Shown: piece by piece, positions 1 to 64,000 of the stretch
Layout: the number at the start of each line of letters is the position of its first letter
Numbering within the stretch: position 1 is the stretch's first letter
Assembly (NCBI GenBank): GCA_965261055.1
Contig: OZ253440.1
Location: 625,564 to 689,563 of the forward strand
Source: Fibrobacteria bacterium
GTDB taxonomy: Bacteria > Fibrobacterota > Fibrobacteria > UBA11236 > JADFYW01
Length of the DNA: 64,000 nucleotides
Reading direction: 5' to 3'
The notes under the pieces: generated by a model
What the model saw: only the letters and a program-made list of their open reading frames with translations
The model's database searches: none
What the model was told of the DNA's origin: nothing
Program-made: the position numbers and the translations under genes

Positions 1-506
1 CTATAATCTGGCTGCAATAATAACAATAAGAAAAATAAAATTGCAACGATAAGTAAATTCAACAAACCTTTTTTAAAGTTATCTTTAATTATATTCTTTT
101 CAGTTATTTTAAGGGAATAAAATAAAATAAAACCTAATTTCGCAAACTCAGAAGGTTGAATTCCAAAAATCCACCTTTTAGCTCCATTCAAACTCACAGA
201 ATTAGGTGCAACAAGTAAAACAAACAACAACAATAGAGAAAGAATACCAATTGGCCTTGAAAATTTATACCAAAACGAGAAGGGAATATAAAAAGTAATT
301 AAAAGACATATAAGACCTAGGATTATCTTTTGAAAATGAGATACAAAATAAAACAAGTCAGAAAGACCTTTAATTTGAGCATGATTTGCAGAAGAACTGT
401 ACATAAAAACTAATCCAAAAATTAATAATATAGAGACAGAAATCAAAATAAAACGATCCGAGTCTAAAAACTTTTTTACATAACTTTTTTTTAAAATTCT
501 ATTCAC
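1..506 (-). CDS. ftsW: SEDS-family lipid II flippase/peptidoglycan polymerase (FtsW/RodA-like), N-terminal part; gene continues beyond the window start
   Basis: Reverse-strand translation from a GTG at 506 gives VNRILKKSYVKKFLDSDRFILISVSILLIFGLVFMYSSS...GAKRWIFGIQPSEFAKLGFILF...LLLQPDY. The GA-RW-x-GxQPSE-AK and QPD motifs are diagnostic of FtsW/RodA. It lies 7 nt downstream of the murF stop. It is absent from the ORF track because it is truncated by the window edge. Confidence 0.7.
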   Translation of the reverse strand, partial: MNRILKKSYVKKFLDSDRFILISVSILLIFGLVFMYSSSANHAQIKGLSDLFYFVSHFQKIILGLICLLITFYIPFSFWYKFSRPIGILSLLLLFVLLVAPNSVSLNGAKRWIFGIQPSEFAKLGFILFYSLKITEKNIIKDNFKKGLLNLLIVAILFFLLLLLQPDY

Positions 507-513
507 TTTTACT

Positions 514-1917
514 TTAATTAAAATTTAATTTTTCTGCAAATTTCTCTAAACTAGGACTTCTAGAAGCCTTGACTAAAATCATATCTTCAAGATCCAATAA
601 ATCTTTAACCTTGGAAACAGCAGAATCAATTGTCTCATATTTGAATACACTACGCTTTGGCATTTTTTTTGAAATAGCTCCTAAACAATACTGTTCTACG
701 CTTTGGCTTTTACCTATACAAATTAAATAATCTATAGCCTGACTCGCAATATATTCTCCTACTTCAAAGTGTTTTTTTAAACACATTTCCCCCAATTCTT
801 CCATTGCTCCTAAAACAGCAAATTTTCGTCCTTTAATCTTAGACAAGGCTAAAATTTCTATAGATTTTTTCATAGAACTAGGGTTTGCGTTATAGCAATC
901 GTTTAAAATAGTAGCACCTTTTATTTTCAAAAGTTGATTTCGAATACCATCTGAAACAAAATCACTCAATGCTTTGGAAACTTGTTCTAAACTTAAATTT
1001 AATGCACTACACAAAGCAAAAACTAATAATTTATTTATAATTTGATGTTCACCAGATAGATTTGATTTAATAAAAAAATGATTTAAGTTAAAAGACGCTC
1101 TTTGAAAAGCATCATAAGAAATTGCTTTGACCTTAAAATTTTGATTTTGATTTTTCAAGCCTACAGAAATTATTTTAAAATCTTTTCGTTTAATTTTTCT
1201 TAAAAAAGAATCATCTCCATTAATAACCAAAGTTCCTTTAAAAAAGGGTAAAAAAGAAGTTTTTTCAAGGTAGACATTTTCCAGTGTTTTAAAAGACTCT
1301 AAATGACTCTCACCTATGTTGGTTAAAATAGCGAAATGAGGATTAATAGCATCAAATAAAGGCTTAATTTCTCCTGTATGGTTTGTTCCTATTTCAAAAA
1401 CGGCAATTTGATGTTGTTCTCTTAAACCCAATAAAGATTTTGAAACTCCAATTTTATTATTAAAACTAGCTGGTGTAGATAAAATAAAACCTTTTCCTAA
1501 CACTTCTTGAAGAGCAAAAGACAAGCAGTTTTTAACCGTAGTTTTACCATTAGAACCTGTTACTATAATTTTTTTACAATCAAATAAACTTTGGTACCAA
1601 TGAGCTAAGTCTAATAAACTTTGTTTAGAATCTTTAACAAAAAAGAAAGGCACTTCTAACAGCATTTCTTCTAAGCTTTCTTTTTTACTTTCACAAGCAA
1701 CAACTGCTCTAACTTCTTTTTTTTGGATTATCTTCTCAATATAATCATGTCCATCAAAGTTCTCACCTTGCAAAGCAAAAAAAATATCACCTTTTTTTAT
1801 TGTTCTAGAATCTGTTGAAAAAAGGATATGACTTTCTTTAAAAACAAAAGATTTCGAAGGCTTTCCCAGAACATTTTCTAAATCTAATTCTGAGATTAGC
1901 ATAAATTTTGATACCAT
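514..1917 (-). CDS. murF: UDP-N-acetylmuramoyl-tripeptide--D-alanyl-D-alanine ligase
   Basis: 467 aa with a Mur ligase P-loop (VTGSNGKTT) and Mur ligase middle and C-terminal domains. It sits in the dcw cluster after murE and overlaps the murE stop. Confidence 0.9.
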   Translation of the reverse strand: MVSKFMLISELDLENVLGKPSKSFVFKESHILFSTDSRTIKKGDIFFALQGENFDGHDYIEKIIQKKEVRAVVACESKKESLEEMLLEVPFFFVKDSKQSLLDLAHWYQSLFDCKKIIVTGSNGKTTVKNCLSFALQEVLGKGFILSTPASFNNKIGVSKSLLGLREQHQIAVFEIGTNHTGEIKPLFDAINPHFAILTNIGESHLESFKTLENVYLEKTSFLPFFKGTLVINGDDSFLRKIKRKDFKIISVGLKNQNQNFKVKAISYDAFQRASFNLNHFFIKSNLSGEHQIINKLLVFALCSALNLSLEQVSKALSDFVSDGIRNQLLKIKGATILNDCYNANPSSMKKSIEILALSKIKGRKFAVLGAMEELGEMCLKKHFEVGEYIASQAIDYLICIGKSQSVEQYCLGAISKKMPKRSVFKYETIDSAVSKVKDLLDLEDMILVKASRSPSLEKFAEKLNFN

Positions 1918-3350
1918 TTTATAGTCTCAACATCACTCAAATGCACTTTAGAATCACCTAATATTTGATAATCTTCATGACCTTTTCCAGCAATTAAAAT
2001 ACAATCACCCTTCTTAGACTCTTTCAAAGCTTTCAAAATACATTCTTTCCGATCTAAACAAATTTGAGTATTTGAATCTTGCTGTATTCCTTCTAAAATA
2101 TCATTCACTATTTCTTGGGGGTCTTCTAAACGAGGATTATCATTCGTAATAAAAATTAAATCACTCAATTCTTGGGCAACCTTCCCCATTAAACGTCTTT
2201 TTTGTTTCTCTCTATTTCCTCCACATCCAAATACACAAATAATACGTTTATAGTTTAATTCTTTTAAACTGATTAAAACCCTTTTTAAAGCGTCTGGGGT
2301 GTGAGCATAATCAACAATAGCTAAACGATTCTGATTTAGAAAAAATGGTTGTAAGCGACCAGATACAACAATAAACTCTATTGATTCATAAATTTTTTGA
2401 TAAGAAAAATTCAATGAAAACCCTAAAGTAATCACCGCCAATAAATTTTCTAACTGAACCTCTCCAATCAGTTTTGTTTTAAATAAATAATCTTTATTTT
2501 GATAACCTATCTTAAACTCCATTCCTTGGTTGTTCGTTTGATAAGATTTCAAAAAAACATCTACATTAGCTTGTTCTTTCTTAGAGAATGTCATCCATTT
2601 TTTAGGAACTTCCTCAATAAGCCTTTTTCCATATTCTTGATCAAAATTAACAATACCAATTCCATCTGACGCAAGATATTCCTCAAATAATTTTTTTTTA
2701 GCCCCATAATAACTTTCAAAATTTAAATGGTAATCTAAATGATCTTGAGATAAATTTGTAAAAATAGCTCTGTGATATAAAATGCCATCTACTCTTTTCT
2801 GCTCTAAAGCATGAGATGAAACTTCCATAATCAGGGAATCACAACCTTTTTCTACACCTTTCTTTAGCAAAGAAGCTAATTCAAATAAACCGGGCGTTGT
2901 TAATGAAGATTCTATTTTTTGTTTTCCTAAACTATATTGAATCGTACCAAGTTGAATGACTTTTTCCTCTTGAAGCAAAGATTTTATCAAATATGCAATT
3001 GTGGTCTTTCCATTTGTACCTGTAATACCACAACAAAACTTTAACTTTTTATAAGGATTGCCATAAAAAGAATACACAATACGACTCAAATTTTCTTCTA
3101 AAGTTGGTGCATAAATTATAGGAATACAAATATTGTCCCACCGTTCTAAAGGGATATTTGTTAAAATAGCATAAACTTCGTTATTTATTGCTTCTTGTAG
3201 ATATTTCTTGTCTATAGTATTTAAAACTAAAAACAAATCTCCCTTTTGAGATTTTTGAGAATGATTCGAAATACCCAAAAAAACTTTAGAACAATGTCCC
3301 TTGACTCCTAATAGACCAGAATTTTGTATAATTTCATCAAGAGATATCAT
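1896..3350 (-). CDS. murE: UDP-N-acetylmuramoyl-L-alanyl-D-glutamate--2,6-diaminopimelate (or L-Lys) ligase
   Basis: 484 aa with GITGTNGKTT, and a DNPR motif region (ITNDNPR) typical of MurE. It sits between ftsI and murF. Confidence 0.9.
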   Translation of the reverse strand: MISLDEIIQNSGLLGVKGHCSKVFLGISNHSQKSQKGDLFLVLNTIDKKYLQEAINNEVYAILTNIPLERWDNICIPIIYAPTLEENLSRIVYSFYGNPYKKLKFCCGITGTNGKTTIAYLIKSLLQEEKVIQLGTIQYSLGKQKIESSLTTPGLFELASLLKKGVEKGCDSLIMEVSSHALEQKRVDGILYHRAIFTNLSQDHLDYHLNFESYYGAKKKLFEEYLASDGIGIVNFDQEYGKRLIEEVPKKWMTFSKKEQANVDVFLKSYQTNNQGMEFKIGYQNKDYLFKTKLIGEVQLENLLAVITLGFSLNFSYQKIYESIEFIVVSGRLQPFFLNQNRLAIVDYAHTPDALKRVLISLKELNYKRIICVFGCGGNREKQKRRLMGKVAQELSDLIFITNDNPRLEDPQEIVNDILEGIQQDSNTQICLDRKECILKALKESKKGDCILIAGKGHEDYQILGDSKVHLSDVETIKWYQNLC

Positions 3351-5122
3351 TTTAAAAATAATTTGTACTGATGATTAGACGTTAAAACTATATTAGGTCT
3401 TGGCTCTTGAAACTGAACAACTCCATAACCTTGATAAGAAAAAGATCCTACCAAAGGCTTCATTTTTTGAATAGCTTCATTTAAAGTGAGCCCAACTAAA
3501 TTTGGCATCACTTTTGTTTCACTTTGTTCTAAAATATTTTTCCCTTTTTTAGAGGAGTAAAGTTTAACTTGAGCTAAATTAATAGATTTTTTAGTTTTTA
3601 GTTTTGTAACTAGAATTTTTTTTTCTTTTCTGTCTAGAGCATATTTAGGATCTTTTAGCATGCGATCCATAATCCTTTTAAAAACAGGTGCAGCTGATAA
3701 ACCTCCATACTTATGAGTTTTAGGTTCATTAATAATTACAATTCCAATATACTTAGGATTGTCTGCTGGAACCATTCCAATAAATGAAGAATTAAATTTT
3801 TCTTCAGAATAACGTCCTGTCATTGAATCTATTTTTTCAACAGTTCCTGTTTTACCCCCTATAGTATATTCAGAATTTCGAATACCTCTAGCTGTACCAT
3901 ATTGAACTACTCCTTCTAGTAATTTTCTAACCTTTGCTGCAGTTTTTTCCGTAATGACTCTACGAATATTGATTGGAAAATTCTTTTCTTCCATCTCATT
4001 TTTGTGATTAACATAAGCTTTAATAATTTGAGGTTGAATTAAAACCCCCCCATTAGCGATAACACTAGCTGCAGTTAACATTTGTAAAGGTGTTGTTCCT
4101 ATTTCTTGACCCCAAGAAATTGTCATTTTAGATCGCTTACTCCATTCACTTACTTCTTTTAAATTCCCTTTTTCTTCTGCTGGTAATGAAATTCCTGTTT
4201 TATTTCCAAACCCAAAAGAACGCAAGTAACGATAAAATCCTGTAGAAGAAAATCTATTTGCAAGTTTTACTATTACAATATTACTAGAATGAGCCATTGC
4301 TTCACTCAATGAAATTTTTTGATTCCTTTTTGTGTCTCTAACAACAATGCCATCAACAAAATACTGTCCGTCTTCAGCATCAAATTTTTCATCAAAATCA
4401 GTCCAATTTTCTTCCAAAGCAATTGCTACAGTAAAAATTTTCATCGTTGATCCTGGTTCATAAATTTTGGAGATGGCTTGATTTTTCCAATTTTTCATAT
4501 CTTCAGAACTTTTTCTATTTAAATGATAAAAAGGATAATTTGCTAATGATAGAATTTCTCCAGTATGAGGATCCATAATCATGGCTATTCCATCTAAAGC
4601 TTGTGTTCTATTGACCCCCCATTTCAAAGCCGATTCTGTAATTTCTTGAATATTTTTATCTAAAGTTGTAACCACATGCTTACCATTAACAGCTTTAGAC
4701 TCTTTGTCCTTTAAACTAGGTGAAAGTTTTCGAGATGCATTCAGCCTATAATACTTCCAACCATTAGTTCCTTTTAAAATTTGATCTTGGTGATACTCTA
4801 AACCAAATTGTCCTTGATTGTTATAGCCCGTTGTTCCTAAAACTTGGCTAGCTAAAGAATTGTATAAAGCAACTCTCTTTAATTTTTTCTTATTTGAATC
4901 TAAATCAATTTCAATTTTAGCATTCATAATCAAAGACTCTAAATTTCTATCCCAAATTTCACCTCTTTTTGGATAATCTACCTTTCGTTTAATAGATTGC
5001 CTTATAGATGCTGAAGAATAGTAATCCTGATTCATGACTTGAATACTGAACAAGCGAAAAACAATTCCAAATAAAAAAATGGAAAAACCTACATAAAACC
5101 ATATGATTCTTTTATTGATCAT
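3347..5122 (-). CDS. ftsI: Penicillin-binding protein 3-like peptidoglycan transpeptidase (class B PBP)
   Basis: 591 aa with an N-terminal TM anchor, an STMK (SxxK) active-site motif, SSN and KTGT. It is in the dcw cluster position between ftsL and murE. Confidence 0.9.
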   Translation of the reverse strand: MINKRIIWFYVGFSIFLFGIVFRLFSIQVMNQDYYSSASIRQSIKRKVDYPKRGEIWDRNLESLIMNAKIEIDLDSNKKKLKRVALYNSLASQVLGTTGYNNQGQFGLEYHQDQILKGTNGWKYYRLNASRKLSPSLKDKESKAVNGKHVVTTLDKNIQEITESALKWGVNRTQALDGIAMIMDPHTGEILSLANYPFYHLNRKSSEDMKNWKNQAISKIYEPGSTMKIFTVAIALEENWTDFDEKFDAEDGQYFVDGIVVRDTKRNQKISLSEAMAHSSNIVIVKLANRFSSTGFYRYLRSFGFGNKTGISLPAEEKGNLKEVSEWSKRSKMTISWGQEIGTTPLQMLTAASVIANGGVLIQPQIIKAYVNHKNEMEEKNFPINIRRVITEKTAAKVRKLLEGVVQYGTARGIRNSEYTIGGKTGTVEKIDSMTGRYSEEKFNSSFIGMVPADNPKYIGIVIINEPKTHKYGGLSAAPVFKRIMDRMLKDPKYALDRKEKKILVTKLKTKKSINLAQVKLYSSKKGKNILEQSETKVMPNLVGLTLNEAIQKMKPLVGSFSYQGYGVVQFQEPRPNIVLTSNHQYKLFLK

Positions 5123-5420
5123 GGTGAGTTAACGGATAAATAGGATATATTTTTTGATGATAAACTAAATTATATTTCTTAGAGATTTTTTCTAAACGGG
5201 TAAAGCTTTCTAACCCATTAATGCGTATTAACTGCTTTGTCATCTCATTTTTAGAAATTTCTAACTGTTTCTGTAGTTGTTCTTTCTCTTGACCAAGAAA
5301 TAAATAATTGTTTGTATTACTCACTTTAAGAAATAATGCTCCCATTAACAAACAAAATACAAGAATAAGTAAAGGATAACTTATTTTTCTTCTTACTTTT
5401 ATTTGTAACCGTGCTCTCAT
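5112..5420 (-). CDS. ftsL: Cell division protein FtsL-like (small bitopic coiled-coil protein)
   Basis: 102 aa with a single TM helix followed by a coiled-coil-like region. It sits in the canonical position between rsmH and ftsI, and its stop overlaps the ftsI start. Confidence 0.55.
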   Translation of the reverse strand: MRARLQIKVRRKISYPLLILVFCLLMGALFLKVSNTNNYLFLGQEKEQLQKQLEISKNEMTKQLIRINGLESFTRLEKISKKYNLVYHQKIYPIYPLTHHDQ

Positions 5421-6382
5421 CTTATTTTTTTCATAACCCTTAATTTCGCACTACGAGAACGAGAGTTAGACTGAACCTCCAAGGCCCTTGGAATTAATGG
5501 TTTCTTAATTATTTTTTTGAGTCTCTGTTGTTTACCTCCACACTGACAAATAGGGTATTCTGAAGGACAAATACAATCGTTTTCATATTTTTTAAAAAGA
5601 TGTTTAACCCAACGATCTTCAACAGAATGGAATGTAATCACACAAATCCTTCCACCAACAACTAATTTTTCAACGGCTGATTTCAAGTTTTTTTCAACTT
5701 CTTTTTTCTCTTGATTCACTTCAATACGTATTGCCTGAAAAACCTGAGATAATATTTTAGATTGGTTATAAATTCCTAAAGGATATATTTCTTGTAAAGC
5801 TTCCTTAATCACTGATACAGTTTGATTGAAAACAATTTTTTCCTTTAATACTCTCCCTATTTTTCGTCCTAAGGGAAAAGAAATATCTGAATTACTAAAA
5901 AAACTCTGAGCAATTTCTCTCTGTGTATGAGATTCAATATAATCTACAGCATTTATTTTACTCTCTTGATTCATCCTCATATCTAAAGGACTTTTACCAT
6001 GTTTATAGGAGAAACCTCTGTAAGGTTGATCAAATTGATGAGAACTCACTCCTAAATCCAATAGAATACCATCTAAACTTTCATTAGAACACAAATTTTC
6101 TAATTCTGAAAAACGTGTATGTACTATCTTAATTCTAGACTCATTTTTAAATATTTTTGTTGCTCGTTTAATTGCATCTAAGTCTTGATCTATTGATATC
6201 AAACTCCCTTTAGAGCTTAATTTTTCTAAAATGGCTGAAGAATGTCCTCCGCTCCCTAAAGTACCATCAAAATAAAACCCATCTTTATTTTTGATTAAAA
6301 ACTCTACAGATTCTTTGAGTAAAACTGGTTTATGATAATCAACATCAATTTGTTTCATAACTTTTATAAAATAACTGTTCAA
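5417..6382 (-). CDS. rsmH: 16S rRNA (cytosine1402-N4)-methyltransferase RsmH (MraW)
   Basis: 321 aa with a DGTLGSGGHS SAM-binding motif. It sits directly downstream of mraZ, as in dcw clusters. Confidence 0.9.
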   Translation of the reverse strand: MNSYFIKVMKQIDVDYHKPVLLKESVEFLIKNKDGFYFDGTLGSGGHSSAILEKLSSKGSLISIDQDLDAIKRATKIFKNESRIKIVHTRFSELENLCSNESLDGILLDLGVSSHQFDQPYRGFSYKHGKSPLDMRMNQESKINAVDYIESHTQREIAQSFFSNSDISFPLGRKIGRVLKEKIVFNQTVSVIKEALQEIYPLGIYNQSKILSQVFQAIRIEVNQEKKEVEKNLKSAVEKLVVGGRICVITFHSVEDRWVKHLFKKYENDCICPSEYPICQCGGKQQRLKKIIKKPLIPRALEVQSNSRSRSAKLRVMKKIR

Positions 6383-6803
6383 ACTCTACACTTTCTTCAG
6401 AAGATAAATGCATCATAGAATCATAAGCTTTAGGACTCCAAAGACGAATTCCTTTTCCATCCCCTGTGAAAATAACTTCCTTTTCAATTTTAGCATACTG
6501 TATTAATTCTTGTGAAAGTAAAATTCGATTCTGCCCATCTAAAACAGATAGCTTCGCCATTGAGGTTACTCTTAAAGCAAAGCGAGAGCCTTGTCGGTTC
6601 TGTTTAGAAATAAGGTTAAGATCTGATTCTAAATAGTCTTCCCATTCTTTCAGGGGTCTTAGAATAAGAGAATTGTCAGTAAATAAAGTCACTACAACTT
6701 GACTTCCTAGGTCATCCGACCATTGCTTCCTAAACTCTAAAGGCAAACTTGTTCTAAATTTCTGATCCACAGAAACTACTGCTTTTCCAATAAAACTACT
6801 CAT
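6345..6803 (-). CDS. mraZ: Transcriptional regulator MraZ
   Basis: 152 aa with duplicated MraZ/SpoVT-AbrB-like halves. It is the first gene of the dcw cluster. Confidence 0.85.
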   Translation of the reverse strand: MSSFIGKAVVSVDQKFRTSLPLEFRKQWSDDLGSQVVVTLFTDNSLILRPLKEWEDYLESDLNLISKQNRQGSRFALRVTSMAKLSVLDGQNRILLSQELIQYAKIEKEVIFTGDGKGIRLWSPKAYDSMMHLSSEESVEFEQLFYKSYETN

Positions 6804-6887
6804 TTATAAACCAAAATAACCCATAACAAACCATAATCTACCACTTTTAAACACAAAAATCAAGTAATATTGTATTTTAAATACAAA

Positions 6888-6914
6888 AAAAGCCTCTAAA
6901 TGAGGCTCTTCTTT
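6888..6914 (-). terminator. Rho-independent terminator downstream of 6932..7396 (hairpin AGCCTC-TAAAT-GAGGCT followed by a T-run on the minus strand)
   Basis: Inverted repeat agcctc/gaggct with a 5-nt loop, flanked by an A-run on the + strand (a T-run on the - strand). It is located between the upstream minus-strand gene and the mraZ promoter region. Confidence 0.5.
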
Positions 6915-6931
6915 TTAATAGTTTTGTTAAA

Positions 6932-7396
6932 CTAATGACTCGAAGCTCTTCTACCGTGCTTAATTCCACCTTCAGATGTTTTAGCAACATTTTGCTCTGT
7001 ACTTAAAGGTTGAATATTTTCACCAACAGCCTGTCGTGGTTTCCTTTGAGGTAAAGGAGTCTTTACTTTTTCCGGAGTCGCCACTATCGTCTTAGCCGAA
7101 GTAGCTGACGAAGTAGAGGCCGCTTTCGCTTGATTTCCACCAGCCAAGCGTGTACGCTGACGCGGTTGTCTATTTTCAAATTGATTTGAACTGGTATTAT
7201 TAGATTTAGATGCATTTAATCTATTTCTGTCTTTGTTATAAGGTTTTACTTGTTTATTCCAGTCCAATTTGCCCACAGCAGGTTGTTTTAATGTGTATTG
7301 AATTTTTTTCAAAGATTTTAATACGATCAAAATAAGGACAAACAAAGCTACGTTTAAAATAACAATGAGGGACAAAACAATATTGATGTCTTTCAT
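6932..7396 (-). CDS. Hypothetical membrane-anchored protein with a basic, low-complexity Ser/Thr/Lys/Arg/Gln-rich tail
   Basis: 154 aa with an N-terminal hydrophobic helix (IVLSLIVILNVALFVLILIVL) followed by a compositionally biased basic tail. No recognisable catalytic motif. Its own terminator lies downstream. Confidence 0.4.
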   Translation of the reverse strand: MKDINIVLSLIVILNVALFVLILIVLKSLKKIQYTLKQPAVGKLDWNKQVKPYNKDRNRLNASKSNNTSSNQFENRQPRQRTRLAGGNQAKAASTSSATSAKTIVATPEKVKTPLPQRKPRQAVGENIQPLSTEQNVAKTSEGGIKHGRRASSH

Positions 7397-7624
7397 AAAG
7401 TTCCTAGTTAATGGTTAATAATATAAGTTTTAACTTAACTCAAATCAAAACTAAAATACCCTTGATGGGTCGTACAAATGTACTTATTGCCATATTCTTT
7501 TGCAACATCCACCTACTGAATTTTATTTCTTTATATTTCTTTATTATAGGCTACAATTGACTACAATTTTAAATGTTCAGTCTGTTTTTCTTCTAAATTT
7601 GTACACATACATGCTTCTAAATAA

Positions 7625-7810
7625 ATGATAGTCATAAATATAAAAGACTTAACCAAAAAACAAGACCTTCTAAATGTTATTTCTGAATCAAGTAACAAAC
7701 CTATGTTTGTCTTTAAACATTCTACAATTTGCCCTATTTCTTTACATGCAGAAGATCAGTGGAGCAAGTTTCAAAATACAAATCCTCAAGTTAAAAAGAG
7801 TTTTTCCTAG
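7625..7810 (+). pseudogene. Truncated YtxJ/bacilliredoxin-like thioredoxin-fold protein (N-terminal 61 aa only)
   Basis: FVFKHSTICPIS matches the TxxC motif region of the YtxJ/DUF2847 family. The ORF stops after 61 aa with tandem TAG TAG. The continuation (7674..7949, other frame) does not restore the family's C-terminal region. Likely decayed. Confidence 0.35.
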
Positions 7811-7857
7811 TAGCAGTTTGCTAGTAGAAATAATTATCACTCATTCAATCTTACCAC

Positions 7858-8844
7858 TTACTCAAAAATTGGAATTCTACGTGATAAACCCTTACGCGTT
7901 GAAATCCATAACTCCCTATTATTTTCCTCTAGAACAGACAACACTCTAAAACCTAATATTCCATATTTGGTATTACTTGCATTCCAAAAAAAATGTTTTT
8001 GAGGTTTTAAAAAATGAATCAATCCTCTTCTCGTTCCGATCCAAACCCCTTTCTCTAAATTAGTTTCTATCACATTAACATAATGTTTCAAATAGTGTTC
8101 TTCCTTAAATTTTACCCATTTTTGGTTTGCGTAAAGCCCTACTCCATTTTGTGTACCAATCCATAACCTCCCTAAACGATCAAATTTTAAGGCTGTTACA
8201 AAAGGATGAGGTAAAGCATTATTTGTGTTTTCTAGAGTCCAAGCTTTAAAATTAAACCCATTAAATTCAAATAAACCAAGTTGTGTTCCAACCCAAACTT
8301 TTTCATTGGAATCAACAGCGATTGCTTTAATTTTAGTGTATCCTATTTGACCTATAATTTTAGATTCTGGATAACTATCCCAAAGAATACCATCCAAACG
8401 AGCGAAACCTTTTCCAGTTCCTATCCACTTAACTTTTCTGTCATAGATGACCAAAGATAAAATACGATTATCGGGAAGCTTTCCAAAAGTATTTTCTTCA
8501 GTAAATTTTTCCCAAACCCCAAAAGAATAACGGTTCAAACCACCCTCTGACCCAATCCATAAAACTCCAAAAGCATCCACCTCTATACAATTTATAGTAT
8601 CGCTTAAAAGCTGATATTGTGTATTTTCAACTGTAAAATTTCCCCAAGATTCTGCTTGAGTAAAAACAAAAAGTCCTTTATTCGTTCCAAACCAGCGATT
8701 TCCAGAAGAATCTAAAGCCATTGAATAAATTGTTGACTCACTAATTTTAGAATCAGAGAGAAGGAATGACTCCCATCGAAAGTCAATTCCACCCACAGCC
8801 AAGGAAGCTGTCAATAATAAATAAAGAAATAAGAGTTTCATCAT
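7858..8844 (-). CDS. Secreted 7-bladed beta-propeller protein (two-component-regulator-propeller-type repeats)
   Basis: 328 aa with a signal peptide (MMKLLFLYLLLTASLAVG). There are seven repeats of the W(I/F)GTxxGL motif (e.g. RWFGTNKGLFVF, LWIGSEGGLNRY, VWIGTRRGLIHF). There is no kinase or Y_Y_Y domain. Confidence 0.6.
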   Translation of the reverse strand: MMKLLFLYLLLTASLAVGGIDFRWESFLLSDSKISESTIYSMALDSSGNRWFGTNKGLFVFTQAESWGNFTVENTQYQLLSDTINCIEVDAFGVLWIGSEGGLNRYSFGVWEKFTEENTFGKLPDNRILSLVIYDRKVKWIGTGKGFARLDGILWDSYPESKIIGQIGYTKIKAIAVDSNEKVWVGTQLGLFEFNGFNFKAWTLENTNNALPHPFVTALKFDRLGRLWIGTQNGVGLYANQKWVKFKEEHYLKHYVNVIETNLEKGVWIGTRRGLIHFLKPQKHFFWNASNTKYGILGFRVLSVLEENNRELWISTRKGLSRRIPIFE

Positions 8845-8951
8845 TGTGTCTCACTTACCTAATACTAAAAGTCTTTTGTGTTTTTGCAGTATAAACATAT
8901 AAATAAACTAAAGATTTAATTAAATTTTACTTTCAATTAAACTCTAATAGT

Positions 8952-9839
8952 ATGACTGTAAAAATTGGTTTTCAAGGTGAAGTGGGAGCATATGGCGAAT
9001 ACATTTGTAAAAATTTATCTGATAATGCTAAAGTCTTTAGCTATCATTACTTTGAAGATGTTTTTAAAGCCCTACAAAAAAAAGAATTAAATCTTGGTGT
9101 CATTCCTATTGAGAACTCACTTGTAGGTAGTATCCACGAAAATTTTGATTTGTTACAAAAATATCATTTTAAAATTATTAGCGAACGCCTTCTAAAGATA
9201 CAACACACTCTTATGTGTCGCAAAAACTCTTCTTTTAAACAAATCAAAAAAGTCTATTCCCATCCTCAGGCTCTTTCACAGTGCAGTGATTTTTTCAAAG
9301 AAAATCCTCAACTTAAACAAAAAGTTTTTTATGACACAGCGGGAGCAGCTAAACATTTGATGGAAAAAAAAATGCAAGATGGAGCAGCTATCGCCAGTTC
9401 CTATGCAGCAAAGCAATATGACCTACAAATTCTAAACGATAAACTTGCCAACTTAACTCAAAATTTTACTCGTTTTCTTGTTGTCACTCACCAAAATCAA
9501 ATAGAAAATATAAACGAAAAAATTAACCTCATTCCCTCCAATCTAGAAGACCAAGATTATAAAACATCCATTGCTTTTAGTCCAAAAAAAGAAGAACAGG
9601 GTATCTTATTTAAACTATTAGAGATTTTTTCGAAACGCAATATTAATTTCTTAAGAATAGAATCTCGACCTATTCCTAAACAAACTTTTGAATACATTTT
9701 TTACTTAGACATACAAGGTCAATGTAAAAAATCACCCACTAATCCAATCCAAGAAGCATTAGATTTGTTACAAGAAAATTGTTCTCAGTTTCAAAATTAT
9801 GGTTCTTACCCTATTGGATCAAAAATCAAAATGGATTAA
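8952..9839 (+). CDS. pheA: Prephenate dehydratase (PDT domain + C-terminal ACT domain)
   Basis: 295 aa. It has a PDT catalytic region, and the conserved ESRP motif (LRIESRPIPK) lies in the ACT regulatory domain. Confidence 0.85.
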   Translation: MTVKIGFQGEVGAYGEYICKNLSDNAKVFSYHYFEDVFKALQKKELNLGVIPIENSLVGSIHENFDLLQKYHFKIISERLLKIQHTLMCRKNSSFKQIKKVYSHPQALSQCSDFFKENPQLKQKVFYDTAGAAKHLMEKKMQDGAAIASSYAAKQYDLQILNDKLANLTQNFTRFLVVTHQNQIENINEKINLIPSNLEDQDYKTSIAFSPKKEEQGILFKLLEIFSKRNINFLRIESRPIPKQTFEYIFYLDIQGQCKKSPTNPIQEALDLLQENCSQFQNYGSYPIGSKIKMD

Positions 9840-9844
9840 CCGAC

Positions 9845-10570
9845 ATGAATCAAAGAGTAGATAAACGCCAAAATAATCAACTAAGAGAAATTAAAATTAC
9901 TCCTAATTTTGTTTCATCAGCCGAAGCCTCTTATTTAATAGAAATAGGAAAAACTAGAGTTTTATGTAACGCTTCTGTTGAAAACAAAGTTCCTCGGTGG
10001 CTTCAAGGAAAAGGGAAAGGTTGGGTTACAGCCGAGTACAGTCTTTTACCTAGAAGTACTAAAGAAAGAGTTTCTCGCGAACGTGGCTCTATTTCTGGTC
10101 GTACCCAAGAAATTCAACGCCTTATTGGTCGTTGTTTAAGAGGTGTTTGTGATTTAAGTGCATTAGGAGAGCACAGTATTGTGATTGATTGTGATGTCAT
10201 TGAAGCCGATGGAGGAACACGTTGTGCCAGTATTGTTGGTGCTTTTCTAGCCCTAGCAAAAAGCCTACAAGACCTCAAAGAAACTAAAAAATTAGAAGCC
10301 CCTATTTTAAAACATTGGGTTTCAGCAATTAGCGTTGGTCTTCTTAAAAACACTCCGATTCTTGATCTTTGTTACATTGAAGACTCCTCAGCTGAAGTTG
10401 ATATGAATGTAATCATGACCGATGAAAAAACATTTGTTGAAGTTCAAGGAACAGGTGAAGAAAATACTTACAGCCGACAAGAACTAAACTTAATGTTAGA
10501 TTTTGCCGAAAAGGGCTGCTTAGAAATCATTGAGATTCAAAAAAGTATTTTAGGAAATATTCTACCTTAA
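9845..10570 (+). CDS. rph: Ribonuclease PH
   Basis: RNase PH family (MNQRVDKRQNNQLREIKITPNF...GGTRCASI...). The start is placed at the ATG at 9845, just after the pheA stop. The ORF-track extension to 9779 overlaps pheA and is unlikely. Confidence 0.9.
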   Translation: MNQRVDKRQNNQLREIKITPNFVSSAEASYLIEIGKTRVLCNASVENKVPRWLQGKGKGWVTAEYSLLPRSTKERVSRERGSISGRTQEIQRLIGRCLRGVCDLSALGEHSIVIDCDVIEADGGTRCASIVGAFLALAKSLQDLKETKKLEAPILKHWVSAISVGLLKNTPILDLCYIEDSSAEVDMNVIMTDEKTFVEVQGTGEENTYSRQELNLMLDFAEKGCLEIIEIQKSILGNILP

Positions 10571-10592
10571 AATAAAATTTATTTTAAAAAAC

Positions 10593-12134
10593 TTAACCTA
10601 AATAGTTTTTAATTTGATCTAATCCTCGGAACTGTAAAGCTTCCGAAAGATGTATCTTTTGAATTTTTTCTGAACCAGCTAAATCAGCAGTCGTTCTAGA
10701 AACTTTTAAAATTCGGTCATGCGAACGAGATGAAATATGATTTCTAGAAATATATAATTTTAAAAAATCTTTAGCGTCCTCTGTCAAAACACAAAACTGT
10801 CGTATTCCTCTAGAGCCTAAATGACCATTGAATAGATGACTCGGCAAACTTGAATAACGATTTTTTTGAATTCCCCAAGCCTTTTCTATTCTCAATTTTA
10901 TTTCTTCCGAACTCTCACCAAGCTTATGGGATAACAAATCTTCTGGTGGTAAGGGTGTAAGTTCCACCTGTAAATCAATACGATCTAATAACGGACCTGA
11001 AATTTTAGATAGATAATTTTTAACTTGATGTATAGGACAAGTACACGATTTATAAGGATCAATTAAAAAACCACAAGGGCAAGGGTTCATTGCTGCACCA
11101 AAAATAAAGCGAGACGGGTATTTTAAAGTCATTTGTGTTCTAGATATTGTAATTTCAAAATCTTCTAATGGTTGCCTTAAAACATTCAAATGATCCTTTC
11201 TAAATTCTCCTAACTCATCTAAAAACAAAACCCCATGATGAGCCAAACTCACTTCTCCTGGTTTTGGATAAGCCCCGCCTCCAACCAATGCAGATTGACT
11301 TATATTGTGATGTGGACTTCTAAAAGGTCTTTCTAGTAAAAGACTAGACCCCACAGGTAAAGCACCCGCAGAACTATGAATCATCGTCGCTTCCAAACTT
11401 TCCTCCAAACTCATTTCAGGAAATATTGTAGGAATTCGTTTTGCCATCATTGACTTTCCACAACCAGGACTCCCTATAAACAAAAAATGATGCGAACCAG
11501 CAACAGAAATTTCACAGGCTCTTCTCGCTAGAGACTGCCCCCTTACTTCTGAAAAATTAATTCCTTTAATATTAGTGTTGTCCCTACCCTTCTTTTCAAA
11601 GACAGGTTTTTCAACCTCTTTTCCTTTTAAATAAAGAATCAATTCTAAAATGTTCTTTACAGGAATGATATTAACATCCTTAATAATGTCAACTTCTTGA
11701 AAGTTTTCATAAGGTAAGTACACCTTTTTAATTTTATGTTTGTAAGCATACAAACAGGTTGCAAGGCATCCTTGAACAGGTCGAATTCCACCATCTAAAG
11801 AAAGCTCTCCTAAAACTAAAGTTGATTCCAACTCTTGATTTTGAATTTTAATTTGTTCAGAAGCGACCAACAATCCTAGAGCAATGGGGAGATCTAAAGA
11901 AGATCCCATTTTTTTCATGTAAGCAGGGGCTAAGTTGACCACCATCCTTTTGTTTGGTATTAAGAAATCTGAATTTCTCAAAGCCGAAAAAACACGATCT
12001 CTTGATTCTTTAACAGCACTATCACCAAGTCCAACAATATTAAAAGTTGGTAAACCGCTACAACAATCCACTTCAACAACAATAGGAAAAGCCTGTATCC
12101 CAATTACTGTAGAAGACTTTATTTTAGATAGCAT
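10593..12134 (-). CDS. comM: YifB/ComM family Mg-chelatase-like AAA+ ATPase
   Basis: 513 aa with an N-terminal Lon-protease-like ChlI domain and a Walker A motif GSPGCGKSM. Family-typical architecture. Confidence 0.85.
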   Translation of the reverse strand: MLSKIKSSTVIGIQAFPIVVEVDCCSGLPTFNIVGLGDSAVKESRDRVFSALRNSDFLIPNKRMVVNLAPAYMKKMGSSLDLPIALGLLVASEQIKIQNQELESTLVLGELSLDGGIRPVQGCLATCLYAYKHKIKKVYLPYENFQEVDIIKDVNIIPVKNILELILYLKGKEVEKPVFEKKGRDNTNIKGINFSEVRGQSLARRACEISVAGSHHFLFIGSPGCGKSMMAKRIPTIFPEMSLEESLEATMIHSSAGALPVGSSLLLERPFRSPHHNISQSALVGGGAYPKPGEVSLAHHGVLFLDELGEFRKDHLNVLRQPLEDFEITISRTQMTLKYPSRFIFGAAMNPCPCGFLIDPYKSCTCPIHQVKNYLSKISGPLLDRIDLQVELTPLPPEDLLSHKLGESSEEIKLRIEKAWGIQKNRYSSLPSHLFNGHLGSRGIRQFCVLTEDAKDFLKLYISRNHISSRSHDRILKVSRTTADLAGSEKIQKIHLSEALQFRGLDQIKNYLG

Positions 12135-12423
12135 TTTTAAACTCTGAATTTAAAAATTTATAACTTAAATATTGCTTCTTAACTTGCTCTAAAATTTTAG
12201 ATCTAGTGTTATGTGAAGACAACTGAACCGTTGGGAAAACAATTTTTTTAGATGGCCAAGATAAATAAAATCCATATTGACCATAAAAAAGTTGAATTCC
12301 TCCTAGTCTGATTTGCTGATTAAAAACAACTTCAACTTTAGCTTTAACTCTTGAAAGTGCTCCCATAATGGGAGTCACCTTTAAAGAGCTTATGTATAAA
12401 TTAGAATGTATATATAATTTCAT
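12124..12423 (-). CDS. Divergent SpoVG-like protein (paralog)
   Basis: 99 aa. The pattern KAKVEVVFNQQIRLGGIQLFYGQYGFYLSWPSKK parallels the SpoVG core (KAxxSITFDxxFVVHDIRVIEGxxGLFVAMPSxR). It lies in tandem with a clearer spoVG. Confidence 0.5.
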   Translation of the reverse strand: MKLYIHSNLYISSLKVTPIMGALSRVKAKVEVVFNQQIRLGGIQLFYGQYGFYLSWPSKKIVFPTVQLSSHNTRSKILEQVKKQYLSYKFLNSEFKNAI

Positions 12424-12445
12424 AATTTCCTTTTAAACAATTATT

Positions 12446-12754
12446 TTAAGATACTTTTGTTTCTTCTCTTTCTGTTACTTTCGTCATTGATAAATATTCA
12501 TCTAAAATTTCATCATTTAGATATTGTCTAACTTCAGATGTTGTTGGGATAACGATGTTGAAGTACTTTTTATCTTCTTTTCTAAACTCTTGAGGAAGAG
12601 AAACAAACAGACCATTTTTACCTTCTAAAATCCGTATGCCCGAAATGGATATTTCATCATTGAGCACAATTCTAGAAAAGGCTTTCAAAATATTTTTAGG
12701 ATCTTGATTCTTAATTTGGAAAATGTAAATTTCTGTTAATTTTAAGTTCGTCAT
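12446..12754 (-). CDS. spoVG: SpoVG family protein
   Basis: The start is placed at the ATG at 12754 (MTNLKLTEI...), preceded by AAAGGAGA. The core ILKAFSRIVLNDEISISGIRILEGKNGLFVSLPQEFRKEDKKYFNIVIPTTSEVRQYLNDEILDEY matches the SpoVG consensus. Confidence 0.75.
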   Translation of the reverse strand: MTNLKLTEIYIFQIKNQDPKNILKAFSRIVLNDEISISGIRILEGKNGLFVSLPQEFRKEDKKYFNIVIPTTSEVRQYLNDEILDEYLSMTKVTEREETKVS

Positions 12755-13152
12755 AGGATTCTCCTTTAAGTTAAATGAACGAATGTGAAAACTGTTAAAC
12801 ATCTCAACAACTTTCGAAATACTCTATAACAATAACTGTGCCAAATAACAAAAACCCGATTTAAAACCTCTTAAACGGAATTATCAAAATTTAATTTGCT
12901 TTTATCAGTGCAAAATGTGCAAAGATCTTGTGCAAAGAGTGAATTCTCCGCTTTCAACTCCGCTTCAGACAACAAATTGGTAGAGACTAGCTTTGGTTAA
13001 CAATACTGATAATAAAAATAAAGCTTTGAAAAAATGAATCCTCATGATTAAGCTGTAAGCTTTCCTAATCAGAAATAATTTCATAGGCTATATTTTTATA
13101 TCTTTACGGATTACATTTTAAGTAGCTATACCTTTTAACAGAGATTTTTTAA

Positions 13153-14721
13153 ATGGGTGAAGAACAAAAACAACAACTAGAACAGCAACTGTGGAATATT
13201 GCTGATACCCTTAGGGGAAAAATGAATGCCGATGAGTTTAGAGATTATATATTGGGTTTTATTTTCTTTAAGTATCTATCAGAAAAAATGCACCTATATG
13301 CCAATGAAGAATTACAAAACGACAATATTTTATATAAAGATATAAATGAAAATACTTTTGAGGGTAAAGAATATTTAAAAGCAATTAGCGAAGGATCATT
13401 AAGTAAATTGGGTTATTTTTTAAAGCCTTCAGAATTATTTTCTAATGTATCAGCTAAGGGAAATTCATTAGCAGGGGGCGATACATTTATTCTTCAAGAT
13501 TTAGCGACTATCCTTAAAAATATTGAACAAAGTACACTAGGAACTGAAAGCGAAGATGACTTTGGTAATTTATTTGAAGATTTAGACCTTACCTCAACGA
13601 AGCTAGGTAAAACAGATGAGCAAAGAAATGTTATTATTTCAAAGGTATTAGCTCATTTGGATAAGATAGATTTTCAGTTAGAAAACATTGAGCTTGATGT
13701 ATTAGGAGATGCTTATGAATACCTAATTTCACAATTTGCAAGCGGTGCAGGTAAAAAGGCAGGAGAGTTTTACACTCCTCAAGAAGTCTCTAAAATTTTA
13801 GCCAAAATAGTGACCACAGGAAAAAGTAAATTAAAAAATGTATATGATCCTACTTGTGGTTCAGGTTCTTTACTCTTGCGTGTTGCCAAAGAGGTTAAAG
13901 ATGTTTCGGCTTTTTATGGTCAGGAGATGAACCGAACGACTTACAATTTAGCACGAATGAATATGATACTTCATGATGTGCATTATAAGAAATTTGATAT
14001 AAAACAAGAAGATACTTTGGAGCGTCCTCAACATATTGATGAGCGTTTTGAAGCTATTGTCGCCAATCCTCCTTTTAGTGCCAAATGGAGTGCGAATCCT
14101 TTACATATGAGTGATGATCGTTTTAGCCAATATGGTAAATTAGCTCCCAAGAGTAAAGCCGATTATGCCTTTTTACAGCATATGATACATCAATTAGCAG
14201 AAAATGGTACTATGGGGATTGTATTGCCTCACGGGGCTTTGTTTAGAGGAGCCGCTGAAGGACATATAAGAAAGTATCTCATTGAGGATAGAAACTATTT
14301 AGATACGGTGATTGGTTTACCTGCTAATGTATTTTATGGAACAAGTATTCCTACTTGTATTTTGGTGTTTAAAAAGTGTAGAGAACACAGTGATAATATC
14401 TTATTCATTGATGCTTCTGGACATTATGAAAAAGTACAAACTCAAAATGTATTAAGAGAAAAACATATAGATAAAATTGTAAACACTTATCGAAATAGGA
14501 CGACCGAAGACAAGTATAGCTATGTGGTATCTATGGAGGAGGTGAAAGAAAATGATTACAACCTCAACATTCCGAGATATGTAGATACTTTTGAAGAAGA
14601 ACAGCCTATTGATTTGGAGGCAGTGAGTAATGAGTTGCAATCTTTAGAAAGTGATATTGTTAAGACCGATAAAACCATTGTAAATTTTTGTAAAGAACTC
14701 AATATTAAAACTCCGTTTTAA
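13153..14721 (+). CDS. hsdM: Type I restriction-modification system DNA N6-adenine methyltransferase subunit M
   Basis: 522 aa with an HsdM N-terminal domain, a SAM motif I DPTCGSGSLL and a catalytic motif IV ANPPFS. Confidence 0.95.
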   Translation: MGEEQKQQLEQQLWNIADTLRGKMNADEFRDYILGFIFFKYLSEKMHLYANEELQNDNILYKDINENTFEGKEYLKAISEGSLSKLGYFLKPSELFSNVSAKGNSLAGGDTFILQDLATILKNIEQSTLGTESEDDFGNLFEDLDLTSTKLGKTDEQRNVIISKVLAHLDKIDFQLENIELDVLGDAYEYLISQFASGAGKKAGEFYTPQEVSKILAKIVTTGKSKLKNVYDPTCGSGSLLLRVAKEVKDVSAFYGQEMNRTTYNLARMNMILHDVHYKKFDIKQEDTLERPQHIDERFEAIVANPPFSAKWSANPLHMSDDRFSQYGKLAPKSKADYAFLQHMIHQLAENGTMGIVLPHGALFRGAAEGHIRKYLIEDRNYLDTVIGLPANVFYGTSIPTCILVFKKCREHSDNILFIDASGHYEKVQTQNVLREKHIDKIVNTYRNRTTEDKYSYVVSMEEVKENDYNLNIPRYVDTFEEEQPIDLEAVSNELQSLESDIVKTDKTIVNFCKELNIKTPF

Positions 14722-15825
14722 ATGATGAATGTTAAGTATCATAACAATCAATTTCCACCTAAAATTCAGTTAGATGATGAAATTCATAAATTGATTAATC
14801 AAGCGAGAACAGAGTTAGGAAGATACGATGGTTTTTTATCTTCTATGGTTAATAGTCAAGTATTACTCTCTCCATTATTTACACAAGAAGCTGTTTTGTC
14901 TTCAAAAATAGAGGGGACACAGTCTACTTTAACTGAAGTTTTAGAATTTGAAGCTTATGAAGGAAAACAAAATATAACAGAAGCAAAAAGAAATGATATA
15001 AGAGAAGTTCTAAATTACCGTTATGCCTTAAATACTGCCGTTGAATTATTAAAAACCCTCCCTTTGTCTAAAAGAGTGTTTTTAGCTTGTCATAAAGAAC
15101 TAATGAAAAATGCTAGAGGGAAAAATAAAGTCCCTGACGAATATCGAAAAACGCCCGTATGGATTGGAGGGTCTTCTTTTGAATCTGCTCGGTTTATACC
15201 TATTGATGCTAATAAAATTCCTCAAGCAATGAGTGATTTTGAAAAATACCTCCATAATTCAGATGAGTATGATGATTTAATAAAAATAGCTATTTTACAT
15301 GCAGAATTTGAAGCGATTCATCCATTTTTAGACGGAAATGGAAGATTAGGAAGACTATTAATTCCTTTGTATTTATGGAAAAAAGATTTACTAAGCAGTC
15401 AATCATTTTATATGAGTACTTATTTTGAAAATGATCGAGATTCTTATTATGATGGATTATTAGATGTCTCTAAAAACGAGAATTGGTTAGATTGGTGTAA
15501 ATATTTTTTAAAAGGAGTTATTAGTCAATCTAAACAAAATTTAAATCGAGCAAGAAAAATCACACAACTTTATAATGATTTAAAAATCAAAATTCCTACA
15601 CTCACCAAATCTCAATATGGGATTACGGCATTAGACTTTATCTTTAAGGTTAATTATTTTAAGTCTACTACCTTTTATGAAAGGTCTAAAATTCCTAAAC
15701 CTACTGCAAGAAGATTATTAAAGACTTTAGTAGAAAAAGAAATTTTACAGTATACACCCGGCAGTGGTAGAATCCCTAATTTTTACATATTTAAACAATT
15801 GATAGATATGGCAGATGGAAAATAG
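14722..15825 (+). CDS. fic: Fic-family AMPylase (class II, with an N-terminal inhibitory helix)
   Basis: 367 aa with the canonical FIC motif HPFLDGNGRLGR (HxFx[D/E]GNGRxxR). An upstream SxxxEG inhibitory motif (SSKIEG) is present. The start codon abuts the hsdM stop (TAAATG). Confidence 0.9.
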   Translation: MMNVKYHNNQFPPKIQLDDEIHKLINQARTELGRYDGFLSSMVNSQVLLSPLFTQEAVLSSKIEGTQSTLTEVLEFEAYEGKQNITEAKRNDIREVLNYRYALNTAVELLKTLPLSKRVFLACHKELMKNARGKNKVPDEYRKTPVWIGGSSFESARFIPIDANKIPQAMSDFEKYLHNSDEYDDLIKIAILHAEFEAIHPFLDGNGRLGRLLIPLYLWKKDLLSSQSFYMSTYFENDRDSYYDGLLDVSKNENWLDWCKYFLKGVISQSKQNLNRARKITQLYNDLKIKIPTLTKSQYGITALDFIFKVNYFKSTTFYERSKIPKPTARRLLKTLVEKEILQYTPGSGRIPNFYIFKQLIDMADGK

Positions 15826-15903
15826 TTTTGTGGCTCACTTATGTAACACAAAATAGTTTGTGGCTCACTTATGTAACACAAAATAGTTTGTGGCTCACTT
15901 ATA
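15826..15903. repeat. Tandem direct repeat, ~30-bp unit x 2.6 (TTTGTGGCTCACTTATGTAACACAAAATAG), beginning at the fic stop codon and ending 6 nt before the hepT ATG
   Basis: Three head-to-tail copies are read directly (unit 1 has one extra T, and the third copy is truncated after ...CACTTATA). Each full unit contains the ATG-TAA start-stop pair. Confidence 0.9.
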
Positions 15904-15909
15904 GGAATT

Positions 15910-16326
15910 ATGAATGAAGAAAAATTAGATTTATCAGTTTTTGAAAAAGCAATAGTATCATTGAAAAGAGCATTAGATGAGTATCAAAAAGATGAACAGA
16001 ATGAGTTTATCCGTGATTCTTGTATTCAGCGGTTTGAATATTGTTATGAGTCCGCTAAAAAAATATTAATGAGACATTTTAAAAATACTGAAGATGATCC
16101 TACCAGCTTTGATGAGATGAAATTTGAGGAGATAATAAGATTAGGAGCTAAAAAAGCTTTGTTACGACATAGTTGGGATATATGGAATAATTATAGAGAA
16201 AACCGAAATAAAACTTTTCATAGCTATGATGAAACTATTGCCATAGAAATTGTGGAACAAATACCAAAATTTTATACCGAAGTAGACCATTTATTAGATA
16301 AACTCAAGGGATATTATGAAACTTGA
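15910..16326 (+). CDS. hepT: HepT-like HEPN-domain RNase toxin (type VII TA toxin family)
   Basis: 138 aa with the HEPN Rx4HxY motif (RNKTFHSY) near the C-terminus. Its stop overlaps the start of the downstream MNT ORF by 11 nt (ATGAAACTTGA). Confidence 0.85.
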   Translation: MNEEKLDLSVFEKAIVSLKRALDEYQKDEQNEFIRDSCIQRFEYCYESAKKILMRHFKNTEDDPTSFDEMKFEEIIRLGAKKALLRHSWDIWNNYRENRNKTFHSYDETIAIEIVEQIPKFYTEVDHLLDKLKGYYET

Positions 16327-17329
16327 TTTTGACATCAATAAAGAACAGTTTGCTATTGTTCAAAATGTTTTAGAACAACATTTGCCTGTAGATTGTAAAG
16401 TTTGGATATTTGGTAGTCGTGCCAAAAATACCGCTCAAGATTATTCTGATTTGGATTTAGCCTTAGAAGGCAAGGAAAAAATAGATAAAGCAATCATTTC
16501 ACAATTAAAAGAAGCATTTGAAGGTTCGCTATTACCTTATACAGTAGATATTTTAGATTTGAATGATATATCAAATGAATTTAAAACAATCATAGATCAA
16601 CAAAAAATCTTATTCTCAATAGAAGAAAATAAAGCAATATCTAAGTTGAGGTTTAAAAATGAGAACGGCAATGACTATCCCGATTGGCAAGAGAAAAAGT
16701 TGGGGGAGGTTTTTCATTCAAAGAAAGGTAGCGGTCTATCAAAAAAAAATATAGTTAGTGATGGAAAATATAAATGTATACTATATGGTACATTATTTAC
16801 AAAATATGATGAAATTATTGATGAGGTAATAGACAGTACAAATGAAGAAGGTAAGGTTAAATCTCAAATTGGAGATTTACTAGTTCCCACATCAACGACA
16901 ACAACAGGAATTGATTTGGCTAACTTTACAGCATTAAATAAAGAAGGGGTATTATTAAGTGGGGATATTACTATTTTAAAATTTAATAAAAAAGGTGATA
17001 ATGTTTATTGGGCATACTATTTAACACATTATAAGAAATATGAACTTGCAAGATATGCTCAGGGAACAACAATAGTACATATATATTTTTCTCATTTTAA
17101 AAAAACTCAAATTGAAGAGCCTTCTCTCCCCGAACAAAAAAAGATAGCGAACTTTCTTTGTTCTGTAGATGAAAAGATTGAGAAACTAACTAGGAAAAAA
17201 GAATTATTACAGGAATACAAGAAAGGTATTATGCAAAAAATCTTTTCTCAAGAATTACGCTTTAAAGATGAGAACAACAATCACTATCCCGATTGGGACG
17301 AGAAAAAGTTGGGGGGGGGTGTTGTTTGA
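16316..17329 (+). CDS. hsdS: MNT nucleotidyltransferase (HepT-cognate antitoxin domain) fused in-frame to HsdS N-terminal half (TRD1 + central conserved region); truncated by a frameshift at the G9 tract
   Basis: Residues 1-105 carry the minimal nucleotidyltransferase motif GSRAKNTAQDYSDLDLAL (GS..DxD). There is no stop before LRFKNENGNDYPDWQEKKLGEVF, the HsdS N-terminal conserved start. This is followed by TRD1 and the central conserved EQKKIANFLCSVDEKIEKL. The ORF ends DEKKLGGGVV* inside the duplicated N-conserved motif because of the G9 run. Confidence 0.85.
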   Translation: MKLDFDINKEQFAIVQNVLEQHLPVDCKVWIFGSRAKNTAQDYSDLDLALEGKEKIDKAIISQLKEAFEGSLLPYTVDILDLNDISNEFKTIIDQQKILFSIEENKAISKLRFKNENGNDYPDWQEKKLGEVFHSKKGSGLSKKNIVSDGKYKCILYGTLFTKYDEIIDEVIDSTNEEGKVKSQIGDLLVPTSTTTTGIDLANFTALNKEGVLLSGDITILKFNKKGDNVYWAYYLTHYKKYELARYAQGTTIVHIYFSHFKKTQIEEPSLPEQKKIANFLCSVDEKIEKLTRKKELLQEYKKGIMQKIFSQELRFKDENNNHYPDWDEKKLGGGVV

Positions 17330-17858
17330 ACATAAATTAAAGAGTACAGGAAAAGAAGAAGTTTATTCTGTTTCAGTACATAAAGGTTTAATTAATCAGA
17401 TAGAACATTTAGGCAGGAGCTTTTCTGCTAAAAATACTACCGATTATAGTCTTGTAAAGCCAAATGATATTGTTTATACTAAAAGTCCAACAGGTCAATT
17501 CGCTTATGGAATAATAAAACAAGCGAAAATTAATAAAGATGTAATAGTATCTCCTCTTTATGCTGTTTTTACTCCTGAATCAGAATATCTTGGATATATA
17601 TTTGACATATACTTTGAGTCAAAATATAATACTCATAATTATTTGCATTCTATTATTCAAAAGGGAGCAAAGAATACAATAAATATTACCAATACTACTT
17701 TTCTTTCAAAATCATTTAAACTTCCAATTGATTTCGCTGAACAAAAAAAGATAGCGAACTTCCTTTATTCTGTAGATGCCAAAATAGACTTGGTAAATAC
17801 CCAAAGAGAAAAAACAAAGGTTTTTAAAAAAGGACTTTTACAACAAATGTTTGTGTAA
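17268..17858 (+). CDS. hsdS: HsdS C-terminal half (TRD2 + C-terminal conserved region), in the +1 frame relative to the upstream part
   Basis: ...GGVLFEHKLKSTGKEEVYSV...(TRD2)...FAEQKKIANFLYSVDAKIDLV. The C-terminal conserved repeat duplicates the central one, as in canonical HsdS. The reading frame joins the upstream part if the G-tract is 8 rather than 9. Confidence 0.85.
   Translation: MRTTITIPIGTRKSWGGVLFEHKLKSTGKEEVYSVSVHKGLINQIEHLGRSFSAKNTTDYSLVKPNDIVYTKSPTGQFAYGIIKQAKINKDVIVSPLYAVFTPESEYLGYIFDIYFESKYNTHNYLHSIIQKGAKNTINITNTTFLSKSFKLPIDFAEQKKIANFLYSVDAKIDLVNTQREKTKVFKKGLLQQMFV
17311..17319 (+). repeat. Homopolymeric G9 tract inside hsdS at the TRD1/TRD2 boundary (candidate phase-variation switch)
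   Basis: Nine G are read directly at 17311-17319. The homologous site at the TRD1 start (16701-16708) is GGGGGAGG, an interrupted run. G8 would give KLGGVLFEH in frame with TRD2. Confidence 0.9.
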
Positions 17859-17868
17859 TTAATTATGA

Positions 17869-18924
17869 ATGCGGGAATTACGAATGATGAATGAAACAAA
17901 GAACAATAATTTTAATATACCAAGATGTGTAGATACTTTTAAAAAAGAAGCTGTAGACTTAGAAGCAGTGAGTAATGAGTTGACATTTATTGACCTATTT
18001 GCAGGAATAGGAGGTATAAAACTTGGTTTTGAAAATGCAGGTTTTCAATGTGTCTTTTCTAATGACTTTGATAAGAATTCAAAAATCACATTTGATATAA
18101 ATGTTGCTTTAGATAAGCAAATGATTCTTGGGGATATTCAAAAAATTTCTACAAACGAAATTCCTAATTTTGATATATTATGCGGAGGTTTTCCTTGTCA
18201 GCCATTTTCTGTTGCTGGCTATAGACAAGGATTTAATGATGAAAATGGCAGAGGAAATCTGTTTTTTGATATAGTAAGGATTTTGAAAAATAAAATGCCA
18301 AAAGCATTTTTATTAGAAAATGTAAAAAATCTAAAAACTCATGACAAAGGAAATACAATTAGCATCATTTACCATGAGCTACAAAAGCTAGGTTATAAAA
18401 TTACAAATAAAGTATTAAATACTATGGAATATGGTAATTTACCACAAAACAGAGAGAGAATTTATATTGTTGGTTTTTTAGAGAAAAAATCATTTAATAA
18501 TTTTGAATTTCCAAGCAAAATACCTCTGACAAAAACAATTCATGATTGCCTAGAGAATAAAGAAATTGATGATAAATATTATTACAATGATAAACCTATG
18601 TATGAAAAAATAAAAAATGATATTACTAAAAAAGATACGGTTTATCAATGGAGAAGACAGTATGTTAGAGAAAATAAAAATGGAGTTTGTCCTACATTGA
18701 CTGCAAATATGGGCACAGGAGGACATAATGTACCCTTGGTTCTGAATGGGAAAGGTATAAGAAAATTAACCCCTAGAGAATGTGCAAACTTTCAGGGCTT
18801 TCCCAAAAATTACAAATTTCCTTCTATTGCCGATTCACACCTATATAAACAATTTGGTAATTCTGTTTCTATTCCTGTAATTAATAGAATTGCTCAAAAT
18901 ATGAATTTAGCTTTAATGAAATAA
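17869..18924 (+). CDS. dcm: DNA (cytosine-5)-methyltransferase (Dcm-type, type II RM modification enzyme)
   Basis: 351 aa with motif I FAGIGG, motif IV GFPCQPFS, motif VI ENVKNL, and C-terminal QFGNSVSIPV (motif X). Confidence 0.9.
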   Translation: MRELRMMNETKNNNFNIPRCVDTFKKEAVDLEAVSNELTFIDLFAGIGGIKLGFENAGFQCVFSNDFDKNSKITFDINVALDKQMILGDIQKISTNEIPNFDILCGGFPCQPFSVAGYRQGFNDENGRGNLFFDIVRILKNKMPKAFLLENVKNLKTHDKGNTISIIYHELQKLGYKITNKVLNTMEYGNLPQNRERIYIVGFLEKKSFNNFEFPSKIPLTKTIHDCLENKEIDDKYYYNDKPMYEKIKNDITKKDTVYQWRRQYVRENKNGVCPTLTANMGTGGHNVPLVLNGKGIRKLTPRECANFQGFPKNYKFPSIADSHLYKQFGNSVSIPVINRIAQNMNLALMK

Positions 18925-18926
18925 TT

Positions 18927-20036
18927 GTGTTTTTTAATAATCAAATTGCTAAACAGAAGAAAAAATATCAATCTTTTTTAAAAATTGCTGGTTGTATATC
19001 TAATCTATTTTCTGATTCAAATATTCCCTATCTTTATTATAGAGTTGCAGAAAAAATATTTTGCCGTGCATTTGAAGCAGAAGATTTATCAAGAAGCGAT
19101 GTATCTGCTGATGCAAAGAAAAATGCTCTTGGAATAGGTTTAAAAACTTTCCTACAAGGTAATAATAAAAGTTTTCAAAAAATTGCAGAATTTAATAGCG
19201 ATAGATTATTATATGCGAATCTTGAATCAAAACAACTTGTTGCGAAAATATCAGAGTTGAGAAATAAGAGAATTGAATTTACTCGGAATACATACGAATT
19301 ACAAAATTCAATATACCATTGTATAATTAGAGATTTTGGGAAATTCAAAATCTTTGAAGAACCAATGGACAAAGTGGATATTCATAATATTCGTAATGTT
19401 AAATCCAATAAAAGTTCAATTACTTTTAATGATGAAAAAAATGAATATTCATTTTTACTTGCAAAAAGTACTCTTACAAAAAGATTTATTACGAAACCTA
19501 TTATTTATGAATTTGATGTTGAAATTCTTAAAGATCCATTACTTGAACTCAAAAATATTTTATATCAAAAAGATTTACTACTAGAAACAGAAAATAGAAT
19601 AAAGCAAACTATTTATTTACCTTTGTATGGTAGAGGTTCAACTGTATTTGAGAAAAGTGGACTAAATCAATGGAATGCAGGAGGAAGAGTAAGAGATCCA
19701 AATGAAGTTTATATTCCTATTCCAGCTGAAATTTATAAAAACTTTAAAGATTTTTTTCCCAATAGAGACACTCCATTTAATTTAAAACTTCCAAATGGAA
19801 AAATTATGCAATCTAAAATATGTCAAGATGGAGGTAAAGCTTTAATGTCTTATTCTAACAGAGAGCTTGGGCATTGGATTTTAAGAAGTATTTTAAAATT
19901 AAAAGAAGGAGAATTATTGACCTACGAAAAATTACAAGAAATAGGCATTGATTCAGTGAGTATTAATAAAATCAATAATTTAGAATTTGAGATAAATTTT
20001 ACAAAAATTGGTAGTTATGAAAAATTTATTAAATAA
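18927..20036 (+). CDS. Hypothetical protein; candidate cognate type II restriction endonuclease for the adjacent C5-MTase
   Basis: 369 aa, starting at GTG 2 nt after the dcm stop and co-directional. There is a possible PD-(D/E)xK-like segment EAEDLSRSDVSADAKK. No family is recognised with confidence. The position is classic for an R gene following M. Confidence 0.45.
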   Translation: MFFNNQIAKQKKKYQSFLKIAGCISNLFSDSNIPYLYYRVAEKIFCRAFEAEDLSRSDVSADAKKNALGIGLKTFLQGNNKSFQKIAEFNSDRLLYANLESKQLVAKISELRNKRIEFTRNTYELQNSIYHCIIRDFGKFKIFEEPMDKVDIHNIRNVKSNKSSITFNDEKNEYSFLLAKSTLTKRFITKPIIYEFDVEILKDPLLELKNILYQKDLLLETENRIKQTIYLPLYGRGSTVFEKSGLNQWNAGGRVRDPNEVYIPIPAEIYKNFKDFFPNRDTPFNLKLPNGKIMQSKICQDGGKALMSYSNRELGHWILRSILKLKEGELLTYEKLQEIGIDSVSINKINNLEFEINFTKIGSYEKFIK

Positions 20037-20133
20037 AATCAAAGTTTAATTGAAGACATTGAAGAATTGTTAAAATTAATAGGTAGTATTCAAAAAACAA
20101 TTCGTAATTCATAATTAACAATTCGTAATTAAA

Positions 20134-22980
20134 ATGACAACACAATCTGAACAAGCATTAGAAAATAATTTAATAGAGCAATTGCTTAAATTTGATAAAT
20201 ACAGTCGTATTAAAATCAAAGGCAAAGCTGACCTACGCGCAAATCTTAAAACACAATTAGAAAAACATAATCATGTTACTTTGTCTGATAAAGAATTTCA
20301 AAAAATTCTTCCTATCCTTAATACAGGAACCGTATTTGAAAGAGCCAAAATATTAAGAGGAATAAGACACCATATTATAAAGGATGATGGAAAGACATTT
20401 TATTTTGAATTCATCAATCAAACAGAATGGTGTAAAAATGAGTTTCAAGTTACCAATCAAGTAACTATAGAGGGTGAATATGAAAATCGTTATGATGTTA
20501 CCATTCTGATTAATGGCTTGCCATTAGTTCAAATAGAGCTTAAACGAAGAGGGTGTGAGATGGGAGAAGCACACAGGCAGATATTACGCTATAAAGATCA
20601 TTCCTTTGCTAGTGGGTCGGCTTTGTTTGAATATGTGCAGTTATTTATCATTAGCAATGGAGTAAATACCAAATATCTTGCTAATAATCGTAAAAGAGAT
20701 TTAAATTTTAAGCAAACCTTTTATTGGGCAGATGAGCAGAATAATAAAATAACCCATTTATCAGAATTTGCTAATGTATTTTTAGAGCCTTGTCATCTAT
20801 CCAAGATGATATGCAAATACATTGTACTTGCCAAAACAGATAAACTATTAATGGTATTGAGACCGTATCAATACTATGCTTGTGAAAAGCTCATAGATAG
20901 AGTTAAAAACACCGATAAGAACGGCTATATATGGCATACCACAGGTAGTGGTAAAACACTCACTTCTTTTAAGGCAAGTCAAATACTCATGCACATGCCC
21001 GAAGTACATAAAGTGGTGTTTGTAGTAGATAGAAGAGACTTGGATTATCAGACGACCAAAGAGTTCAATAATTTTTCTGAAGGTAGTGTAGATGGCACAG
21101 ACAACACCAAAGCTTTAGTAAAACAATTTGGTGATGATACTAAATTATTAGTTACTACTATTCAGAAATTAAATAATGCCATCGGCAGTCAGCGATATAC
21201 TTCTACAATGGAAACATTAAAAGATAAACGAATTGTTTTCATATTTGATGAATGCCACCGTTCCCAATTTGGGGAAACACATCAGCGTATCGTTAAATAC
21301 TTTAATAATCATCAAATGTTTGGTTTTACAGGAACACCAATATTTGCTGATAATGCTGTTAAGAATCAATTAGGTGAAAGAACAACAAAAGAGCTTTTTG
21401 GAGATTGCTTACATAAGTATGTTATCACAGATGCTATTCGTGATGAGAATGTGTTGAGTTTTTCTATTGAGTATGTAGGTAAATATACAGAAAAGAATAC
21501 AAGAAACTATATAGATATAGAAGTAGAAGCAATAGATGAGAGAGAGCTTTTTGATAATGAGGAACGCTTGAATAAAATCACAGATTATATCATTCACAAT
21601 CATGCAACTAAAACACATAGCAAACAATTCACAGCAATGTTTGCAGTTAGTGGCATTGCCACACTAATTAAGTATTATGAGCTTTTTAAAGCTAAAGAAA
21701 AAGAACACAAGTTAAAAGTTGCTACCATTTTTTCTTATTCTGCCAATGAAGAGAATGATGCTGTTGATGGTATCACATTTTTTAATGAAGAGGGTGCTAT
21801 TGAAGATACTCCAAACTCCAAACACAGTAGAGAAAAATTAGATGAGTTTATCGCTGATTACAATAAGATGTTTGGCACTAAGTTTTCTACAAAAGATAGT
21901 CAGTCCTATTACGACTATTATAATGAGATAGCTAAGCGTGTAAAGAATCGTGAAATTGATATTTTGATAGTAGTTAATATGTTTCTTACAGGTTTTGATA
22001 GTAAGCCATTAAACACGCTATATGTAGATAGAAATTTAAAACATCACGGATTAATACAAGCTTTTTCAAGAACTAACAGGATATTAAATAAGAACAAGTC
22101 TCACGGTAATATTGTATCGTTTAGAAACCTTAAGAAAGCGACAGATGAAGCGATTGCCTTATTTTCAAATAAAGATGCTAAAGAGACAATATTACTTAAA
22201 CCATATCAAAATTATTTAAGTGATTTTAATGAGGCTGTAGAGGAGTTAAAACAAATTGCTCCGACTGTAGATAGTGTCAATAATTTATTAACTGAAAGTG
22301 ACGAATTAAAGTTCGTTGAAGCATTTAGAAACTTAATGAGAATACAAAACAAACTTAGTTGTTTTGCTGATTTTTCATTTAAAGATTTACAGATGTCTGA
22401 ACAAGAATTTAAGGATTACAAGAGTAAATACTTAGATATATATGACAAAGTAAATCGCAATAATGATAAAGAAAAAGTATCTGTTTTAGACGATGTGGAT
22501 TTTGAATTAGAGCTTGTACATAAAGATGTTATTAATGTCGATTATATCATTCAGTTACTTTCTCAATTAGTTGAAGCTAAAGACAAAAACTATGAAAATC
22601 AAAAAAAACAAATCTTAGATACACTTTCAGGAGATCTTAATTTAAGAAGCAGAAAAGCATTAATTGAGCAATTTATAGAAGAAAATCTTGTAGGTATTGA
22701 AAATTCTCAAAATGTAGCCGATGAGTTTAAATCATATTGGGATAAGCAGAAAGAAAAAGCATTTAATGATTTATGTGATGAAGAGAGTTTAGATACAAGC
22801 CAAATAAAAGATATAGTAGAAGAATATTTATTTGCTAATCAAGTGCCTGATATGAGAGATAAAATAATGAAGTCTATGTTAAAAAAGGAGACGCTTTTAA
22901 TGCGTCAAAAAACTATCCCAAGAGTAAAAGATAAGATTATGAATTTTGTGAATACCTTTATTGAAGGTATGCCCGCTTGA
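20134..22980 (+). CDS. hsdR: Type I restriction enzyme endonuclease/translocase subunit R
   Basis: 948 aa with SF2 helicase motifs HTTGSGKTLTS (motif I) and DECHRSQ (motif II). It has HsdR N- and C-terminal domains and is the last gene of the co-directional RM array. Confidence 0.95.
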   Translation: MTTQSEQALENNLIEQLLKFDKYSRIKIKGKADLRANLKTQLEKHNHVTLSDKEFQKILPILNTGTVFERAKILRGIRHHIIKDDGKTFYFEFINQTEWCKNEFQVTNQVTIEGEYENRYDVTILINGLPLVQIELKRRGCEMGEAHRQILRYKDHSFASGSALFEYVQLFIISNGVNTKYLANNRKRDLNFKQTFYWADEQNNKITHLSEFANVFLEPCHLSKMICKYIVLAKTDKLLMVLRPYQYYACEKLIDRVKNTDKNGYIWHTTGSGKTLTSFKASQILMHMPEVHKVVFVVDRRDLDYQTTKEFNNFSEGSVDGTDNTKALVKQFGDDTKLLVTTIQKLNNAIGSQRYTSTMETLKDKRIVFIFDECHRSQFGETHQRIVKYFNNHQMFGFTGTPIFADNAVKNQLGERTTKELFGDCLHKYVITDAIRDENVLSFSIEYVGKYTEKNTRNYIDIEVEAIDERELFDNEERLNKITDYIIHNHATKTHSKQFTAMFAVSGIATLIKYYELFKAKEKEHKLKVATIFSYSANEENDAVDGITFFNEEGAIEDTPNSKHSREKLDEFIADYNKMFGTKFSTKDSQSYYDYYNEIAKRVKNREIDILIVVNMFLTGFDSKPLNTLYVDRNLKHHGLIQAFSRTNRILNKNKSHGNIVSFRNLKKATDEAIALFSNKDAKETILLKPYQNYLSDFNEAVEELKQIAPTVDSVNNLLTESDELKFVEAFRNLMRIQNKLSCFADFSFKDLQMSEQEFKDYKSKYLDIYDKVNRNNDKEKVSVLDDVDFELELVHKDVINVDYIIQLLSQLVEAKDKNYENQKKQILDTLSGDLNLRSRKALIEQFIEENLVGIENSQNVADEFKSYWDKQKEKAFNDLCDEESLDTSQIKDIVEEYLFANQVPDMRDKIMKSMLKKETLLMRQKTIPRVKDKIMNFVNTFIEGMPA

Positions 22981-23057
22981 TTTTTAGCAGTTTCATAAAC
23001 ACAATTTGACCTATTACGAAATCTTCCAACCGAGATGAGCAGACATAAAAAAAGCCA

Positions 23058-23092
23058 AGAAGTGAATCTTGGCTGATAAATTACTGACAATC
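23058..23092 (-). terminator. Rho-independent terminator (AGCCAAGA-TTCACTT-CTTGGCT followed by a T-run on the minus strand)
   Basis: Inverted repeat gccaaga/tcttggc with a T7 run after it on the minus strand. It is the second of two hairpins downstream of tRNA-Leu and between the convergent hsdR and tRNA genes. Confidence 0.45.
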
Positions 23093-23169
23093 TTACTGTA
23101 TTACCTTATAATCTAGCAACATTTAGACTCATTCTATATCTCCATTTTTAAGTGTTTTAATAAACAGGC

Positions 23170-23200
23170 ATAAAAAAAGCCTCTTACAAAATGTAAGAGG
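23170..23200 (-). terminator. Rho-independent terminator immediately 3' of tRNA-Leu (GCCTCTTAC-loop-GTAAGAGGC followed by a T-run on the minus strand)
   Basis: A 9-bp perfect stem gcctcttac/gtaagaggc, followed by TTTTTTTA on the minus strand. Confidence 0.55.
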
Positions 23201-23205
23201 CAAAT

Positions 23206-23290
23206 TGCGGACGGGCGGACTTGAACCGCCATGAGAAAATTTCTCACTAGCCCCTCAAGCTAACGTGTCTACCAATTTCACCACGACCGC
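23206..23290 (-). tRNA. tRNA-Leu (anticodon GAG), long variable arm, no encoded CCA
   Basis: The reverse complement is GCGGTCGTGGTGAAATTGGTAGACACGTTAGCTTGAGGGGCTAGTGAGAAATTTTCTCATGGCGGTTCAAGTCCGCCCGTCCGCA. It has a 3-bp D-stem, an anticodon loop TTGAGGG (anticodon GAG), a variable-arm hairpin GAGAAA/TTTCTC, and a T-arm GGCGG-TTCAAGT-CCGCC. There is one U5-U68 mismatch in the acceptor stem. Confidence 0.85.
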
Positions 23291-23311
23291 AAAAGTTGTT
23301 ATAAAAATCAA

Positions 23312-23707
23312 TTATTTTTTAGTTTTTTTAGAGCCTTCAAAATCACCTATTCCAGGTAATAATGTAGATTGATTTACTTTTAACTCTTCAGGTAAAACAC
23401 TAGAAAAATCTTCACTTGTTGCTTTAAGTTCTGATACACCACCGCCACCAGCTAAAGCATTTTTCTTTCCAGAAAGAACATTCAAACCTAAAATTAACAC
23501 AAAAAGACTAATAGCAACAAATTGAGTGATTTTAGTTAAAAATGAAGTTGCACCTTTTCCAGACAAAGCTGCACCAGAGCCCATTCCACCTAAAGCACCT
23601 GCTAAACCTCCACCTTTATCACTTTGTAATAAGATAAGACCTATTAAAAAAAAACAAAGCATAACATGAAAAATTAAAAGTAATGTGTAAATAAATTCAA
23701 TGCTCAT
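23312..23707 (-). CDS. secG: Preprotein translocase subunit SecG
   Basis: 131 aa with two TM helices and Gly-rich motifs (LLQSDKGGGLAGALGG...). It sits in the conserved position after tpiA. Confidence 0.85.
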   Translation of the reverse strand: MSIEFIYTLLLIFHVMLCFFLIGLILLQSDKGGGLAGALGGMGSGAALSGKGATSFLTKITQFVAISLFVLILGLNVLSGKKNALAGGGGVSELKATSEDFSSVLPEELKVNQSTLLPGIGDFEGSKKTKK

Positions 23708-23715
23708 ATAAATCC

Positions 23716-24468
23716 TTACGCGTTAATGATTCCTAGAAAATCTGTTGCAACTAAAGCCGCACCACCAATTAATCCTCCATCAATATCAGGTTGTGATAAT
23801 AAATTTTGAGCATTATTAGGCTTCATGCTACCTCCATATTGAATATGGATAAAATTTGCAACTTGTTCTGAATATTGTTTTTTAAACCATTGACGAATAA
23901 AAGCATGAACTTCTTGAGCTTGTTCATCACTCGCAACTTTTCCAGTTCCAATAGCCCAAACAGGTTCGTAAGCCACAACTGTATTGGCAACATCATCTGC
24001 AGAAAGATTTTCATAACAATCTTGTAATTGGGATTCAACAACTTGATTTGTTTTATCACCTTCTCTTTCTTCCAAAGTTTCACCCACGCAAACAATCGCT
24101 TTCAAATTCTCAGAAAGAACTTTTTTAACTTTTTGATTCACAATCTGATTTGTTTCATGAAAATAAATTCTTTGTTCAGAATGCCCTAAAATAACATACT
24201 CAACTCCAATTTCTTTCAACATAGAAACAGAAATTTTACCTGTGTAAGCTCCGTCATTTTCAAAGTGAACATCTTGAGCACCTAATTTAATATTAGAGCC
24301 TTTTACAATTTTAGAAACAGAATCTAACACCAAATAAGTAGGACAAATTATGATCTCAGCATTCTGGACAATTTTAGCTTGATTCACTAATTCAGTTGCT
24401 AACTGTTTAGATTCAGCTACTGTTTTGTTCATTTTCCAATTACCAGCGATCAGTCTTGTTCTTTGCAT
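23716..24468 (-). CDS. tpiA: Triose-phosphate isomerase
   Basis: 250 aa with the AGNWKMN N-terminal motif and catalytic GHSE. Follows pgk. Confidence 0.95.
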   Translation of the reverse strand: MQRTRLIAGNWKMNKTVAESKQLATELVNQAKIVQNAEIIICPTYLVLDSVSKIVKGSNIKLGAQDVHFENDGAYTGKISVSMLKEIGVEYVILGHSEQRIYFHETNQIVNQKVKKVLSENLKAIVCVGETLEEREGDKTNQVVESQLQDCYENLSADDVANTVVAYEPVWAIGTGKVASDEQAQEVHAFIRQWFKKQYSEQVANFIHIQYGGSMKPNNAQNLLSQPDIDGGLIGGAALVATDFLGIINA

Positions 24469-24476
24469 AATTTCCT

Positions 24477-25673
24477 TTAGTTTAATTCCTTTAAAGCCTC
24501 TACTCCAGGAAGTTTTTTACCTTCAAGGAACTCCAAAGAAGCTCCTCCCCCAGTAGAAACATGTGAGAGTTGATCGGCAACACCAGCTTGTTCAACAGCT
24601 GCTACAGAGTCTCCACCACCAACAATTGTGATAGCTCCTTTTTTTGTTGCGTCAACTAATCCGTCAGCAACTTTGAATGTTCCTTTAGAAGATTCTTCAA
24701 CTTCAAAAACACCCATAGGACCATTCCAAATGACTGTTTTAGCATCTTGAATCAAATCAAAATAGATTTGTTGTGTCTTTGGGCCAATATCAACACATTC
24801 TTTGTCTACAGGAATTTGTTGAATATCAACAATTTCTAATGGAGCCATTGTACGGTTTTTAAAATTAAATTCAGCCGTTGCTTGAGCATCAACAGGTAAA
24901 ACTATTTTTCCCTCTGCTTTTTTGAGTAAAGCACTCGCAACCTTTAAGCGTTCATCTTCACACAAAGATTTTCCTATTTCTAGACCTTGTGATTTCAAAA
25001 AAGTATAAGCCATTCCACCACCAATAATAAGATAATCAACTTTATCTAAAAGAACTTCTATAACTTCTATTTTATCTGTAATTTTTGCTCCACCTATAAT
25101 TGCAACAAAAGGTCTTTTAGGTTTTTTTAGAGAATCTCCCAAAAAATTTAACTCTTTTTTCATTAAGAACCCAATGCCTTTCTCTTCAAAAAATGATGCA
25201 ATTCCTGCCGTAGAAGCATGAGCTCGGTGAGCTGTACCAAAAGCATCATTAATATAAACAGTCGCTAATTTAGATAGACTTTGAGCAAAAGAAGTTTCAT
25301 TTTGTGTTTCTTCTGGATAAAAACGCAAATTTTCTAATAAAAGTACCTCTCCGAATTCCAAAGATTTAATAGTCTTTTCTGCTCCAATACCAATACAAGC
25401 TTGCACAGTTTTAACCGTTTGACCTAATAATTTAGATAAAGATTCAGCGATAGGAGTCATTCTCATAGACTCAACAACTTCCCCATTAGGACGACCTAAA
25501 TGAGACATAAGTACAATCTTAGCACCCTGCTTAACAAGGTATTGGATTGTAGGTAAAGACTCTCTTAGGCGCTTATCATTTTCAACTTGACCATTATTGA
25601 TAGGAACATTAAAATCTGTCCTAACAATAACTGTTTTTTTGTTTAAGCTTAAATCTTCTATCGTCTTAATCAT
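24477..25673 (-). CDS. pgk: Phosphoglycerate kinase
   Basis: 398 aa of full-length PGK architecture. Follows gap. Confidence 0.95.
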   Translation of the reverse strand: MIKTIEDLSLNKKTVIVRTDFNVPINNGQVENDKRLRESLPTIQYLVKQGAKIVLMSHLGRPNGEVVESMRMTPIAESLSKLLGQTVKTVQACIGIGAEKTIKSLEFGEVLLLENLRFYPEETQNETSFAQSLSKLATVYINDAFGTAHRAHASTAGIASFFEEKGIGFLMKKELNFLGDSLKKPKRPFVAIIGGAKITDKIEVIEVLLDKVDYLIIGGGMAYTFLKSQGLEIGKSLCEDERLKVASALLKKAEGKIVLPVDAQATAEFNFKNRTMAPLEIVDIQQIPVDKECVDIGPKTQQIYFDLIQDAKTVIWNGPMGVFEVEESSKGTFKVADGLVDATKKGAITIVGGGDSVAAVEQAGVADQLSHVSTGGGASLEFLEGKKLPGVEALKELN

Positions 25674-25674
25674 A

Positions 25675-26688
<1,014 letters not shown>

Positions 26689-26820
26689 CTAATAAGATAT
26701 TATTTCAATTTTTAGACGATAAATATACAAAAAAAATACTATGAAAACACAGCAATAAGATTATAGTCAAAAAATTCAAGTAGAATACAATTCATTTCTG
26801 TAATTTACTATTTTTAAACC

Positions 26821-28137
26821 ATGAAAATACTAATTCTAATATTCTCTTTTGTTTATCTCTCTGCAGGACAATTTGAAGATAAAATCTTAATCACTGTTGG
26901 AAACGAAATCATTCTTGAGTCAGACTTAGAAGTAGCCCTACTCCAAAATTCATCTATTCCCGAGTTTAATTCACTTAGTGAAGAACAAAAAAAATCTGCT
27001 ATATTAAATCAAATAGTTGATAGTAAAGTTCTTTATATAACTGCTCTAAAGGACACTTCAATTTTAGTTACTGAAACAGAAATAGAGACTGGAGTAAATT
27101 TTCGATTACAACAAATGTCACAACAAACAGGCGGTAGTATTAAGCAACTTGAAATAGCCTTACAACAGCAAGGCTTTTCACTAAACAATTTTAAAAAACA
27201 ATTACAAACACAAATTAAAGAACAAATTTTAACTCAGAAGCTACAGTCTAAATATTTATCTTCCTACAATCAAACTCTATCTTCAAAACAAATTGAAGAC
27301 TTTTTTTACCAATTTTCAAACCAAATCCCAGACCTTAAGAATAATGTCAACCTTTCTTTCATTGAAGTCTCTGTTAAACCAAACCCTAAAACTTTTCAAA
27401 AATCGTATCAACTTTGTGATTCTGTAATTCAGCTTCTCAATAAAAGTCATCTTCCATTTGAAGACTTAGCCTCTCAATTTTCTGACGACCCTAGTGGCGA
27501 AGATGGTGGAGATTTAGGTTTTATCAAAGCTGGCAGTATCGATCCTGCATACGAAGCACACGCATTCCGACTCGATATTGGAGAGATCACTAAAAAACCT
27601 GTGCTTACAAAATTTGGTTATCACATCATTAAAACAACAGATCGCCGAGATCGTGAAGTTCAAACTTCTCATATTTTATTTTTAGTAGAATCTACTGTGC
27701 AAGACGAAGAAAACACAAAACAAAAACTACTGAACTGGAAAAAACAAATAAATTCTAATCAAATCACTTTTGAAGAAGTTGCTAAGCGTTTTTCTGAAGA
27801 CAAAAAAACTAGGGCAAAAAATGGTCTTTTAGGTTGGTTTTCTTACGAGAACATCCCTCCTGAATACAAAAATATTGCTGATACTCTTGAAATCGGAAAG
27901 ATTAGCGATCCTATTTGGATTGATGAAAAGTTTTATCTTTTCAAAGTGAATGATAAAAGAGAAAACAGAAAACCTTCTCTTGAAGACGACTGGTTTCAAA
28001 TATCTCAACTTGCTCAACACTATTATGCCGAACATAATACTAAAAAAAAGATTCAAGAATGGAAAAAAGCAATTTATATAAAGAACAACTCCTCTGTTCC
28101 TCTTGAAAACGAACCTCTGATATTCAATAATCAATAA
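26821..28137 (+). CDS. SurA-like periplasmic chaperone / peptidyl-prolyl isomerase (PpiC-type parvulin domains)
   Basis: 438 aa with a signal peptide (MKILILIFSFVYLSAG), a SurA-N-like region and a parvulin domain (GGDLGF...GYHIIK), plus a second degenerate parvulin. Confidence 0.7.
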   Translation: MKILILIFSFVYLSAGQFEDKILITVGNEIILESDLEVALLQNSSIPEFNSLSEEQKKSAILNQIVDSKVLYITALKDTSILVTETEIETGVNFRLQQMSQQTGGSIKQLEIALQQQGFSLNNFKKQLQTQIKEQILTQKLQSKYLSSYNQTLSSKQIEDFFYQFSNQIPDLKNNVNLSFIEVSVKPNPKTFQKSYQLCDSVIQLLNKSHLPFEDLASQFSDDPSGEDGGDLGFIKAGSIDPAYEAHAFRLDIGEITKKPVLTKFGYHIIKTTDRRDREVQTSHILFLVESTVQDEENTKQKLLNWKKQINSNQITFEEVAKRFSEDKKTRAKNGLLGWFSYENIPPEYKNIADTLEIGKISDPIWIDEKFYLFKVNDKRENRKPSLEDDWFQISQLAQHYYAEHNTKKKIQEWKKAIYIKNNSSVPLENEPLIFNNQ

Positions 28138-28142
28138 AGCTT

Positions 28143-28823
28143 ATGATTATTCGTTTTAATCATGTTTATAAAAGTTATAAGAATACTAACTTTGCTTTGA
28201 ATAATATTCACCTTGAAATAAACAAAGGGGATTTTGTCTTCTTATTAGGAAAAAGTGGAGCTGGCAAAACAACCTTTCTAAAACACCTCTACATGGAAAA
28301 TGTTCCTGATCGCGGTGAAGTTGTCATAAGCCTTAGCAAAAATGTTGTTTACAACTCAAACAAAATAAAGTTCAAACAAATCCAACTTTTACGTCAAAAA
28401 ATAGGGATTATTTTTCAAGACTTCAAACTTTTTAACGATAGAAATGTCTTTGAAAACATTGCTTTTCCTCTTAAACTTCAATGGGGTGATCAAACAAAAA
28501 TCAAAAACCGTGTTTACGAGGTTTTATCTGAATATGGTTTATCACATAAAGCAAATCAATTCCCATATGAGCTCTCTGGAGGAGAACAACAGCGTATCGC
28601 TATCGCCAGAGCGATTGTAAATTACCCCTATCTCATTATTGCTGATGAACCCACTGGTAATCTTGACATGGCTAATTCTATAGAAGTTTTGAATATTTTT
28701 AAAAAAACTCATGCCAAAGGAACAACAATCGTCATGGCAACCCACGAACGACAACTCATCAAAAGCCTACCCTATCATGTCGTTGAGATTGATAAAGGCA
28801 AAGTTTTACACCAAAATTTCTAA
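28143..28823 (+). CDS. ftsE: ABC transporter ATP-binding protein, FtsE-like (cell-division ABC ATPase family); no adjacent permease gene
   Basis: 226 aa with Walker A GKSGAGKTT, an ABC signature LSGGEQQRIAIARA, and a Walker B IIADEPT. Its size and sequence are FtsE/LolD-like. The absence of ftsX downstream makes the assignment tentative. Confidence 0.65.
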   Translation: MIIRFNHVYKSYKNTNFALNNIHLEINKGDFVFLLGKSGAGKTTFLKHLYMENVPDRGEVVISLSKNVVYNSNKIKFKQIQLLRQKIGIIFQDFKLFNDRNVFENIAFPLKLQWGDQTKIKNRVYEVLSEYGLSHKANQFPYELSGGEQQRIAIARAIVNYPYLIIADEPTGNLDMANSIEVLNIFKKTHAKGTTIVMATHERQLIKSLPYHVVEIDKGKVLHQNF

Positions 28824-30994
28824 TGCAAAATCAAAGTGCTTTTCTTTCTAAGTTAAACCCTGTTCAACGACAAGCTTGTAAATCCATCAACGGACCTCAA
28901 CTTTTATTAGCTGGAGCCGGGAGCGGAAAAACAAGAGTCTTAACTTTTAAAATTGCTCACTTAATTGAGCACCATAATGTTGATTCTTCTCAAATTTTAG
29001 GTGTTACTTTTACAAATAAAGCAGCAAAAGAAATGAAGGAAAGAATCCATCAACTTTTGCCATCCTCTCACCCTTTACCCTGGATAGGAACTTTCCATTC
29101 AATCTGTCTAAAAATTTTAAAACGATATTCTCACCATATTGGCTTCACAAACCAATTTACAATCTACGATACCAGTGAACAAAAGAAGGTCATTAAACAA
29201 ATTTTAAAAGAACAAAATGAACCTCTAGGAATCAATACACCATCCCATATCAAAGAAGTTATTTCATACTATAAGAACAAAAATTTAACTCCTGAACAAG
29301 CTCAAAAACGCAAAGAAAATCAAGATGAGAAACATTTAAGAGAAATTTTCATTTATGACTGTTATCAAAAATTACTTCTTAAACAAAATTCAATGGATTT
29401 TGACGATTTAATTTTTAATACTGAAACATTATTAAAAAAAATTCCAGAAATACAAGAAGTTTACCAAAAATATTTCCAATATATTTTTATTGATGAATTT
29501 CAAGATACCAATAAATCTCAGTTTGATTTAATCTGTTTACTTTTAAACAAAAAAAAAAATATCACGGTAGTTGGAGATGAGGATCAAAGTATTTACAAAT
29601 GGAGGGGAGCAGATATTCAAAATATTTTATCTTTTCAAAAATACTTTCCTAATTCTAAAACAATCAAACTAGAACAAAATTACCGTAGTTCTAGTAACAT
29701 TCTAAATTTAGCGAATTCAGTCATTAAAAATAATACGGAACGATTAGGTAAAAAAAATTGGACAAACAATTCTGCTGGAGATTTAGTAGAATTAAAAGTC
29801 TGTCAAGATGAAACAGAAGAGGCTAACTGGGTCGCAAAGAAAATTTTGTCTTGCCAAGATTTTAAATCCATAGCTATTTTATACCGTACGAACGCTCAAT
29901 CTAGAACCCTTGAAGAACAACTCATCAAAAACAGGATTCCTTATGTTATTTTAAAAGGAACTAGATTCTACGAACGCAAAGAAATTAAAGACATACTCGC
30001 CTACCTTCAAATTTTAATCAACCCACAAGACGATAATAGCCTTAAAAGAATTATTAATACACCCAAAAGAACGATTGGTTTAAAAACAATAGAAGACCTA
30101 ACTTTAATAAGCCAACAGCAATCTATCTCACTCTACGAATGTTTACAGAGAATCAATGAATGGAGTTTTGGTAAAGCTACCCACAAAATTAATTCCTTTG
30201 TAAAGATGATTGAGTTTTTTAAACAAAAAGAGAAAGAAACTTCATTATCACAACTCATTGAACTTGTTATTACTCAATCTGGGTATGAAGAAATGCTCCA
30301 ACTATCCAAAGAACATGATATGTTAAGTCAATTAGACAATGTAAAAGAACTCGTCGCTTCTGCCGAAGATTTTTGTAACCAAATAGAAAATCCAACCTTA
30401 TCTTTATATCTGCAAGAACTATCCCTATTTTCTGATAATGATACTATATCAACTCAAGAAACCGTCTCTTTAATGACAGTTCATAGCTCCAAAGGTCTTG
30501 AATTTAATTTTGTATTCTTAACTGGGCTAGAAGAAGAATTATTTCCTCTAAGTTCAGATGAAATTGAAGAAGAACGACGCCTCTTTTATGTTGCGACAAC
30601 GCGTGCCGAAAAAAAGTTGTGTCTGACTTCCACACAATCTCGTAGAGTATGGGGTAACACCCAGTTTAAAAGACTCTCTAGGTTTATCAAAGAAATTGAT
30701 ACCCAATACCTAGAATATTCAGACCCTATAGAGTCTAAAAAAAATCAAGAATTCTTTTCTTTTTCTGGTTTAGAATACGATGAATCCTCTTATTTTCAAG
30801 ATCAAACATACGATGAATTTGAAACACAAGCTCCCTCATTTAAAAAGGGACAAAAAGTGTATCACCAACACTTTGGCAATGGTAAAATTACCCGTGTTGA
30901 CGGCACTGGAGAAATGGCAAAAGTTAGTGTTGATTTCCAAGGAACAACCAAAAGACTCGTTGTAAAATTTTCTAATTTATCTTTAGTTTATTAA
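28823..30994 (+). CDS. uvrD: ATP-dependent DNA helicase UvrD/PcrA family with a C-terminal extension
   Basis: 723 aa with Walker A AGAGSGKTRVL, a UvrD helicase N domain, and conserved C-domain motifs (TVHSSKGLEF, VATTRA). Its last ~150 codons are duplicated, in decayed form, at 33205-33660. Confidence 0.9.
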   Translation: MQNQSAFLSKLNPVQRQACKSINGPQLLLAGAGSGKTRVLTFKIAHLIEHHNVDSSQILGVTFTNKAAKEMKERIHQLLPSSHPLPWIGTFHSICLKILKRYSHHIGFTNQFTIYDTSEQKKVIKQILKEQNEPLGINTPSHIKEVISYYKNKNLTPEQAQKRKENQDEKHLREIFIYDCYQKLLLKQNSMDFDDLIFNTETLLKKIPEIQEVYQKYFQYIFIDEFQDTNKSQFDLICLLLNKKKNITVVGDEDQSIYKWRGADIQNILSFQKYFPNSKTIKLEQNYRSSSNILNLANSVIKNNTERLGKKNWTNNSAGDLVELKVCQDETEEANWVAKKILSCQDFKSIAILYRTNAQSRTLEEQLIKNRIPYVILKGTRFYERKEIKDILAYLQILINPQDDNSLKRIINTPKRTIGLKTIEDLTLISQQQSISLYECLQRINEWSFGKATHKINSFVKMIEFFKQKEKETSLSQLIELVITQSGYEEMLQLSKEHDMLSQLDNVKELVASAEDFCNQIENPTLSLYLQELSLFSDNDTISTQETVSLMTVHSSKGLEFNFVFLTGLEEELFPLSSDEIEEERRLFYVATTRAEKKLCLTSTQSRRVWGNTQFKRLSRFIKEIDTQYLEYSDPIESKKNQEFFSFSGLEYDESSYFQDQTYDEFETQAPSFKKGQKVYHQHFGNGKITRVDGTGEMAKVSVDFQGTTKRLVVKFSNLSLVY

Positions 30995-31088
30995 TTGTTT
31001 TACAAACAAAACGAATCAAATATAAGTTATTAAATTATTTGGGGTTTTTAAATTCTTAAATTGGGCAAATTAGAAGGCTAAAATATTA

Positions 31089-31960
31089 ATGAGTGAAAAG
31101 AAAGACTTTACATTTATAGACCTATTTTCAGGAATTGGTGGATTTTATATTGCCCTACATAATTTAGGAGGAAAGTGTGTCTTTGCATCCGAAATGGACA
31201 CACACGCAAGAAAAACATACGAGCACAATTTTAAAAAATTATCTCCAGAATTATTTAAAAATAACATGTTCAATGACGACATACTAAATGTAACTTCTTC
31301 CGATATTCCAGATTTTGATATTTTATGTGCAGGATTTCCTTGTCAAACTTTTAGCCAAGCAGATTTTAAAAGAGGATTTAATGACAATCATAATTCCGAA
31401 AGAGGTAATTTATTTTACAATATTGTAGATATTTTAGAAGAGAAAAAACCAAAAGCATTTTTTATTTAAAATGTAAGAGGCTTAATTAAACACAACAATG
31501 AAAATATATGTAAGTTAATTAGAAATATTTTGAAAAATGACTTAGAATATTCATTCTATTTCAAAATAGTAAAAGCATCTGATTATGGTTTACCACAATT
31601 AAGACCAAGAGTATTTATGATTGGTTTTAGAGATGAAGGGTTTATGAAAGGTTTTACTTTTCCTAAAAAGAAATCTCTAAAATATAATATGAGTGGTGTT
31701 TGGGATGGACAATGCAGTAGAGAAATTGGATATACTTTAAGAGTTGGAGGTAGGGGCTCAAAGATAGATGACAGAAGAAATTGGGATGCTTATTTGGTAA
31801 ATGGTAAAGTTAAACAATTAGGTCTCAAACAAAGAAAAAGAATGCAAGCCTGATAACTATGAGTTTCTAGTCAGTTAATACACAAGTAATAAAACAACTT
31901 GGAAATAGTATAGCAATAGATGCCATACAAGAAGTCACAAAACAAATGATAAATCACTTA
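31089..31960 (+). pseudogene. DNA (cytosine-5)-methyltransferase pseudogene (premature TAA in motif VI plus frame disruptions)
   Basis: Motif I FSGIGGF and motif IV GFPCQTFS are intact. The ORF ends ...KPKAFFI* where LENV is expected, and the next codons read NVRGL, so GAA became TAA in ENV. A downstream piece (31530..31853) carries motif VIII-like QLRPRVFMIGF. Motif X QLGNSIAIDAIQEV appears in a third frame near 31885-31930. Confidence 0.8.
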
Positions 31961-32990
31961 AAATCGATAAACACCTTGTCTTCAGATATGAAAAAAACCA
32001 AAAATAAAGAAGAATGGACTGAACTTTTAATATTTATAAAATTATTAACTGAACAAAAACTACAATTATCTGACAAAGACTTAAATCCTAAAAACAATTT
32101 TTTAACATTCAAAAAGTTACAACTCATAATTTAGATTTGGAATTTTTCATAATTGATAAAACTACTATTCAATTAAAAAATAAGACATCTAACGAATTAA
32201 AAAACATCCAAATATCAGATCTTTTAAATCAACAAGTTCTTAACGAGACTACAAATGCTATTATTGAAGGTAAAAAAAATTTACCATCCCCACTTTCGAT
32301 ATTGTACAAAAACATTTAGAATTTTCAACAGTAAAAGGTGGGACAAGTTCTCAAAAAGCTGATATAATCTTAGATATTCAAAATATAGAAATTGACACAA
32401 AAATGAGAGGTTTGGAATTAAATCGTATTTAGGAAGTAAACCCACTTTATTAAATGCTTCTGGAAATACTAATTTTATTTTTGAGGTTAGTGGCATTGAG
32501 TGTAAATATCTAGATAAAATCAACGGAATTGACACAAAAACTAAACTAAAAGATAGAATACAGTTTATAGAAGAATTAGGCGGGATATTAAAGTACATTG
32601 GTGCTTAAAAAGAAACAATAAATTATAATCTAAAAATGACCGATAGTTTAATGCCAAATATTATTAGAGAACTGCTTCTAAGTTTTTATAAAAAAGAATT
32701 TCTAAACTCATAAAAATAGTTAATAACATTGATGCTGTAGGTACATTGAATTCTCAAATTAATTACGGAAATAAAAAAGTTTAGAAATAAAAATTAAAAA
32801 ATTGTTAGTCAATATTCTTTTAGGTTTTTTAGCTGGCACAAAATGGAATGGAGATTACGAATCTAATGGAACAATCATAATGAAAAAATCAAGAGATATT
32901 CTTGGGTTTCATATTATTGATTTTAAAAATCTAAAAGACTATTTATTTGAAAACATTAAATTAGACACTCCTTCTTCTACTTGAGTTTGG
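31946..32990 (+). pseudogene. Putative type II restriction endonuclease remnants (fragmented across all three frames), partner of the decayed C5-MTase
   Basis: Consecutive short ORFs and inter-ORF translations (e.g. FSTVKGGTSSQKADIILDIQNIEIDTKMRGLELNRI*, SKPTLLNASGNTNFIFEVSGIECKYLDKINGIDTKTKL...) read as one protein interrupted by stops and frameshifts. The total span of ~1 kb is appropriate for a REase. The family is not securely identified. Confidence 0.3.
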
Positions 32991-33204
32991 AAAAAACTAT
33001 AAAGAGAAAATAGGAAATTGTATTTTAAATTAAATTTACAACTAAGATTCTAATACCAGTGACTAAGTATATAAAAATAGCGGAATGAAATAAGCACTAA
33101 AACAAATTAAGAATAATTTAAGCATGAAGCAAGTAGAATTTTACTACAACCCGAATTTACATACCACCAAATACGGGAAGCCAGAGAAAGTTTTAAAAAG
33201 GTTT

Positions 33205-33660
33205 AACATTTGAACAGATAAAATTGAAAAGAACGACTCCTCTTTTATGTTGCAACAACACATGCCTAAAAAGTTGTGTCTAACTTCCGCACAATCTCAT
33301 AGAGTATGAGGTAACCCAGTTAAAAGAGTCTCTAGATTTATCAAAGAAATTGACACCCAATAACCTGGATATTTAGACTCTATAGAATCTGAAAAAAGTC
33401 AAGAATCCTTTTCTTTTTTTGATTCAAAATACGATGAATTCTCTTATTTTCAAGATCAAACATACGATGAATTTAAAACACAAACTCCCTCATTTAAAAA
33501 GGGACAAAAAGTGCATCACTAACACTTTGACAATAGTAAAATTACCCGTGTTGACGGCACTGAAGAAATGACAACGATTAGTACAATTTCCAAGGAACAA
33601 CTAAAAGACTCGTTGTAAAATTTTCTAATTTATCTTTAATTTATTAGATACTTCTCATAC
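33205..33660 (+). pseudogene. Decayed duplicate of the uvrD 3' end (~455 bp, roughly 85-90% identical to 30553-31010, with stops and indels)
   Basis: Direct alignment by eye of 33233-33655 with 30567-30994 (e.g. CTCTTTTATGTTGC(A/G)ACAAC, GTTGTGTCT(A/G)ACTTCC, ACCCGTGTTGACGGCACTG(A/G)AGAAATG, TCGTTGTAAAATTTTCTAATTTATCTTTA). The translation contains several stops (HRV*GN, KVHH*HF). Confidence 0.85.
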
Positions 33661-33849
33661 ACTCAAGATTTTATTACACTCTGTGTTCACAACAGTTTTT
33701 ATCCAAGCTTTAAAGTCAATAATTGTTCAGATAAATCATAAGCTTTCAGCTTTGCAGTTAATTGCGATTTTTTATTTTTAATTCGTAATTTCATTTCTAA
33801 ATTTGAAATACTATCCTTTAATTTGATATTTGATAAAAGAGCTTCATAA

Positions 33850-34646
33850 ACTGTATTCCTATTAATTTCTTTTCACCTATATGATAAAAATGTTCTTTTG
33901 TCTCAACGTAATAATCTTTCCAAATTGGGAATACATAATCATTAGTCCGATATTTATTACTTAGCCAAATTGACAGAATAAATTTACAATTTGAATTTAC
34001 TAGATCTTGGTTTAAAACAATTTCCTCTTCTTCTGACCAACTATCAAAATAATCTACATACCTACAATGTATGGAGGATCTGAATAAACTAAATCCGAAT
34101 TATTTAATTCAGATAATGTTTCATTAAAGTTTTGGTGTTTAAATTCACAATCGTCTTGCTCAATAATTTTAGAAATATTTTTCACTTGATTGAATATTTT
34201 AGTAACCAATACTTGAGTAAAAAATTTAGTTTTTGCAAAAGGAACATTGTAACCTCCTTTTTATTAAACTGCATCATACCGTTAAAGCAAGAACGACTTA
34301 GAAATAAAAAGTCCAAAGTATTCTCTGTATCATTAAATCTATTTCTTATAGTATAATAGTATTCGCCTTCTGTCTCTAGTAATTATTCTCCTTCTTCATT
34401 TAGAAATTGTCTAACTTGACTACTTGAAATTTCTTTATTTTGTAATACTTTATAAAAATTTATCAGATGAGGATTACTATCACAAAGAAGAACTTTTTTA
34501 GGCAGTACATTAAATGCAACTACACCAGTCCCCATAAAAGGCTCAACCCAAAGGTCAAATTCAATTTCTTTTACATTTAAAGAAATCCATTTTACAAGTT
34601 TGGTTTTAATACCTTGGGATTTTATTGATGGAACAAAAATTTTCAT
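33850..34646 (-). pseudogene. Dam-like (D12 class) N6-adenine DNA methyltransferase, fragmented
   Basis: The N-terminal fragment 34383..34646 (87 aa) has motif [14 protein letters not shown] (Dam: EPFxGxGxV). A catalytic motif IV DPPY is found on the same strand ~450 bp downstream (SDPPYIV, around 34066-34083) but out of frame with the N-terminal piece. Stops and frameshifts lie between them. Confidence 0.55.
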
Positions 34647-34854
34647 TTCTTATTTTTTATTTTGACTTAACTGGATTAATTTTATCTAACTCCTATCCCT
34701 TTGAATTCAAGAAATTCAGTCAGTTTTGTTAATTTTTTAAGATGACCTGTTTGCTTTGAATTGGGAAGCTTTAAAACACCTTGATTAATCCAATATTCAT
34801 CAAATATTTTTTCTCCAAAATTTTTGAATACTCCATCTCCTTTTAGAATATCTT

Positions 34855-35130
34855 CTATGTATTGGATCTTTCTATGTTTGCAGTATTGCCACTACCTCCT
34901 TTATCACTTGATATTTTCCATTTTTCTTCTGTAAAGAAAACTAAGTCTTTTATTACTGAAGTAATTTTATCTAATTCATTTAATTCTAATTTTTTAGTTT
35001 CATCTATTTTAACTGATAATCTCCTTGAATATAAAATTCCCAAACAGATGCGAAAAGTATACTCAACATAAGGGAATTGAATATTTTTAGCACTTATTTT
35101 AATTCTAAAATACTCCCCTATATAAACCAA
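34855..35130 (-). CDS. Hypothetical protein (91 aa), no recognisable domain
   Basis: The only support is the ORF, inside the decayed accessory region. It may itself be a gene fragment. Confidence 0.2.
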   Translation of the reverse strand: MVYIGEYFRIKISAKNIQFPYVEYTFRICLGILYSRRLSVKIDETKKLELNELDKITSVIKDLVFFTEEKWKISSDKGGSGNTANIERSNT

Positions 35131-35590
35131 GGGTTAAACCATTACAAAATCCATCGTAGTCATCTAAACGATATATTGTTTATCTCTACTGCAAATTTTA
35201 CTTTAGGATTTTTCTTATTTACAAAAGATAAATCTAGATATCAATTTTGCATTTTAGCAAAAATAATTTCGTATCAATTTTGATCTGCAAATTCCTAAAA
35301 TTTCGGAAAAAGTTGTATCTCCAATATTTTTGATATTATTTTAGTATTAGAAGATATAGTATAAATACTTTTTTCAACATCAATAAACCCTTTAACTTTC
35401 TAATCTCCAATTTTATCAGAAACATATTCTGTTAATTCCTTGGAAAATTCTATTAATTTCTTTAAAAACTCTTTTTTATACACTCATTTGCACACTATAA
35501 CGGAATTATTCTTAAGTTATAAATTATTCATTCTCATAGTTACCATTTTAAAGCTACTAACTGAAATATAAATACCAACATTTGTTTATA

Positions 35591-36190
35591 CTAAGCTTTA
35601 ATAAACAATAGTTTAGATAATACAGAAAAATGTTTTTGAGCTAATTCAAAAAGACCAAACATTAAACCAGAAAAGACTAAATTACCTAATAAAATTCCTT
35701 TTAGAAATGGTAAAGCTAAAACATAACATTTTACAAAGCCTGCAATGTCTTTTGTAAACGATAGCCCTGTAGTAAAATCTAAGCCACCAAACCATACACC
35801 GAAATCAGAAATAACCCAATGCACTAAAGACGCTCCTAAAGCAGAAATGAAAATACTTTTAAACGATACTTTTTTTATAAAAGAACCGATAACAACAGCA
35901 AAAGCAAAAGCAACATAAGTCCAAATCCAACCTTGATAAAGGAGACCTGTACTATACTTTGGGAAAAAAGCATGCATAATCACTAAATCGCTGATAAATA
36001 AAGCCATTAATGGGAATATAAAAGATTTTAGTTTACTAGAAAAATAACATCCTCCAAAAAGAGCCATAGCACCAATCGGTGTAAAGTTTTCTATAGGTAA
36101 ACTTATTTGAGAAACAAACAATCTCCAACAAGCAACAAAAAAAATAAAGGCAATAAGAACTAAAGTACGAAGATGGAGTGTTTTTTTCAT
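35591..36190 (-). CDS. Polytopic integral membrane protein (5-6 TM), function unknown (possibly a small-solute/ECF-S-component-like transporter)
   Basis: 199 aa, strongly hydrophobic with multiple predicted TM helices and no soluble domain. Confidence 0.45.
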   Translation of the reverse strand: MKKTLHLRTLVLIAFIFFVACWRLFVSQISLPIENFTPIGAMALFGGCYFSSKLKSFIFPLMALFISDLVIMHAFFPKYSTGLLYQGWIWTYVAFAFAVVIGSFIKKVSFKSIFISALGASLVHWVISDFGVWFGGLDFTTGLSFTKDIAGFVKCYVLALPFLKGILLGNLVFSGLMFGLFELAQKHFSVLSKLLFIKA

Positions 36191-36420
36191 TTTAACCTTT
36201 TTTATCTATAGAAAGATAGAAGAACTAAAATAATTTATCAAGACTTATCTATTGAACAATTACCCTAGATGAAAACAACTCGCATATTATTTTCAAGACC
36301 TTAATATTCTATTACTCTACCTCAAAAGTAAAAAGAAAACTTCCTATAAATGTTATAGACTATTTTTCTATTTTATTATTTAATATTCATTCCTATAAAA
36401 TTTAGCTAACTATCCTCATT

Positions 36421-39400
36421 ATGCCTAAACGACAAGACCTTAAAAGTATTATGATTATTGGAAGCGGACCTATTGTTATCGGTCAAGCTTGTGAATTTGA
36501 CTATTCTGGAACTCAAGCTTGTAAAGTACTCAAGGAAGAGGGTTATCGTATCATTTTAGTAAACTCTAATCCAGCAACTATTATGACAGATCCAGAAACA
36601 GCTGATGCATGTTATATAGAAGCTCTAACACAAGATGTGTGTGCAAAAATTATTGAAAAAGAAAAACCAGATGCATTACTTCCAACCCTAGGGGGACAAA
36701 CTGGTTTAAACATTGCTATCGAGCTTTCTGAACATGGTGTTTTAAAGAAATTCAATGTTGAACTTTTGGGAGCAAATCTCAAAACAATACAAAAAGCTGA
36801 ATCACGCGATTTATTTCGCAATGCCATGAACAAAATTGGATTAAAATCAGCTCCTTCATATATTGCTCGTACAATGGAAGAAGCGATTGCTAGTAAAGAA
36901 AAATTAGACTTACCAGTCATCATCCGTCCTGCATTCACTATGGGTGGTATCGGAAGCGGTTTAGCCTTTAACGACAAGCAATTTGAAACGATTGTAAAAA
37001 GCGGTTTGCAACATAGCCCTGTCAACGAAATTTTGATTGAAACCTCTATCTTAGGTTGGAAAGAATACGAAATGGAAGTCATTCGTGACCGTAAAGATAA
37101 TGTTGTCATTGTTTGTTCTATTGAAAATTTAGATGCTTTAGGCATTCATACTGGAGATTCTATTACTGTGGCTCCATCTCAAACTCTCACAGATAAAGAA
37201 TATCAATACATGAGAAATGCTTCCATCGCTGTTGTTAGAGAAATTGGTGTTGAAACTGGTGGTGCAAATGTTCAATTTGCTGTCAATCCAAAAAATGGAG
37301 AGCTCGTTATTATTGAAATGAACCCTAGAGTCTCTCGCTCCTCCGCCCTAGCCTCTAAAGCAACAGGCTTCCCAATTGCTAAAATTGCAGCTCAACTTTC
37401 TGTTGGTTATACTTTAGATGAACTTCTAAACGATATTACCAAAGAAACTTCAGCTTGCTTTGAACCCTCTATTGACTATGTTGTAACTAAAATCCCTCGT
37501 TTTACCTTTGAAAAATTCCCTCAGTCCTCTTCTGTTTTAGGTTCTCAGATGAAATCTGTAGGTGAAGCAATGGCAATCGGTAGAACCTTTAAAGAATCTC
37601 TGCAAAAAGCAATGCGTTCTTTAGAAATAGGCTACCCTGGTTTAAGTACCGAATATAATCCTATTACTGATGAAAATCTTTTGACGAATTTAAATTATAA
37701 AGCTCCAGGTATTAACCGACTAATTTCAGCAAAACGAGCTTTAGAATTGGGTTGGAGTCTTAACAAAGTTTTCGAAATATCAAAAATTGACCTTTGGGTT
37801 TTAAATCATATCTTAGAACTTGTTCAATTTGAAAATCAGAATCTAGTCAATAAAAATCTTTCTCAAATTTCAAAAGAAACTTTACTCGAAAGTAAACAAA
37901 AAGGTTACAGTGATAAGCAACTTTCAGATATTCTAAACTGTAAAGAAGACGCTGTATATAAAACGAGAAAAGAATTTAATATTATATCTTCTTTTAAAAC
38001 AGTTGATACTTGTGCTGGTGAATTTCAAGCTTATACACCCTACCATTATTCATCTTACGATGGGCAAAATGAATCTGTCCGATCTTCTAAACCTAAAGTC
38101 ATTATCATTGGGAGTGGTCCTAACCGTATTGGACAAGGAATAGAATTTGATTATTGTTGTGTACATGCTTCGTATGCTCTACAAGAAGAAAACTACGAAT
38201 CAATTATCGTTAATTCTAATCCAGAAACAGTTAGTACTGATTACGATACTTCTGACAAACTCTATTTTGAGCCACTTAACTTTGAAGAAATTATAAGAAT
38301 TGTAGAACAAGAGAAACCAGATGGTGTTATCGTTCAATTTGGTGGACAAACTCCACTTAAACTCGCTCAAATTCTTAAAAACAATGGTGTTCCTATCATT
38401 GGCACAAGTCCAGAGTCTATTGAATTGACTGAAAACCGCAAGCTTTTTTCAAAACTTGCGAACGAAATCGGTTTAAAACAACCTGAACATGGTCTTGCAA
38501 CAAACATTGAAGAAGCTTTAGAAGTGACTCAAAATATAGGATTTCCTATACTGCTTCGACCATCTTTCGTCTTGGGAGGACGTGCAATGATGATTTTACA
38601 CAACTCTAGAGACCTAAAACACTATATGTTGTCAGCTGTTCAAGCTTCTGAAAAACGTCCTGTTTTAATTGACAAATTTCTTAACGGAGCTACTGAAATA
38701 GATGTAGATGCTATCAGTGATGGAAAAAAAGTTGTTATTGCTGGCATTATGCAACACATTGAAGAAGCTGGTATCCATTCGGGAGATTCTGCATGTGTTA
38801 TTCCTCCTTATCAAATTAAAGAATCCATGATTGCACTCATTAAAGATTCTACCACAAAACTTGCTAAGAAGCTCCATGTAATTGGTCTGATGAATGTCCA
38901 GTATGCAATTTTAAAAAATGACCTCTATATCATTGAAGCAAATCCTAGAGCTAGTCGCACAATTCCTTTTGTTAGTAAAGCCATTGGCGTTCCATTAGCT
39001 AAACTTGCGACAAAGGTAATGTTAGGTAAAACTTTAGAGCAATTAAACTTTACCAAAAGCATTACAACCTCTTACAGTTGTGTTAAAGAATCCGTTTTTC
39101 CTTTCATTAAATTTCATAATGTAGATACCTTACTTTCTCCAGAAATGAAATCTACAGGTGAAGTTATGGGCATCGATCACAATTGGGAAATAGCTTTTGC
39201 AAAATCTCAAATTGCTTCTGGAAATAATTTACAAACCTCTGGTAAAATCTTCTTATCCGTTAATGATTTTGACAAAGAGCAACTCATTCCAATTGCAAGT
39301 AACTTACATAAAATGGATTTTTTACTCTATGCTACATCAGGTACTGCTGAAATGCTTAAAAAACACGATATCAATTGTAAATCTATTAATAAAATTCACG

Positions 39401-39645
39401 AAGGATCTCCACATATTGCTGACATCATTGAAACAGAAGATATAAGCTTACTTATTAATTCTCCTTTAAATCAAGCCAGTAATATAGACGATAGTATTAT
39501 CCGTAAAAAGGCTATCCTTAAACAAATACCTTATACAACAACGATTGCAGCAGCAAAAGCGGTTGTAAAAGCTCTTGAACAAATGCAAAATAAAGACCTA
39601 ACTGTTCAATCTCTACAAGAATACCACCGTATCATTCATACTTAA
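36421..39645 (+). CDS. carB: Carbamoyl-phosphate synthase large subunit
   Basis: 1074 aa with two ATP-grasp modules and an MGS-like C-terminal domain. The N-terminal [24 protein letters not shown] matches the CarB hallmark. Confidence 0.95.
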
Positions 39646-39660
39646 AAATATGTAATTTTA

Positions 39661-41517
39661 ATGCAATATTTGGTTTTGTATACTTCCCGTTATTTAGCCT
39701 TTATTCTCATTATTTGCTATTTTTCGAGTTGCACAAGCCGTTACCGTACTTATTTTAATACGTATTATAATGCTAATAAGTTCTTCAATAAGGCTTTGTC
39801 TAAAAAGAAATCTCGTTTAAAGCAGAACCCTTTAGACTTAGTTAAAGTAACGGCAAACGAAAAAGAACTTTTCGAGAAAGCTGTTCAAAAATCTTCTAAA
39901 GTCCTCAAGCTTTATTCTAAAAATGATCAAACTTATATTTCAAAATCTTTAATAATTTTAATTGAATCTAGCTATCATTTAAATAATTGTGAAAAGGTTA
40001 TTCAACATTATCAAAAATTAAACCAATTCTTTCCTAACCAAAAAAATCAAGAATTAAGTCAATTATATTATTTAGAATGTTCCTTATTAGAAAATTCAAA
40101 TATCTTAAACAAAGATAGATTCCTAGCTAAGGCTAAAGAAATTAAAAACCAAAAATTAAAAATTTCCATTCTTCAAAAAATAGCTCACCTTGAAGAAAAA
40201 GAAAAAGAATTTAAAAAATCCATTCAAATTTATCAACGAATATACTCAAATAAATCAGCAACCCCCATCCAAAAAAATTTATTCTTACTAAAGCAAGCAC
40301 ACCTATATACTCATTTAAATTATTGGAAACAAACTTCTAACATCTTAAAATCAATCAATACAAAATTATTAAATCCTGATAAAAAATTTGAATTCTACAA
40401 ACTTCATCTTCATTCTATAAAAGAAATACAGTCTCAAAAAGAAGCTATCAAAAATTTACAACAAACAATTAAAAAGAAACTATTTAAAAACAAAGAAGAC
40501 GAACTTCTATTTTTACTTTCAAACTGGCTTGTAGATATTAATCAAATCAGTTCAGCCTACCAACAATGGATCAAAATCGTTAACTTAAATTTAAATAACC
40601 AAAATGAATGGAAAGCAAAATCTTTATACAAACTTATCCAGTATTACTATTACCACGAAAACAATGAATCTAAAAGAAGTAAAATCCTACAACAATGTCG
40701 CATATCTAAACAAAAATTTAAAGTTTTAAAACGGTGTTTAGAATTTTCAAAAATTGTACGTATGATTACTAGGTTACATAAAAACAATTTAACGATTAGT
40801 GACTCTATTCAAAATGAAAATAATTTTTCTATTTCTGAAACATTTTTATTCGACCTTAATCAAATTGATAGCTCAATAATCTATCTGAATAAATTAATTT
40901 CTAAACCGATATCTACAAATCTAAGAGACAAAGCTTTATTTAACCTAGCTAATATTTATGAAAATTTTAAAAAAAATATTCCTCAAAGTAAAAAAATTTA
41001 CCTACAACTTTTAAAAGAGTATCCAAATAGTGCTTATGCTCCTGCCTCTCAACGAAAGGCTGATAATAGAATTAATAACCCTAACCGTGAACAAAAAGCA
41101 AAGATCTTATATCGAAAATCCGAATTAGAACCCAAAAAAGCGATTACTATTTTAGAAAAACTTCTAAAACTTTACCCTACAACAACCATTGCAGTACAAG
41201 CAGAATTCAAACTCTCTTACCTTTACGAAAAAAAATACTCCGAAACTCGGAATAAAAAATATCTCTACTTAGCTAGAAAAAAATTTCACAAAATAGCTTA
41301 TTCCAAAACTCACCCCTATGATTCTATTGCTAAAGAAAAAATCTCTGTATTAAATTTGTCTAAAAAGGATTCTGTCTTTTCAAAAACGGAACTTCAAAAT
41401 CCTAATGTCAGTGAATTTTTCCGTAATATCTATAATAACAGTGAATATTACGAAAAAGACTACAAACAACCCCTACAAGAAGAGGAAGAAGAGGAAATAG
41501 AACCTAATTTTCAATAA
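39661..41517 (+). CDS. TPR-repeat lipoprotein (probable), acidic C-terminus
   Basis: 618 aa. The N-terminal hydrophobic segment ends in a Cys (LIICYFSSC), a lipobox-like feature. The remainder is low-complexity helical-repeat sequence with a TPR-like periodicity. It ends QEEEEEEIEPNFQ. Confidence 0.5.
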   Translation: MQYLVLYTSRYLAFILIICYFSSCTSRYRTYFNTYYNANKFFNKALSKKKSRLKQNPLDLVKVTANEKELFEKAVQKSSKVLKLYSKNDQTYISKSLIILIESSYHLNNCEKVIQHYQKLNQFFPNQKNQELSQLYYLECSLLENSNILNKDRFLAKAKEIKNQKLKISILQKIAHLEEKEKEFKKSIQIYQRIYSNKSATPIQKNLFLLKQAHLYTHLNYWKQTSNILKSINTKLLNPDKKFEFYKLHLHSIKEIQSQKEAIKNLQQTIKKKLFKNKEDELLFLLSNWLVDINQISSAYQQWIKIVNLNLNNQNEWKAKSLYKLIQYYYYHENNESKRSKILQQCRISKQKFKVLKRCLEFSKIVRMITRLHKNNLTISDSIQNENNFSISETFLFDLNQIDSSIIYLNKLISKPISTNLRDKALFNLANIYENFKKNIPQSKKIYLQLLKEYPNSAYAPASQRKADNRINNPNREQKAKILYRKSELEPKKAITILEKLLKLYPTTTIAVQAEFKLSYLYEKKYSETRNKKYLYLARKKFHKIAYSKTHPYDSIAKEKISVLNLSKKDSVFSKTELQNPNVSEFFRNIYNNSEYYEKDYKQPLQEEEEEEIEPNFQ

Positions 41518-41536
41518 TTTTTACTTTTTAGAAAAA

Positions 41537-42577
41537 TTAAGGAGCTGGATTTGATATTTTTTGATGGACTGAATCAATCTCTTCTAATATAGCTGGACTT
41601 AAATCAATATTTATACTTTCAATATTTTCTTGCAATTGAACTAAATTAGTCGCTCCAACTAAATTACTGATACAAAAAGGCTGTTGATTAATAAAAGCTA
41701 AGGCCATTTGAGAAGGTACTAAGTTATACTTTTGAGAAATTTTAATATATTCATTTGTAGCGGACATAGATTGATTAGAATTATAACGTAAAAAATGGTT
41801 CTTAAATATCTCTAAACGGGAACCTCTAGGCTTTTGCCCTTTTAAATATTTCCCCGAAAGAACACCAAATGCCAAAGGAGAATAGGCCAAAAGTCCAATA
41901 TTCTCATTATAGCTAAATTCAGCTAAAGCTATTTCATAAACACGATTTAACAAATTATAAGGATTTTGAATAGAAACAGGCAAAGAAAAACCATTCTCTC
42001 TAGCTATATTAATGTATTGCATTACACCCCAAGGTGTCTCATTAGACAAACCATAACATCTAATTTTACCCAACTTTTGAAATTCATTTAATACAGTTAA
42101 AGTTTCCAAAAACGGAATCGAATCAACCTCCTTTATAGGCACTACAAAATTCATTTTTCCAAAATTATTTACAGGGCGACTTGGCCAATGTATTTGATAT
42201 AAATCAATATAATCCGTTTTCAAACGCTTCAAACTATTCTCAAGAGCTTGAAATAGATTCTTACGATTAAGATTATTTTGACCTCTAATCCATCCACCAA
42301 GAAAAGGACCCGCAACTTTTGTTGCTAGAACAACCTTGTCCCTTTGATTCGTCTTCTCAAACCAATCACCAATAATACTTTCTGTTCTTGTGTAAGTTTC
42401 TTCTTTAGGAGGTACTGGATAAAGCTCAGCTGTATCCCAAAAGGAAACACCTCTTTCTAAAGAAAAGTCCATTTGTTCAAAAGCCTCAGAAGGAGTATTT
42501 TGCTCTCCCCAAGTCATCGTTCCTAAACCTATTTGACTAATTTTAATATTAGCCTTTTCTAACAAATTATACTTCAT
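41537..42577 (-). CDS. Aldo/keto reductase family oxidoreductase (Tas-like)
   Basis: 346 aa. AKR family features include the SNETPWG / active-site-region motifs, the LDLYQIHWP segment, and the (alpha/beta)8 pattern. Confidence 0.85.
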   Translation of the reverse strand: MKYNLLEKANIKISQIGLGTMTWGEQNTPSEAFEQMDFSLERGVSFWDTAELYPVPPKEETYTRTESIIGDWFEKTNQRDKVVLATKVAGPFLGGWIRGQNNLNRKNLFQALENSLKRLKTDYIDLYQIHWPSRPVNNFGKMNFVVPIKEVDSIPFLETLTVLNEFQKLGKIRCYGLSNETPWGVMQYINIARENGFSLPVSIQNPYNLLNRVYEIALAEFSYNENIGLLAYSPLAFGVLSGKYLKGQKPRGSRLEIFKNHFLRYNSNQSMSATNEYIKISQKYNLVPSQMALAFINQQPFCISNLVGATNLVQLQENIESINIDLSPAILEEIDSVHQKISNPAP

Positions 42578-42595
42578 CTCTTTAATAATCTAAAG

Positions 42596-44284
42596 TTAAT
42601 CAGTAACACAACCTTGAGAAGCAGATTGAACAGAACGAATATATTTTAATAAAATACCTTGCTTCACTTTATAATCTGGTTCAATCCATTGTTCACGACG
42701 CACATTTAATAATTCATCAGAAAGATCTACATCAATAATTCGTTTTTCAATATCAATCGAAATTGTATCACCATCCTTTATTAAGGCTATAGGACCACCA
42801 ACTTGAGCTTCTGGGGAGATGTGCCCAATAATAAAGCCATGTGATCCACCTGAAAAACGACCATCTGTAAGTAAAGCAACATCATTTCCTAAACCAGATC
42901 CCATAATTGCAGATGTTGGAGTTAACATCTCTGGCATTCCAGGACCACCTTTAGGACCTTCATAGCGTATTACAATAACATGCCCTTTTTTAATTTTACT
43001 TTCCTCCAAAGCCTCCAACATGCTTTCCTCACTATTAAAACAGATTGCAGATCCTTTAAAAAACAATCCTTCTTTTCCTGTGATTTTAGCAACAGAACCC
43101 TCTGGAGCTATATTTCCATATAATATTTGTAAATGCCCTGTCTTTTTAATTGGAGTATCAAGAGGCTGGATAATTTTTTGTCCTTCTTTTAAATCAGGCA
43201 ATCCTTCCAAATTTTCTTGTATCGTTTTTCCAGTAACAGTTAAGCAATCACCATGTATCAGTCCATGTTTCATTAGGTACTTCATTACCGCAGGAACACC
43301 TCCAACTTGATGCAAATCTTCCATCATATAGCACCCACTTGGCTTTAAATCGGCAATGAAAGGAACTTTGTTACTTATCGCTTGGAAGTCTTCTATTCTT
43401 AATTTTACTTCAGCCGCTTTTGCCATAGCCAACAGATGTAGAACTGCATTTGTGGAACCACCTAAAGCAACAATCATTACCATTGCATTTTCAAATGCTT
43501 TTATAGTCATAATTTGACGTGGAGTAATATTTTTTTCAAGTAAAAGACGAATCGTCATTCCCGCTTGTAAACATTCCGTAATTTTTTGAGGATCTTCTGC
43601 AGGTACAGAAGAACTATAAGGTAAGGACATTCCAAGTGCTTCAATAGCCGAGGCCATCGTATTAGCTGTATACATCCCTCCACAAGACCCTGCTCCTGGA
43701 CATGATTTTTCAATAATAGACTGCCTTTGCTCCTCAGTAATTGCAGAGGACAAATAACTTCCATAACTTTGAAAAGCAGATACAACATCTAATGGTTCAT
43801 TATCATCAGAGCAACCTGCTTTAATTGTTCCGCCATAAACCATTAAAGAAGGACGATTCACTCTTGCCATAGCCATAATAGACCCTGGCATATTTTTATC
43901 ACAACCTGGAATACAAATATTAGCATCATACCATTGTGCATTCATTACGATTTCAATAGAATCAGCAATAACATCACGAGAAGGTAATGAATAACTCATT
44001 CCATTTGTACCCATAGAGATTCCGTCACTAACTCCTATTGTATTAAAACGCATAGCAACTAAATCAGACTCTTCAACCCCTTGTTTAACTTTTTCAGACA
44101 GATCATTAAGATGCATATTACATGGATTTCCTTCGTACCACATACTCGCAATTCCGACCTGTGCTTTTTTCATATCTTGAGGAGTTAATCCTGTTGCAAA
44201 AAGCATAGCTTGGGATCCACCTTGAGATTTAGGTTGAGTAATACAAGAACTAAATTTATTGATAGAATTTTGATTGTTTTTCAT
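42596..44284 (-). CDS. ilvD: Dihydroxy-acid dehydratase
   Basis: 562 aa. The ILVD/EDD family is indicated by the Fe-S cluster motif CDKNMPG and the C-terminal SGGSHG region. Confidence 0.95.
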
Positions 44285-44355
44285 AGCACAGTAATGTACA
44301 AAAATATACTTTTGTTATATACAAAAAATCAACTGTCTCTAAGACTTTCACCCAT

Positions 44356-45441
44356 ATGCGATCTATTTTAAAAATCAACTCTAAAGCTCTTGAATATAAT
44401 TTTAATTCTATTCGAAAATATATTGGAAACAAATTAATCATGGTTGTTCTAAAGGCAAATGCTTATGGTTTAGGACTGAAACAACTCGCTCAATATTATC
44501 AAAAAATTGGAGCTCACCGTATCGGAATTGCAGAGGTTCAAGAAGCAGAAAACCTACAGAACTTAAACATTCCTATTCAAATTTTAGGAAGCCTAACCTT
44601 AGATGAAATAGAAAAAGCTGTTACATATAATTTAGTGCTTCCTATCACTGATTTAAAAATGGCTCAACAAATTTCTCAAGAAGCTAAAAAACAAAAGAAA
44701 ACAATCCGCGTTCACTTTTTAATTGATACGGGGATGGGTCAATTAGGAATTTATTATAAAAGTGCCGACAATATTATAAAACAATGTCTCTTATTAGATA
44801 ATTTAAAATTTGAAGGTATTTATACTCATTTTTCCAGTGCAAATGAATCCAATAACCCTAAAACACTCTTACAAATACAACGCTTTCAAAAAATCTTAAA
44901 CTCCATTCCTTTTCAATTTTATTTAGTTCATTCTGCAAACTCTGATGCTATAAATAACTTTAAAACTTCTTATGATAATATCGTCCGCATCGGTATAAAT
45001 CTTTATGGTGTTTATGACCAAAGCGTAAATCAAACCGTTCCTCTAAAACCCACATTGTCTTTAGAGTCCCAACTGATTGCAAAGCGAACCTTACCAAAAG
45101 GAGCCACAATTGGATACGGAGAAACCTATACTCTAAAAAAAGAAACCACTGTAGGAACAATTCCTTTGGGTTATGCCGATGGTATTCCCCTTGCTTCTAG
45201 TAATAAAGGTTTTGTTTTAATTGAAGGTTTTAAATGTTCTATTTTAGGTCAAGTATCTATGGACTACATTGTTGTAGATTTAACACCCAATTCCAATTTT
45301 AAAATAGGAACACTTGTTATCTTAATTGGAACTTCTAAAACACAAAAAATTTCTATCGAAGATTGGGTCAAAATCAAAAACACACACCCCTACGAAATCA
45401 TTTGTAGCTTAGGTGCTAGAATCAAAAGAATTTTTTATTAA
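44356..45441 (+). CDS. alr: Alanine racemase
   Basis: 361 aa with the PLP-Lys motif VLKANAYGLG, and an Alr C-terminal beta domain. Confidence 0.85.
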   Translation: MRSILKINSKALEYNFNSIRKYIGNKLIMVVLKANAYGLGLKQLAQYYQKIGAHRIGIAEVQEAENLQNLNIPIQILGSLTLDEIEKAVTYNLVLPITDLKMAQQISQEAKKQKKTIRVHFLIDTGMGQLGIYYKSADNIIKQCLLLDNLKFEGIYTHFSSANESNNPKTLLQIQRFQKILNSIPFQFYLVHSANSDAINNFKTSYDNIVRIGINLYGVYDQSVNQTVPLKPTLSLESQLIAKRTLPKGATIGYGETYTLKKETTVGTIPLGYADGIPLASSNKGFVLIEGFKCSILGQVSMDYIVVDLTPNSNFKIGTLVILIGTSKTQKISIEDWVKIKNTHPYEIICSLGARIKRIFY

Positions 45442-47237
45442 AAAGCTTGGGAAGCATCTAAAATAAAACGACTTTGGCTAAAGTCTAAACCTGAAAGATC
45501 AGATTCAACAGCATAATCTAATCTTAAATGAAAAATGAAAAATGGTATTCTAAGTCCTATTCCAACATCAGTAGCGTTAACTCTTTTGGAAAATAAAGCA
45601 ACCTCCCAAATACTAGCAATATCCACAAATGAAACAAGCTGGAGATTCCTTATAACTTTAGGAAAATTTTTAAATCTGTAAAATACTTTAACTCGAGGCT
45701 CTAAAGACCACAACCCATAAGCCGCTTGAATATTATCAAAACAAAATCCAGTAGACTTTTCAATACTAGGGCAAATTCTCTGAGTTTCACTACTTCGTAT
45801 ACTATTATTTCCTCCTAGAAAGAATCTCCTTGAATTATCTTCTCCATTCTGAAAAAACAGTCCACCATCTAGTCGTGTTGCTAAAACAATCCAAGATGAG
45901 AAAGAAAAATAAAAAGAATTTTTGGTTTCTAACCAATTATGGCGACTCGATTCAATATTAATATTGTTTTTAGAATCAATTAGACTTCCTCCGTTTCCAT
46001 AAATGAGTGTTAAATTAGATCCTTTTGTTCGATTTCGAAAAACATTAGTATTAAATAAATTAAAAGAAAATAAAAAATTAGCGTTAAATACTGAATTATC
46101 TTGAGCTTCAATTCTTTGTTTAGCAACTAATTCTAAAGTTGAAGAAGTTCTGTAATTTTTTCTAGACAAAGCTAAAGTCGTTTTAAAATTTAAAATAAAA
46201 GGAGAGATTTGATTTATTCTATTCTGCCTCCAAACAACTAAAAAACGATTATTCCAAATGACTCTAGATCCTAAGAAAAGAGGGTCAGTAAAACTTAAAA
46301 AAGCCCTTTGAGTAAAGTGTGCAACGCGAGCACCTATATTACCTTGGTAAAATCTTTCAAAAAAATTGGTATAATCAATGCGTGATTTTATACCAGCCCC
46401 TTCTTCTGTATTCCAAAAAATACCTGTGGAAAATCTCCCTGGAATATGTTCCACTAAATGTAATGCAACAAATAGTTTTTGGTTAGGAAGTATAGAATCT
46501 TTAATATTAACTGAAACGAAATTTTTACTTGAACGCAACTTACTTGTAAAATCTTCATATGTATTTGATTTTATAACATCGCCTTTTTTAAGCCCAAATA
46601 AATTTCTAAGATAACTTTCACTCGTTTTCCCTTTTTTATTTTCTCCCTCCCTTTTCAAAGTGATCTTTAATGTATCAAAAATAAACAAAACTCCTAAGTC
46701 AACAATAAAATTGACTTCAACAACACCTAAACTATCTTCAGCTCTTATTTCTTTAGACATTTTCAAGTTTAAATAACCCTTAGATTTGTAAAAATTTTCA
46801 ATTGTTTTTAAATCTTCTATCAAGTCCTTTTCAATAAAAGGAGATTTTTTTTGAAGTTGTAGTTGATTGACATTTATTTTGTCCAAAACCAACCCACTAT
46901 CAGCACGACTGTATTTAATATTGATGTTATCTAGAAAATACCTCTTATTTTCTTGAACTTTAATTTGCACTTTATCGCTATTATGAGACACCGAAAATAC
47001 AACTTCAAAAAAACCCATTTTTCTGTATTCATAAACTAAATAATCTCTAAGAATAATTTGATTTTTTGGTTTTAGGAAATCAATTTCAGAGTTATCAAAA
47101 AAATCCTCAACCATATCCTCTATTTTGGAATCGGAATAAAAGATATTCCCTTCCGTTTTTATTATTAAAGAATAACTTAAAGAAGTAAAGTAAAATACCA
47201 TAAATAAAACTAAAAGATAACGACTCATAATCCCCAA
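45438..47237 (-). CDS. Omp85-family outer-membrane protein (TamA/BamA-like; POTRA + 16-strand barrel), C-terminal Phe
   Basis: 599 aa with a signal peptide and POTRA-like N-terminal region. It has a bacterial-surface-antigen barrel with the GIGLRIPFFIFHLRLDYAV motif and terminal ...DASQAF. It overlaps the upstream TamB-like gene by 13 nt. Confidence 0.65.
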   Translation of the reverse strand: MGIMSRYLLVLFMVFYFTSLSYSLIIKTEGNIFYSDSKIEDMVEDFFDNSEIDFLKPKNQIILRDYLVYEYRKMGFFEVVFSVSHNSDKVQIKVQENKRYFLDNINIKYSRADSGLVLDKINVNQLQLQKKSPFIEKDLIEDLKTIENFYKSKGYLNLKMSKEIRAEDSLGVVEVNFIVDLGVLFIFDTLKITLKREGENKKGKTSESYLRNLFGLKKGDVIKSNTYEDFTSKLRSSKNFVSVNIKDSILPNQKLFVALHLVEHIPGRFSTGIFWNTEEGAGIKSRIDYTNFFERFYQGNIGARVAHFTQRAFLSFTDPLFLGSRVIWNNRFLVVWRQNRINQISPFILNFKTTLALSRKNYRTSSTLELVAKQRIEAQDNSVFNANFLFSFNLFNTNVFRNRTKGSNLTLIYGNGGSLIDSKNNINIESSRHNWLETKNSFYFSFSSWIVLATRLDGGLFFQNGEDNSRRFFLGGNNSIRSSETQRICPSIEKSTGFCFDNIQAAYGLWSLEPRVKVFYRFKNFPKVIRNLQLVSFVDIASIWEVALFSKRVNATDVGIGLRIPFFIFHLRLDYAVESDLSGLDFSQSRFILDASQAF

Positions 47238-50200
47238 AAATCATAATAATATTCAACTCCAACTTCAAATTCAACTTCTTGATTTAATTCATTTAAATCA
47301 TTACCTTGAAAACTAGATAAACTCTTAACTTTGGAGTTAAACTGTATTTTTTTTCTATCTTCTCTACCATTAGTTTTATTAATCATCCGATTTAAAAATT
47401 TTGGACTATAAATTGCACTAACTTCACCATCCAAAGCAGAAATACTCTCAAAAAAGGGTGTCATTCTTCCTATAGCTTCTAAATAAAATCCCGCTTGAAA
47501 AAGATCAGGTGTTTTACAACCTAAAGAAAAAAAATCTAATTCCGAAATATCTCCATCTAAGTTATGGTTCGTCGTATCAGCATTAGAATTAATACCAACT
47601 AAAACATCTAAACCTGAAAATGAGCAATGTTGTATCGGTTTAAAAGCTTTTTTACTTAAATAATTTATTAAACGGTTTGATAAGTCTGTTTCTATAACAT
47701 CCCAAACCAAGGCCATAGAGTTTGATTGTTCTTGGAAACAACCATCGGTAATAGAACTTAACGCGGAAATTGAATTCACCTCTTGTTTTAAATCTTCTCC
47801 ACAATTTCCACTATAAGTAGGCTCTATCTGGTCAAAATCACCTTCAATCGTCCATGAAATATCACATGTTTCTATCTGCTTTACCTGACAATCAACAGCA
47901 ACACTCTTACTAGCAATTCCAAAAATATTTCCTTTTTCAAAAGCCTGCCTATCCCAATTTAATTCTAACTGATTTAACTCCAATTCTTTGTTTACAATAA
48001 ACAAACTACTTTCTCTACCAGTAACTCCTCCAGTTAAAATTGGTTTCGGATAAAACCCTTCTACAAGAAACTGACCATTAAATGCCGTCTTTAAAAGATC
48101 ACTTTTGAAATGATTGTTTCTTCCCTCTATTAAAATTTTTAGGTCAAGGATTAAACTCCCATTGAAAACATCAAAATTAGTTTCTTTTTTTTCACCAAAT
48201 TTTAAGTTATCTAAAACACCTGAAGAACTCTTATTCTTAACTAGAAATGTATTAATATTTTCAAATCTAATCGTACCCGAAATTTGCTTATCTTTCCTAA
48301 AATCACCATTATTAAATAAAGGAAAAAAGAAATGAATATTAAAATCTTTCACATCAGACTCTCCCAAAATATCATTGTGAGACCAATTAAGAACACCTTT
48401 AGAGCCTAGAAGATGAATAAAAAGATTATCTTCTTCAATCATTAATTCGCCTTGAAATTTATCTGAAAATATTATTTTATGATTCTGATTTATTTCATAA
48501 ACATCAAAATTTTCACCTTGGAATTCCAACTCTACACTATTTTGATTCCAATTGTAATAACCTAAACCAAATATTTTTTGATTTTGTTGATTCTGTATTT
48601 CAATAGCATCTAATACTAATTTTTCATCCAAACCCAAAAAACCTTTCACTTTAAGTCTACCAAGCTCTTTTTTAAAATAGGTGAAGTTAAAAGGCGTTTT
48701 ATTAATTTTAAAACTTAAATTACTATCAATCAAAATCTTAAGGCTGTCAGAAATAGAAATAGAATCTAAACTCCCTCCTAGAAAATAAGGTATCGCTCCT
48801 TTTCCATTAAAAAAACCATTAAAACTCCGGTTATTCTGTTGATTAGTCAATAACCCCTTAATACTTAATTCCATATTAGAGCCTAAAGAAAACAAAATGT
48901 CAGCATCATAACCTAATACATTTTCTTTTATTTTAGATTTTAAAGTAATCTTTTCAAAATTTAACACACCCAAAGAAAAATGACCCAAAATTTTTGTTAT
49001 GTCTTTTTCTTCTTTTATTGTTAACTCATCTAACACAAAAACACGATTTTTTTCTGGCTCCAAATTTCTTTTAATCCCTATGTTTCCTTTTATCCCTGTG
49101 TTTTTATCATAACTTATATTCCCATTAATGCGATAAGCAATAAATTGATTAGGAAAAAACGGAGTAAACCATTTCTTAATCTCAAATTGTTTAGACTTAA
49201 TTTCAACTGTCTGTAAATATTTCCAATCAAAAAGATGATACCATATGTTAAAATAATTAAGACGTACCACACTATCATTTAGCATCGTTATTCTAAAGTC
49301 TAGATAATCATGCTCTCTATAAAGCTTAAAACCAGTTTCTAAACTAGTGAGGTCCCATTTAGAGTTCATTTTAAAATTATATAAAAAGTCCTTTTTTAAA
49401 AACCTACCTGTTTGGAGAACAACACCTTTTTGCTCTTCAAAATTCCAAATAAACTCTTCAAACTTCAAACTACCTTGAAAAGAACTCACTAACTTTGAAA
49501 GAGGTAGCCTTTCTATTTTTTTAATTTCTCCATCTACTTCAAGTAGATTCCAATTAGGCATAGTTATATTAATTTTTCCATACAAAGGATGTGTAAATAG
49601 AAAATCTAAACCTTCTCTATCTTTCCAATAAATAGAGCCTGTAAAATCCCAAATGGTTTTCTGGTTTCCTGTAATTTTAATGTCAGAAAACACTAGAGAA
49701 TCTTCGTAAATTTGCAATTTTATTCCTACAGAATCAGATTGTACATCATAAAAAACAACATTTTTCACTTGAGCTACAATGGAAAGATGCTCATCTACCA
49801 ACTCAGCTTCTCCTATTAAAGTATCATAATAAAATTCACCTTCAGTCCATTCCCTTCCCCAAGATTCAGTTTCAGAAAATACTCCATCAAATTTTAATGA
49901 TATTTTTTTTCTCCAGTTTAAGTTTCCCTTGAACCAAGATTCATCCTCTGTAATAAAATTAAATTCTAAACCATCTTTTGTTAAAAAGCTATTCTTAATT
50001 TCAAAATTTAATGGTAATAAATCAGACTCCGTAATTAACCAATAAATATGGTTTGATTTAAAGTAAACATTTAACCTTATACTATCTAAATCATTTTGTA
50101 AACTTTTTAAATTCATCCATGGTTTTTTAGAGCCTTTTACAAAAAAATTAATCTTTTCTTGACTTTCTCCTTCTATATCTATAGCTAGTTTAGCTTTTTC

Positions 50201-51082
50201 TGGCCTAATTTTAAAATCAACATTGACTGTTAATGGCGTTAAATGAATACCTATTTTAGATTTTGAGGAACCATTATTAAGAATTTTTACTTTAGATACT
50301 AAATCTAAAAGCCATTGCCCATTCCACTTTAACAAAAACTCACTTTTTAAATTATTTACTAGCATTAAACCTAAATCAAACTTGCCTCCAGTTATTTCTC
50401 CAGTTATTTCCACTTTATCTTTCTCTAAAGATTTAATTTTAACAGCTAAGCTTGCTTGCTCACCCGCTATTGAACTATAATTGATGTTTAACTGATTATT
50501 ATTTAAACGATAAAAAACAAACTTAGACAAATCATAATTATTAAACTGACTAATCTTAATACTAATCGTATTTTTAGAAGGATTATTAAACTTAATATTT
50601 TTTATTTTTACTTGACTCTCATTATTTTCAGCATAATCAAGATAATCAATATTAGCACTTAACAAAATTGGAAAATTAAATGATTTAAATATCTCTAGAT
50701 ACTTGATTGGAGTTTCAGATTTTTTTTGCTCCTCTACACTTGCTGAATCTTTATCAATTATATTATTTATAAAAAGACTATCTACATCAATATTAAAAAG
50801 GTTGTTTTCTACTCCTATATACGAAAACAAATCTAAATTAATCTCAAAGTTTTTAATCTGGACAGACAGAGAATCTTTTTTAAACCTAAGTTCATTTACT
50901 TCAAAACCAAAAGGTACTTTCCAAGACAAATTTTGAGATGATATTTCAAATTCATTAAAATTAATTCCCAATTTTAATTTTGCATCTAAAACTTGCAAAA
51001 AAACAACACCCCCCATCAGGAGTACGGCAAAAATAAAACTTGCAAAGTAAAAAAATTTCTTCTTTTGAATTTTTACTTTCAC
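47225..51082 (-). CDS. TamB/AsmA-like translocation and assembly module protein (N-terminal membrane anchor, long beta-rich body, DUF490-like C-terminus)
   Basis: 1285 aa with an N-terminal TM helix (FYFASFIFAVLLMGGVVFLQVL). It is very large, Asn/Lys-rich and beta-rich, with a C-terminal ...EFEVGVEYYYDFWGL. It is adjacent to, and overlapping, the Omp85 gene. Confidence 0.55.
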   Translation of the reverse strand: MKVKIQKKKFFYFASFIFAVLLMGGVVFLQVLDAKLKLGINFNEFEISSQNLSWKVPFGFEVNELRFKKDSLSVQIKNFEINLDLFSYIGVENNLFNIDVDSLFINNIIDKDSASVEEQKKSETPIKYLEIFKSFNFPILLSANIDYLDYAENNESQVKIKNIKFNNPSKNTISIKISQFNNYDLSKFVFYRLNNNQLNINYSSIAGEQASLAVKIKSLEKDKVEITGEITGGKFDLGLMLVNNLKSEFLLKWNGQWLLDLVSKVKILNNGSSKSKIGIHLTPLTVNVDFKIRPEKAKLAIDIEGESQEKINFFVKGSKKPWMNLKSLQNDLDSIRLNVYFKSNHIYWLITESDLLPLNFEIKNSFLTKDGLEFNFITEDESWFKGNLNWRKKISLKFDGVFSETESWGREWTEGEFYYDTLIGEAELVDEHLSIVAQVKNVVFYDVQSDSVGIKLQIYEDSLVFSDIKITGNQKTIWDFTGSIYWKDREGLDFLFTHPLYGKINITMPNWNLLEVDGEIKKIERLPLSKLVSSFQGSLKFEEFIWNFEEQKGVVLQTGRFLKKDFLYNFKMNSKWDLTSLETGFKLYREHDYLDFRITMLNDSVVRLNYFNIWYHLFDWKYLQTVEIKSKQFEIKKWFTPFFPNQFIAYRINGNISYDKNTGIKGNIGIKRNLEPEKNRVFVLDELTIKEEKDITKILGHFSLGVLNFEKITLKSKIKENVLGYDADILFSLGSNMELSIKGLLTNQQNNRSFNGFFNGKGAIPYFLGGSLDSISISDSLKILIDSNLSFKINKTPFNFTYFKKELGRLKVKGFLGLDEKLVLDAIEIQNQQNQKIFGLGYYNWNQNSVELEFQGENFDVYEINQNHKIIFSDKFQGELMIEEDNLFIHLLGSKGVLNWSHNDILGESDVKDFNIHFFFPLFNNGDFRKDKQISGTIRFENINTFLVKNKSSSGVLDNLKFGEKKETNFDVFNGSLILDLKILIEGRNNHFKSDLLKTAFNGQFLVEGFYPKPILTGGVTGRESSLFIVNKELELNQLELNWDRQAFEKGNIFGIASKSVAVDCQVKQIETCDISWTIEGDFDQIEPTYSGNCGEDLKQEVNSISALSSITDGCFQEQSNSMALVWDVIETDLSNRLINYLSKKAFKPIQHCSFSGLDVLVGINSNADTTNHNLDGDISELDFFSLGCKTPDLFQAGFYLEAIGRMTPFFESISALDGEVSAIYSPKFLNRMINKTNGREDRKKIQFNSKVKSLSSFQGNDLNELNQEVEFEVGVEYYYDFWGL

Positions 51083-51115
51083 CTTAATTTATAACAAAAA
51101 ATTGAATTTCTAGAA

Positions 51116-52183
51116 TTAAATTTCAAATTTCTGCATGACTTCTACTAATCTGTGAATACCGTCTAAAGGCATTGCATTATAAATAGACGCTCTAAAACCT
51201 CCTGTAGATCGATGACCTTTTATTCCACCAATTCCATTTTTTGTTACAAAATCGATAAAATTAGCTTCTTTTTCTTTGTTTTTTAAAGTAAAAGTAACAT
51301 TCATTTGAGATCTATTTTCCAATGCTACATTATTTTCAAATAAAGGATTTGAGTCTATTTCTTTATAAAGAAGTTTAGCTTTTTCAATATTTATTTTTTC
51401 AATACTATTAACTCCTCCTTGAGATTTTAGCCATTTCAATGTCTCCAAAACAACATAAATTGAAAATACAGGAGGTGTATTTAACATTGACTCACTTTTA
51501 ATATGTAAACGATAATCCAAAATTGCTGGAATAGGACGTGTTGTTTTCCCTAAAATAGATTCTTTTACAATTACAATCGTTACTCCAGCAGTACCCATAT
51601 TTTTCTGAGCCCCTGCATAGATTAAATCAAAATCTTTTACAGCTATTTTACGACTAAAAATATCAGAAGACATATCTGCAATTAGAGGAACTCCCACCTT
51701 AGGAAATTTATGATACTGGGTACCGTAAATTGTATTATTAGTAGTAATATGTACATAACGAGCATCCTTAGGAATAGATAAATTTTTAGGAATAAATGTA
51801 AAACCTTTTTCTTTAGAAGATCCTATTTCAACAGATTGTGAAATTATTTGAGCTTCTTTAATCGCTTTTTGAGACCAAACACCAGTATTTACATAAGCAC
51901 CAACTTCATCTTGATTTAACAAATTAAAAGGTATCATACAAAATTGTTGACTCGCTCCACCCTGTAAAAAAATAACTTGATATCCTTCTGGAATCTCTAA
52001 TTGATCTTTTATTAACTCTGTAGCTTCACTTACCATATTAATTATGGGCTTACTTCGATGTGACATTTCTAAAATAGACAAAGAACTTAAATCATATTCT
52101 AGACAGACCTGAGAGGCTTTTTGGAAAACTTCCAAAGGTAAAATTGCTGGACCAGCACTAAAATTAAATATTTTTGATTTCAT
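51116..52183 (-). CDS. serC: Phosphoserine aminotransferase
   Basis: 355 aa of aminotransferase class V fold, with a PLP Lys region (...AGAQKNMGTAG...). Confidence 0.9.
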   Translation of the reverse strand: MKSKIFNFSAGPAILPLEVFQKASQVCLEYDLSSLSILEMSHRSKPIINMVSEATELIKDQLEIPEGYQVIFLQGGASQQFCMIPFNLLNQDEVGAYVNTGVWSQKAIKEAQIISQSVEIGSSKEKGFTFIPKNLSIPKDARYVHITTNNTIYGTQYHKFPKVGVPLIADMSSDIFSRKIAVKDFDLIYAGAQKNMGTAGVTIVIVKESILGKTTRPIPAILDYRLHIKSESMLNTPPVFSIYVVLETLKWLKSQGGVNSIEKINIEKAKLLYKEIDSNPLFENNVALENRSQMNVTFTLKNKEKEANFIDFVTKNGIGGIKGHRSTGGFRASIYNAMPLDGIHRLVEVMQKFEI

Positions 52184-52200
52184 TTTACTCTCACTTTTGA

Positions 52201-52605
52201 CTAAGAATTAGCCTTTGATAATTGATAACTTACTTTAGCAGTAGTAAAAATTCCACCCCTTGCATTGAACACACCTTGCACAAACATTTGAATTGGATTG
52301 CATGACTGAACACAATCATTCAAAACACGATTGACTACATGTTCATGAAAAATTCCAACATCTCTAAAATTCAATAAATATTCTTTAAAGCTTTTAAGCT
52401 CTAAACATTGTTCTTTCGGAACATACTCTATAATCAGAGTGGCAAAATCAGGAAGACCTGTCTTAGGACATACACATGTAAATTCAGGTATAGAAATTGT
52501 AATTAAAGATTTGCTGTACGGGTATTGAAACTCCCAAGACTCTATTTTTGGAGTTTCTAAATGAACTACATTAGCTTGTAAACCTTCATATTTCCCTTCT
52601 ACCAC
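52201..52605 (-). CDS. queF: NADPH-dependent 7-cyano-7-deazaguanine reductase (unimodular type I QueF)
   Basis: 134 aa with the QueF catalytic Cys motif EFTCVCPKTGLPDF and a conserved E(78)/H motif region (GIFHEH). Confidence 0.85.
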   Translation of the reverse strand: MVEGKYEGLQANVVHLETPKIESWEFQYPYSKSLITISIPEFTCVCPKTGLPDFATLIIEYVPKEQCLELKSFKEYLLNFRDVGIFHEHVVNRVLNDCVQSCNPIQMFVQGVFNARGGIFTTAKVSYQLSKANS

Positions 52606-52657
52606 AAAAACCTCTTTCTAGCCAAAAATAGAAAAAGCTCTTATCTGTTCCAATCAA

Positions 52658-53911
52658 TTAAAGCTGTTCTAAAGAGAAAAAAGCTTGTTCTCCTGTCTCC
52701 ATATTTTTAACTTCATATTGATTTTTTTTAGCCCGCTCTTCAGAGTAAAAAATAACTTTTTTAGCCCCACTATATTCAGCTAAACTCATCTGTTTTCTTA
52801 ATTTTCGATCAAGTAAAACATGAGAGACAGACAACTTTTTAAAACGTAGCCGTTGAGCTAGCAGAAATAAGCTACTATCTATTTTATCTAAACCAACAAT
52901 ATAATAATCTAAAGTTTTAGTAATAGGTCTAAACAACTTTCTATCGCTTAATAAATCAGAAAGGACAACATCTCCCATACCAAAGCCAACACCATTTATT
53001 TCTTGTTTACCCAGCTGACCACAAAGATTTTGGTAACGACCACCACCAGCAATAGCCCTCATTGATTTTTTCGTGTCAAAAACCTCAAAAACAATACCTG
53101 TATAATAAGCTAAACCTCGAACTACAGATAAATCTAAGTGGATATAGCTACCCAAACCTATCTCGTTAAAAGTTTTAGTAATCTCTTTTAAATCAAATAA
53201 CTGTTCTTCTACAATCTTAGAAAAAACACTTAAATCATCTACTGTTTTACAGTCAAAAAATTTCTCTACCTTCTCTAACTGTTTTTCTGTTAAACCTACT
53301 TTTAAAAATTCTTTATTAAAATCATTTATAGATAGCTTTGTTTTTTTATCTAAAATACTATATATTTTCTGATGCAATTCTTGTGGTATGATTAGTTCTT
53401 CAAATAAAGCTTCAAACAAACGACGATCTGATATCCCTATTTTAAAATCACTTTGTGAAAGTCCAAACCAACGTAACAGATCAATCACAGACATTAACAA
53501 ATCTATTTCAGCCCAAACGGAATCGCAACCAATAATGTCCATATTTAGCTGATAAAATTCCCTCAATCGTCCTTTTTGAGCCCTTTCATAGCGTTGTAAT
53601 CTCGGAATTGAAAACCAACGCAAAGGTAATTTAAGACTTGACACCTTATACGCAACCATTCTTGCTAAAGTTGGCGTCATTTCTGGTCTTAATGCGAGAT
53701 CTCTATTGCCTTTATCTTTAAAACTATAAAGTTGAGATACTATCTCTTCCCCAGATTTTAAGGTATAAAGATCTAAATTTTCAAAGGAAGGAGATTCATA
53801 TTCCTCGTAACCATACGAACATGCACTTTGCTTCCAACCTTCAAAGATATAATTCTGAATGGCCATATCCTGTGGATAAAAATCCCGAGTACCTTTAGGT
53901 GCCTGTATCAT
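52658..53911 (-). CDS. hisS: Histidine--tRNA ligase
   Basis: 417 aa of class II aaRS, with motifs 1-3 (RPEMTP..., GGGRY...) and a C-terminal anticodon-binding domain. Confidence 0.9.
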   Translation of the reverse strand: MIQAPKGTRDFYPQDMAIQNYIFEGWKQSACSYGYEEYESPSFENLDLYTLKSGEEIVSQLYSFKDKGNRDLALRPEMTPTLARMVAYKVSSLKLPLRWFSIPRLQRYERAQKGRLREFYQLNMDIIGCDSVWAEIDLLMSVIDLLRWFGLSQSDFKIGISDRRLFEALFEELIIPQELHQKIYSILDKKTKLSINDFNKEFLKVGLTEKQLEKVEKFFDCKTVDDLSVFSKIVEEQLFDLKEITKTFNEIGLGSYIHLDLSVVRGLAYYTGIVFEVFDTKKSMRAIAGGGRYQNLCGQLGKQEINGVGFGMGDVVLSDLLSDRKLFRPITKTLDYYIVGLDKIDSSLFLLAQRLRFKKLSVSHVLLDRKLRKQMSLAEYSGAKKVIFYSEERAKKNQYEVKNMETGEQAFFSLEQL

Positions 53912-53949
53912 CTAATCGCTACCTCTTAATACTTATTTCATTAAGTAAT

Positions 53950-56538
53950 TTAATTCTTACGATTGTGCCACCATAAAACAAACGGAGAAGCAACTCCCAC
54001 AGAAGAATATGTACCAACGACAACACCTATAATCATCGCAATTGCAAAATTACAAACAGCATCTCCCCCAAATATAGCTAGGAAAACAACAACGATTAAT
54101 GTTGTGAATGTTGTAATAATCGTTCTTGATAAAGATTGATTTATAGAATCATTAATTTGAACGATATACTTTTGCTTCCCAGAAAGATCTGTGTTTTCTC
54201 GAATACGGTCAAAAATAACAATTGTATCATTTAGAGAGTAACCTACTATAGTTAGACAAGCCGCAACAAAAATCAAAGATATTTCAAAATCTAATAAACC
54301 AAAAATGGCCCAAGTAACTAAAATATCATGAAACAAAGCAACAACAGCAGCTAGACCAAAACCTAAACCATTACGACCAAAACGAACCCAAATATAAATA
54401 ATAATCAAAACTAAAGCCATCAAGAAAGACTTCAAGGCACTCCATTGTAAACCTTTACCAATTCGAGGTCCTACAAAATCTTGACCCACTATTTTAGCTT
54501 GAGAACCTAATGCTTCTTGAATTTTTTCTGCTAAAATTCTTTCTTTAGAATTAAGAGTAATTAAGGCTTTTTGTTCACCTTGAGATCCTATAGAGCGAAC
54601 AACCGCTTCTATTCCTTTTTCCCTCAAATTTTGAGATATTTCTTTTCTATCAATATCTTGTTCAAAAACAACTTCATAAACTTGTCCACCTTTGAAATCA
54701 ACACCCCAATTAAATCCACCTTTCACAAAGATAATGTATACAAAACTCACTGCAATAAATGTAATAGAAATAAAAACAAATACCTTTGTTTTAGACATCC
54801 AAGTAAATTTAGGTTGACGCAAAAATTTAGGACCCTTTCCTATAGACAAAGTATTTACATTCAATTTATTTAAAATCAATTCAAATACTAAACGCGTCAC
54901 AACTAAAGATGTGAACATAGATGCCCCTATTCCTAGCATCAGTGTCAAACCAAAACCTCGAATAGGCCCTGATCCTATATTGTACAAGACAAGTGCAGTT
55001 CCAAATGTTGTTATATTAGAATCAAAAATTGTAGAGAAAGCTTTTTTATAACCAAATTCCAAAGCATTACGAACAGATCTACCCTGAGCTAATTCTTCTC
55101 GAATTCTTTCAAAGATAATCACATTAGAATCCACAGCCATCCCAATAGTTAGAATAATACCAGCAATTCCTGGCAAAGTCAGAGTAGCATGGAACATACT
55201 AAGCAAAGCACCAACAATTAACAAATTAAAAACTAAGGCAAGGTTAGCAACTAGACCAGAACCAAAATAGTATAACAGCATAAAAACAACAACAAGAACG
55301 AAAGCCCATATTGCTGCAGTTAAACCTTTTGAAATATTTTCAGATCCTAAAGATGGACCAACCGAACGAAGCTCTACAATGTCCATTTTAGTCGGTAGAG
55401 AACCAGCTCTTAAAGTTGTCGCTAGCAACTTAGCTTCTTTAAAATCAGATAAACCTGTAATAGAAGCCCGCCCTTGAGTAATTTTACCTTGTATCTCAGG
55501 AGCTGAATAAACGACTGAATCTAAAACAATTGCTAAACGACGACCAATATTCGCACCAGTTATACGACTAAACTCTTTTGAACCTTTACCCTTAAAAGTA
55601 AGGCTTACATCAATTTGACCCGTTGAATTACGTCCAGGACCAGCATCAGAAATATATTTACCACTCATTTCCGCTCTACTTTTTAAGTAAAAAAGAGGTT
55701 TAATTTTATCACCTGTTTGTAGAATAGAAGTTACCTTTCCCCAAAGAATTTGATAACGCTTAGGAATCAATTTTTTAATTTCAGGACGCGATAATATCTG
55801 TTGCACTTTATATTCATTTTTAAGGTTTACACCGACTGTTCCGTTTGGTAAACCAACCAACAATGACCCAAAAGGACGCTTTTTAAATTCATCCAAAGTT
55901 TCTTTCGTATTCGCTTCAGTACCAGTCTCTTGAGACTTATTATCTATTCCAAATAAATCTTCAATTTGCGAATCTTCCTTCTTTTTAGATTTGTTTACTG
56001 CAATCTTGCCCTTTTTCTTGTTTTTACTAGATGTTTTTTCCATTTTTAAAAAATTGTCAATGCGATCTAAAAGAGTTTTAAATTCTGAAACCTCACTCAA
56101 AAGTTTAAACTCCAATAAAGCCGTTGCTCCAATCAAGCGACGAGCCTCCTCGGCATTAACTCCAGCTAATTCAGCAACAATACGGTTAGAACCCGATTTC
56201 CGAATAATAGGTTCGCTAAGTCCAAATTGGTCAACACGATTACGGATAATTTCCAAAGAGCGATCGAGTAAATCACTACTTTCACCTGCATCTAGAGATT
56301 TGCTATTATCAACCTCTACAATCATGTGTGTACCACCTGATAAATCTAAACCTAATGCCATTGCTTTGCTTGCAATTTCAGGGTTTTCTTTCTTAAAGAT
56401 CGTACGTCTTTGTTCATTAAGAGATTTATCATGATCTTGAGGAACAGATAAAACTTGAATTGTAGGGATCAGTGTATAAACAGACAAAGCTAAAATACCC
56501 AAGACAATAAGTGTTTTAAAACCATATTTTTTCTTCAT
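53950..56538 (-). CDS. secDF: Protein translocase subunit SecDF (fused SecD-SecF)
   Basis: 862 aa in a single ORF. There are two 6-TM modules, each with a large periplasmic loop, and SecD/SecF conserved TM motifs (e.g. GMAVDSNVIIFERIRE..., DTIVIFDRIREN...). Confidence 0.9.
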   Translation of the reverse strand: MKKKYGFKTLIVLGILALSVYTLIPTIQVLSVPQDHDKSLNEQRRTIFKKENPEIASKAMALGLDLSGGTHMIVEVDNSKSLDAGESSDLLDRSLEIIRNRVDQFGLSEPIIRKSGSNRIVAELAGVNAEEARRLIGATALLEFKLLSEVSEFKTLLDRIDNFLKMEKTSSKNKKKGKIAVNKSKKKEDSQIEDLFGIDNKSQETGTEANTKETLDEFKKRPFGSLLVGLPNGTVGVNLKNEYKVQQILSRPEIKKLIPKRYQILWGKVTSILQTGDKIKPLFYLKSRAEMSGKYISDAGPGRNSTGQIDVSLTFKGKGSKEFSRITGANIGRRLAIVLDSVVYSAPEIQGKITQGRASITGLSDFKEAKLLATTLRAGSLPTKMDIVELRSVGPSLGSENISKGLTAAIWAFVLVVVFMLLYYFGSGLVANLALVFNLLIVGALLSMFHATLTLPGIAGIILTIGMAVDSNVIIFERIREELAQGRSVRNALEFGYKKAFSTIFDSNITTFGTALVLYNIGSGPIRGFGLTLMLGIGASMFTSLVVTRLVFELILNKLNVNTLSIGKGPKFLRQPKFTWMSKTKVFVFISITFIAVSFVYIIFVKGGFNWGVDFKGGQVYEVVFEQDIDRKEISQNLREKGIEAVVRSIGSQGEQKALITLNSKERILAEKIQEALGSQAKIVGQDFVGPRIGKGLQWSALKSFLMALVLIIIYIWVRFGRNGLGFGLAAVVALFHDILVTWAIFGLLDFEISLIFVAACLTIVGYSLNDTIVIFDRIRENTDLSGKQKYIVQINDSINQSLSRTIITTFTTLIVVVFLAIFGGDAVCNFAIAMIIGVVVGTYSSVGVASPFVLWWHNRKN

Positions 56539-56568
56539 TTAAATACCTTTTCAAAAAATAAAATAAGT

Positions 56569-56645
56569 TGGGGTGAAAGATGGGACTTGAACCCACGACC
56601 AGCGATACCACAAACCGCTACTCTACCAACTGAGCTACATCCACC
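56569..56645 (-). tRNA. tRNA-His (anticodon GUG) with encoded G-1 and 3' CCA
   Basis: The reverse complement is G-GTGGATG-TA-GCTC-AGTTGGTA-GAGT-A-GCGGT-TTGTGGT-ATCGC-TGGTC-GTGGG-TTCAAGT-CCCAT-CTTTCAC-C-CCA. The anticodon loop is TTGTGGT (GTG). The extra 5' G pairs with C73, which is diagnostic of tRNA-His. There is one U6-U67 mismatch. Confidence 0.85.
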
Positions 56646-56781
56646 ACAATACAGAACTCAAATTAGCTTTGCTAGAGCATCTTGACAAGGGAAAAATATT
56701 TCTATTAACAAAAATAAACTTTTTAACTTATTTCACAAAAACTTTCTACCTAACTTTCTACCTAAGAATCATTAAATCTAT

Positions 56782-56816
56782 TGACACACATGTTTGGTAT
56801 ACGTAGATTGTTCTTG
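56782..56816 (+). promoter_or_regulatory. Sigma70-like promoter candidate for groES-groEL (TTGACA - 17 bp - TAGATT)
   Basis: A perfect -35 hexamer TTGACA at 56782-56787, a 17-bp spacer, then TAGATT. It lies ~75 bp upstream of the groES ATG. No CIRCE inverted repeat is present. Confidence 0.35.
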
Positions 56817-56892
56817 ATTTTTGATTAGGCTTTCTTAATTCATTAATTTAAAAATCAAAAACAAGTTTAATACTTAATCATATAGGAGTAAA

Positions 56893-57180
56893 ATGATGAT
56901 AAAACCTTTAGCTGATCGCATTGTAATTGAGGCACTTGATGCTGAACAAAAAACTGCCAGTGGACTTTATATTCCAGAAACTGCTCAAGAAAAGCCTCAA
57001 AAGGGCAAGATTATTTCTGTTGGTATAGGTCGCATGTCCGAATCTGGTCAGATTATTAAAATGGAAGTTACCAAAGGTGATACAGTCCTTTATGGGAAAT
57101 ATTCTGGTACTGAAGTTTCTGAAGGGAATAAAACTTATCTAATTGTCAAAGAAAGTGACATTCTAGCAATTATCTCTTAA
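56893..57180 (+). CDS. groES: Co-chaperonin GroES
   Basis: 95 aa ([13 protein letters not shown]...[14 protein letters not shown]...). It lies immediately upstream of groEL. Confidence 0.95.
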
Positions 57181-57245
57181 CTGATTTATTTAAAACTTTA
57201 ACATATAAAACTTTAACATATTTTTACAAAAAGGAAATTAATCTT

Positions 57246-58892
57246 ATGTCTAAACAAATTATTTTTGACAACCAAGCTCGTGCTGCTCTAAAGAAAGGTG
57301 TTGATACACTTACAAATGCAGTTAAAGTTACATTAGGTCCTAAAGGTCGAAATGTCGTTATTTCTAAAAGCTTCGGTTCTCCAGCTATTACAAAAGACGG
57401 AGTTTCAGTTGCTAAGGAGATTGAACTTGAAGATCCCTATGAGAACATGGGTGCTCAAATGCTAAAAGAAGTCGCTTCAAAAACCTCTGATGTGGCTGGT
57501 GACGGAACAACAACAGCTACAGTTTTAGCTCAAGCAATTTATACTGAAGGACTAAAAAATGTCACTGCAGGTGCAAGCCCAATTGAATTAAAAAGAGGTA
57601 TTGATTTAGCAGCTTCTAAAGCTGTTGAATCCATCAAAAATGCAGCTAAAAAAGTTAAAAACAATAGTGAGATATCGCAGGTTGCAACTATTTCTGCTAA
57701 TAACGATGAAGAAATTGGAAGACAAATTGCTGAAGCTATGGAAAAGGTAGGCAAAGATGGTGTTATTACCGTAGAAGAAGCTAGAGGTACTCAAACAGAG
57801 GTTCATACTGTTGAGGGTATGCAATTCGATCGTGGTTACTTATCTCCTTATTTCGTAACGAATACTGAAAAAATGGAAACACATTTAGACAATCCATTTA
57901 TTCTACTTTATGATAAAAAAATTAGTTCAATGAAGGATCTTCTACCTGTTTTAGAAAAGACAACACAATCTGGTCGTGGTCTTATCATTATTGCTGAAGA
58001 CATTGATGGTGAAGCTCTTGCAACTCTTGTTGTAAATAAACTGCGTGGTACTCTTAAAATTTGTGCAGTCAAAGCCCCTGGTTTTGGCGACCGTCGCAAA
58101 GCAATGTTAGAAGACATAGCTATCCTGATTGGTGCTAAAGTTATTTCCGAAGAAACTGGTTTGAAGCTTGAAAGCACTGAAGTGACAGACTTAGGTAGTG
58201 CTAAATCTGTTGTTGTTGACAAAGAAAATACAACTATTGTTGAGGGATCTGGAAAATCAATAGAAATAAAAAGTCGTGTTTCTCAAATTAAAAGGCAAAT
58301 AGATGAAACTACATCTGACTATGATAAAGAAAAACTTCAAGAAAGACTTGCTAAACTTGCAGGTGGTGTGGCTGTTATACAAGTAGGTGCAGCAACAGAA
58401 GCTGAAATGAAAGAGAAAAAGGATCGTGTTGATGATGCTTTAGCCGCAACTCGTGCCGCTGTAGAAAGTGGAATTGTTGCTGGTGGTGGTGTCGCAGCAA
58501 TTCGTGCTGCAAACTCTCTTGAAAAATTCACTTTAGAAGGTGATCAACAAATTGGAATTGATATCGTTAGAAAAGCTTTAGAAGCTCCTTTAAGACAGAT
58601 TGTCGCTAATTCTGGTGAAGAACCTCCCGTCATTGTTGATGAAGTTAAAAAGGGAAAAGATGATTATGGCTACAATGCCCGTACTGGAAAGTATACAAAA
58701 CTTATTAGTGCTGGAGTCATTGATCCTGCCAAAGTGACGATGACCGCAATTACAAATGCAGCATCCATTTCTGGATTGTTATTAACAACAGACTGTTTAA
58801 TTGCCGATAAAAAAGAAGATAAACCAGCTACTGTTGCTCCAGATATGAGTGGTATGGGTGGCGGTATGGGTGGTATGGGTGGAATGATGTAA
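57246..58892 (+). CDS. groEL: Chaperonin GroEL (Hsp60)
   Basis: 548 aa with AAVEEGIVAGGG and [11 protein letters not shown] motifs and a C-terminal GGM repeat tail ([12 protein letters not shown]). Confidence 0.97.
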
Positions 58893-58915
58893 TTGACCCT
58901 ACTCTCCGATTCTTT

Positions 58916-58950
58916 TAAAAAGCCTTTTCTTTATTGAAAAGGCTTTTTTC
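58916..58950 (+). terminator. Rho-independent terminator after groEL (AAAAGCCTTTTC-TTTATTG-AAAAGGCTTTT followed by TTCTC)
   Basis: A perfect 10-12 bp inverted repeat (agccttttc / gaaaaggct) followed by a T-run, 24 nt after the groEL stop. Confidence 0.65.
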
Positions 58951-59047
58951 TCTAGCATAAGTAAAATTTTACCCAAGTATTATAATAAATCAATGTTATA
59001 TTATTTTTGCTCTCTAAAAAATTTTGAGCAATAAAATAAACTTTCAG

Positions 59048-59248
59048 CTAATTCCTTAGCAAATTTCCATTTTGCTTTTCGGCATAAAAAATCGACATAG
59101 CATTTAAAATTCTAGGGTTTTGAGGTTCTTTTTCTATTCCCAATAACAAATGTTTTTCAGCATTTTCCAAATCACCTTTACTTTGATAAACTAATAATAA
59201 GTTATAGAGCATCTTTAAATCATAAGTCAAAAAATAAGCTTGTTTCAA
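59048..59248 (-). pseudogene. Short TPR-like fragment (66 aa), probably a gene remnant
   Basis: YNLLLVYQSKGDLENAEKHLLLGIEKEPQNPRILNAMSIFYAEKQ looks like one to two TPR units. It is isolated, with no upstream or downstream continuation, inside a 2 kb non-coding stretch. Confidence 0.3.
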
Positions 59249-60964
59249 GTGAAAATAGAGTTATCCCAATCTTTCTTTTGAGTATAAAACAATCCTAAAA
59301 AAACCAACCTTCAAAATACAAAGGTGTTAATTACATCACTTCTTTCAAATAAAAAAATTGCAAAATCTAGTTTCCTTTGGCTTAAATAAATATGTACTAA
59401 ACTAATTTTGGAAAATTTGGAAAAATCAAAAGCACTATCTAATTTAAAGATTTTAGATAGTAATGTTTAGCTGAGTCTTTTTTATTTTAAGTTTGATAAT
59501 ATGCTCCATATTAATTAACCCATTAGGAGCATCTTGATGCTCCATAAGATAATCTACAAATTCTTTTTTCTTGCTTTAAAAACAAATCTCTTTGTCTTTT
59601 AGATAATGTAGTTTGAATTATTGAGTTGATATATTTAGCAGCTTGAATTCAAACCAAACGAATAAAATCTACTAACAAAGAAGTCAATAAAGATTTGTTT
59701 TTTACAGAGGAATTCAAACTAGGTCAACATAACAAACTAGCAAAGCAAATAAAAGAGCCTTTATTCTGTGTAAACACTTAACACAATATTATTTAATTCT
59801 AAAGTATATTTGAACCGAAATTTGAGATAATGTGATGTCCTAATAAATGGAGTAATTAGGATATCTTAATTAAATCAATCATACTAGCTTGGTTCTTTTT
59901 GTTCATTCTATTTTTTAAAAATTATACAAAACTTCTCTCATAAAATGTCTCTCCATTACAGTTTTTTGTTTCTGAAGAATACCAATTTTTAAATTGTTTA
60001 CTTGCTCATTGGTAATCTTTACTTTTGTGACATTGTATACAAACATGATTCCAAGTTTATCTCCCTTTCTTCCAATGATACCAATCTGTTTCGGATACTA
60101 CTTGATCAATGATTAATGAGTACCATTGCTTTTTTTGATTGCCCCAAGCTATTGTTAAATTTTATAGTCTTCCTTTTTAAAATTCAATTAAATATTGTTG
60201 TAACGGATAATCTCCAAAAATATATTTTACTTCAAAAAATCAGCAGGAAAAGTATCTCTTTGTAATTTAGTCCAAAATTTTTGTAATTTAATCCAAAAAG
60301 CAGAATTTTAAAAAAAGTATATACTACTACATCGTGATTAGTATAAACTGTACTATCAAATTAGCTATCACCGTACTTGAATTAGCAACTTCCATAGAAC
60401 TTTTTATAACCAAATTCAAAACCATTCTTTATATTCCTTTTTATGGCATTCTTGACAGGAAATAATTTATTTTTTAATAAACTCTATTATATCTACAGAA
60501 CAATCTCAACAAAGATTTTCTACCATTTCATGGTGTATAGTATATATTTCTAATTTTAATTTATAAATTCAAACAAATTATACCTTAGCCTACGATTTTC
60601 CTAGCTATCTAGATTACTTTAAAATAGGTTACAAATCATATAATAAATAATACTACTCGTACCTTTCCCTACTATTAAGTTTAAGCTTTTCTAATATTGG
60701 TTAATGAATTAAGCTATAAGCCAAACTTCTTATTTCTTATCTCGGAGTATCATTCGGTTTGTTCTATAGGTGTTCTTAATAATTCTATAATTAAACATAT
60801 AGTTTTAAAAAACATCTTACTCAAGAGATTTACTTTTTATACTACTTCTTTAATCAAAACAGTTTACTTGTTAAAAAATGAATCATCTAACATTAGTCTC
60901 ATTTTACTAGCTTGATAAACTAAAATCATACATTTATCTAAAGCATCTTCTAATAAATGTTAGT

Positions 60965-62950
60965 TTATTTTTCGTAATACTTTTTGACAAAATAACTGCT
61001 TCTTGGATTAAAAAGCTTCATACGATATAGTACCAAAAATTTAAAAACCAACCAAAAAATAAGCCATACACTATTAGAAAAATTTCTTTCATTCCATTTT
61101 CGAGCAGAAACTTGTATTTTCCCTACCTGAGATAAATACAACCCTTCTCTTTTGATTTCCAAAGACAAGAAAACATCTTCCATTAAAGGCATTTTTCTAG
61201 AAAGTCTTCTTGCAAATGATGTTCGAATAAATTGAACTTGATCACCAAAAGAAATGTTTAAAAATCTAGATCTAAAAAGATTTAAGTACTCTATTATTTT
61301 TAATTTCCATTTAGGAAGTGTAAAATCCCTTTTAAACTGCATTTGATGAGCACCTCCAATACTGTCAGGAAATTGGTTCATACTTTTAATAATATTTTTA
61401 AAAATAGTTTCCGATACTTTACAATCAACATGTACTATAACACAAACATCTCCAGTAGCTTTTTGAAGGCCCTCATAAATTTGAAACCCTCTTCCTTTTT
61501 TGGACGAAACAAACCAAACACCCATTCTCTTTAAAATTTCTAAAGTTTGGTCAGTGGAACCACCATCCACAACTAACAAATTATATTCAATATTTTTAAG
61601 CTCTGACCGTAAGTATAAGATTTGCTCTTCTATCATTCTCTCTTCATTATAGGAAGGGATAATCACTGTTAATTTCTTAATCTGTGGATAACTCACTTTT
61701 AAAGAATAATTTCTTCGTCCTTGTAAAATTTTAATCACCACAGAAATCAAAAATGGTAACCAAATCACATAAACAGACCAAGAATACTCAGACCATATGT
61801 TTTCTTGAACATTTCTTTGATACAATGGTAGTAAACCAATAAAACAACTCAAATTTAACGCCAATAAAGGCCAATATGGGATCAAAACTAATAAAGGCAT
61901 AGGCAATAATAAATACCAAGGATGTACTGTAGGCGAAACAAAGACAAACAATAGAAGAACCCATAATATATTGCGTTCAATTCGAGGTTCTATCAATAAA
62001 AAACAAATGCTTAAAAATATTGTGATCAAGAAACCAACCCAAAATGTAAAATTCCCTGCTAAAGGAAAAACTAATGTATAAAATAGACTATTAAAATTTA
62101 AATTTGAAAATTGTTTTAAAGACTGCAATAAATCTTGGTTAGGCTCATAAAAAACAAACCAAAGGGCTAATGGTAAAATACAAAAAACAATCCGATACCA
62201 ATTTTTACTGTTAAAAAAGATTGGTATTAATAACAGCAGCCAATATTTAATCATTATTCCTAGACCTAGGAATAAAAACAAAAAATTAAAGCGTTTTTTA
62301 CAATAAAAAAACAGAATCCAAATTAAGAAATGTACTTGTAAAACATCTAAATGTATTTCACCAATAAAAAATACGAGTGTAGATGGGTTTAAAGCGTAAA
62401 AAACTATAGAAGAAGTTCTCAGACGCAAATAGAGTAATATTTTCCATAGTAAGAACACAGATAATACATCAATCAGAATAAAAAACCAACGCAGAAACTC
62501 AGGAGATGGATATGAGAATGCAAATACCTTGAAAACTAATAAAGAAAGCGGCGGATAAATTGCTGTATAATCTTTATGATTAATTCCTTCCCAAATCGCA
62601 TCTCGATATTTAATAAGAGAAGAATCATCTGGTGAAACAAAATAAGGGCTAAGACCTTCAATCTGCATCTTTCCTTCCCAAGCATAACGATAAAAATCAT
62701 CACTCACTGGATAATGCAAAAATAAAATACGTCCGAACAATGTTAATCCGAAAAAAAACCACCCTATTTTCTTAAATAAAGGAAAACAAAAGTAAAGAAA
62801 AATCATTCCTATGAAACTGAAGCAGTAACCTATAATTTGCCAAATCAAATTTTGACCCAATTCTCCAGTAAAGCGTAAACAGAATATTCCAAAAATCCAT
62901 AACAATAAAGCTACAATTAAAAAAAAGTAATTTAAAAATCTAGACTTCAA
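60965..62950 (-). CDS. Fusion protein: polytopic membrane domain (~440 aa, >=10 TM) + C-terminal family-2 glycosyltransferase domain
   Basis: 661 aa. The C-terminal 220 aa have a GT2 signature (IIPSYNEERMIEEQI...LLVVDGGSTDQT...VIVHVDCK). The N-terminal domain is highly hydrophobic with many TM helices. It overlaps the downstream DUF2064-type gene by 4 nt. Confidence 0.7.
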   Translation of the reverse strand: MKSRFLNYFFLIVALLLWIFGIFCLRFTGELGQNLIWQIIGYCFSFIGMIFLYFCFPLFKKIGWFFFGLTLFGRILFLHYPVSDDFYRYAWEGKMQIEGLSPYFVSPDDSSLIKYRDAIWEGINHKDYTAIYPPLSLLVFKVFAFSYPSPEFLRWFFILIDVLSVFLLWKILLYLRLRTSSIVFYALNPSTLVFFIGEIHLDVLQVHFLIWILFFYCKKRFNFLFLFLGLGIMIKYWLLLLIPIFFNSKNWYRIVFCILPLALWFVFYEPNQDLLQSLKQFSNLNFNSLFYTLVFPLAGNFTFWVGFLITIFLSICFLLIEPRIERNILWVLLLFVFVSPTVHPWYLLLPMPLLVLIPYWPLLALNLSCFIGLLPLYQRNVQENIWSEYSWSVYVIWLPFLISVVIKILQGRRNYSLKVSYPQIKKLTVIIPSYNEERMIEEQILYLRSELKNIEYNLLVVDGGSTDQTLEILKRMGVWFVSSKKGRGFQIYEGLQKATGDVCVIVHVDCKVSETIFKNIIKSMNQFPDSIGGAHQMQFKRDFTLPKWKLKIIEYLNLFRSRFLNISFGDQVQFIRTSFARRLSRKMPLMEDVFLSLEIKREGLYLSQVGKIQVSARKWNERNFSNSVWLIFWLVFKFLVLYRMKLFNPRSSYFVKKYYEK

Positions 62951-63561
62951 GAGACATTCCGATGTAAAAATTGTTTGAAATCTTCTTCTGTATCAATATC
63001 AAACCAAGTTGGTAAACAAAGATAAGATAATTGATTTTTCTTTAGACATTCTAAAGTTTCAGTAAAGACTTTTTCACTTCCCCATGAAATATTTTCAAAA
63101 ACTTGCGGTAAAAATTGACTTAAACCTAACATATAATATCCACCATCTTCTGTTCCGCCAACAACAACAGATTTTCCTTGAGACAGTGCTGAAAAACCTT
63201 CAATCAAAAAAGATAAAGGCATATCAGGACTATCTCCACCTATAACAATATATTGATCTTTAGGATTTTTTCTAAAACAGAACTCAAAGCCTTGTTTAAG
63301 TTTATCTCCCAAAGATCCTCCTAGCTGAGGATGATAAGATTTATCTTCACCGAAAATAGATGTCAAAATAGAACAAGAATTTGATGTAGAATCGAAAAAA
63401 ATTTGTACCTCACAATTTAAAGTAGCAACCCTTTCTTCTATCATTTTTAAAAAATCACAATAAATTTGATAAGCTTTATTATCTCCCAATGTTTTAGCTA
63501 AACGCGTTTTAACCCGACCTTTCTGAGGCTCTTTTAAAAAAATGAGTAAAGTATGACTCAC
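62947..63561 (-). CDS. DUF2064/TIGR04282-type nucleotidyltransferase-fold protein (MobA-like; usual partner of a GT2 enzyme)
   Basis: 204 aa (LIFLKEPQKGRVKTRLAKTLGDNKAYQIY...VIGGDSPDMP...). The family characteristically co-occurs with a GT2 glycosyltransferase, here the overlapping upstream gene. Confidence 0.65.
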   Translation of the reverse strand: MSHTLLIFLKEPQKGRVKTRLAKTLGDNKAYQIYCDFLKMIEERVATLNCEVQIFFDSTSNSCSILTSIFGEDKSYHPQLGGSLGDKLKQGFEFCFRKNPKDQYIVIGGDSPDMPLSFLIEGFSALSQGKSVVVGGTEDGGYYMLGLSQFLPQVFENISWGSEKVFTETLECLKKNQLSYLCLPTWFDIDTEEDFKQFLHRNVS

Positions 63562-63591
63562 AAATGATCTAATATAAAATTTGAAATAAAA

Positions 63592-64000
63592 CTAAATTTT
63601 TTCGTTTATTTCTTCCGTAGTATCTAAAACACCATCTGTTTCACTCTTAACTGTAGCATTCTCCCGATTAAATGATTCTATTTCAGAAGAATCAATCTCA
63701 GATATATCTGAAAAAACATCTGCATCAGCAACAACGTCGTCTTTACCCAATCGTATTACAATATTACCCTGTGTACTTCTACCAATTAAAGAAATTTCAC
63801 TCATATGAGTTTTTATTAAAATTCCTTTACGAGTTAAAATTATAAGCTCATCTTTTTCTAATACAGATGCTATAAAAATTGCTTTACCATTCTTTTCCGT
63901 AAGATTAATATTACGAACACCTTTACCACCTCGATTAGTAATACGGTATTCTTCTATACGCGTTTTTTTACCATAACCTTTGTCAGTTAAAGTTAAAACC
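63592..64000 (-). CDS. gyrA: DNA gyrase subunit A, C-terminal end (gene continues beyond the window end)
   Basis: The minus-strand translation reads ...LTDKGYGKKTRIEEYRITNRGGKGVRNINLTEKNGKAIFIASVLEKDELIILTRKGILIKTHMSEISLIGRSTQGNIVIRLGKDDVVADADVFSDISEIDSSEIES...*. This is the GyrA C-terminal beta-pinwheel blade (GYGKRT..EYR.Q.RGGKG) plus an acidic tail typical of GyrA rather than ParC. Confidence 0.8.
   Translation of the reverse strand, partial: VLTLTDKGYGKKTRIEEYRITNRGGKGVRNINLTEKNGKAIFIASVLEKDELIILTRKGILIKTHMSEISLIGRSTQGNIVIRLGKDDVVADADVFSDISEIDSSEIESFNRENATVKSETDGVLDTTEEINEKI

What the first reader, a model, noticed from the sequence alone, without database searches (positions are those of the whole stretch)
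13153..22980. Composite 9.8 kb defence supra-operon: a type I RM system with Fic, HepT/MNT and a complete type II RM nested between hsdM and hsdR
Seven co-directional genes run hsdM, fic, hepT, mnt::hsdS, dcm, a candidate REase, and hsdR. Junctions are tight or overlapping throughout. The hsdM stop abuts the fic start, hepT and mnt overlap by 11 nt, and dcm and the candidate REase are separated by 2 nt. The only non-coding gaps are short (84 nt between fic and hepT, occupied by the tandem repeat; 10 nt between hsdS and dcm; 97 nt between the candidate REase and hsdR). HEPN/MNT modules and Fic genes inserted into type I RM operons have been noted in comparative-genomics work on defence islands. 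Nesting a second, independent RM system (C5-MTase plus REase) between hsdS and hsdR in the same transcriptional unit is unusual. It implies coordinated expression of an AMPylating enzyme, an RNase toxin/antitoxin, and two restriction systems. The whole block abuts tRNA-Leu, a classical island integration site.
Basis: partly seen in the sequence, partly recalled or inferred. Interest (0 to 1): 0.8.

Follow-up and report, generated by a model that had tools for sequence, protein, structure and literature searches.

The report
Restriction operon packed with nested defences
A type I restriction-modification operon in an uncultivated bacterium carries four other defence modules on the same strand: a Fic toxin, an RNase toxin whose antidote is fused to the restriction enzyme's DNA-reading subunit, and a complete second restriction system; this is a crowded example of a known pattern, but the fused antidote belongs to a widespread architecture I could not find described in the literature.

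Summary
The block is real. All seven reported genes, their junction distances and their families were reproduced with HMMs, a fold search and comparison with other loci.

Three corrections:
- hsdS is not one ORF. A G9 tract at 17311-17319, the only G run of 6 or more in the window, splits it into MNT+TRD1 (337 aa) and TRD2 (196 aa). G8 would restore the frame, as in the phase-variable NgoAV system.
- The first 37 codons of the dcm ORF are a diverged copy of an hsdM 3' end, which looks like a recombination scar. Elsewhere dcm-REase is a free-standing, mobile two-gene cassette (15 loci, 8 of them viral contigs).
- HEPN/MNT is not a chance insertion. hsdM-HEPN-MNT::HsdS-(cargo)-hsdR recurs widely: about 115 of the best 149 protein-cluster representatives are such fusions, and 17/17 metagenome fusions have the HEPN gene directly upstream. 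Some systems also have HEPN + MNT::HsdR.

Defence genes embedded in type I operons are already documented (PrrC, C. jejuni rlo genes, TgvAB, "guilt-by-embedding"). No nested type II system appeared in about 87 comparator loci, so this composite is a rare variant, not a new kind. Co-transcription, the tRNA-island origin and any functional coupling remain untested.

The parts
13153..14721 (+). hsdM, type I m6A methyltransferase subunit (522 aa)
   Evidence: Pfam N6_Mtase 3.7e-114 + HsdM_N; NCBIfam hsdM 456.7 bits, above the 242.75 cut-off; 81-82% identical to HsdM of compact M-S-R operons L006/L007
14722..15825 (+). fic, class II Fic AMPylase of the SoFic-like type (367 aa), cargo at the M-S junction
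   Evidence: Fic_N 1.8e-25 + Fic 8.6e-18; PADLOC SoFic 1.2e-110 over the full length; NCBIfam SoFic equivalog only 167.8 bits, below the 550 cut-off; the sequence shows HPFLDGNGR and the inhibitory SSKIEG motif; Fic cargo also occurs in L025, L047 and L070
15819..15902 (+). 30-bp tandem repeat (2.8 copies) filling the fic-HEPN gap; it starts in the fic stop codon
   Evidence: TRF score 159, 98% matches; unique in the window; no significant RNA fold, z = 0.5; no Rfam hit. Function unknown.
15910..16326 (+). HEPN toxin gene of the HI0074 / NTase_sub_bind type (138 aa), with an RX4HXY motif (R-NKTF-H-S-Y)
   Evidence: Pfam PF08780 4.4e-29; NCBIfam HI0074 family 68 bits, above the 55.8 cut-off; the motif is read from the translation; the same motif is present in 19/20 HEPN genes next to MNT::HsdS or MNT::HsdR fusions
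16316..17329 (+). MNT (aa 1-~105, GSX10DXD) fused to the first half of HsdS (TRD1 + central conserved region). The ORF ends 10 nt after the G9 tract.
   Evidence: Polbeta 8.1e-12, NTP_transf_2 1.2e-07 at aa 17-106 and Methylase_S 6.3e-17 at aa 123-297; intact full-length fusions P0164 and P0237 are 51-55% identical; about 115 of the best 149 cluster representatives are fusions
17311..17319 (+). G9 homopolymer causing the hsdS frameshift; G8 or G11 would give one 513-aa MNT::HsdS
   Evidence: Sequence; it is the only G run of 6 or more in 64 kb, with 0.0009 expected; it is the only long-overlap split-ORF junction at a homopolymer in the window; the paralogous TRD1 start reads GGGGGAGG (D2)
17268..17858 (+). 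Second half of hsdS (TRD2 + C-terminal conserved region), out of frame in this assembly
   Evidence: Methylase_S 7.2e-07; PADLOC Specificity_I 4.1e-35; 83% identical to the TRD2 of Polaribacter locus L015
17869..17979 (+). hsdM 3'-end remnant forming codons 1-37 of the dcm ORF (recombination scar)
   Evidence: Direct repeats D3/D5: 17914-17993 against 14566-14648, 73-83% nt identity; protein alignment; L007 HsdM C-terminus hit by dcm aa 4-42
17869..18924 (+). dcm, C5-cytosine DNA methyltransferase. The core begins at TTG 17980; free-standing homologues are 318-319 aa.
   Evidence: PF00145 5.7e-94; TIGR00675 342 bits; PADLOC MTase_II 2.2e-125; 79-82% identical to L001-L004
18927..20036 (+). Type II restriction endonuclease (369 aa): N-terminal PD-(D/E)XK nuclease + C-terminal B3-like DNA-binding domain
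20134..22980 (+). hsdR, type IC-like restriction/translocase subunit (948 aa)
   Evidence: HSDR_N 9e-41, SWI2_SNF2 1.2e-63, T1R_D3-like 6.1e-60, EcoR124_C 3.1e-67; TIGR00348 494 bits; 72-78% identical to Bacteroidota HsdR
23205..23291 (-). tRNA-Leu(GAG), with its 3' end facing the block; this is the boundary marker, not part of the system
   Evidence: ARAGORN; Rfam tRNA 47.3 bits; the same secG-tRNA-Leu(GAG) linkage occurs in L063/L064 without an RM block

Best explanation
SHOWN. The backbone is a type IC-like hsdM-hsdS-hsdR operon of a lineage in which a HI0074-type HEPN RNase gene sits between hsdM and hsdS, and its cognate MNT adenylyltransferase antitoxin is translationally fused to the N-terminus of HsdS. 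Two further cargo modules sit at the two junctions that are hot spots for cargo in this operon family. A SoFic-like Fic AMPylase lies between hsdM and HEPN. A mobile two-gene type II RM cassette (C5-MTase + PD-(D/E)XK/B3 REase) lies between hsdS and hsdR. The cassette carries a 37-codon remnant of a foreign hsdM 3' end, so it probably arrived by recombination from another type I locus where it sat downstream of hsdM. hsdS carries a G9 tract exactly at the central-conserved-region/TRD2 boundary.

INFERRED.
1. The block works as layered defence. Two DNA-restriction specificities (m6A type I, m5C type II) are backed by two abortive-infection effectors (HEPN RNase, Fic AMPylase).
2. The G tract is a slipped-strand switch of the NgoAV kind. 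G9 gives an MNT-TRD1 half-subunit that would dimerise and read a palindromic bipartite site. G8 gives a full HsdS with a different, asymmetric site. Because the tract lies downstream of MNT, both phases keep the antitoxin.
3. Tethering MNT to HsdS (and, in other genomes, to HsdR) couples HEPN neutralisation by AMPylation of the RX4HXY tyrosine to the presence or integrity of the type I complex. Loss, depletion or phage inhibition of the complex would then unleash the RNase. This is a PrrC/EcoprrI-like guard, or equivalently an addiction module for the operon.
4. The genes are probably co-transcribed from upstream of hsdM, possibly with internal promoters.
For: - Gene content and junctions.
- Compact M-S-R in the closest HsdR relatives (L006, L007, L015, L034, L056).
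- Cargo at the M-S and S-R junctions in many others (Abi_2, PDDEXK_4, SIR2_2, YhcG, Mrr_cat, Abi_alpha, Fic, Schlafen, DUF3800, KilA-N, OLD-like, GmrSD).
- Conserved hsdM-HEPN-MNT::HsdS-(cargo)-hsdR order in L061, L062 and in 17/17 metagenome fusions.
- Second HEPN + MNT::HsdR in L061, L069, L113; SoFic-like Fic cargo in L070.
- Size of the fusion family.
- Catalytic motifs: RX4HXY in 19/20 associated HEPN genes; GSX9-11DXD in 146/149 MNT representatives.
- Free-standing, phylum-hopping dcm-REase cassette, also on viral contigs.
- hsdM scar.
- G9 uniqueness, with no general homopolymer frameshifting in the window.
- NgoAV precedent (polyG at the 3' end of hsdS1, active truncated HsdS, -1 G fuses hsdS1/2 and changes specificity): PMC9577141.
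- HepT/MntA AMPylation mechanism: PMC7641770, PMC11586414.
- SoFic abortive infection: PMC12249575.
- No + strand terminator-like site in the block.
Against: - No expression, methylome or phage data exist for this locus.
- The G9 could be a homopolymer assembly error, in which case hsdS would simply be intact. It could also be a fixed inactivating mutation.
- No relative examined has a G tract at the same position.
- The guard/addiction coupling rests only on the fusion architecture. No experiment on any MNT::HsdS protein was found.
- The MNT domain scores below NCBIfam's MntA equivalog cut-off (45.8 against 60 bits). The gene order (HEPN first) is that of the HI0074/HI0073 subfamily, for which AMPylation has not, to my knowledge, been shown.
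- The promoter-like count in the block equals the shuffled expectation (62 against 60.9), so transcription architecture cannot be inferred.
- The Fic protein misses the NCBIfam SoFic equivalog cut-off.
Confidence: 0.6

Rival explanations
1. This is a decaying type I locus used as a dumping ground. hsdS is a pseudogene, with the frameshift fixed rather than switching. The type I system is dead or methylation-only. Selfish modules (type II RM, TA, Fic) accumulated there because insertions are neutral. Co-orientation reflects read-through tolerance, not function.
For: hsdS is out of frame in the assembly. The hsdM remnant shows untidy recombination. No relative has a G tract at that position.
Against: All other ORFs, including the 948-aa hsdR and the 522-aa hsdM, are intact. 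Both hsdS halves keep full-length, undisrupted frames. The frameshift sits in the single G run of 6 or more in 64 kb, exactly where NgoAV switches. A truncated MNT-TRD1-CCR product is the type of half-HsdS known to be active in type IC systems (PMC9577141).
Confidence: 0.15
2. The G9 is an assembly artefact. The true tract is G8, hsdS is a single intact 513-aa MNT::HsdS gene, there is no phase variation, and the rest of the block is as described.
For: Homopolymer length is the commonest error in long-read assemblies. The source is a single 1.6-Mb contig. The intact orthologous architecture is the norm.
Against: Among the overlapping same-strand ORF pairs checked for frameshifts, the hsdS junction is the only long overlap (139 nt) that sits at a homopolymer; one short ordinary overlap holds a T7. 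The window also holds A/T runs of up to 11. That argues against a generally error-prone assembly.
Confidence: 0.2
3. This is a defence island of independent units. The modules are merely adjacent, each with its own promoter (gaps of 84 and 97 nt; a perfect TTGACA-N17-TATAAT at 17602-17630 upstream of dcm), with no regulatory or functional coupling between them.
For: The dcm-REase pair functions as a stand-alone cassette elsewhere. SoFic-type proteins are reported as single-gene defences (PMC12249575). The only perfect sigma-70 consensus in the window lies 240 nt upstream of dcm.
Against: Stop/start abutment (hsdM/fic), an 11-nt overlap (HEPN/MNT), and 2-nt and 10-nt spacers leave no room for promoters at four of six junctions. 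There is no + strand terminator-like site. The MNT-HsdS covalent fusion, conserved in more than 100 clusters, is itself physical coupling. The perfect promoter match is reached by chance in 12/100 shuffles.
Confidence: 0.25

Closest known systems
Defence genes embedded in type I RM operons: EcoprrI/PrrC, C. jejuni rlo/mlo genes (Miller et al. 2005, cited in PMC11411939), V. cholerae VPI-2 T1RM with embedded TgvAB, and the 'guilt-by-embedding' survey of Payne et al. (bioRxiv 10.1101/2024.01.29.577857)
   Same: Extra co-directional defence genes sit between the hsd genes. A second restriction activity can be nested (TgvAB). Abortive-infection toxins (PrrC, Abi, Fic/Doc, HEPN) are typical cargo. 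The same junctions are occupied in 55 related loci here.
   Different: Here five cargo genes of three kinds occupy both junctions. The nested restriction system is a classical modification-protected type II M+R pair rather than a type IV enzyme. No such case appeared among about 87 comparator loci.
NgoAV, the phase-variable type IC RM of Neisseria gonorrhoeae (PMC9577141)
   Same: Both are type IC-like, with a poly-G tract at the end of the first half of hsdS. The frameshift yields hsdS1/hsdS2 ORFs, and loss of one G fuses them. The truncated half-HsdS is expected to be active with a palindromic target.
   Different: Here the half-subunit also carries an N-terminal MNT domain. Tract-length variation has not been observed. 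The host is an uncultivated environmental lineage, not a host-adapted pathogen.
Type VII HepT/MntA (HEPN/MNT) toxin-antitoxin systems (PMC7641770, PMC11586414) and the HI0074/HI0073 pair
   Same: Overlapping two-gene unit. HEPN has RX4HXY and MNT has GSX10DXD. The HI0074-family HMM scores above its cut-off.
   Different: The antitoxin is not a free small protein but the N-terminal domain of HsdS. The HEPN gene is 5' of MNT. The MntA equivalog HMM scores below its cut-off. The module is fixed inside an hsd operon.
SoFic single-gene anti-phage defence (PADLOC SoFic; PMC12249575)
   Same: Fic_N + Fic core with HPFx[D/E]GNGR, an intramolecular inhibitory helix motif, similar length, and a full-length PADLOC SoFic match at 1e-110.
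   Different: It scores below the NCBIfam SoFic equivalog cut-off. No SoFic-like_C Pfam hit. There is no room for a 47-aa AS1-like antitoxin gene downstream. It is embedded in an hsd operon.
B3-domain restriction endonucleases (R.NgoAVII/CglI, BfiI, EcoRII, UbaLAI) and ThaI/HinP1I/MspI-type PD-(D/E)XK enzymes
   Different: The nuclease domain is PD-(D/E)XK-like, not the PLD/HKD domain that (from my own knowledge of those structures) NgoAVII and BfiI use. No N-subunit ATPase gene is present. The recognition sequence is unknown.

Membership tests
Type I RM system, IC-like family | HsdM with an N6-adenine MTase domain and the HsdM N-terminal domain | tested here: met
   PF02384 3.7e-114, PF12161 5.9e-17; TIGR00497 above the cut-off
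Type I RM system, IC-like family | HsdS with two TRDs separated by repeated conserved regions, as one polypeptide | tested here: inconclusive
   Both TRDs and both conserved repeats are present (D1/D2) but split by the G9 frameshift. It is one polypeptide only with G8 or G11.
Type I RM system, IC-like family | HsdR with an N-terminal nuclease, an SF2 translocase and an EcoR124-type C-terminal domain | tested here: met
   HSDR_N, SWI2_SNF2, T1R_D3-like, EcoR124_C 3.1e-67
Type I RM system, IC-like family | Subunit complementation or cross-hybridisation with EcoR124I-family members; ATP-dependent cleavage remote from the site | not testable with these tools
   Needs biochemistry or genetics
[quoted passage not shown] | HEPN toxin with the RX4HXY RNase motif | tested here: met
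   R-NKTF-H-S-Y in the 138-aa protein; the motif is present in 19/20 HEPN genes next to the fusions
[quoted passage not shown] | MNT with the GSX10DXD nucleotidyltransferase motif, matching the MntA model | tested here: inconclusive
   The motif is present (GSRAKNTAQDYSDLD), but NCBIfam MntA_antitoxin scores 45.8 bits, below the 60 cut-off
[quoted passage not shown] | Two separate small proteins encoded by an adjacent gene pair | tested here: not met
   The genes are adjacent and overlap by 11 nt, but MNT is the N-terminal domain of HsdS. This is a fused derivative.
[quoted passage not shown] | MNT AMPylates HEPN and thereby neutralises its toxicity | not testable with these tools
   Needs toxicity rescue and mass spectrometry
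HI0074/HI0073 NTase substrate-binding / MNT pair | Match to the HI0074 family model above its cut-off, with a partner MNT immediately adjacent | tested here: met
   TIGR01987 68 bits, above 55.8; PF08780 4.4e-29; HEPN lies upstream of MNT in 41/43 stand-alone and 17/17 fused loci
SoFic defence | Fic core HPFx[D/E]GN[G/K]R plus the intramolecular (S/T)xxxE(G/N) inhibitory motif | tested here: met
   HPFLDGNGR and SSKIEG in the translation; Fic_N + Fic
SoFic defence | Equivalog-level similarity to SoFic | tested here: inconclusive
   PADLOC SoFic 1.2e-110 over the full length, but NCBIfam NF046030 scores 167.8 bits against a 550 cut-off. No SoFic-like_C hit, whereas the L070 homologue has one.
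Type II RM (C5-MTase + REase) | Full-length C5-MTase | tested here: met
   PF00145 5.7e-94 covering profile positions 2-322 of 324
Type II RM (C5-MTase + REase) | Adjacent nuclease-fold protein, with the pairing conserved across genomes | tested here: met
   PD-(D/E)XK fold hits; PADLOC REase_II 2.8e-104; the M-R pair is conserved in 15 loci
Type II RM (C5-MTase + REase) | Sequence-specific cleavage blocked by the cognate methylation | not testable with these tools
   Needs enzyme assays or a methylome. GCGC and CCGG depletion in the window is only a hint.
NgoFVII-family REase (as named by NCBI for homologues) | C-terminal B3-like DNA-binding domain | tested here: met
NgoFVII-family REase (as named by NCBI for homologues) | N-terminal PLD/HKD nuclease domain, as in NgoAVII/BfiI | tested here: not met
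Phase-variable hsdS (NgoAV type) | Homopolymer tract inside hsdS whose +/-1 change switches between split and fused ORFs | tested here: met
   G9 at 17311-17319; G8 gives ...KKLGGVLFEHK... in frame
Phase-variable hsdS (NgoAV type) | Observed tract-length polymorphism within or between populations | not testable with these tools
   No reads or sister genomes are available. The exact-match look-ups found no other contig.
tRNA-associated genomic island | Adjacent to the 3' end of a tRNA gene | tested here: met
   The 3' end of tRNA-Leu(GAG) at 23205 lies 224 nt from the hsdR stop
tRNA-associated genomic island | Integrase gene, flanking direct repeat of the tRNA 3' end, deviant composition | tested here: not met
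   None of the 8 ORFs is an integrase. No tRNA-derived repeat was found. Block GC is 0.298 against 0.309-0.311 in the flanks.

The most novel reading that the evidence does not exclude
HEPN + MNT::HsdS (and HEPN + MNT::HsdR) would be an unrecognised class of 'toxin-guarded' type I restriction enzymes. The type VII antitoxin is built into the restriction complex. Destroying, depleting or inhibiting the complex (by phage anti-restriction proteins, or by loss of the operon) would stop AMPylation of the HEPN RNase and trigger abortive infection or post-segregational killing. In this locus a poly-G switch placed just downstream of the MNT domain would let the cell change restriction specificity without ever disarming the antitoxin.
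Probability: 0.3. Interest if true: 0.75.

Novelty: new variant of a known kind. Interest (0 to 1): 0.5.

Why it matters
Embedding of defence genes in type I RM operons is an accepted pattern, so the composite itself mainly adds an extreme example: five cargo genes, including a complete type II RM, which is rare.

1. The antitoxin-HsdS fusion is not a local accident. It is a large, conserved family, sometimes mirrored by an antitoxin-HsdR fusion. That makes a PrrC-like guard or addiction mechanism for type I enzymes directly testable with a handful of constructs.
2. A poly-G switch in hsdS in an environmental, uncultivated lineage extends NgoAV-type phase variation beyond host-adapted pathogens.
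3. The hsdM-tail scar gives a concrete clue to how cargo moves between type I loci.

Tried and rejected
- Exact-sequence look-ups of window proteins (Dcm, HsdR, Fic, and the 100% hit P0001) found no contig. The source genome and its strain-level relatives could therefore not be retrieved, and neither G-tract polymorphism nor an empty site could be examined.
- Synteny test through PGK homologues. The nearest relatives are only 66% identical. They keep pgk-tpiA-secG-tRNA-Leu(GAG) but continue with psd, so they neither confirm nor refute insertion at this site.
- Island hallmarks (integrase, tRNA-derived direct repeats, GC deviation): none found.
- The 30-bp tandem repeat as a structured RNA or known RNA family: no significant fold (z = 0.5) and no Rfam hit. 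As a dispersed repeat: unique in the window. As an AS1-like anti-SoFic gene: no room for one.
- Sequence search of the REase against PDB chains gave only spurious Trp-repressor hits. The fold search was needed.
- The PLD/HKD nuclease reading of the REase, implied by the 'NgoFVII family' label, is rejected in favour of PD-(D/E)XK.
- Promoter scan: the number of sigma-70-like sites equals the shuffled expectation. The single perfect consensus is not significant.
- Palindrome depletion to guess the type II target: GCGC and CCGG are strongly depleted, but so are several other CG-containing tetramers, so nothing is assigned.
- A first pass at classifying metagenome MNT ORFs over-called fusions, because one HsdS query carried a second MNT domain. 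It was redone without that query.
- Literature searches for a description of MNT-HsdS fusions found none in the held library. That is absence in this library, not proof of novelty.

Full report
OBSERVATION

- The hsdM stop (14721) abuts the fic start (14722).
- An 84-nt gap is filled by a 30-bp x2.8 tandem repeat.
- HEPN and MNT overlap by 11 nt.
- 10 nt separate hsdS from dcm, 2 nt separate dcm from the REase, and 97 nt separate the REase from hsdR.

tRNA-Leu(GAG) lies on the minus strand at 23205-23291 with its 3' end towards the block.

HMM searches confirm every family:
- HsdM: N6_Mtase 3.7e-114.
- Fic: Fic_N + Fic, PADLOC SoFic 1.2e-110.
- HEPN: an HI0074-type protein (NTase_sub_bind 4.4e-29; TIGR01987 above its cut-off).
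- MNT::HsdS: MNT domain (Polbeta/NTP_transf_2, aa 17-106) followed by Methylase_S.
- Dcm: C5-MTase (PF00145 5.7e-94).
- REase: PADLOC REase_II 2.8e-104 over the full length; RE_NgoFVII_C 2.1e-14.
- HsdR: IC-like, with HSDR_N, SWI2_SNF2, T1R_D3-like and EcoR124_C 3.1e-67.

No intrinsic-terminator-like site lies on the + strand within the block.

CORRECTION 1: hsdS IS SPLIT AT A POLY-G TRACT

'mnt::hsdS' is two overlapping ORFs, 16316-17329 and 17268-17858. The switch point is a G9 run at 17311-17319. With G8 the reading is ...DWDEKKLGGVLFEHK..., parallel to the start of TRD1 (...DWQEKKLGEVFHSKK...). The paralogous DNA at the TRD1 start reads GGGGGAGG (D2).

The G9 is the only G run of 6 or more in the 64-kb window, against 0.0009 expected. 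It is also the only place in the window where two long same-strand frames overlap at a homopolymer, although A/T runs of up to 11 are present. That argues against a generally indel-prone assembly. The public assembly also calls the 337-aa product (P0121).

The position, at the end of the central conserved region and before TRD2, is the position of the poly-G tract of NgoAV. There the truncated HsdS1 is active with a palindromic target, and loss of one G fuses hsdS1 and hsdS2 and changes specificity (PMC9577141). No relative examined has a tract at this spot. Without reads I cannot separate phase variation from a fixed mutation or a homopolymer miscall.

CORRECTION 2: THE TYPE II PAIR IS A MOBILE CASSETTE WITH A SCAR

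The REase family has 4543 database relatives, 66-78% identical across unrelated phyla. In every other context examined it is a free-standing pair with a Dcm of 318-325 aa (L001-L005, L154, L155), separated by 1-3 nt wherever both genes are on the contig. The pair also occurs on eight IMG/VR viral contigs. None of these 15 loci has hsd genes nearby.

The window's dcm ORF is 351 aa. Its first 37 codons align with HsdM residues ~460-497 (NIPRYVDTF...DLEAVSNEL) at 73-83% nucleotide identity to the resident hsdM. The TTG at codon 38 aligns with Met1 of the free-standing homologues. The remnant is too diverged to be a recent copy of the resident gene. The simplest reading (inference) is that the cassette was previously downstream of another hsdM and came in by recombination between type I loci.

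An AlphaFold model of the REase (pLDDT 82.5) has two domains:

So the enzyme is a real type II-like nuclease, but not a PLD enzyme as the 'NgoFVII family' label would suggest.

CORRECTION 3: HEPN/MNT IS PART OF THE BACKBONE LINEAGE

Full-length MNT::HsdS proteins exist elsewhere (P0164, 523 aa; P0237, 503 aa; MNT part 51-55% identical). Their loci read:
- L062: hsdM-HEPN-MNT::HsdS-DUF3800-hsdR.
- L061: hsdM-HEPN-MNT::HsdS-HEPN-MNT::HsdR.

An exhaustive search of 1.84 billion cluster representatives with the MNT+junction segment gave 770 hits at E<=1e-10. Of the best 149:
- 73 are detectably MNT+HsdS.
- 10 of 10 sampled among the remaining long ones are too.
- That gives roughly 115 fusion clusters.

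A metagenome scan gave 17 unambiguous fusions. All 17 have the HI0074-type HEPN gene immediately upstream, overlapping by a few nucleotides to about 30 or separated by under 30 nt. Where visible, hsdM lies just before HEPN. hsdR lies either 15-23 nt after hsdS or after 0.5-1.9 kb of cargo. That cargo includes SoFic-like Fic, AAA_21+DUF4276, Schlafen, and a second HEPN + MNT::HsdR.

19 of 20 associated HEPN genes keep RX4HXY. 146 of 149 MNT domains keep GSX9-11DXD. The window proteins have both motifs.

I found no paper describing this fusion in the held library. PADLOC does contain a Specificity_I profile whose N-terminus matches the MNT domain (PDLC03138).

HOW COMMON IS CARGO, AND IS A NESTED TYPE II RM UNUSUAL?

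HsdR relatives were found in 55 loci, mostly Bacteroidota. The closest (72-78% identity) are compact hsdM-hsdS-hsdR operons.

Many others carry co-directional cargo at the M-S, S-R or R-M junction: Abi_2, PDDEXK_4, SIR2_2, DUF4268, YhcG, Mrr_cat, Abi_alpha, Fic (twice), Schlafen, DUF3800, DUF2971, KilA-N, Abi_C, OLD-like and GmrSD.

This matches the literature:
- PrrC.
- The C. jejuni rlo genes.
- TgvAB, a type IV system embedded in the V. cholerae T1RM (PMC11411939).
- The 'guilt-by-embedding' survey, which states that type I RM systems frequently contain embedded genes.

None of the 55+17 type I loci holds a type II RM. The nest is therefore rare in my sample, but it is a variant of a known pattern.

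ISLAND QUESTION

The flanks are housekeeping genes: RNase PH, comM and two spoVG on one side; tRNA-Leu, secG, tpiA, pgk and gap on the other.

The host is a deep-branching uncultivated lineage. The best non-self PGK hit is 66% identical, and its neighbours are named Fibrobacterota or Spirochaetota. Two such relatives keep pgk-tpiA-secG-tRNA-Leu(GAG) and continue with psd, with no RM.

The block has no integrase, no tRNA-derived repeat and no GC deviation (0.298 against 0.31). Insertion at the tRNA is plausible but not demonstrable.

MECHANISM

Shown:
- Gene content.
- Domain fusions.
- Conserved motifs.
- Conserved architecture.

Inferred:
- Layered defence: two restriction specificities plus two abortive-infection effectors.
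- SoFic-type proteins are reported to act by AMPylation-mediated abortive infection (PMC12249575).
- HEPN RNases of type VII TA systems are neutralised by MNT-catalysed AMPylation of the motif tyrosine (PMC7641770, PMC11586414).
- Fusing MNT to HsdS, and elsewhere to HsdR, ties antitoxin supply to the restriction complex. I propose a PrrC/EcoprrI-like guard, or equivalently an addiction module for the operon.
- The poly-G tract lies downstream of MNT, so either phase keeps the antitoxin.

Rivals: a decaying locus, an assembly error at the G tract, and merely adjacent independent units.

VERDICT

This is a rare, unusually crowded variant of a known kind of arrangement.

Noticed in passing
L061:7586-13129; L069:5595-11204; L113:5588-12291: Type I operons in which both HsdS and HsdR carry an N-terminal MNT domain, each preceded by its own HI0074-type HEPN gene (hsdM-HEPN-MNT::HsdS-[cargo]-HEPN-MNT::HsdR). 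In L061 hsdR is additionally called as two genes (413 aa + 640 aa).
   Followed up: partly
window 15819-15902: 30-bp tandem repeat (2.8 copies) that begins in the fic stop codon. Each full unit contains an 8-codon GTG...TAG mini-ORF and a CACAAA/TTTGTG inverted pair across unit junctions. It is unique in the window, has no significant fold and no Rfam match. Its function (operator, attenuator, duplication scar) is unknown.
   Followed up: partly
window 17602-17630 (+): The only perfect TTGACA-N17-TATAAT in the 64-kb window lies inside hsdS TRD2, about 240 nt upstream of the dcm ORF. It is a possible internal promoter for the type II cassette, but a match of this kind arises in 12 of 100 shuffles.
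   Followed up: partly
window 1-64000: GCGC occurs only twice and CCGG five times in 64 kb (observed/expected 0.08 and 0.19 under a maximal-order Markov model). ACGT, TCGA and GATC are also depleted. This may reflect past or present restriction pressure, possibly from the nested m5C system.
   Followed up: no
L112:1129-2742: An intact MNT::HsdS gene from a metagenome contig contains three G/C homopolymers (C7 at 1743, G8 at 2213, G7 at 2506). This suggests homopolymer-based switching may occur in other members of this fusion family.
   Followed up: no
window 17869-17979: The PADLOC MTase_II profile PDLC03272 aligns from residue 9 of the window Dcm (profile position 46), inside the hsdM-like extension. 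Some reference members of that MTase family may therefore carry a similar N-terminal extension.
   Followed up: no
window 12124-12802 (-): Two tandem spoVG paralogues (99 aa, weak hit at 9.7e-05; 118 aa, 3.7e-19) lie between comM and the block.
   Followed up: no
window 23035-23201: Two similar hairpin units (ATrAaCAGrCATAAAAAAAGCC followed by a stem-loop) lie between the hsdR stop and tRNA-Leu. Both are predicted as minus-strand terminators. They may also stop hsdR read-through as bidirectional hairpins.
   Followed up: no
P0202: A 497-aa HsdS homologue carries an N-terminal GIY-YIG domain (PF01541) instead of MNT. This is another effector-type domain fused to the specificity subunit.
   Followed up: no

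What the first reader, a model, noticed from the sequence alone, without database searches (positions are those of the whole stretch)
14722..15825. Auto-inhibited (class II) Fic AMPylase wedged between hsdM and hsdS with zero intergenic distance
The FIC motif HPFLDGNGRLGR is fully canonical, so the enzyme is predicted to be catalytically competent. An SxxxEG inhibitory-helix motif (SSKIEG) lies upstream in the same polypeptide. The start codon directly abuts the hsdM stop (TAAATG), implying translational coupling to the methyltransferase. A Fic toxin-like enzyme expressed in stoichiometry with an RM system suggests an abortive-infection or addiction role layered on restriction.
Basis: partly seen in the sequence, partly recalled or inferred. 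Interest (0 to 1): 0.5.

Follow-up and report, generated by a model that had tools for sequence, protein, structure and literature searches.

The report
SoFic defence gene inside restriction operon
The gene is a member of the known SoFic family of protein-AMPylating anti-phage enzymes, sitting as a passenger in a type I restriction operon (a known arrangement), but it and all its closest relatives carry a tandem array of 30-bp binding-site-like repeats starting at the stop codon, which I did not find described in the papers I read.

Summary
The ORF, both motifs and the TAA|ATG junction with hsdM are real. The protein is a full-length SoFic-type class II Fic enzyme. It has an N-terminal dimer helix, the inhibitory helix SSKIEG, the core motif HPFLDGNGRLGR and a C-terminal winged helix. 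Support: PADLOC SoFic E=1e-110, and TM 0.83 to the SoFic crystal structures.

SoFic is already a validated single-gene anti-phage system, and Fic/Doc toxins inside restriction operons were described in 2013.

The gene does not touch hsdS. An 84-bp repeat region, a HEPN gene and an MNT domain fused to HsdS lie between them.

In my survey, 8 of the 11 closest relatives sit inside restriction operons, at varying positions. Of 80 more distant loci, 13 have type I genes nearby.

The unexpected result is a 30-bp tandem repeat (2.8 copies here) that begins at the fic stop codon. It occurs in 12 of 12 loci (window plus 11 relatives, at least 53% identity), with 2.5 to 22 copies, whether fic is embedded or stand-alone.

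Each unit holds the inverted repeat TTTGTG…CACAAA. In remoter homologues the same palindrome overlaps the fic promoter -10 box. It is most likely the binding-site array of the enzyme's own winged-helix domain. Its role is untested.

The parts
13153..14721 (+). hsdM, type I N6-adenine methyltransferase subunit (522 aa). Its stop codon abuts the fic start codon.
   Evidence: Pfam N6_Mtase 3.7e-114, HsdM_N 5.9e-17. PADLOC MTase_I 2.4e-167. Junction read.
14722..15825 (+). fic, a SoFic-type class II Fic AMP-transferase (367 aa). Predicted parts: dimerisation helix aa 19-41, inhibitory helix aa 50-63, Fic core, C-terminal winged helix aa ~296-367.
14899..14916 (+). Inhibitory motif S60-S-K-I-E64-G65 ([S/T]xxxE[G/N]).
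   Evidence: Aligned with SoFic SSEIEN (E73). S60, S61, I63, E64 and G65 are invariant in 28 relatives.
15319..15354 (+). Fic active-site motif H200-PFLDGNGRLG-R211.
   Evidence: Read. Invariant in alignment A1.
15607..15822 (+). C-terminal winged helix-turn-helix domain. The putative recognition helix is aa 326-338 (PTARRLLKTLVE).
   Evidence: Secondary structure H300-309, E312-314, H315-321, H326-338, E343-345, E354-356. Full-length superposition on SoFic. Weak Pfam HTH_IclR hit at aa 320-345.
15819..15902 (+). Tandem array of 2.8 copies of the 30-bp unit AAAATAGTTTGTGGCTCACTTATGTAACAC. It begins inside the last two codons of fic. Each unit holds the inverted repeat TTTGTG..CACAAA. I read it as the binding-site (operator) array of the Fic winged helix.
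   Evidence: TRF score 159. The motif is unique in the window, 0 expected. Arrays are conserved at the same place in 11 of 11 closest relatives. The same palindrome overlaps the fic promoter in remoter homologues.
15910..16326 (+). HEPN-type toxin (HI0074 / NTase_sub_bind family, 138 aa).
   Evidence: Pfam PF08780 4.4e-29. NCBIfam TIGR01987 68 bits, above the cut-off of 55.8.
16316..17329 (+). MNT (MntA-like minimal nucleotidyltransferase, aa 1-~105) fused in frame to the first target-recognition half of HsdS (aa ~106-337). It overlaps the HEPN gene by 11 nt.
   Evidence: Pfam Polbeta 8.1e-12 and Methylase_S 6.3e-17. NCBIfam MntA 45.8 bits, below the cut-off of 60. PADLOC Specificity_I model PDLC03138 also covers aa 6-99.
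17311..17319 (+). G9 homopolymer that frameshifts hsdS. G8 would restore one continuous reading frame.
   Evidence: Sequence. ORFs.
17268..17858 (+). Second half of HsdS (TRD2), in another reading frame.
   Evidence: Pfam Methylase_S 7.2e-07. PADLOC Specificity_I 4.1e-35.
17869..20036 (+). Inserted type II cassette: an m5C DNA methyltransferase (17869-18924) and an NgoFVII-like endonuclease (18927-20036).
   Evidence: Pfam DNA_methylase 5.7e-94 and RE_NgoFVII_C 2.1e-14. PADLOC MTase_II 2.2e-125 and REase_II 2.8e-104.
20134..22980 (+). hsdR, type I restriction subunit (948 aa).
   Evidence: Pfam HSDR_N, SWI2_SNF2, T1R_D3-like and EcoR124_C. PADLOC REase_I, 1037 bits.
23205..23291 (-). tRNA-Leu(GAG) flanking the island, a possible integration site.
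   Evidence: ARAGORN. Rfam.

Best explanation
SHOWN by sequence, profile and fold. The ORF encodes a SoFic-family class II Fic enzyme with an intact catalytic motif, an N-terminal inhibitory helix and a C-terminal winged helix. It sits in one co-directional gene string: hsdM, fic, repeat array, HEPN, MNT::hsdS, type II m5C RM pair, hsdR. The string lies beside a tRNA-Leu gene. The fic start codon abuts the hsdM stop codon.

INFERRED from characterised homologues. Fic is co-transcribed and probably translationally coupled with hsdM. It acts as a dimeric AMPylase/deAMPylase. When switched to net AMPylation during phage infection it modifies an essential host protein (EF-Tu switch I in SoFic) and arrests translation. 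That would be an abortive-infection layer behind restriction. The HEPN-MNT pair would be a further, RNA-directed layer.

INFERRED from comparative genomics done here. The 30-bp tandem array that begins at the fic stop codon is the cognate DNA site array of the enzyme's own winged-helix domain. Where homologues have their own promoter, the same palindrome overlaps the -10 box, which points to autorepression. In this subfamily the sites are multiplied directly 3' of the gene. There they could block or tune transcription into the downstream restriction genes. They could also hold the dimer on DNA. DNA binding is known to switch catalysis in the related enzyme CbFic2.

Confidence by step: family, fold and gene order about 0.95; defence role by AMPylation about 0.7; EF-Tu as the target about 0.45; array as winged-helix DNA sites about 0.6. 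The overall figure given is for the composite.
For: Family and fold:
- PADLOC SoFic 1.2e-110 over aa 5-364.
- Pfam Fic_N and Fic.
- SoFic is the best solved relative, E~3e-28, with SSKIEG aligned on SSEIEN.
- AF2 model pLDDT 89.3, TM 0.82-0.83 to 3zcn/3eqx/3zec.
- More than 7,900 homologues at E<=1e-10.

Context:
- 8 of the 11 closest relatives (53-70% identity) lie inside RM operons. Six are type I, one is a PLD/SNF2 plus Eco57I-like system, one is type III.
- 13 of 80 GTDB loci have type I genes within 10 kb, and 8 are embedded on the same strand.
- Type I subunits are the commonest Pfam families among immediate neighbours.

Array:
- Present in 12 of 12 loci, 2.5-22 copies. It starts 0-15 nt from the stop codon. 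The period is 30 bp in 11 of 12. It occurs in embedded and stand-alone loci alike.
- In 38-41% identity homologues, the motif TTGTGTCTCAC..TATAAT..TTACACAA and the perfect palindrome TTGTGTCTCA-TAAG-TGAGACACAA lie 25-130 nt upstream of the fic ATG.
- Palindromes are enriched downstream in the near branch (19/25 vs 20/181 control windows) and upstream in the far branch (31/51 vs 42/320).
- Recognition-helix Arg331 co-occurs with the xCA half-site core (26/0 vs 2/6).
- The window array has no RNA-fold signal, z=-0.13.

Literature:
- CccR footprint on inverted repeats in its own promoter (PMC9755527).
- SoFic dimer binds its own promoter DNA and AMPylates EF-Tu (10.64898/2026.07.09.737422).
- DNA binding regulates CbFic2 catalysis (PMC10628234).
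- EcSofic is toxic (PMC12249575).
- A three-level RM + HEPN + DOC defence was proposed in PMC3710099.
Against: - No experiment exists on this protein. Identity to SoFic is only ~25%. It scores 167.8 bits against the NCBIfam SoFic equivalog cut-off of 550. Target and regulation may therefore differ.
- hsdS is frameshifted, so the type I system may be off or decaying.
- The Arg331/half-site association rests on only about two independent lineages.
- Several remoter arrays contain long perfect stems (13-15 bp) with loops of variable length. That fits hairpins as well as operators. G:T mismatches outnumber A:C 10 to 5, which is not significant.
- A site array 3' of the regulator's own gene, also present where no co-directional gene follows (L084-L086), is not explained by simple operator logic.
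- A Novosphingobium plasmid homologue (45.5% identity) shows no such motif.
Confidence: 0.65

Rival explanations
1. The array works as RNA, not DNA. It is transcribed as the 3' end of the fic mRNA and forms repeated hairpins. These would bind and neutralise Fic like a type III antitoxin, or control mRNA stability or translation. Phage-induced transcription shut-off would then release the enzyme.
For: - The array abuts the stop codon in 12 of 12 loci and always has the same orientation as fic, so it must be co-transcribed.
- Remoter relatives have 13-15-bp perfect stems with loops of 4-16 nt. The inner stem bases differ between species yet stay complementary.
- There is a slight excess of G:T over A:C mismatches, 10 vs 5.
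- A downstream 47-aa 'AS1' antitoxin of EcSofic could not be purified as a protein (PMC12249575).
Against: - The window array folds no better than shuffles, z=-0.13. Units in the window, L085 and L086 have only 5-6 A/U-rich pairs.
- The same motif occurs upstream of fic wrapped around a TATAAT box, which is operator behaviour.
- No Rfam family matches.
- Homologous winged helices bind dsDNA (PMC9755527, PMC10628234).
- Fic is not a ribonuclease that could process such an array.
Confidence: 0.15
2. Here the protein is chiefly a transcription factor, a controller (C-protein-like) element. By binding the array it sets the level or timing of the downstream HEPN-MNT::hsdS...hsdR genes. AMPylation would be secondary or vestigial.
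For: - In RM-embedded loci the array always lies between fic and the next restriction gene: hsdR in L082/L083, hsdS in L087/L228, res in L229, a methyltransferase in L227.
- Far-branch loci have sites both at the fic promoter and in front of the next gene.
- CccR is a proven autorepressor (PMC9755527).
Against: - The catalytic and inhibitory motifs are invariant across 28 relatives, so the enzyme is under selection.
- The longest arrays (17-22 units) are in stand-alone loci with no co-directional downstream gene.
- SoFic alone confers phage defence (10.1101/2022.05.11.491447).
Confidence: 0.2
3. Fic is an addiction (post-segregational killing) module that only stabilises the restriction island and has no role against phage.
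For: - Fic/Doc toxins are classical addiction toxins (PMC2701414).
- The island lies next to a tRNA gene and is mosaic.
- Homologues are frequent on conjugative plasmids, 273 of 481 plasmid hits.
Against: - No separate labile antitoxin gene is present.
- The family has a measured anti-phage phenotype (cited in PMC11514479 and PMC12249575).
- The gene co-occurs with other defence genes in most close relatives.
Confidence: 0.12
4. The locus is decaying. The frameshifted hsdS and the inserted type II cassette would indicate a dead type I system, with fic as a relic that is no longer expressed usefully.
For: - G9 frameshift in hsdS.
- A scar of an hsdM 3' end sits at the start of the m5C methylase gene.
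Against: - fic, hsdM, hsdR, HEPN and the type II pair are all intact full-length ORFs.
- A homopolymer frameshift is as likely to be phase variation or a long-read sequencing error.
- The array is intact and the motifs are conserved.
Confidence: 0.08

Closest known systems
SoFic (Shewanella oneidensis SO_4266; PDB 3eqx, 3zcn, 3zec) and the 'SoFic' single-gene anti-phage system of Millman et al. 2022
   Same: Same domain order: dimer helix, class II inhibitory helix, Fic core, C-terminal winged helix. Same motifs. Full-length fold match at TM 0.83. Found in defence islands.
   Different: Only ~25% identical, and below NCBIfam's equivalog cut-off. SoFic has its own 300-bp promoter region, to which it binds. 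Here there is no upstream spacer at all, and the putative sites form a tandem array 3' of the gene.
EcSofic with the AS1 antitoxin (E. coli H397; PDB 9vjc; PMC12249575)
   Same: A toxic class II Fic enzyme whose dimerisation and C-terminal domain are needed for toxicity. In both cases something immediately downstream of the gene modulates it.
   Different: AS1 is described as a 47-aa protein. Here the only ORFs in the 84-bp downstream region are repeat-derived (29 and 32 aa). Whether AS1 overlaps a site array could not be checked.
CccR (Yersinia pseudotuberculosis Fic-wHTH; PDB 7xux; PMC9755527)
   Same: A Fic toxin with a C-terminal HTH. As a dimer it binds inverted repeats next to its own gene and autoregulates.
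   Different: CccR has one operator (two 10-bp arms 26 bp apart) in its promoter and is a T6SS effector. Here there are 30-bp units in tandem after the stop codon, in a restriction operon.
CbFic2 (Coxiella burnetii; PDB 8cil; PMC10628234)
   Same: A class II Fic with an HTH domain. DNA binding switches it between AMPylation and deAMPylation, which is a precedent for DNA sites controlling catalysis.
   Different: It is a secreted effector acting on host histone H3. Its DNA binding is largely non-specific.
PrrC-EcoprrI and RloC/DOC/RhuM genes embedded in type I RM operons (Anantharaman et al. 2013, PMC3710099)
   Same: A latent toxin gene sits inside a type I RM operon as a second line of defence. 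RM + HEPN + DOC 'three-level' loci are already described there.
   Different: The HEPN here is the small MNT-paired type, not an ABC-HEPN anticodon nuclease. No physical Fic-HsdMSR interaction is known.
ToxIN-type (type III) toxin-antitoxin systems
   Same: A tandem array of ~30-40-nt repeats directly adjacent to a toxin gene of an abortive-infection system.
   Different: ToxI lies upstream of the toxin, behind a terminator. It is processed by the endoribonuclease toxin and folds into defined pseudoknots. Here the array is downstream, the toxin is not an RNase, and the window array shows no fold signal.

Membership tests
Catalytically competent Fic (Fido) AMP-transferase | Active-site motif HxFx(D/E)GNGRxxR | tested here: met
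   H200-PFLDGNGRLG-R211. Invariant in 28 relatives. Pfam Fic 8.6e-18.
Catalytically competent Fic (Fido) AMP-transferase | Demonstrated AMP transfer to a target protein | not testable with these tools
   Needs biochemistry. Homologues SoFic and EcSofic are active (10.64898/2026.07.09.737422; PMC12249575).
Class II Fic (Engel et al. 2012 classification) | [S/T]xxxE[G/N] inhibitory motif on a helix N-terminal to the Fic core in the same polypeptide | tested here: met
   S60-SKI-E64-G65 lies in predicted helix 50-63 and aligns with SoFic SSEIEN/E73. Pfam Fic_N 1.8e-25.
Class II Fic (Engel et al. 2012 classification) | The inhibitory Glu reaches the active site and obstructs the ATP gamma-phosphate position | tested here: inconclusive
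SoFic anti-phage defence family (PADLOC / Millman 2022) | Full-length match to the SoFic profile | tested here: met
   PDLC03963, E=1.2e-110, 368 bits, aa 5-364 on profile positions 8-358 of 361.
SoFic anti-phage defence family (PADLOC / Millman 2022) | NCBIfam equivalog NF046030 (protein adenylyltransferase SoFic) at or above the curated cut-off | tested here: not met
   167.8 bits against a cut-off of 550. It is a family member but not an equivalog of the S. oneidensis or enterobacterial enzyme.
SoFic anti-phage defence family (PADLOC / Millman 2022) | C-terminal winged-helix domain and N-terminal dimerisation helix | tested here: met
   Predicted helix 19-41 and a wHTH topology at aa 300-364. 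Full-length superposition on SoFic. Dimerisation itself was not tested.
SoFic anti-phage defence family (PADLOC / Millman 2022) | Protection against phage when expressed | not testable with these tools
   Experimental only.
Type I restriction-modification operon | hsdM, hsdS and hsdR all present and intact | tested here: inconclusive
   hsdM and hsdR are intact. hsdS is split by a G9 frameshift and fused to MNT.
Type VII HEPN-MNT toxin-antitoxin | An HI0074-type HEPN next to an MntA-type nucleotidyltransferase | tested here: met
   HEPN: TIGR01987, 68 bits against a cut-off of 55.8. MNT: Polbeta 8.1e-12, but MntA scores 45.8 bits against a cut-off of 60, and the domain is fused to HsdS.
Type III (ToxIN-like) toxin-antitoxin | Repeat array upstream of an endoribonuclease toxin; structured, processed RNA | tested here: not met
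   The array is downstream. The toxin is a Fic enzyme. RNA fold z=-0.13. No Rfam match.
Autoregulated Fic-wHTH (CccR-like) | Inverted-repeat DNA sites next to its own gene, bound by the C-terminal HTH | tested here: inconclusive
   Sites are present, conserved and enriched and co-vary with the recognition helix. Binding itself was not tested.

The most novel reading that the evidence does not exclude
The 3' array would be a cis-encoded nucleic-acid partner of the toxin: a DNA 'parking lot' (or its transcript) of 3 to 22 cognate sites. It would hold SoFic dimers in the harmless deAMPylating state. When a phage degrades host DNA or shuts off host transcription (as T5, the phage SoFic stops, is known to do; this point is from memory), the enzyme would be released or switched. 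On this reading, SoFic systems of this branch are two-component toxin/non-protein-antitoxin modules, and the unpurifiable 'AS1' of EcSofic could be the same kind of element.
Probability: 0.2. Interest if true: 0.75.

Novelty: new variant of a known kind. Interest (0 to 1): 0.45.

Why it matters
The finding as submitted (a class II Fic inside a type I operon, implying layered abortive infection) restates what is already known for SoFic and for DOC/HEPN passengers of restriction operons.

The survey adds a concrete, testable handle on the main open question for SoFic-type defence: how a constitutively made, potentially lethal AMPylase is kept quiet and then triggered. A conserved array of its own binding sites, fixed at the stop codon of the gene with a conserved 30-bp period and variable copy number, is an obvious candidate for that control.

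The array also explains spurious small or repetitive ORF calls next to these genes. If it works as a transcriptional roadblock, it would further show a defence toxin acting as the controller of neighbouring restriction genes.

Tried and rejected
- Exact look-up of the window's Fic protein in the contig index: not on record.
- Metagenome scan with the single protein: 217 pattern matches, none a relative.
Fifteen loci nevertheless had fic beside the motif. The same pattern in viral contigs gave 13 single matches and no arrays.
- Promoter/terminator consensus scan of the operon: uninformative in 30% GC DNA (62 found vs 60.9 expected). No + strand terminator inside the operon.
- Repeat array as coding sequence: rejected. 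One frame per strand is open, but the frame relative to fic and the in-frame stops are not conserved between loci.
- Repeat array as a known RNA family: no Rfam match.
- Repeat array as an RNA hairpin array in the window: no fold signal.
- G:T versus A:C mismatch asymmetry as an RNA test: 10 vs 5, not decisive.
- Origin of the SoFic gene name 'mloA'. I recall it as the 'M-linked ORF' of Campylobacter jejuni type I loci (Miller et al. 2005), but this could not be verified because the paper is not held. Makarova et al. 2011 is also not held.
- Whether EcSofic's AS1 overlaps a site array: I reached an E. coli chromosomal fic inside an ICE but could not establish that it is the H397 gene, so I dropped it.
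- A Novosphingobium plasmid homologue (45.5% identity) shows no recognisable motif, so the feature is not universal in the family.
Full report
**1. Observation**

ORF 14722..15825 (+) encodes 367 aa. HPFLDGNGRLGR is aa 200-211 and SSKIEG is aa 60-65. The hsdM stop TAA (14719-14721) is directly followed by the fic ATG. So the coordinates, both motifs and the junction are correct.

The phrase 'wedged between hsdM and hsdS with zero intergenic distance' holds only upstream. Downstream the order is:
- an 84-bp spacer made of a 30-bp x2.8 tandem repeat (15819-15902);
- a HEPN gene (15910-16326);
- an ORF (16316-17329) whose first ~105 aa are an MNT nucleotidyltransferase and whose remainder is the first half of HsdS.

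The second HsdS half (17268-17858) is in another frame because of a G9 run at 17311-17319. A type II m5C methylase plus an NgoFVII-like endonuclease (17869-20036) separates hsdS from hsdR (20134-22980). A tRNA-Leu gene flanks the island.

**2. What the protein is**

- Pfam gives Fic_N (1.8e-25) and Fic (8.6e-18), plus a weak C-terminal HTH.
- The PADLOC SoFic model matches end to end (E=1.2e-110).
- NCBIfam's SoFic equivalog is the only hit, but it falls far below its cut-off (167.8 vs 550 bits).
- The best solved relatives are the SoFic structures (E~3e-28). SSKIEG aligns on SoFic's SSEIEN, which holds the inhibitory Glu73.
- An AlphaFold2 model built on 28 relatives has pLDDT 89.3. It superposes over its full length on SoFic 3zcn/3eqx/3zec at TM 0.82-0.83.
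- The model shows a long N-terminal helix (19-41), the inhibitory helix (50-63), the Fic core and a winged helix (300-364).

This is a class II, SoFic-type Fic enzyme. The family is very large, with more than 7,900 hits at E<=1e-10.

The host is an uncultured, 30.8% GC bacterium on a 1.6-Mb contig. Its PGK is at most 66% identical to anything else, and the nearest named hits are Fibrobacterota MAGs.

**3. What is known about the family**

- SoFic was reported as a stand-alone Fic defence protein that is common in genomes (10.1101/2022.05.11.491447). It is cited as active against T5.
- EcSofic is toxic as the wild type. It needs dimerisation and its C-terminal domain, and it is neutralised by something encoded just downstream, 'AS1' (PMC12249575).
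- SoFic AMPylates EF-Tu switch I and inhibits translation. It deAMPylates constitutively, and Glu73 is needed for that. It AMPylates only as a dimer, and it binds its own promoter DNA (10.64898/2026.07.09.737422).
- CccR, a related Fic-HTH, footprints on inverted repeats in its own promoter (PMC9755527).
- DNA binding switches the catalysis of CbFic2 (PMC10628234).
- DOC/Fic toxins and HEPN proteins inside RM operons, read as a three-level defence, were described in 2013 (PMC3710099).

**4.

Eleven closest relatives (53-70% identity):
- Six sit in type I operons at varying positions: hsdM-x-fic, hsdM-x-fic-hsdS, hsdS-fic-hsdR, hsdS-fic, hsdR-fic-hsdS.
- One lies between a PLD/SNF2 helicase and an Eco57I-like methylase.
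- One lies between type III mod and res.
- Three stand alone.

Eighty GTDB loci (33-50% identity):
- Thirteen have type I genes within 10 kb.
- Eight are embedded on the same strand, mostly with 4-bp overlaps.
- hsdM-fic-hsdS occurs in a Methanoculleus and a Planctomycetaceae MAG.
- Pfam scans of the immediate neighbours agree. Methylase_S, N6_Mtase, HSDR_N and ResIII are the commonest families.

Synechocystis pSYSX also has a Fic gene inside a type I cluster.

So the association is real and recurrent. The position within the operon is not fixed.

**5. The unexpected part: the repeat array**

The 30-bp repeat after fic is not a local curiosity. All 11 closest relatives carry an array that starts 0-15 nt from the fic stop codon, in the same orientation. 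The period is 30 bp in ten of them and 26 bp in one. Copy number runs from 2.5 to 22. The units diverge from AT-rich to GC-rich. Arrays occur both in RM-embedded and in stand-alone loci.

Two near-identical loci differ in copy number (6.7 vs 3.7). One contig ends inside the array.

The window unit is AAAATAG-TTTGTGGCTCAC-TTAT-GTAACACAAA. The conserved core is the inverted repeat TTTGTG..CACAAA with a CNCAC inner part.

In the next branch (40-50% identity), one to five such inverted repeats follow the stop codon. The outer core is the same. The inner bases differ between species but stay symmetric.

In a 38-41% identity group, the same motif lies upstream of fic in two forms. One copy encloses a TATAAT box (TTGTGTCTCAC-TTAAGTTATAATGTG-TTACACAA). 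The other is a perfect palindrome (TTGTGTCTCA-TAAG-TGAGACACAA) 25-40 nt before the ATG. Further copies lie in front of the next gene.

Palindromes (10-bp arms, at most 1 mismatch) are enriched relative to control windows:

| Branch | Region | With palindrome | Control windows |
|---|---|---|---|
| Near (L001-L027) | downstream of fic | 19/25 | 20/181 |
| Far (L028-L080) | upstream of fic | 31/51 | 42/320 |

**6. DNA site or RNA?**

For DNA:
- The promoter-overlapping copies.
- The precedents CccR, SoFic and CbFic2.
- No RNA fold signal for the window array, z=-0.13.
- No Rfam family matches.
- A link between recognition-helix residue 331 and the half-site. Arg331 occurs in 26 of 26 loci with an xCA core, and is absent in 6 of 8 others. 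Only about two independent lineages lack Arg, so this is suggestive only.

For RNA:
- Strict abutment to the stop codon.
- Long stems with variable loops in some species.
- A non-significant G:T excess.

I rate the DNA operator array at about 0.6 and the RNA reading at 0.15. Coding was rejected, because frames and stops are not conserved.

**7. Mechanism, with status**

Shown: the family, fold, motifs, gene order, junction, and the conservation and position of the array.

Inferred from homologues: a dimeric AMPylase/deAMPylase that targets an essential translation GTPase, giving an abortive-infection layer behind the RM system, with HEPN-MNT as a further layer.

Inferred here: the winged helix binds the array. 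The consequence could be a roadblock on the downstream HEPN-MNT::hsdS..hsdR genes, or sequestration or catalytic switching of the enzyme. That consequence is open. The longest arrays stand where no co-directional gene follows, which argues that the array serves fic itself.

**8. Verdict**

The submitted finding is a correct identification of a new member of a known defence family in a known kind of context. The conserved 3' site array is a feature I did not find described in the papers I read. It makes this a new variant worth a bench test.

Noticed in passing
window 17311-17319: A G9 homopolymer splits hsdS into two frames. G8 would give one continuous MNT::HsdS ORF (…DWDEKKLGGVLFEHKLK…). This is either a phase-variable tract or a long-read homopolymer error.
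   Followed up: partly
window 16316-17329: An MntA-like nucleotidyltransferase domain is fused in frame to the N-terminus of HsdS, and there is no separate hsdS start codon. A PADLOC Specificity_I model (PDLC03138) also covers the MNT part, so the fusion seems to recur.
   Followed up: partly
window 17869-17990 versus 14570-14650: The first ~35 aa of the m5C methyltransferase (NIPRCVDTFKKEAVDLEAVSNEL) copy the C-terminal region of HsdM (NIPRYVDTFEEEQPIDLEAVSNEL), including 18 identical nucleotides. This looks like a recombination scar of the type II cassette inserted between hsdS and hsdR.
   Followed up: no
L082 and L083, 9808-9845 (+): An abiF RNA motif (Rfam RF03085, 52 bits against a gathering score of 37) lies in the gap upstream of fic in two syntenic Bacteroidota-like loci. 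It is absent from the window and from the other loci scanned.
   Followed up: partly
L081 11132-11362; L228 7109-7324; L085 11108-11779 (-); L086 11109-11726 (-) and the 409-aa P0012: Gene callers place ORFs (71-223 aa), or extend fic itself, across the repeat arrays. These are almost certainly artefacts. The 47-aa 'AS1' downstream of EcSofic should be examined with this in mind.
   Followed up: partly
L082/L083, about 25 nt upstream of the fic ATG: One extra copy of the repeat unit (TTTTGTATCTCACTTATACAACACAAATAA) sits just upstream of fic where the gene has its own intergenic region. These loci therefore have a site on both sides of the gene.
   Followed up: partly
window 23205-23291 (-); L086 9880-9967: tRNA genes directly flank the island in the window (tRNA-Leu) and the stand-alone fic-plus-array module in L086. 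This suggests insertion at tRNA sites.
   Followed up: no
L223 (Synechocystis sp. PCC 6803 plasmid pSYSX): A Fic family gene lies on the opposite strand in the middle of a type I RM cluster that also holds HigB and its regulator. This gives a culturable model organism for the Fic/type I association.
   Followed up: no
L225 (E. coli S10 chromosome 932343-934643): Two adjacent fic genes, the first annotated as frameshifted, lie in an integrative element with a MobH relaxase and ArdC, next to tRNA-Leu. A related fic is present in 278 of 5,426 complete E. coli genomes.
   Followed up: no
window, whole: The host appears to be a deep-branching uncultured bacterium (30.8% GC, 1.6-Mb contig). Its PGK is at most 66% identical to any other sequence, and the nearest named hits are Fibrobacterota MAGs.
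   Followed up: partly

What the first reader, a model, noticed from the sequence alone, without database searches (positions are those of the whole stretch)
15910..17329. Reversed-order HepT-MNT pair with the MNT antitoxin domain translationally fused to HsdS
The HEPN toxin gene (Rx4HxY = RNKTFHSY) comes first, and its stop overlaps the start of the MNT ORF (GSx9-11DxD) by 11 nt. The usual order is MNT then HepT. The MNT reading frame has no stop and runs directly into the HsdS N-terminal conserved motif (LRFKNENGNDYPDWQEKKLGEVF). The predicted product is therefore a nucleotidyltransferase-HsdS chimera. No internal ATG with an RBS is evident at the HsdS start; a TTG is the only candidate. A specificity subunit carrying an AMPylating antitoxin domain would physically couple toxin neutralisation to assembly of the RM complex. 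I know of no precedent for this as a fusion.
Basis: seen in the sequence. Interest (0 to 1): 0.7.

Follow-up and report, generated by a model that had tools for sequence, protein, structure and literature searches.

The report
Antitoxin domain fused to restriction specificity subunit
A small RNase toxin gene is followed by one gene that joins its neutralising enzyme to the DNA-recognition subunit of a type I restriction system; the same fusion recurs in many bacterial phyla, so it looks selected rather than accidental, and I found no paper describing it.

Summary
A 138-aa HEPN gene (15910-16326) overlaps by 11 nt an ORF (16316-17329) whose first ~100 residues are a minimal nucleotidyltransferase (MNT). 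That ORF continues with no stop, ATG or RBS into HsdS.

Three corrections:
1. The pair belongs to the HI0074/HI0073 family, not DUF86 HepT/MntA. In this family HEPN-first is the rule: 91 of 97 HEPN genes examined, and never MNT-first.
2. The fusion is not unique. Sixty-five of the 101 nearest MNT clusters carry an HsdS domain. About 25-29 of 80 genome loci have hsdM-HEPN-MNT::hsdS-hsdR, including Zymomonas mobilis pZMOB01. A parallel HEPN + MNT::HsdR fusion also exists.
3. The window ORF stops at 17329 only because of a G9 tract (17311-17319). Removing one G gives a 513-aa protein that aligns end to end with full-length homologues. This resembles the phase-variable NgoAV hsdS.

Catalytic residues of both HEPN and MNT are conserved.

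Best reading: a type VII-like toxin-antitoxin whose adenylyltransferase antitoxin is tethered to the type I restriction complex. This would couple RNase control to the presence or integrity of that complex. The coupling is inferred, not shown. No paper found describes the fusion.

The parts
13153..14721 (+). hsdM, the type I N6-adenine methyltransferase subunit
   Evidence: PF02384 3.7e-114 and PF12161
14722..15825 (+). SoFic-type Fic/DOC protein, inserted between hsdM and the HEPN gene (cargo; in relatives HEPN follows hsdM directly)
   Evidence: PADLOC SoFic 1.2e-110; Fic_N and Fic; relatives
15819..15902 (.). 2.8 copies of a 30-bp tandem repeat spanning the Fic stop codon and running into the HEPN RBS; function unknown
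   Evidence: TRF score 159; no other copy in the window
15910..16326 (+). HEPN toxin candidate of the HI0074 family, with Q40/E43, R99, H104 and Y106
   Evidence: A profile of the family hits the L. pneumophila HEPN toxin 8XDJ at 2.1e-32, with Q44/E47/Y105 aligned
16316..16618 (+). MNT (HI0073-like minimal nucleotidyltransferase) domain, residues 1-101 of the fused ORF; motif G33-S34...D45-x-D47, D78
   Evidence: PF18765/PF01909; 1NO5 9.6e-20; catalytic residues invariant in 101 sequences; AF2 pLDDT 96-98 and Foldseek 1NO5 TM 0.89
16619..16645 (+). Linker between MNT and HsdS (IEENKAISK); no stop, no ATG, no RBS
   Evidence: Sequence; pLDDT 64; equivalent 8-12-aa linkers in 29 other fusions
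16646..17310 (+). HsdS N-terminal conserved region, TRD1 and central conserved helix
   Evidence: PF01420 residues 123-297; PADLOC Specificity_I 6.3e-54; 71-74% identity to TRDs of Flavobacteriaceae HsdS proteins
17311..17319 (+). G9 homopolymer causing the frameshift; G8 would be in frame
   Evidence: Only G/C run longer than 7 in 64 kb, 0.03 expected; the paralogous repeat copy reads GGGGGAGG; repair test
17320..17858 (+). HsdS TRD2 and distal conserved region in the +1 frame (listed ORF 17268-17858)
   Evidence: PF01420 7.2e-07; end-to-end alignment after removing one G
17869..20036 (+). Nested type II system: Dcm-type C5 methyltransferase (17869-18924) and NgoFVII-like endonuclease (18927-20036); cargo between hsdS and hsdR
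   Evidence: PF00145 5.7e-94 and PF20731; PADLOC MTase_II and REase_II
20134..22980 (+). hsdR with an EcoR124_C terminal domain (type IC-like); no MNT fused here
   Evidence: PF12008 3.1e-67; HSDR_N starts at residue 4
23206..23290 (-). tRNA gene flanking the island
   Evidence: Rfam tRNA 47.3 bits

Best explanation
Shown:
- The locus is a type I (IC-like) restriction-modification operon carrying a HEPN/MNT toxin-antitoxin module of the HI0074/HI0073 family.
- The MNT domain is translated as the N-terminal domain of the specificity subunit HsdS.
- This is a conserved architecture, hsdM - HEPN - MNT::hsdS - (variable cargo) - hsdR, found in many phyla.
- In some relatives it is doubled by a second HEPN gene followed by MNT::hsdR.
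- In this window the fused gene is additionally interrupted by a G9 tract at the TRD1/TRD2 boundary.

Inferred from the characterised L. pneumophila homologue:
- HEPN is an RNase.
- The MNT domain silences it by AMPylating Tyr106.

Inferred:
- Because the antitoxin is part of HsdS (and of HsdR in relatives), the RNase is held in check only while the restriction complex or its gene is present and intact.
- Loss of hsdS, or attack on the complex by phage anti-restriction factors, would then free the RNase. The outcome would be abortive infection or post-segregational killing, analogous to PrrC-EcoprrI.
- The G9 tract probably makes hsdS phase-variable, like NgoAV. G8 would give full-length MNT-HsdS. 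G9 gives MNT-TRD1-central helix, which could act as a half-HsdS dimer with a different, symmetric specificity. The MNT lies upstream of the tract, so the antitoxin is made in both states.
For: Fusion real and conserved:
- Four fused homologues found with the whole ORF.
- 95 of the 149 nearest MNT cluster representatives carry HsdS downstream by custom HMM.
- 65 of 101 carry it by Pfam.
- 25 clear fusions among 80 genome loci found through HEPN.

HEPN partner:
- Of nine fusions found through the fused ORF or its MNT domain, not through HEPN, eight have an intact overlapping HEPN gene upstream. One has a 48-aa HEPN remnant.

Evolutionary states:
- Unfused states exist: L025 has TAA, two bases, then the hsdS ATG, and an Acetobacter ascendens plasmid has separate genes.
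- A rough NJ tree suggests 3-4 separate fusion clades to HsdS plus a separate clade fused to HsdR.
- MNT::HsdR with its own HEPN occurs in L001, L003, L009, L013, L017, L022, L026, L028 and L091.

Catalytic residues:
- MNT G33, D45, D47 and D78 are invariant in 101 sequences.
- HEPN E43, R99, H104 and Y106 are invariant in 7.
- They align with Q44/E47/Y105 of the L. pneumophila toxin. That toxin is an RNase poly-AMPylated on Y105 by a short MNT lacking helix alpha4 (PMC11586414).

Structure:
- The AF2 model has two well-folded domains and a lower-confidence linker.

Poly-G tract:
-.
- NgoAV precedent: PMC9577141.
Against: - No experiment bears on toxicity, AMPylation, complex formation or triggering in any fused system.
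- MNT and hsdS are separate genes in some relatives (L025, Acetobacter), so covalent linkage is not obligatory.
- About half of the family's pairs are free-standing and unlinked to restriction genes (48 of 97).
- Two Methylococcaceae loci have HEPN followed by hsdS with no MNT. This is hard to reconcile with an always-toxic HEPN.
- The G9 tract could be a sequencing error or a fixed inactivating mutation. The source appears to be a metagenome-assembled genome of an uncultured lineage.
- The NJ tree has no support values.
Confidence: 0.55

Rival explanations
1. The toxin-antitoxin module acts purely as an addiction or stabilisation device for the restriction locus. Fusing the antitoxin to hsdS makes loss or rearrangement of the otherwise dispensable type I system lethal. 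There is no role in sensing phage.
For: - Several carriers are plasmids: Z. mobilis pZMOB01 and Acetobacter plasmids.
- The window island abuts a tRNA gene and carries nested cargo.
- The MNT sits upstream of the variable TRDs and of the poly-G tract, so it survives hsdS variation.
- A locus with a decayed HEPN but an intact MNT::hsdS (L093) fits toxin-first decay of an addiction module.
Against: - It does not explain why a second HEPN plus MNT is fused to HsdR in the same operons.
- Many carriers are chromosomal.
- It is not mutually exclusive with the guard model.
Confidence: 0.25
2. HsdS is made as a separate polypeptide. This would happen by internal initiation at TTG 16646 or ATA 16637, or by proteolytic cleavage in the linker. 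The fused ORF would then have no physical consequence.
For: - A TTG lies in frame at the usual HsdS start.
- Relatives with separate MNT and hsdS genes show that separate proteins are viable.
- The linker has lower model confidence.
Against: - There is no RBS and no ATG at the junction.
- 29 of 30 fusion linkers contain no Met.
- The frame is kept open across sequences of 36-57% identity in several lineages.
Confidence: 0.1
3. The HEPN/MNT pair is not a toxin-antitoxin here. It is a two-subunit nucleotidyltransferase (the original HI0073/HI0074 proposal) that modifies a restriction subunit, DNA or RNA, for example to regulate restriction activity.
For: - HI0074 was first interpreted as the substrate-binding subunit of HI0073 (entry titles; PMC3710099 background).
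- The MNT catalytic residues are invariant.
- HEPN with hsdS but no MNT exists (L008, L013), suggesting that HEPN is not always lethal.
Against: - The closest characterised homologue is an RNase toxin neutralised by AMPylation (PMC11586414).
- RNase-type residues and the acceptor Tyr are invariant.
- About half of the family are free-standing mobile two-gene pairs, typical of toxin-antitoxin modules.
Confidence: 0.08
4. The truncation at 17329 is an artefact or decay, not phase variation. Either it is a homopolymer miscall in the assembly and the true gene is the 513-aa fusion, or it is a fixed frameshift that has inactivated hsdS.
For: - The source appears to be an uncultured-lineage genome on a 1.6-Mb contig. 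The best Pgk match is 66% identical and named hits are MAGs.
- Several related MAG loci show split hsdS or hsdR genes.
Against: - 27 A/T runs of 8 nt or more lie inside long intact ORFs of the window, so homopolymers are generally called well.
- The tract is the only G/C run longer than 7 in 64 kb, with 0.03 expected.
- It sits at the TRD1/TRD2 boundary, as the phase-variable tract of NgoAV does (PMC9577141).
- TRD2 has no further defects.
Confidence: 0.3

Closest known systems
Legionella pneumophila HEPN-MNT type VII toxin-antitoxin (PDB 8XDJ, 8XEH, 8XEO; PMC11586414)
   Same: - Same HEPN family: the family profile hits it at 2.1e-32, with Q44/E47 and the AMPylated Y105 aligned.
- Same short MNT without the C-terminal alpha4 helix (Foldseek TM 0.84-0.85).
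   Different: - The Legionella proteins are two free polypeptides with no restriction context reported.
- Here the MNT is the N-terminal domain of HsdS.
Haemophilus influenzae HI0073/HI0074 two-protein nucleotidyltransferase (PDB 1NO5, 1JOG)
   Same: - It is the closest solved relative of the MNT domain and among the closest of HEPN: MNT 9.6e-20 with 44% identity and TM 0.89; HEPN 7.6e-11.
- HEPN passes the TIGR01987 HI0074 cut-off.
   Different: - Free-standing pair of unknown biological role.
- No fusion.
PrrC-EcoprrI (and RloC): a HEPN anticodon nuclease embedded in a type IC hsd operon and kept latent by the restriction complex (as summarised in PMC3710099)
   Same: - A HEPN RNase gene sits inside a type I (EcoR124-like) operon.
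- The proposed logic is the same: the restriction complex silences the RNase until the complex is disturbed.
   Different: - PrrC is a large ABC-ATPase-HEPN protein silenced by non-covalent binding.
- Here HEPN is a 138-aa single domain. Silencing is predicted to be enzymatic (AMPylation) by a domain covalently fused to HsdS or HsdR.
- No trigger is known.
NgoAV phase-variable type I system of Neisseria gonorrhoeae (PMC9577141)
   Same: - A poly-G tract at the end of the first half of hsdS.
- Loss of one G fuses the two halves.
- The truncated N-terminal half is a functional specificity subunit with a symmetric target.
   Different: - NgoAV has no MNT or HEPN.
- Tract-length variation is demonstrated there. 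Here it is only inferred from one sequence.
Shewanella oneidensis / Aphanizomenon HepT-MntA (DUF86 type VII toxin-antitoxin; PDB 5YEP, 7AER, 7AE9)
   Same: - Same superfamilies.
- Same Rx4HxY motif and the same principle of Tyr AMPylation.
   Different: - Different HEPN Pfam family: no PF01934 hit here.
- MNT-first gene order.
- MntA carries the alpha4 helix.
- The MntA equivalog model is not passed (45.8 against 60 bits).

Membership tests
HI0074/HI0073 HEPN-MNT pair (L. pneumophila-type type VII toxin-antitoxin) | HEPN protein passes curated family models | tested here: met
   PF08780 101.5 bits (cut-off 31.8) and TIGR01987 68 bits (cut-off 55.8)
HI0074/HI0073 HEPN-MNT pair (L. pneumophila-type type VII toxin-antitoxin) | RNase residues and acceptor tyrosine (QxxE, Rx4H, Y after H) | tested here: met
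   Q40, E43, R99, H104 and Y106 are present. E43, R99, H104 and Y106 are invariant in 7 sequences. They align to Q44/E47/Y105 of 8XDJ
HI0074/HI0073 HEPN-MNT pair (L. pneumophila-type type VII toxin-antitoxin) | Minimal nucleotidyltransferase with GS...DxD and a third Asp | tested here: met
   G33, S34, D45, D47 and D78; G33, D45, D47 and D78 invariant, S34 nearly invariant, in 101 sequences; 1NO5 9.6e-20
HI0074/HI0073 HEPN-MNT pair (L. pneumophila-type type VII toxin-antitoxin) | Adjacent, translationally coupled genes, HEPN first in this family | tested here: met
   11-nt overlap. 91 of 97 family HEPN genes are followed directly by an MNT-containing ORF
HI0074/HI0073 HEPN-MNT pair (L. pneumophila-type type VII toxin-antitoxin) | HEPN toxic; neutralised by MNT-dependent AMPylation | not testable with these tools
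   Known only for the L. pneumophila homologue (PMC11586414)
   Only PF08780 reported at E <= 0.01
   NF047752 45.8 bits, below the cut-off of 60
   HEPN is 5' here and throughout this family
Type I restriction-modification specificity subunit HsdS | Methylase_S target recognition domain and conserved regions | tested here: met
   PF01420 6.3e-17; PADLOC Specificity_I 6.3e-54; internal repeats D1 and D2
Type I restriction-modification specificity subunit HsdS | Two TRDs in one polypeptide | tested here: inconclusive
   As assembled there is one TRD per ORF. Removing one G gives 513 aa that align with full-length homologues
Type I restriction-modification specificity subunit HsdS | Encoded with hsdM and hsdR | tested here: met
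   hsdM 13153-14721; hsdR 20134-22980 with EcoR124_C
Phase-variable hsdS (NgoAV type) | Homopolymer tract within hsdS at the boundary of the two halves, where a 1-nt change switches between truncated and full-length forms | tested here: met
   G9 at 17311-17319; G8 restores the frame
Phase-variable hsdS (NgoAV type) | Tract length varies within a population or between strains | not testable with these tools
   Only one assembly exists; the exact proteins are singletons in the collection
PrrC/RloC-type restriction-guarded HEPN nuclease | HEPN gene embedded in a type I hsd operon | tested here: met
   conserved in relatives
PrrC/RloC-type restriction-guarded HEPN nuclease | N-terminal ABC-ATPase domain fused to HEPN | tested here: not met
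   The 138-aa protein consists of the PF08780 domain only
PrrC/RloC-type restriction-guarded HEPN nuclease | Activation when the restriction complex is inhibited by phage | not testable with these tools
   Needs experiment

The most novel reading that the evidence does not exclude
The type I restriction complex itself is the antitoxin scaffold and the sensor. MNT domains built into HsdS, and in some systems HsdR, keep a resident HEPN RNase AMPylated only while the complex is intact. Phage anti-restriction proteins (DNA mimics, Stp-like peptides) or loss of the complex release the RNase. This would be a covalently wired, enzymatic version of the PrrC-EcoprrI guard, present across many bacterial phyla. 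In this genome it would be combined with a poly-G switch that changes specificity without ever removing the antitoxin.
Probability: 0.3. Interest if true: 0.8.

Novelty: new variant of a known kind. Interest (0 to 1): 0.6.

Why it matters
- Type I restriction systems and HEPN/MNT toxin-antitoxins are both well known. A hard-wired link between them, with the antitoxin enzyme as a domain of HsdS or HsdR, would give a simple and widespread way to back up restriction with an RNase-based abortive or addiction response.
- It makes the old PrrC-type 'guarded restriction system' idea testable in many organisms, including cultured ones: Zymomonas mobilis ATCC 10988, Marinomonas arctica and Marinobacterium ramblicola.
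- Practically, these proteins are annotated simply as 'restriction endonuclease subunit S', and at least one PADLOC HsdS profile includes the MNT domain. The toxin-antitoxin layer is therefore invisible to current defence-system annotation.

Tried and rejected
- Exact look-up of the window ORF's contig returned nothing. The window proteins are singletons without names or accessions, so the organism could not be named. Pgk places it only near uncultured Fibrobacterota/Spirochaetota-like MAGs at 66% identity or less.
- The word-index search with the MNT domain alone found only 3 hits and missed known fusions. The exhaustive phmmer search was used instead.
- The sigma-70 promoter scan was no better than shuffles (60 found against 58.9 expected). 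Terminator-like sites were few and only on the minus strand. No conclusion about internal promoters is possible.
- I suspected that the experimentally characterised type I system of Z. mobilis ZM4 plasmid pZM32 (PMC8432527) might be a fusion, because its HsdS is listed with two domain superfamilies and a gene number is skipped. The record shows a plain 420-aa HsdS directly after hsdM, with no HEPN or MNT. Rejected.
- The hit to PMC4621449 for 'HsdR/HsdS' was only strain genotypes.
- Literature searches combining HEPN, MNT, nucleotidyltransferase, HsdS, HsdR and specificity subunit found no description of the fusion. The HEPN census (PMC3710099) reports clustering of some MNT-associated HEPN genes with R-M operons and states that MNT is almost always 5'. 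It does not mention MNT-HsdS in the text searched. Its figures and supplements were not readable.
- 'Artefactual loss of a stop codon' was rejected because of the conservation across dozens of divergent sequences.
Full report
**1. What is in the sequence**

All genes between 13153 and 22980 are on the + strand:
- hsdM: 13153-14721.
- A Fic/DOC protein: 14722-15825. PADLOC identifies it as SoFic at 1.2e-110.
- A 138-aa HEPN protein: 15910-16326.
- A 337-aa ORF: 16316-17329.
- A 196-aa ORF in another frame: 17268-17858.
- A Dcm-type methyltransferase (17869-18924) and an NgoFVII-like endonuclease (18927-20036).
- hsdR with an EcoR124_C terminal domain (20134-22980), i.e. type IC-like.

The HEPN protein matches PF08780 (NTase_sub_bind, 4.4e-29) and passes the NCBIfam HI0074 model (68 bits, cut-off 55.8).

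The 337-aa ORF begins 11 nt before the HEPN stop. Its residues 17-106 match Polbeta/NTP_transf_2 and residues 123-297 match Methylase_S.

Between the two domains the frame is open (…QQKILFSIEENKAISKLRFKNENG…). There is no in-frame ATG, because the ATG at 16659 is out of frame. There is no purine-rich RBS before TTG 16646.

**2. The ORF is cut short by a homopolymer**

The ORF ends at 17329 because of a run of nine G at 17311-17319. Evidence on the tract:
- It is the only G/C run longer than 7 in the 64-kb, 31% GC window, with 0.03 expected from shuffles.
- It lies in the second copy of the 70-nt internal HsdS repeat. The first copy reads GGGGGAGG at that position.
- Removing one G gives a 513-aa protein ending in the canonical …KKGLLQQMFV. 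It aligns from residue 1 to the last residue with fused homologues of 488-523 aa.
- TRD2 carries no other defect.
- Twenty-seven A/T runs of 8 nt or more lie inside long intact ORFs of the window. General homopolymer miscalling is therefore not evident.

The position and behaviour match the phase-variable type I system NgoAV. There a poly-G at the end of hsdS1 yields a functional truncated HsdS with a symmetric target, and loss of one G fuses hsdS1 and hsdS2 with a change of specificity (PMC9577141).

With one assembly I cannot distinguish phase variation, a fixed truncation and a consensus error. The source is an uncultured lineage on a 1.6-Mb contig. Its best Pgk match is 66% identical, and the named hits are Fibrobacterota, Spirochaetia and Leptospiraceae MAGs.

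**3. The fusion is a conserved architecture, not a one-off**

Evidence from three independent routes:
- A search with the whole ORF returned four full-length proteins with Polbeta + Methylase_S, of 501-523 aa and 36-55% identity.
- An exhaustive phmmer search of the MNT domain alone against 1.84 billion cluster representatives gave 4044 hits at E <= 0.001. Of the best 149, 95 carry an HsdS match after the MNT by a custom HMM. Sixty-five of the 101 sequences scanned with Pfam have PF01420.
- A genome scan seeded with a HEPN alignment gave 80 loci.

For the genome loci I called ORFs and classified them with custom HMMs. Across the 85 sources there were 97 HEPN genes. The next gene was:
- a free MNT in 48 cases;
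- MNT::HsdS in 30 cases (25 of them among the 80 genome loci, plus 3-4 split or truncated examples);
- MNT::HsdR in 7 cases, plus 2 with a weak MNT match;
- an MNT-containing ORF longer than 150 aa in 6 cases: three are the split, truncated or divergent HsdS examples counted above (L019, L028, L039), and three are unclassified (L037, L055, L083);
- hsdS without any MNT in 2 cases;
- no adjacent gene of these classes in 2 cases (L006, where an MNT pseudogene lies in the gap, and L061).

Carriers include:
- Gamma-, Alpha- and Zetaproteobacteria.
- Campylobacterota (Arcobacter, Sulfurimonas).
- Nitrospinales, Spirochaetia and Poriferihabitaceae.
- Cultured strains: Marinobacterium ramblicola D7, Marinomonas arctica 328, Alloyangia mangrovi and Rhodobacter sp. 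TJ_12.

In plasmid records, Zymomonas mobilis ATCC 10988 pZMOB01 encodes hsdM - HEPN - a 527-aa protein - hsdR. Pfam finds Polbeta + Methylase_S in that protein, but it is annotated simply as 'restriction endonuclease subunit S' (WP_014466389.1).

One PADLOC 'Specificity_I' profile (PDLC03138, 485 positions) aligns its first 95 positions to the window's MNT domain. Such fusions are therefore already inside existing HsdS models.

The junction is a short linker of about 8-12 residues, typically …FPL…VPxLRF…. Only one of 30 linkers contains a Met.

Unfused states exist:
- In L025 the MNT ends TAA and the hsdS ATG follows two bases later.
- In an Acetobacter ascendens plasmid the two are separate annotated genes 12 nt apart.

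A rough neighbour-joining tree of concatenated HEPN + MNT, without support values, places the HsdS fusions in one large clade plus two or three smaller ones nested among free pairs. The HsdR-fused pairs fall in a separate clade. This suggests several independent fusion events.

**4. The HEPN partner**

I retrieved contexts for nine fusion proteins found through the fused ORF or its MNT domain, i.e. not selected through HEPN:
- Eight have an intact PF08780 gene immediately upstream. It overlaps the fusion's start in seven and lies 11 nt upstream in one (L094).
- One (L093) has a 48-aa remnant of the HEPN C-terminus.

Several loci carry a second HEPN gene followed by MNT::HsdR, of 1045-1282 aa.

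The minimal form is hsdM-HEPN-MNT::hsdS-hsdR with no other genes (L090). Elsewhere, variable cargo sits between hsdS and hsdR:
- DUF3800, Abi_2, DUF559 or Schlafen-AlbA_2 in relatives.
- A complete type II system in the window.

Cargo can also sit between hsdM and HEPN: SoFic in the window and a Bro-N protein in L092.

**5. Gene order and family assignment**

HEPN-first is the rule in this family. The statement that MNT is almost always 5' (PMC3710099) holds for the DUF86 HepT/MntA type. The window pair fails the tests for that type:
- There is no PF01934 hit.
- The MntA equivalog scores 45.8, below its cut-off of 60.

The closest solved relatives are:
- HI0073 (9.6e-20; Foldseek TM 0.89, rmsd 1.3 Å) and HI0074 (7.6e-11).
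- The Legionella pneumophila HEPN-MNT pair. The family profile hits its toxin at 2.1e-32.

In that system HEPN is a Mg-dependent RNase with Q44 and E47 at the active site. It is poly-AMPylated on Y105 by a short MNT that lacks the alpha4 helix of MntA (PMC11586414).

The window HEPN has the aligned Q40, E43 and Y106, plus R99 and H104. E43, R99, H104 and Y106 are invariant in the seven sequences aligned.

The MNT motif G33-S34…D45-x-D47…D78 has G33, D45, D47 and D78 invariant, and S34 nearly invariant, across 101 sequences, fused or not.

The AlphaFold2 model of the 337-aa ORF has mean pLDDT 85:
- MNT domain, residues 1-100: pLDDT 96-98.
- Ten-residue linker: pLDDT 64.
- A TRD, followed by the long central helix at residues 271-310.

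**6. How it most likely works**

Shown:
- The domain composition, the open junction and its conservation.
- The conserved catalytic residues.
- The conserved operon position.
- The parallel HsdR fusions.

Inferred from the Legionella homologue: HEPN is an RNase toxin and the MNT domain neutralises it by AMPylating Tyr106.

Inferred from architecture: placing the antitoxin inside HsdS (and HsdR) ties neutralisation to the presence, stoichiometry or conformation of the restriction complex. Two non-exclusive consequences are plausible:
- (a) A guard or abortive-infection role, like PrrC held latent by the type IC enzyme EcoprrI and released by a phage anti-restriction peptide (as summarised in PMC3710099).
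- (b) Addiction, making an otherwise dispensable type I system costly to lose.

The doubled HEPN/MNT::HsdR module seems easier to explain by (a). Plasmid carriage and the L093 remnant fit (b).

In the window, the MNT lies upstream of the poly-G tract, so both tract states encode the antitoxin. The G9 product (MNT-TRD1-central helix) resembles the functional half-HsdS of NgoAV.

**7. Points against, or unexplained**

- MNT and hsdS are separate genes in some relatives.
- About half of the family's pairs are unlinked to restriction genes.
- Two Methylococcaceae loci have HEPN followed directly by hsdS without MNT, at the same 11-nt overlap.
- Nothing here tests toxicity, AMPylation, complex formation or any trigger.

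**8. Novelty**

Ten full-text searches and several papers read turned up no description of an MNT fused to HsdS or HsdR. Figures and supplements of the HEPN census could not be read, and subscription journals are not covered, so prior mention cannot be excluded.

I rate it a new variant of known kinds: a type VII-like toxin-antitoxin, a type I restriction system, and a restriction-linked HEPN nuclease. It is widespread in sequence databases but unrecognised in annotation.

The window copy is one member of this class. It has two extra features: a poly-G switch, and two nested cargo modules (SoFic and a type II restriction system).

Noticed in passing
window 15819-15902: 2.8 copies of a perfect 30-bp tandem repeat (TTTGTGGCTCACTTATGTAACACAAAATAG). 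It starts at the SoFic stop codon and ends in the HEPN RBS and start. Each unit holds a short inverted repeat (TTTGTG…CACAAA). There is no other copy in the window. It could be an operator, a promoter element or an insertion scar.
   Followed up: partly
window 14722-15825: A SoFic-type Fic/DOC defence protein (PADLOC 1.2e-110) is inserted between hsdM and the HEPN gene. In most relatives HEPN follows hsdM directly.
   Followed up: partly
window 17869-20036: A complete type II restriction-modification pair (C5 methyltransferase plus NgoFVII-like endonuclease with a B3-like domain) is nested between hsdS and hsdR of the type I operon. Relatives carry other cargo in this slot: DUF3800, Abi_2, DUF559 and Schlafen-AlbA_2.
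   Followed up: partly
window 23206-23290 (- strand): A tRNA gene lies about 225 nt after the end of hsdR, next to two minus-strand terminator-like hairpins. It is a possible integration site for the defence island.
   Followed up: no
L001 9536-13129; L003 2426-6168; L009 8652-12190; L017 7923-12178; L022 8143-12388; L026 8426-12137; L091 6529-10117: A second, divergent HEPN gene (about 25% identical to the first) is followed by an MNT domain fused to the N-terminus of HsdR (1045-1282 aa). This occurs in the same operons that carry MNT::HsdS.
   Followed up: partly
L008 6001-7624; L013 2324-3971 (Methylococcaceae MAGs): HEPN is followed, at the same 11-nt overlap, by an ordinary HsdS with no MNT domain (MKNNMDNIKKVPVLRFPEF…). 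This leaves an apparently antitoxin-less HEPN next to hsdS.
   Followed up: partly
L093 3764-3910: A locus with an intact MNT::HsdS but only a 48-aa C-terminal remnant of the HEPN gene, consistent with toxin loss.
   Followed up: yes
protein P0041 (Tenacibaculum maritimum, 564 aa): An HsdS closely related to the window's TRD carries an N-terminal GIY-YIG nuclease domain (PF01541) instead of MNT. This is another N-terminal add-on to HsdS.
   Followed up: no
L085/L087 (Zymomonas mobilis ATCC 10988 plasmid pZMOB01, 30878-32470 and 3-5154); L088 (Acetobacter ascendens LMG 1591 plasmid): Cultured, tractable carriers. Zymomonas has the fused form, annotated only as 'restriction endonuclease subunit S'. 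Acetobacter has the same gene set with MNT and hsdS as separate genes.
   Followed up: yes
window 16652-16721 vs 17261-17330, and 17127-17245 vs 17734-17852: Internal direct repeats of hsdS (83% and 71% identity, period about 608 nt) correspond to its conserved regions. TRD1 is 71-74% identical to the second TRD of Flavobacteriaceae HsdS proteins, which points to TRD shuffling across phyla.
   Followed up: partly
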